Below are positions 1 to 12,274 of a DNA stretch of 12,274 nucleotides, in pieces. The first letter of the stretch is position 1. Each line of letters starts with the position of its first letter. The DNA comes from Thermotogota bacterium (GTDB lineage Bacteria; Thermotogota; Thermotogae; Petrotogales; Petrotogaceae), in contig JBNJGY010000051.1 in NCBI GenBank assembly GCA_051748045.1, forward strand, positions 1 to 12,274. Direction: 5' to 3'. A program made the position numbers and the translations under genes. Under the pieces are notes generated by a model. That model did no database searches and was not told the DNA's origin. It saw only the letters and a program-made list of their open reading frames with translations.

Positions 1-58
1 TTTCGGAATTGGGTTTTATTTAAAGATCTTACAATAAAAATATTGTTTTTAGAAAAAA

Positions 59-87
59 TTGCAACAATAATTTCTAAAATGTATAAT
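59..87 (+). promoter_or_regulatory. sigma70/sigmaA-type promoter for addB-addA
   Basis: TTGCAA (59-64), 17-bp spacer, perfect TATAAT (82-87). SD-like GAGGTGA at 109-115 precedes the ATG at 120. Confidence 0.7.
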
Positions 88-119
88 AGTATATATAGGT
101 ATTAAAAAGAGGTGAAAAG

Positions 120-3100
120 ATGAAAAATGTCAAAATTTTTCCGCTAAACCAGCATCATTTTGAAGAAGTTACCAATCTTATAATTCCAGAATATGAAAAA
201 GATCCTTTTAACTTTTTGTTCATAGGCCCTTCTGGTTTCTATGTAAAACAAGTTGCTGATTTAGTAGCAAAGAAATTAGGCAGAACCATTAATAGGGATG
301 CTTTTAGAGTTATAAATCAGTATATTACAGAACTTCTTATAAATAATGAACCAGATAGTGTTGTATTAGAAAGAGATTTTCTGAAAGTTTATATAAAAAA
401 AGAGATAGAAGATTTAATAGAAAAAGAAAAGAAGGATTCAGAGTTTTCTTCTTATTTAAAAATAATATCAAAATCTCAAAAATCCACGGATTATATTTTA
501 GATATATTTGAAAAAGAATGGGAAATAACAAGACTTCAAAATACTGAATCTCTAAAGTATTCTGAGAATTTTGAAGAGTTTCATAATTCTTTTGATGAAG
601 ATTCAAATTTATATAAATTATATAAAAATCTACAAGGATCTTTAGAGGATATATTAAATAACAAATTTGATGATTCAGTTACAACAGAAAAAAATTATGA
701 TCCAACAAGCGTTTATAAATGGTTCGTTGAAAATTATCACATAGAAAAAAAAGGGAAAAAACTAATTATTTCAGGTTTTTTTGACCTCACTCCTTTAACT
801 TCAAATGTTTTAAATAAACTTTTTGATATGTTCGAAACTGTTGATTTTTATATTTTCCAAAAACTGAATGATAGATCTTTTTTCTCATTAAATGGTGTTT
901 ATAATTATCTCTTAGATAACGAATTTGAAGTATCAACAAAAGCAGATAAGTTAAAAGAAGCTTTTGATAACAAAGTATTCAATATAATAAAAATGTCAGA
1001 TAATATGGATGAGATACAAAAAATAGCAGGTATGATAAAAAAGTATTTAATAAATGAGGACTTTTCTCCAGAGGATATAGGGGTAGTAATACCTGATGAT
1101 TCATATGGTGCTATTTTTGCTGATTATTTTGAAGAAATTAGAGTCCCATATAGATTTAAACAAGATATACCTCTTTCGGATAGCCAAATTGTCAATATAT
1201 TACTCCAGCCTTTGAAAACTGTGGTAAGGGGTTATGAAGTAGAAGATTTACTCGCTATGGTTGAGACAGGGTTTGGTGGGGATTCCCCATTAACAATGGA
1301 GCAAATAGAAGGATATTTGAGACATTTGAACCTTATTTATTCTTCTGGTAAAAGTTCTTTAAATGCTAGGAAAAAAGAATGGATGAAAGAAATTGAGATT
1401 TTTGAAAAAGAATTAAAAATCAATCTTAATAAATCTGATGAAAAGGAAAGAATAGAAAAACAGATAGACGAAATTGACAAACTTAAAACTTTATTTTTGA
1501 ATTTGTTCGATATATTAAAAGATGTTCTTAAAAATAGAAAGAGTTTTACTGTTAGTTCTTATAGAAAACTTTTAGAAAAATGGTTTAAAGAAGACATTTT
1601 AAAAATGAAAAGGCTTGAAGAATATTTAGATAATATGTATGAAAATAAGATGATTCATTCAGAGATAAATGCTTTAAAATCTTTTGAATCGATGCTTTTA
1701 AAAACAGAAAAATCTTTAGAAAAAATGCTCAGAAAAGAAAAAAATATAAAAATAGAAAAATTCTATAAAATAATATCAGAATTAACTCAGATTGAAACTT
1801 ACAGAAATTCAGAACGATACTCTAATACTGTTGAAATAATGAATCTTTCTGATTCAAGGTTTGTTTATAAGAAGAAAAAATTCTTCACTGGATTTACTGA
1901 AGATAATTATCCAAAAATTTCAAATAATCCTTTTTTAAATTCAATTACAAATGAAAGCGGAAATATAATGAGACTTGCAGAAAAAGGGTTTAGAAGAAAT
2001 TTAATAATATCAATGATTTTTTCAGATGAAATAATTATGACAAATCCAGTTGCAACTTTATCAGGACAACAAATTCTGGCTTCTCCTTACGAAAAAGAAT
2101 TTATAAAACTTTTTAATATAACGCCTGAGAAGATGTATAAAAACAGAAGAGAGATAATAAAGCAAAATCCAGATGAAATATTTTCTTACAATGAAGCTAT
2201 ATTGTACTATGTATTAAATAAAATAGAAATATCTGATGAAACATTTAAAAAGGCTAAGTTAGATATAGAAACTATTTCAAAACATAAAGAAAATAATCAG
2301 TGGATTTCAAATGAAAAAACCTATGTTAACTATCTTTCTCATAATAGGACATCCACTTATGTTGATTGCCCTTTTAAATACTATTTATCCAATATAGCTA
2401 AGGTATCTGGAGAAAAAGATTTCACTATTTTTGCTGAAGGTAATCTAAAACATAAAATAATGGAAAAACTTTTTACTAAATATCCAGATTATTCAAAGAT
2501 GAAAGAGCTTGATCTAGAAACAGAAAAATTAAAACAAGAAATAAAAACAATAGCTCATGAAGTTTGGGATGACACTGTATATGATGAAATATCAAGGTTT
2601 GAAGCAGTAAAAACCGTTGAAATAGAAAAAATAGCGGAAGAACTGTTAACAGCTATACAAAGCCACCTTGAAGAGTACATAAAAATAAGAAAGAATATGG
2701 AATTAAATTATTCTCAAGTTGTGAAAACTGAAGAAGTATTACAAGAAAAACTTGATTTTATTAAACATAAAGATCTAAATTTCAACACTAGAATAGATAG
2801 GATAGATCTTTTAAATGGAAATTATGAATATAGATTAGATGAATTTGATGATATTATGTCTGGAAACGCTTATTCTATTATTGATTATAAGAATAAATAT
2901 AATATACAAAGTGAGCAGCTTTTTTTATATTATTTGACATTAAAACAAAATGAAGAATGGAAAAACAAATTGGAGAAATCGAGTATATATCTAAAATTCA
3001 TGCCTCTTTCTGAAACGAAGACGAAAGTAGGAGATAAATTTATAAAAATACAGAATGAAACTGTGATCTTAAAAAAACCTGGCAATTCAAAACAATATGT

Positions 3101-3353
3101 CAATTTTCACATTTCTGAATTCTACAAATGGATGGATAAGTTATTAGATCACATTGAAAATTCTTATTTTGTACCTATCGCCAAAAAAGAAAGAAAAGTG
3201 AGAAGATTCATAGAAGAAATGAAAGATATTTATGAATGTAGAGATACTGGTGAGAAATATTACGACTGTGATTTTTGTGATTTCAGAAATCTTTGCACAA
3301 CATTGGAATACTTGGATGATTTTAAAGTCAAGCCAAAATCTTTTTATAGGTGA
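120..3353 (+). CDS. addB: AddB/RexB-like helicase-nuclease subunit B (degenerate helicase N-terminus, PD-(D/E)xK nuclease with Fe-S cysteines)
   Basis: 1077 aa. EDIGVVIP motif, LSHNRTSTYVDCPFKYY, RIDRID and IIDYK RecB-family nuclease motifs, C-terminal CDFCDFRNLC (CxxCx5C) completing a 1+3 Cys Fe-S pattern. Lies directly upstream of a UvrD-type helicase-nuclease. Confidence 0.85.
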   Translation: MKNVKIFPLNQHHFEEVTNLIIPEYEKDPFNFLFIGPSGFYVKQVADLVAKKLGRTINRDAFRVINQYITELLINNEPDSVVLERDFLKVYIKKEIEDLIEKEKKDSEFSSYLKIISKSQKSTDYILDIFEKEWEITRLQNTESLKYSENFEEFHNSFDEDSNLYKLYKNLQGSLEDILNNKFDDSVTTEKNYDPTSVYKWFVENYHIEKKGKKLIISGFFDLTPLTSNVLNKLFDMFETVDFYIFQKLNDRSFFSLNGVYNYLLDNEFEVSTKADKLKEAFDNKVFNIIKMSDNMDEIQKIAGMIKKYLINEDFSPEDIGVVIPDDSYGAIFADYFEEIRVPYRFKQDIPLSDSQIVNILLQPLKTVVRGYEVEDLLAMVETGFGGDSPLTMEQIEGYLRHLNLIYSSGKSSLNARKKEWMKEIEIFEKELKINLNKSDEKERIEKQIDEIDKLKTLFLNLFDILKDVLKNRKSFTVSSYRKLLEKWFKEDILKMKRLEEYLDNMYENKMIHSEINALKSFESMLLKTEKSLEKMLRKEKNIKIEKFYKIISELTQIETYRNSERYSNTVEIMNLSDSRFVYKKKKFFTGFTEDNYPKISNNPFLNSITNESGNIMRLAEKGFRRNLIISMIFSDEIIMTNPVATLSGQQILASPYEKEFIKLFNITPEKMYKNRREIIKQNPDEIFSYNEAILYYVLNKIEISDETFKKAKLDIETISKHKENNQWISNEKTYVNYLSHNRTSTYVDCPFKYYLSNIAKVSGEKDFTIFAEGNLKHKIMEKLFTKYPDYSKMKELDLETEKLKQEIKTIAHEVWDDTVYDEISRFEAVKTVEIEKIAEELLTAIQSHLEEYIKIRKNMELNYSQVVKTEEVLQEKLDFIKHKDLNFNTRIDRIDLLNGNYEYRLDEFDDIMSGNAYSIIDYKNKYNIQSEQLFLYYLTLKQNEEWKNKLEKSSIYLKFMPLSETKTKVGDKFIKIQNETVILKKPGNSKQYVNFHISEFYKWMDKLLDHIENSYFVPIAKKERKVRRFIEEMKDIYECRDTGEKYYDCDFCDFRNLCTTLEYLDDFKVKPKSFYR

Positions 3354-3358
3354 TTGAT

Positions 3359-6300
3359 ATGGATTTAATAAAAGAGATAAAACAAAACCCCAATAGAAAT
3401 TTTTTCATATCGGCTTCAGCTGGTACTGGGAAAACATTTACTTTAACAAAATATTATATAAGCATTTTAGAAAATAATTATCCTGATTATGACATAGTAG
3501 ATAGAATAGCAGCTGTAACTTTCACAAACAAGGCTGCTGGTGAAATGAGAGAAAGAATCATGGAAGCAGTTTATGATAAATTAGAAGAAAATCCACCAAA
3601 AGCTATTTTCTATGAAGACTGGTATAATTATTGGAACAATATAAAAATAAATTTATCTAGAGCATGGATAAAAACTATTGATAGCTTTTGCTCTAGAATA
3701 ATAAGAGACAACAATATACAAGTTGGTGTAGATCCTAATTTTGGTATGGTATCTGAATTTAAAAAAGACAGAGAAATAGAAAAAGCCACCTACTATAGTT
3801 TAAAGATGATTTTAGAATTGTATGAAGATAAAGAAATTGAATGGTTAAGAAGTCTTTCGGAAGAGAGAAAAAATAAAATAAAAGATAGTTTAAATTTTCT
3901 AAGAAGTGAGAATGAGACTTTTAAACAAACACTATTGATTATATTAGATGAACTTAAATTAGAAAATTTCAAAAATCTAATAAAAGAAAGTATTAAAAAT
4001 TGGCGTCTTGAAATGACTAGAGTAAAAATATTTGATGAATTAGAATTAGCTGACACAGACATGTCAGATAGATATATAGATATTCTATGGTTATTTAAAA
4101 TAATTTCAAATATATCAAAAGAAATATTTGAAAGTCTTACTTTAGATAATTTTCAATTTGACTTTAAAGGCATATTAGAAAAAACCATTGAAGCATTAGA
4201 AGACGAAAATATAAGAGAAAAATATCAGCAAAGGTTCAAATACATAATAGTAGACGAATTTCAAGATACCAATTATCTTCAAAAAGAAATATTTGAAAAA
4301 TTACATAATGATGATAACTTTCTTTTTTACGTTGGAGACAGAAAGCAATCTATTTATAGATTCAGAGGCGCAGATGTATCTGTTTTTACAACGGCAAAAA
4401 ACGAATTTATAAACAAAAACTATGTTTACTCATCACTGAATATAAATAGAAGATCAGAGCAAGAAATAGTAGACTTTGCTAATGCAATATCAAAAGAAAT
4501 TTTATTCAACAGCAAGAAATTAAACCAAGAAAACATAGATTATAAGATATTAGAAGATTCTCAATTTCAAAAAAGCGATGTTTCTGAACATGAAGAATCA
4601 GAAGGAGAATTGATCTCAGCTAGACTTTTAGAAGATGATTTAAATAGGATTAAATATATAAATATAACTCCGGAAAAAGCTAATAACAGTGAAAGAAAAA
4701 AAGCAGAAATAAAAGCTATGGCTATATCAGTAAAAAAACTTTTGGGACAAAAAATGTCTTTTAGAAATAGAGAGAAAGGTAAAATTCAAAGAGAGATTAG
4801 AGAAATTCAACCAGGAGATATAGCAATTCTTTTAAAACAAATGTCTGGTTATGAAGAAGAGATAAAAGCTGAATTTTCAAAAAACAACATCCCTTTTTAC
4901 ATTATAGGTGGAAAATCCTTTTATTATAAATCAGAAATACAGGCTCTTTTTTCTGCTTTATCTGCTGTTCAAAATCCATTTAACGATTTTGAATTTTCAA
5001 AATATATGATGTCTTTAATTGGAGGAATGAATTTTCAACAATATGACAAACTCATAAAGTTTAGAGAAAGTAAAAAAAGCCTATTTGAAACCTTTGAAAA
5101 AAATATAGAGCATTTTGAAGATTCTAACAACATTTTAATAGCTTATAAAACGTTAAAAAAATATAAAGACTTAAAATACTTTTTGAAACCAACATCTATA
5201 TTGAAAGGTATAGTAAATGAAACAGAATATCTTTTAAAATTATCAATATTAGATGATTCTGAATCAGCTATCTCAAATATCAAAAAACTTTTATCTGATG
5301 CAGAAAAATACAATAATATAGCAAGTTCATTCTCGGAATTAGTCAGGCTTCTCAAAAAATCAAAAGATATAGATGAAGAAGAAGCAGTTTTAGAAGATGA
5401 AACATCCAATAGTGTAAAAATAATGACTATACACAAATCAAAGGGACTTGAATTTCCTATAGTTATTATGGGAGGACTATATAAAAGTCAAAAGAATAGT
5501 AAATCGTCTGAAATAGACTTTTCACTTCCCAATTCTGAAGGAGAAAACTATTATATTATAAACAGTATTTTCAAAGATATATTAAAAGAAACTGATGATC
5601 CGTTTTTAAAATGGTTTAAAAATAATGATTTTCTTGATCAAACAGAAAACCATCGACTAATGTATGTTGGTATAACCAGGGCAAGAGAGATGTTTTTACC
5701 CTTATTGGTGGAGACTAACAATTCTACATACAATGATTTTTTTAGCAAGTTGAATTATAAGGGAATAGACAATATAAATAGTGAAGATATTGAAGATGTT
5801 AATTTAGAAATAAATAAAGAAAACTTTAATAAAGGAATACTAAAAGAAGAAAATCTTAAAAGCTTTATGGATTTGTCTTATAAACAATATATAGCTCCCA
5901 CTTATTTAATAAATGAAACAAAACCAACAGAAGCTGATTATGCAGAAGAACAAGGTCAAAATCTAGAAAGTCTAAAATTAGATTCATTATTTTCTGATCA
6001 AGAACTTCTTTTTAGGGGATCAGAATTACACTCTAAACTCCAGAGTTCTTATGAGTATCATCATTTAGAAAATTTAGTGGAAAGAAATTTACTCCCAAGC
6101 CCTTTATTGGATAAAGATATAATAAAATACGCATTTAATTCAAAAGGGAAAACAATAAAAAATGAATGGAGAATTGTAAAAAATATTAATATACAAAACA
6201 AGGAATATATGCTGTTCGGGATACCAGATAAAGTTATAATAGATAATGGCGAAATAATCATTTTGGATTATAAATATTCTTCTTTGAGAGATAAATCAAA

Positions 6301-6469
6301 AATTGAAAGCTATAAATTTCAAATGATGTTTTATCTATATTTATTAAAAGACTTTGGAGTTCCAAAAAAGGGTTATATAGTTAGTATTAGAAACGGAAAT
6401 ACCATAAAATTTGATTATACACCTGAGATAGAAACCCAAATATATGAAAAAATAAAGAAAATAAATTAA
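3359..6469 (+). CDS. addA: AddA/RexA-like ATP-dependent helicase-nuclease subunit A (UvrD/SF1A helicase plus C-terminal RecB-type nuclease)
   Basis: ASAGTGKT (Walker A), TFTNKAAGEM, TIDSFC, VDEFQDTN (Walker B), VGDRKQSIYRFRGAD, MTIHKSKGLEF, LMYVGITRAR; nuclease GSELH, GIPDKV, ILDYK. Start placed at ATG 3359 because SD AGGTGA (3348-3353, overlapping the addB stop) lies 5 nt upstream. GTG 3350 is the alternative. Confidence 0.9.
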   Translation: MDLIKEIKQNPNRNFFISASAGTGKTFTLTKYYISILENNYPDYDIVDRIAAVTFTNKAAGEMRERIMEAVYDKLEENPPKAIFYEDWYNYWNNIKINLSRAWIKTIDSFCSRIIRDNNIQVGVDPNFGMVSEFKKDREIEKATYYSLKMILELYEDKEIEWLRSLSEERKNKIKDSLNFLRSENETFKQTLLIILDELKLENFKNLIKESIKNWRLEMTRVKIFDELELADTDMSDRYIDILWLFKIISNISKEIFESLTLDNFQFDFKGILEKTIEALEDENIREKYQQRFKYIIVDEFQDTNYLQKEIFEKLHNDDNFLFYVGDRKQSIYRFRGADVSVFTTAKNEFINKNYVYSSLNINRRSEQEIVDFANAISKEILFNSKKLNQENIDYKILEDSQFQKSDVSEHEESEGELISARLLEDDLNRIKYINITPEKANNSERKKAEIKAMAISVKKLLGQKMSFRNREKGKIQREIREIQPGDIAILLKQMSGYEEEIKAEFSKNNIPFYIIGGKSFYYKSEIQALFSALSAVQNPFNDFEFSKYMMSLIGGMNFQQYDKLIKFRESKKSLFETFEKNIEHFEDSNNILIAYKTLKKYKDLKYFLKPTSILKGIVNETEYLLKLSILDDSESAISNIKKLLSDAEKYNNIASSFSELVRLLKKSKDIDEEEAVLEDETSNSVKIMTIHKSKGLEFPIVIMGGLYKSQKNSKSSEIDFSLPNSEGENYYIINSIFKDILKETDDPFLKWFKNNDFLDQTENHRLMYVGITRAREMFLPLLVETNNSTYNDFFSKLNYKGIDNINSEDIEDVNLEINKENFNKGILKEENLKSFMDLSYKQYIAPTYLINETKPTEADYAEEQGQNLESLKLDSLFSDQELLFRGSELHSKLQSSYEYHHLENLVERNLLPSPLLDKDIIKYAFNSKGKTIKNEWRIVKNINIQNKEYMLFGIPDKVIIDNGEIIILDYKYSSLRDKSKIESYKFQMMFYLYLLKDFGVPKKGYIVSIRNGNTIKFDYTPEIETQIYEKIKKIN

Positions 6470-6497
6470 CCTTTTGTTACTCATACATTAAATTATA

Positions 6498-6506
6498 TGA
6501 TATAAT
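6498..6506 (+). promoter_or_regulatory. candidate extended -10 promoter (TGaTATAAT) for the MCP gene
   Basis: TG at 6498-6499 and TATAAT at 6501-6506 in the addA-MCP intergenic region. No good -35 element. Strong SD AGGGGGA precedes the ATG at 6560. Confidence 0.4.
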
Positions 6507-6559
6507 ATTCATATATAACTTATTCTGTCAAATTATAATATATCCTAGGGGGGATAACT

Positions 6560-8260
6560 ATGGGGAGAAGTATTTCTTCGAAATTTTTAATACCATTTCT
6601 TATTTTAATGGCTGCTTTTTCAGCTTTTATGTTGATTTTCACTTACAATTCAACATATAATTCATTAATGGAAGAAAGACAGAAACAGGTAATGGAAATA
6701 GTCGAGTATACAGATGGAATGTTAACGAGACTAAATGAAAGAGTAGAAAACAATGAAATATCTCTTGAAGAAGCTCAAAGCATGGCGAGAGATTTAATTC
6801 ATAATATGACTTTTGAAGACGGTAATTATATTTTTGGCTATGATTATGAAGGTAATATAGAGATTCCTTTCCAAAGCAGAGAAGTTGGAGAAAATTTAAT
6901 GCAAACTAAAGACCAAGATGGGAATTTTCTTTTGAGAGATTTGATAGATGTTGCAAACTCAGGAGGAGGGTATCATACCTATTATTGGCCTTTACCAAAT
7001 GAAGATGGAGTTGGAGAAAAAGTATCTTATGTTTTGCCTTTTGACGAATGGGATTGGTGGTACGGAGCTGGAGTTTATGTTGACCAAGTAAAAGAAAAAG
7101 TAATGGAAAATTTTATTGTCCAACTATTTACACTTTTGATTTCAGCAGGTATCATAACCTTCTTTATTTATATGCTCTCTAGAAATATTAAAAAGAGAAT
7201 AGATGGGTTAACCCAACAGATAAAAACATTTGGAAAAGGGGACATAACAGTAACTTTCGGTGAAGAAGGGAAAGACGAAATATCCTCAATTGGTATATAC
7301 TTAAATAAAATGGCATCTGGATTGAGAAGTATTATTAATGAAATCCAAAATGCAGCAGACAAAATATCTAGTTCATCACAAGATTTGGCATCAGTTGCAG
7401 AGGAAACATCCGCATCTGCTCAAGAATTAAATTCAACTAGCGAAGAAATTGATTCAGAAGCTCAAAATACTGCCGCATCTATAGAAGAAGTTACTTCTGG
7501 AGTTGAAGAAGTATCATCTGCCAGCCAAGAAGTTTCAAAATCAAGTGAAGAATTATCTCGAGAAGCACAAACAGCATCTACTGACGCCCATGATGGAAAA
7601 CAAACATTGAATAAAATCGTTGAAATTATAAATGAAGCAGTAGAAAATACAAACCAAACTTCAGTAGTAGTAACAAACCTTGTTTCAAAATCTAAGAACG
7701 TTGGAGAAATTGTAAATACTATCAACTCTATAACAGAACAAACAAATTTACTTGCTTTAAACGCAGCAATAGAAGCAGCAAGAGCTGGCGAAGCAGGAAA
7801 AGGTTTTGCTGTTGTAGCAGATGAGATAAGAAAACTTGCTGAAGAATCACAAGGTGCAACAGATCAAATTGCAAAAATTCTCAAAGAAATAGAGGATGAA
7901 GCAGATAAAGCAGATAAATCAACTGCAACAACAGTTAGCAAAGTTAAAGAAACAGATGATCAATTTAAAAACGTTCTAGCTAAATTCGAAAATATCCTTG
8001 GCCAAATAGAAAGTATAGCAGGAAAAGTAGAAAATATGAGTGCCAATGCTGAAGAACAAAGTGCATCTGCAGAAGAAATGTCAGCAGCAATGGACAAATC
8101 CACTCAATCTGTTTTAGATATTACCGAAAAAATAAAAACTCTAAAAGAAGCTGCAAAACAAGAAAGTGATGGTGCATTACAAGTTTCAGATTCTGGTGAA
8201 GAATTATCAATGCTTTCAGAAAAACTCATGGAAGAACTTAAAAAATTTAAAACGAAATGA
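6560..8260 (+). CDS. methyl-accepting chemotaxis protein with single Cache (sCache_2-like) sensor and HAMP domain
   Basis: Two hydrophobic TM segments flank NYIFGY...KDQDG...[10 protein letters not shown]...EKVSYV...[10 protein letters not shown] (sCache_2 pattern). Signalling hairpin [37 protein letters not shown] methylation heptads ([27 protein letters not shown]). Confidence 0.95.
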
Positions 8261-8268
8261 TATAAATT

Positions 8269-8290
8269 AACCCGGGCTTTTGCCCGGGTT
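8269..8290. terminator. bidirectional intrinsic terminator between convergent genes
   Basis: AACCCGGGC-TTTT-GCCCGGGTT perfect 9-bp stem with T-rich tails on both strands, between the MCP stop (8260) and the oxidoreductase stop (8294). Confidence 0.9.
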
Positions 8291-8293
8291 TTA

Positions 8294-9433
8294 TTATTCA
8301 AATTCTATCCATTTATTATTGTTTTTAGAACTTTCAACAGCTTTTTCTATAAATTTTACACCTTTAATTCCTGTATCTATTTCAGGGTAATATCCAGCAG
8401 GTACATCAATATCAAAATCTTTCCTCATAATAGCGTTTATAAAATTCTTGTATGTTCTGGCAAAAGCTTCTATATATCCTTCAGGATGTCCACCTTCAGT
8501 TAAAAAGTCTTTTTTTATTTCTGGATAAATTAAACTACTATTTCTTGAAACCATTTGAGAAGGACCATTTAGTTTTGAATACTCTAAGTAATTGGCTTTA
8601 TTTTGGTGCCATTTTATAGAGCCCTTTGTTCCGATGATTTCAATACCAAGATCATTATCATTTCCTATTGCAATCTGAGATATCCAATAATGGCCTTTAG
8701 CTCCATTATCAAATTCAATCATCATAGTAACATTATTATCTAGTTTTATATTTTCTCCAAATTTATCTAATCTCGCAGAAATCTTTTTAATCTTCAAATC
8801 AGTAGTAAAACTGACTAGATTTTCTAAGTGTGTTCCTATGTCACCTGTTGAATTACTCGGGCCTGATATTTCAGGATTTAGTCTCCAATTTGCGTGTTCA
8901 TTATCCATGATATTTTCTGTATCTGCCATCCAATCTTGAATATATCTTCCTGAAACATATCTTATTTGACCAAGTTCTCCGTTTAAAACCATCTTCCTAA
9001 TTTGTTGAACCATTGAATAACCAGTATAAGCATAAGTCACAGCAAATAAAAGATCTTTTTTCATTGCAATATCTCTTAATTCTTCTGCTTCTTCTAATGA
9101 AATAGTAACAGGTTTATCACATATAATATGAAACCCTTTTTCTAAAAATAACTTTGCTATATCATAATGAAAAACATTTGGTGTTGCTATTATAATAAAA
9201 TCTGGTTTATCTTCTCTGTCAGATTCTTTTTGAGCCATTTCTTTATAATCTTTATAAACTCTTGATTCATCTATTTCCCACTTTTTAGCTAATTTCAAAT
9301 TTTTCTCATAATCTCTTGAAAAAACAGAAGCTACAGGTTCAGCTAAATTATGATAATTTGCTGCTTTTCTGTGTACTTCACCTATTAAAGAACCAGGTCC
9401 TCCTCCAATCATTCCATATCTCAACTTTCTCAT
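8294..9433 (-). CDS. Gfo/Idh/MocA family NAD(P)-dependent oxidoreductase
   Basis: Rossmann GMIGGGPGSLIGEVHR, IATPNVFH, ICDKP (EKP motif variant), GDIGTH, GHPEGYIEAF. Start moved to ATG 9433 (MRKLRYG, 379 aa) because SD AAGGGGGTG is at 9448-9440 and the longer ORF begins inside a terminator hairpin. Confidence 0.9.
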   Translation of the reverse strand: MRKLRYGMIGGGPGSLIGEVHRKAANYHNLAEPVASVFSRDYEKNLKLAKKWEIDESRVYKDYKEMAQKESDREDKPDFIIIATPNVFHYDIAKLFLEKGFHIICDKPVTISLEEAEELRDIAMKKDLLFAVTYAYTGYSMVQQIRKMVLNGELGQIRYVSGRYIQDWMADTENIMDNEHANWRLNPEISGPSNSTGDIGTHLENLVSFTTDLKIKKISARLDKFGENIKLDNNVTMMIEFDNGAKGHYWISQIAIGNDNDLGIEIIGTKGSIKWHQNKANYLEYSKLNGPSQMVSRNSSLIYPEIKKDFLTEGGHPEGYIEAFARTYKNFINAIMRKDFDIDVPAGYYPEIDTGIKGVKFIEKAVESSKNNNKWIEFE

Positions 9434-9464
9434 TCGTTTCACCCCCTTATTATATTTTATCATT

Positions 9465-9493
9465 AAAAACACTCCCATAAAAATGGGAGTGTT
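9465..9493 (-). terminator. intrinsic terminator after ribU-DICT
   Basis: Perfect 11-bp stem AACACTCCCAT-TTTT-ATGGGAGTGTT (9493-9468) running into a T tract on the minus strand, 3 nt after the stop at 9497. Confidence 0.85.
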
Positions 9494-9496
9494 GGG

Positions 9497-10030
9497 TTAC
9501 ACAATTTTATCTAATTTTTCTTTTAATTCAGTTACTAATTTTGGGTCTGTTGATTTTACACCTTTAAAAACTCTTCTTTTTTCATCTTCATGTTTTCCGA
9601 AACCTTCTTGATCTTGAGCAGCCATCATTGATTTTCCAATTTTTTTGTGAATCAATAAAAACCACTCTTTGAACAGTTCATCTGATTCTTTTAAATGTAC
9701 AAATTCTATGTTTGGATGTGATTTTAGCTTTACATCTGGTACTCCAAAAAGATAAATCTTTTCCACATTATCAGCCATTTCAAGATATCTGTTCCATATT
9801 GCTTCCGCTCTTGAGTATTTTTGAAATCCAGCGTAAACAACAGCATCGGATTTATTTCTCAATAAAACACTTTCCATAATGTAACACATTCTTTCAAGGA
9901 CTGGGATGCTTGTTTCATACTTTAGACTATTTGATCCTAAAACGTCATCTGAAACATTTTCACTTAAATTCTTTTTTTCTGCGTCTACTTGTTTAAAAAC
10001 TTCTTGATAAACTGAGAACTTTCTATCCAT
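9497..10030 (-). CDS. stand-alone DICT sensory domain protein
   Basis: Pattern MCYIMES...VVYAGFQKYSRA...RYLEMA...IYLFGVPD...VHL...DEL.KEWFLL matches the DICT (FQ..S, RY..LA, EWF) signature, recognised by eye. Start at ATG 10030 (MDRKFSV, 177 aa) with SD AAGGAGG inside the ribU 3' end. No output domain. Confidence 0.75.
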   Translation of the reverse strand: MDRKFSVYQEVFKQVDAEKKNLSENVSDDVLGSNSLKYETSIPVLERMCYIMESVLLRNKSDAVVYAGFQKYSRAEAIWNRYLEMADNVEKIYLFGVPDVKLKSHPNIEFVHLKESDELFKEWFLLIHKKIGKSMMAAQDQEGFGKHEDEKRRVFKGVKSTDPKLVTELKEKLDKIV

Positions 10031-10598
10031 TAAAAACGCCTCCTTTGAGTTGTTTCTGTATGTATTTATAAACTGTGTTTCCAATAAAAATAACCATTGT
10101 AAATTTTATAAAATTAAAAGGTATAATTACAAATAGTAAATACTCATAAATATTATCTATAAAAGGCATTATTTTTGAAGAAATAGATACTAAAGCTTCT
10201 GGTGATATATTTAATATTAAGTCGTACAAAGGTATTACCATAAATAAATTTACAAAAAATATTGAGATTATAAATAGTGGTGTTGAAAATAAAAAACTAA
10301 TTATTTTATTATTTTTCTTGCTAAAAAAGTAGAAAGGAAATATTATCAGAACACCAGAAATAAAGTTAACTAATTCACCGATCCCAAGAGTCGATGAAAT
10401 AAACATGTGTAAAACATTTTTGAATAATAACACTATTATTCCAGATAAAGGATTTAAGAAATAAAACGTGATAAATGCGGGGATATCGCTTAAATCGTAT
10501 TTTAGAAATCCTGGAAAAATAGGGAGATTAAACTCAATGTAGTAAAAAATAGTTGATACAGCTATCATCATAGATAAAATAGAAATTTTTTTCGACAT
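10023..10598 (-). CDS. ribU: ECF transporter S component, riboflavin (RibU/FmnP) type
   Basis: 191 aa, hydrophobic. IEFNLPIFPGFLKYDLSDIPA, KNVLH, GIGELVNF and PFNFIK motifs are typical of RibU. SD AGGGGGT at 10609-10603. Confidence 0.8.
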   Translation of the reverse strand: MSKKISILSMMIAVSTIFYYIEFNLPIFPGFLKYDLSDIPAFITFYFLNPLSGIIVLLFKNVLHMFISSTLGIGELVNFISGVLIIFPFYFFSKKNNKIISFLFSTPLFIISIFFVNLFMVIPLYDLILNISPEALVSISSKIMPFIDNIYEYLLFVIIPFNFIKFTMVIFIGNTVYKYIQKQLKGGVFNG

Positions 10599-10617
10599 AT
10601 TTACCCCCTAAAATAAT

Positions 10618-10652
10618 AAAAAAAGCCAACCACTAAGCAAATAGTGGTAGGC
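10618..10652 (-). terminator. intrinsic terminator immediately upstream of ribU (attenuator, or ars operon terminator)
   Basis: Minus strand GCC-T-ACCACTA-TTTGCT-TAGTGGT-T-GGC-TTTTTTT: 10-bp stem with one T/T mismatch and a 7-T tail ending 8 nt before the ribU SD. Confidence 0.8.
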
Positions 10653-10750
10653 CCCGTTTATTAAGATATATTATTATTTTACACCACGTAAATAAATTGA
10701 TTATTTAATATTTGTGAAATTAAAGTAAAAAGCTAAATGGATATTTTATG

Positions 10751-11527
10751 TTATAAATTAAAATTCATTGATGACTTTGTCTCTTTTTTTATTGGCCCCA
10801 TATCAAAAGTTCTTCCTAAGGCTAAAACTGTTCCAAGTTCTGCGGGTAATCCAGATTTATTTATCTTTTCTATAGTTGTTTTAATATCATAATCAACTTT
10901 AACAAATTCGTGAGAGACAACACCTTTTTCAATATTAATAATTAAATAAACTGCTTTTGGTACTCCCTCTTTTGTCCTGCCCACACTTCCAGCATTATAA
11001 ATTGTTTTTCCTTTAACAGATTTGTGCATTGATAAATGTGTGTGCCCATTGATAACTATATCTTCTTCAAATGAATTTGCTACTTCTTCCAACCTTTTTG
11101 CTTTTGTAGTAGGCTTGATGTATTCAAGAAGATAGTTGAGAGGGCTACCATGCACTAATAACATTCTAACACCTTCTATTTCAAAACTCATTTTTTTTGG
11201 AAGGGTTTTCAGAAATTGCTTGTTTTCTTTACTTGTGTTTTTTATCGTCCAATTAATGGATTCGTCTCCAACTTCAGTTTCTCTTCCGGGATTGTATGCA
11301 CAGCCACAACTTTCTTTTTCGTTTCCTATTGCATCATCATAATTTCCCATAATTGTTTTTATTTTCAAATCTTTTATTTGTTCAACCACATAATCTGGGT
11401 CTGGCCCATATCCTACTAAATCACCTGTGCAATAAACTTCTGAAATTTCTTTTTTTTCAATATCTTTTAAAACAGCATCTAAAGCTTCTTTATTACTATG
11501 AATATCTGAAATAATAGCTATTTTCAT
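10751..11527 (-). CDS. calcineurin-like metallophosphoesterase (YfcE/MJ0936-like), ars-operon associated
   Basis: SDIHSN, GDLVGYGP, GNYD, VHGSP, GHTH and NAGSVG motifs, plus an extra ESCGCAY. Its SD GAGGTGA overlaps the arsC stop. Confidence 0.9.
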   Translation of the reverse strand: MKIAIISDIHSNKEALDAVLKDIEKKEISEVYCTGDLVGYGPDPDYVVEQIKDLKIKTIMGNYDDAIGNEKESCGCAYNPGRETEVGDESINWTIKNTSKENKQFLKTLPKKMSFEIEGVRMLLVHGSPLNYLLEYIKPTTKAKRLEEVANSFEEDIVINGHTHLSMHKSVKGKTIYNAGSVGRTKEGVPKAVYLIINIEKGVVSHEFVKVDYDIKTTIEKINKSGLPAELGTVLALGRTFDMGPIKKETKSSMNFNL

Positions 11528-11536
11528 TTTATCACC

Positions 11537-11989
11537 TCACAATAAAAAATTCTTTTTTTCCCACTCAGGGTTTCCATCATTCTCAACAAAATCTTTAATT
11601 TTCTTTTCTATTTCATCTCTAACCATTCTAAATTTTTTCAATTTTTCTTCTTCTGTTCCTGCTATCCCATCTGGATCATCAAAAGGCCAAAACATTCTAA
11701 TGCTAATTCCTGGAAAGTGAGGACAATTTTTCTCAGCCTTTGAACAAACTGTGATCAAAAAACCAAATCTTTTATTATCAAAATCTTCAAAACCCTTTGA
11801 ATATTGGTTACTCATGTCTATGTTTTTTTCTTCCATTACTCTTATTGTTAGAGGGTTTATTTCAGAAGGTTTCAATCCAGCAGAATATACTTCGTATTTA
11901 TCATTTGCATAATGTTTTAAAAAGCCTTCTGCCATCTGACTTCTTGCTGAGTTTCTTGTACATAAAAATAATACCTTTGGTTTTGACAT
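11537..11989 (-). CDS. arsC: arsenate reductase, thioredoxin-coupled LMW-PTP fold
   Basis: P-loop CTRNSARSQMAE. Cys10, Cys82, Cys89 and Asp105 (WPFDDP) have the same numbering as pI258/B. subtilis ArsC. Lies directly downstream of an acr3 3' end. Confidence 0.9.
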   Translation of the reverse strand: MSKPKVLFLCTRNSARSQMAEGFLKHYANDKYEVYSAGLKPSEINPLTIRVMEEKNIDMSNQYSKGFEDFDNKRFGFLITVCSKAEKNCPHFPGISIRMFWPFDDPDGIAGTEEEKLKKFRMVRDEIEKKIKDFVENDGNPEWEKKNFLL

Positions 11990-11990
11990 T

Positions 11991-12214
11991 TTATTTTACC
12001 CCCTTAAATTTATGTTTTGTTTTATTAGCAATTTTCACAAGTGTCAACATGACGGGTACTTCTACTAAAACCCCCACAACTGTTGCAAGTGCAGCACCAG
12101 ATTTTAACCCAAATAGAGCTATAGCTGTTGCAACTGCTAATTCAAAAAAGTTACTGGCTCCAATCATTGAAGCTGGAGCTGCAATTTCGTGTTTTAACTC
12201 CCATTTATATGCCC
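11991..12214 (-). pseudogene. acr3: 3' remnant of an Acr3 arsenite efflux permease, truncated on its 5' side
   Basis: Manual translation of the minus strand gives [73 protein letters not shown], with stop TAA at 11993-11991, 1 nt before the arsC ATG. SNFFELA and [10 protein letters not shown] are Acr3 signatures. There is an in-frame TAG at 12233-12231, and no reading frame upstream looks like Acr3. Confidence 0.85.
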
Positions 12215-12274
12215 GGCCTTGACGGCTTTGCTACATACAAAAAATTCAGGGAAAAGCATTATACAAGATTTTTT
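12215..12274. mobile_element. foreign sequence interrupting acr3; possible insertion-sequence end
   Basis: Acr3 similarity stops abruptly at about 12214. GGCTTTGCTACATA at 12224 resembles the GGCTTTG start of IS5-family (IS903-like) terminal repeats. No transposase or partner repeat is visible in the window. Confidence 0.35.

Follow-up and report, generated by a model that had tools for sequence, protein, structure and literature searches.

RibU, the S component for riboflavin in ECF transporters of group II, with solved structures from S. aureus (3p5n) and T. maritima (5kbw), is a close relative of the transporter subunit considered here, and FMN riboswitch control is typical of ribU in Firmicutes. 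DICT (PF10069) has been described as a sensory domain at the N terminus of GGDEF, HD-GYP and histidine-kinase proteins. Sensory rhodopsin and Htr form a sensor-transducer pair with chromophore synthesis genes nearby. LOV and BLUF are flavin photoreceptors, and the deazaflavin FO (7,8-didemethyl-8-hydroxy-5-deazariboflavin, 8-HDF), a riboflavin analogue, is the established antenna chromophore of photolyases and also serves as antenna in cryptochromes. A passage of a 2022 review (PMC8846402) places DICT among the sensory domains without a discernible physiological purpose.

Here we analyse a locus of a Thermotogota bacterium in which a RibU-like protein and a DICT protein are encoded by overlapping genes. 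The window, i.e. the whole stretch of DNA analysed, is 12,274 nucleotides long. On its minus strand, a 191-aa ORF (10023-10598) matches the ECF transporter S component profile PF12822 (ECF_trnsprt) with 75.5 bits against a cut-off of 30.7, residues 3-172 of 191 being covered. It is followed by a 177-aa ORF (9497-10030, minus strand) that matches PF10069 with 50.7 bits against a cut-off of 23.8 (residues 43-140, profile positions 25-128 of 129). Both family assignments, made earlier from the letters alone, are therefore confirmed by HMM search, with no NCBIfam family scoring above its cut-off for either protein. An alignment with 18 homologs favours the ATG at 10030 over the TTG at 10084 as the DICT start. 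The minus-strand stretch ATGGATAG (10030-10023) contains both this start and the TAG stop of the S-component gene, so that the two genes share 8 nt, exactly as the sequence-only reading had it. Equally in line with that reading, the GGAGG ribosome-binding site of the DICT gene (10043-10039, minus strand) lies within the S-component gene, 8 nt before the ATG; similar GGAGG or GGGGG sites precede the DICT start in related loci. The S-component gene has its own GGGGG site at 10604-10608 (minus strand).

The pair is flanked by two strong hairpins on the same strand. The one 3' of the DICT gene is a terminator hairpin with a U-run (9463-9493; stem-loop 9468-9493, then U5) with a folding energy (dG) of -17.1 and a z-score of -5.5, which none of 200 shuffled sequences equalled. 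The other, found by a terminator scan and by folding, precedes the ribosome-binding site of the S-component gene (10613-10655; stem-loop 10622-10655, then U7; dG -18.9, z -5.1). Its end is only about 10 nt from the S-component Shine-Dalgarno sequence, which leaves no room for a promoter between the two, and it may therefore be either the terminator of the upstream gene or an attenuator in the leader of the pair. The hairpin is retained with changed pairs in a relative that is 95% identical (L008), and a similar leader hairpin is present in L025; it was seen only in these two loci and in the window. The 150 nt upstream of the S-component gene hold no Rfam match at E<=1. The flanking hairpins proposed earlier thus stand, but the notion of a discrete, closed two-gene unit between two terminators holds only in part, since the upstream hairpin may be the pair's own attenuator and since the pair is elsewhere operonic with MCPs or DICT-HD-GYP proteins. 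Contigs from salt-lake RNA libraries span 9544-10054 at >=99% identity (four runs from two studies). One of them, 249 nt long, extends 24 nt beyond the DICT start, where our rule for bridging the two genes asks for 31 nt, and the remaining S-component gene is uncovered.

The profile search finds DICT alone in the 177-aa protein, and no GGDEF, EAL, HD-GYP, kinase or HTH output, which bears out the earlier view of a DICT protein devoid of a kinase, GGDEF or HTH output domain. In a homolog search restricted to this length class, 28 DICT proteins of 175-183 aa were recovered, every one with PF10069 only; the profile search also recovers fused relatives of 410-750 aa. Compared with these multidomain proteins, the DICT protein of the window is stand-alone, has an extra N-terminal helix-strand segment and carries Cys49, which is invariant in 19/19 stand-alone homologs. 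It shares its core residues with the DICT-HD-GYP proteins that are encoded next door in other genomes: E53, F69, Q70, R81, F95, W123, R153 and F155 are invariant in stand-alone and HD-GYP-fused forms alike. As position 49 is Ser in fused and distant DICT forms, photochemistry common to both forms is not evident, and a LOV-like cysteine adduct at Cys49 remains speculation for the stand-alone subfamily only.

An AlphaFold2 model of the protein is a single compact domain with a pLDDT of 93. Its best structural match is the effector domain of TrmB, which binds sugar (2f5t_X; Z 12.1, rmsd 2.6 over 122 residues), and the PLD/Nuc fold matches as well (NucT, 6ehi, Z 11.2; superfamily Z 9-11). Foldseek returns these families again at E of about 1e-3, and sequence identity to the structural matches is 5-17%. 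The PLD catalytic motif HxK(x)4D is absent from the DICT sequence as read by eye, and the DICT subfamilies compared have no invariant His or Lys in common. Given the missing motif, DICT resembles a non-catalytic, ligand-binding use of the PLD-like fold. As modelled, it has a ligand-binding-type fold like that of the TrmB effector domain.

We then turned to the conservation of the pair. A homologous S component adjoins the DICT gene in 35 of 57 related DICT loci, upstream in 17 and downstream in 18, and where it precedes DICT the gap ranges from -8 to +50 nt in all 16 loci measured. Four further loci in Halanaerobiia have an S component beside DICT. Within the window's own family, DICT occurs in 3/26 genomes, and the S component adjoins it in both of the others too. 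The adjacency, which the sequence-only reading had offered for checking across genomes, is thus conserved in several lineages and in two gene orders, far beyond chance. A literature search, covering the main texts of open-access articles, found no published description of such a pairing. The supposition that the two genes are neighbours without functional reason, or that the DICT ORF is no real gene, has nothing in its favour and is hardly credible: the linkage is kept in several phyla and both gene orders, the protein is modelled with high confidence and its gene is represented in the salt-lake RNA.

What does the S component transport? It shares the PF12822 family and the size of RibU, and the solved structures closest to it are RibUs (S. 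aureus 3p5n_A, E 1.4e-14; 5kbw_A, E 1.5e-7). Like RibU, it has no adjacent ATPase or T gene: the window contains no ABC or EcfT gene, and an EcfT of the genome (PF02361, 143 bits) is located on another contig (C33), away from the pair. An S gene apart from its energizer, with EcfT elsewhere in the genome, is the arrangement of ECF group II, and as far as EcfT is concerned it agrees with the earlier proposal of a RibU-type S component served by a shared EcfAA'T module outside the window. In other respects the locus departs from RibU. No FMN riboswitch (RF00050) was matched in the window at E<=1, nor, at the gathering score, in any of 20 related loci. A second, riboswitch-controlled ECF-S of the RibU type is present in 13 of 20 genomes that carry the pair. 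The one FMN riboswitch of the window's genome precedes rib biosynthesis genes; judging by its gene content, this genome makes riboflavin. It also encodes a separate RibU of the T. maritima type (E 2e-18) and other riboflavin-type S components. In a tree, the DICT-linked S components form their own clades (support 100/100 and 100/99), sister to the riboswitch-controlled RibUs, and the S component of the window falls in a DICT-linked clade. The DICT-linked forms arise twice, separately, from RibU. On the strength of this gene inventory and phylogeny, we conclude that the cell probably relies on another protein for riboflavin import, and that the S component is best classed as an extra RibU paralog. 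The earlier identification with RibU is retained at the level of family, but probably not at the level of function as riboflavin importer.

The two origins from RibU could reflect two recruitments for FO but, just as well, two recruitments of ordinary riboflavin importers. In a search for shared specificity positions, a single alignment position (S101 versus G) distinguished the two DICT-linked clades from the riboswitch-controlled RibUs, and one column does not suffice to claim an altered binding pocket.

More telling is what replaces the S component in other genomes. Both FO synthase subunits, CofG and CofH, score above curated cut-offs and adjoin DICT in 9/57 loci (and additionally in L078 and in the genome of L113), and an EamA transporter does so in 4/57. 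Taken together with the 35 loci with a RibU-like S component, a putative supply gene lies beside DICT in 48/57 loci; two of the nine loci with none of the three nearby are at contig ends. Operons composed of an MCP, DICT and either CofGH, ECF-S or EamA are alike except for the supply gene, and the same is true of operons in which CofGH or ECF-S is followed by DICT and DICT-HD-GYP. Of the 29 genomes whose locus holds the S component, none has CofH above its cut-off, as compared with 10/21 others (Fisher p 3e-5, a value to be read with the caveat that related genomes are not independent). Three of four Pyrinomonadaceae DICT genomes as well as G011 and G016 have neither CofH above cut-off nor an S component at the locus, which speaks against a general link to FO, as do the nine loci lacking a supply gene.

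FO synthase itself is closely tied to DICT. In Halanaerobiia, CofH reaches >=430 bits in 7/102 genomes and adjoins stand-alone DICT in 7/7, and in a sample of 401 Bacillales genomes CofH is found in four, with DICT about 2.7 kb away in three; the fourth carries cofD and is thus an F420 producer. In all six DICT-linked CofH genomes tested, cofD was below cut-off, and a photolyase domain was not found in 5/10 CofH genomes. Three genomes with cofG-cofH-DICT (G003, G012 and G014) have neither a photolyase match nor cofD above cut-off, i.e. no known user of FO was found there.

The appearance of CofGH or EamA in the position of the transporter, along with the finding that CofH and the S component do not occur together, suggests FO as the ligand and not riboflavin, FMN or FAD. 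The earlier proposal of a flavin ligand for DICT is thereby upheld in spirit, as a flavin-like and light-related idea, although the evidence favours the deazaflavin over riboflavin and its derivatives. Could the S component nevertheless be a riboflavin importer, with DICT binding riboflavin, FMN or FAD as a sensor, chaperone or uptake regulator? Its kinship speaks for this, as the nearest solved proteins are RibUs and the DICT-linked clades, which have only one specificity position in common, emerge from riboswitch-controlled RibUs in the tree, and so does the EamA family, which, according to a passage of PMC10557607, includes the riboflavin importer RibN. Yet riboflavin leaves unexplained why CofGH takes the same operon position, why it is excluded where the S component is present and why FO synthase is confined to DICT loci in genomes without the F420 pathway; the missing riboswitches, the second, riboswitch-controlled RibUs and the riboflavin synthesis and additional riboflavin-type S components predicted for the window's genome also tell against it. 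We consider it unlikely.

We therefore favour, with a probability of roughly 60%, the explanation that the pair encodes an FO importer and an FO-binding DICT sensor, probably for light. The two genes would constitute a module for acquisition and use of a cofactor: the S component, a RibU paralog, would dock on the shared EcfAA'T energizer and import FO from the surroundings, import being proposed because FO synthase is missing from the window's genome. The DICT protein, co-translated with the S component, would bind FO in the cytoplasm and act as a sensor, most likely of blue or near-UV light, passing the signal on to another protein for output, which in other genomes may be a sensor-less MCP, a DICT-HD-GYP phosphodiesterase or a PP2C phosphatase.

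The neighbourhood of DICT loci is in good agreement with signalling. Sensor-less MCPs, DICT-HD-GYP proteins and B12-type regulators are frequent neighbours, and regulators combining HTH_3 with a B12-binding domain flank nine DICT loci; no sensor domain was detected in the MCPs linked to DICT. In these loci, as with sensory rhodopsin and Htr, a small separate sensor is encoded with a sensor-less MCP and a putative gene for chromophore supply. The differences are that DICT is soluble, has another fold and would carry a deazaflavin, and that the window's genome lacks an adjacent dedicated MCP. None of the 22 MCPs of that genome has the Bacillales-type transducer motifs (LEELRHxEA, WxRP), and the MCP of the window resembles the one preceding the pair in L115 only in a generic way (34% over the signalling domain). 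With photolyases, cryptochromes, LOV and BLUF, DICT would have in common a protein-bound, light-absorbing flavin or deazaflavin, but it shows no homology to any of these, and FO would be its primary chromophore. We know of no family of signalling proteins with FO in this role.

A photolyase domain is encoded in 35/50 DICT genomes and in that of the window, and imported FO could thus serve photolyase instead. In that case FO would be acquired as the photolyase antenna, and DICT would carry or store FO or regulate its uptake, and would be no signalling sensor. Proximity lends this some weight, because a class II photolyase gene directly follows the pair in L028 and another lies about 3.5 kb away in the genome of L031. 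However, G003, G012 and G014 keep cofG-cofH-DICT with no photolyase match, DICT is repeatedly operonic with MCP, HD-GYP and PP2C signalling proteins, and genes close by encode DICT joined to an HD-GYP output. We regard a role confined to DNA repair as improbable.

Another variant keeps FO and drops light: DICT would bind FO as a chemical ligand and inform the chemotaxis or c-di-GMP machinery of how much FO is available or of its redox state (FO/FOH2). All of the linkage data apply here as they do to a light sensor, and the likeness of DICT to the small-molecule effector domain of TrmB is welcome. FO producers are common in saline habitats, and the hosts of the pair live in such habitats to judge by record titles and RNA run labels. 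On the other hand, an outside cue sits poorly with genomes in which FO synthase is encoded beside DICT, and the neighbouring B12-type regulators and photolyases point to light. A purely chemical sensor is an unlikely alternative.

Returning to the FO-binding light sensor, we tentatively entertain a stronger form of it, to which we give somewhat less than even odds: stand-alone DICT and the neighbouring DICT-HD-GYP proteins may represent a new class of photoreceptor, with FO as chromophore in a non-catalytic PLD-like fold, that drives phototaxis via sensor-less MCPs or acts through c-di-GMP turnover, FO being provided by dedicated CofGH or by FO-specific import through ECF-S or EamA. Our literature search, of the scope given above, found no link between DICT and FO, no paper joining a deazaflavin to an ECF transporter and none joining cofG/cofH to phototaxis; the transport-related passages of an F420 review (PMC8498797) do not mention an FO importer.

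To conclude, DICT is a widespread bacterial sensory domain, and the pattern of its gene neighbourhoods, with a RibU-like S component that is always DICT-linked and whose place FO synthase takes in other genomes, leads to the specific hypothesis that its ligand is FO. If true, this would be the first ligand for the DICT domain, and it would give FO a signalling role beyond those of photolyase antenna and F420 precursor. It would explain the retention of CofGH in bacteria with no F420 pathway or detected photolyase. Finally, the S component would be the first candidate FO importer, which would account for the FO supply of non-producers in salt-lake communities.

Profile searches bore out the family assignments of the sequence-only reading for both genes of the minus-strand pair. 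The 191-aa membrane protein encoded at 10023-10598 is an ECF transporter S component (PF12822, 75.5 bits; cut-off 30.7), and the 177-aa product of 9497-10030 is a stand-alone DICT protein (PF10069, 50.7 bits; cut-off 23.8) in which the profile search found no second domain; NCBIfam has a curated family for neither. The proposed layout of two overlapping genes bracketed by hairpins likewise holds. The 8-nt overlap (10030-10023, minus strand), ATGGATAG, contains both the stop of the S-component gene and the start of DICT, GGAGG lies 8 nt 5' of the DICT ATG, and 18 homologs align from this same start. Hairpins with U-runs, both on the minus strand, lie 3' of the DICT gene (9468-9493; dG -17.1, z -5.5) and 5' of the S-component gene (10622-10655; dG -18.9, z -5.1). 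Since the S-component ribosome-binding site (RBS) is only ~10 nt past the end of the upstream hairpin, with no room for a promoter between, this hairpin either terminates the upstream Metallophos gene or acts as an attenuator within the leader of the pair itself. Rfam gave no match in the leader region upstream of the S-component gene, and the leader hairpin could be an unrecognised attenuator or riboswitch. We compared the leaders of the window (minus strand, 10613-10700), L008, a 95%-identical relative (upstream of 3434), and L025 (upstream of 3415); L025 has a consensus promoter, TTGACA...TATAAT, downstream of which a leader runs to a similar hairpin immediately 5' of the RBS. Four salt-lake RNA libraries yielded contigs with at least 99% identity to the DICT gene.

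Two minus-strand genes at 10751-11989, upstream of the pair, encode a 258-aa Metallophos_2 phosphoesterase and a 150-aa low-molecular-weight phosphotyrosine phosphatase; both also neighbour the pair in the 95%-identical relative. A Gfo/Idh/MocA oxidoreductase gene (8294-9433) lies immediately 3' of DICT; the window also encodes a methyl-accepting chemotaxis protein (MCP) of sCache_2-HAMP type (6560-8260) and an AddAB-like helicase-nuclease pair (120-3353 and 3350-6469, overlapping by 4 nt). The first AddAB-type protein (1077 aa) is a PD-(D/E)XK nuclease and the second a UvrD-type helicase of 1039 aa that carries a Cas4-like nuclease at its C-terminus.

The adjacency of the two genes, which the sequence-only reading had proposed to check, is conserved across genomes and in both gene orders. 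The 28 close DICT homologs (175-183 aa) each consist of DICT only, and those that are named come from halophilic or alkaliphilic Firmicutes. In a locus scan with one genome per species, which yielded 57 loci, an S-component homolog adjoins the DICT gene in 35: upstream in 17 (Clostridia, Halanaerobiia and L008) and downstream in 18 Bacillaceae loci. The gap between S component and DICT start was -8 to +50 nt in all 16 upstream loci measured. Within the window's family, DICT occurs in 3 of 26 genomes, each time with the S component directly upstream; L115, from another genus of this family, has MCP, S component and DICT in that order, the genes abutting or overlapping. Such a scattered occurrence suggests that the two genes move together. 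One Halanaerobiaceae MAG has an S component broken into two ORFs (L027, 284-888) and an in-frame TGA within its DICT match (G019:C96:4393-4683), lesions that may reflect a decaying locus or assembly errors.

The sequence-only reading took the S component for the riboflavin importer RibU. The kinship stands, with S. aureus RibU (3p5n, E 1.4e-14) and its T. maritima counterpart (5kbw, E 1.5e-7) as the closest solved structures, but the protein is RibU-like without being the cell's RibU. The window's genome, 99.65% complete, has five PF12822 matches and one DICT. Its second PF12822 paralog, in a ribosomal-protein cluster, is the better match to T. maritima RibU (E 2e-18), a third matches PF07155 at 119 bits, and one EcfT gene lies on a different contig. 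The sole FMN riboswitch of this genome lies 5' of an operon whose ORFs, judged by eye, look like RibD and RibE. At Rfam gathering scores, riboswitches of any type were found at none of 20 pair loci; in 20 pair-carrying genomes all FMN riboswitches are located away from the pair, and 13 have a separate riboswitch-controlled ECF S component. Maximum-likelihood analysis of 55 sequences placed the DICT-linked S components in two well-supported clades, one of Bacillaceae (18 rows, 100/100) and one of Clostridia, Halanaerobiia and the window (22 rows, 100/99), each sister to riboswitch-controlled RibUs from related taxa. The RibU-like paralog of the window's genome groups with the second clade, although its very long branch makes this placement unsure. 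From these sequences, it looks as if RibU duplicates were recruited twice. Such double recruitment would be compatible with a shift to a riboflavin analogue without proving it, since only one alignment position separates both DICT-linked clades from RibUs. Plain riboflavin import with flavin binding by DICT, in keeping with the RibU kinship, does not account for all the patterns, and we regard it as improbable.

The genes that take the place of the S component point to such an analogue. CofG and CofH, which together form the synthase of the deazaflavin 7,8-didemethyl-8-hydroxy-5-deazariboflavin (FO), are encoded by the two genes upstream of DICT in L009, L010, L015, L016, L020 and L022; CofG scores 375-386 bits (cut-off 209) and CofH 460-481 bits (cut-off 426) in L010, L015 and L016, and genome coordinates place CofH beside DICT in L009, L020 and L022. 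In L013 the order is DICT, DICT-HD-GYP, CofG and CofH, ending at the contig end, and in L035 and L039 an MCP-CofG-CofH operon is divergent from DICT; L078 and the genome of L113 repeat the L013-type and L035/L039-type arrangements. In L032, L036, L038 and L058, an MCP gene is followed by DICT and then by an EamA transporter gene; PMC10557607 names RibN, a riboflavin importer, as one of the EamA-domain proteins. Altogether, a supply gene stands beside DICT in 48 of 57 loci (RibU paralog 35, FO synthase 9, EamA 4); the other nine are L011 and L040 (contig ends), L019, L024 and the distant homologs L060-L064. For 50 of the 57 loci the host genome was searched for CofH (six others were left out, and one shares its genome with another locus), and the protein exceeded the cut-off in 0 of 29 genomes with an S component at the DICT locus versus 10 of 21 others (Fisher p 3e-5, an overstatement, as kinship makes the genomes non-independent). 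In the four EamA genomes, all CofH matches fall below the cut-off and score like the menaquinone enzymes MqnC/MqnE.

FO synthase appears to be dedicated to DICT. Among 102 Halanaerobiia genomes, 29 have DICT and seven have CofH at at least 430 bits, adjoining a stand-alone DICT gene in all seven (hypergeometric p 8e-5); two more genomes barely exceed the CofH cut-off, with paired matches resembling MqnC/MqnE. CofH was found in 4 of 401 evenly drawn Bacillales genomes, three of which have DICT ~2.7 kb off with an MCP gene between; the fourth is without DICT and has cofD beside cofH, which marks it as an F420 producer. F420 producers are rare in Bacillales; this fourth genome (G374:C1:3254197-3257776) carries two cofH copies with cofD beside one. 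No cofD exceeded the cut-off in the six DICT-linked CofH genomes tested. FO might alternatively be supplied for photolyase with DICT as its carrier, and a class II photolyase gene does lie 3' of the pair in L028 (519 bits, just below the 550 cut-off). However, a photolyase domain was not found in five of ten CofH genomes, and in three genomes (G003, G012 and G014) with neither a photolyase match nor cofD above cut-off the adjacent DICT proteins are the only known FO user; photolyase supply does not account for all the patterns and seems unlikely. The only photolyase match in the window's genome is a fragment cut by a contig end (C53:9-425).

The AlphaFold2 model of the DICT protein, built on a 19-sequence alignment, is a single compact domain (pLDDT 93, pTM 0.90). 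Structurally it is closest to TrmB, matching its sugar-binding effector domain (Z 12.1, rmsd 2.6 over 122 residues); it also resembles PLD/Nuc-fold proteins (Z 9-11) but lacks the HKD catalytic motif, and Foldseek agrees weakly with these matches. Nine residues (E53, F69, Q70, R81, F95, L119, W123, R153, F155) never vary among stand-alone, HD-GYP-fused and distant DICT forms, and Cys49 is invariant in the stand-alone subfamily only. A pocket that binds a planar ring with a polar chain would fit this pattern. A profile search of 1.84 billion representatives returned 465 DICT relatives at E<=0.001, stand-alone and fused forms mixed.

Candidate outputs around DICT vary. DICT-linked MCPs of Bacillales have two N-terminal hydrophobic segments, no sensor domain, and conserved LEELRHxEAH and C-terminal WIRP motifs, which were found in 0 of 22 MCPs of the window's genome. 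This sensor-less family (~325-410 aa) always occurs with stand-alone DICT (L041-L059, L032, L036, L038, L035, L039 and L113). A DICT-HD-GYP gene lies 3' of stand-alone DICT in L010, L011, L012, L013, L072 and L073, and in L071 (2025-5175) DICT is flanked by two PP2C (SpoIIE) genes, one with an HATPase_c_2 domain, suggesting a partner-switching output. Nine loci (L013, L017, L026, L028, L029, L030, L037, L076 and L077) are flanked by regulators with HTH_3, B12-binding_2 and B12-binding domains, a C-terminal architecture also found in light-sensing regulators of the CarH type; these regulators may be light-dependent repressors of the DICT operons. The XRE-type HTH/B12 regulators are mostly divergent from the DICT operons, and several of the intergenic regions contain palindromes such as CACAAATTGTG. 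Elsewhere in the window's genome (L114, contig C7, 1688-4286, minus strand), a CheR-PAS_10 gene is directly followed by one for a 351-aa protein with B12-binding_2 and B12-binding domains, an arrangement that might feed a B12-based light signal into chemotaxis. FO could itself serve as a chemical cue to such outputs, although this does not account for all the patterns and we give it little credence.

The review PMC8846402 counts DICT among domains lacking any discernible physiological purpose; PMC8612252 repeats its predicted light role, and PMC7063779 reports DICT-HD-GYP proteins in Microcystis. The literature passages searched contained no link between DICT and deazaflavin and no description of an FO importer.

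The most economical account has DICT depend on FO, which cells would either synthesise with a dedicated CofGH or take up through an EamA carrier or an S component derived from RibU. FO-DICT would then be a sensor feeding separate output proteins, with light, judging by the gene neighbourhood, the most likely signal. As neither CofG nor CofH has a match above cut-off in the window's genome, this organism would import its FO through the pair.
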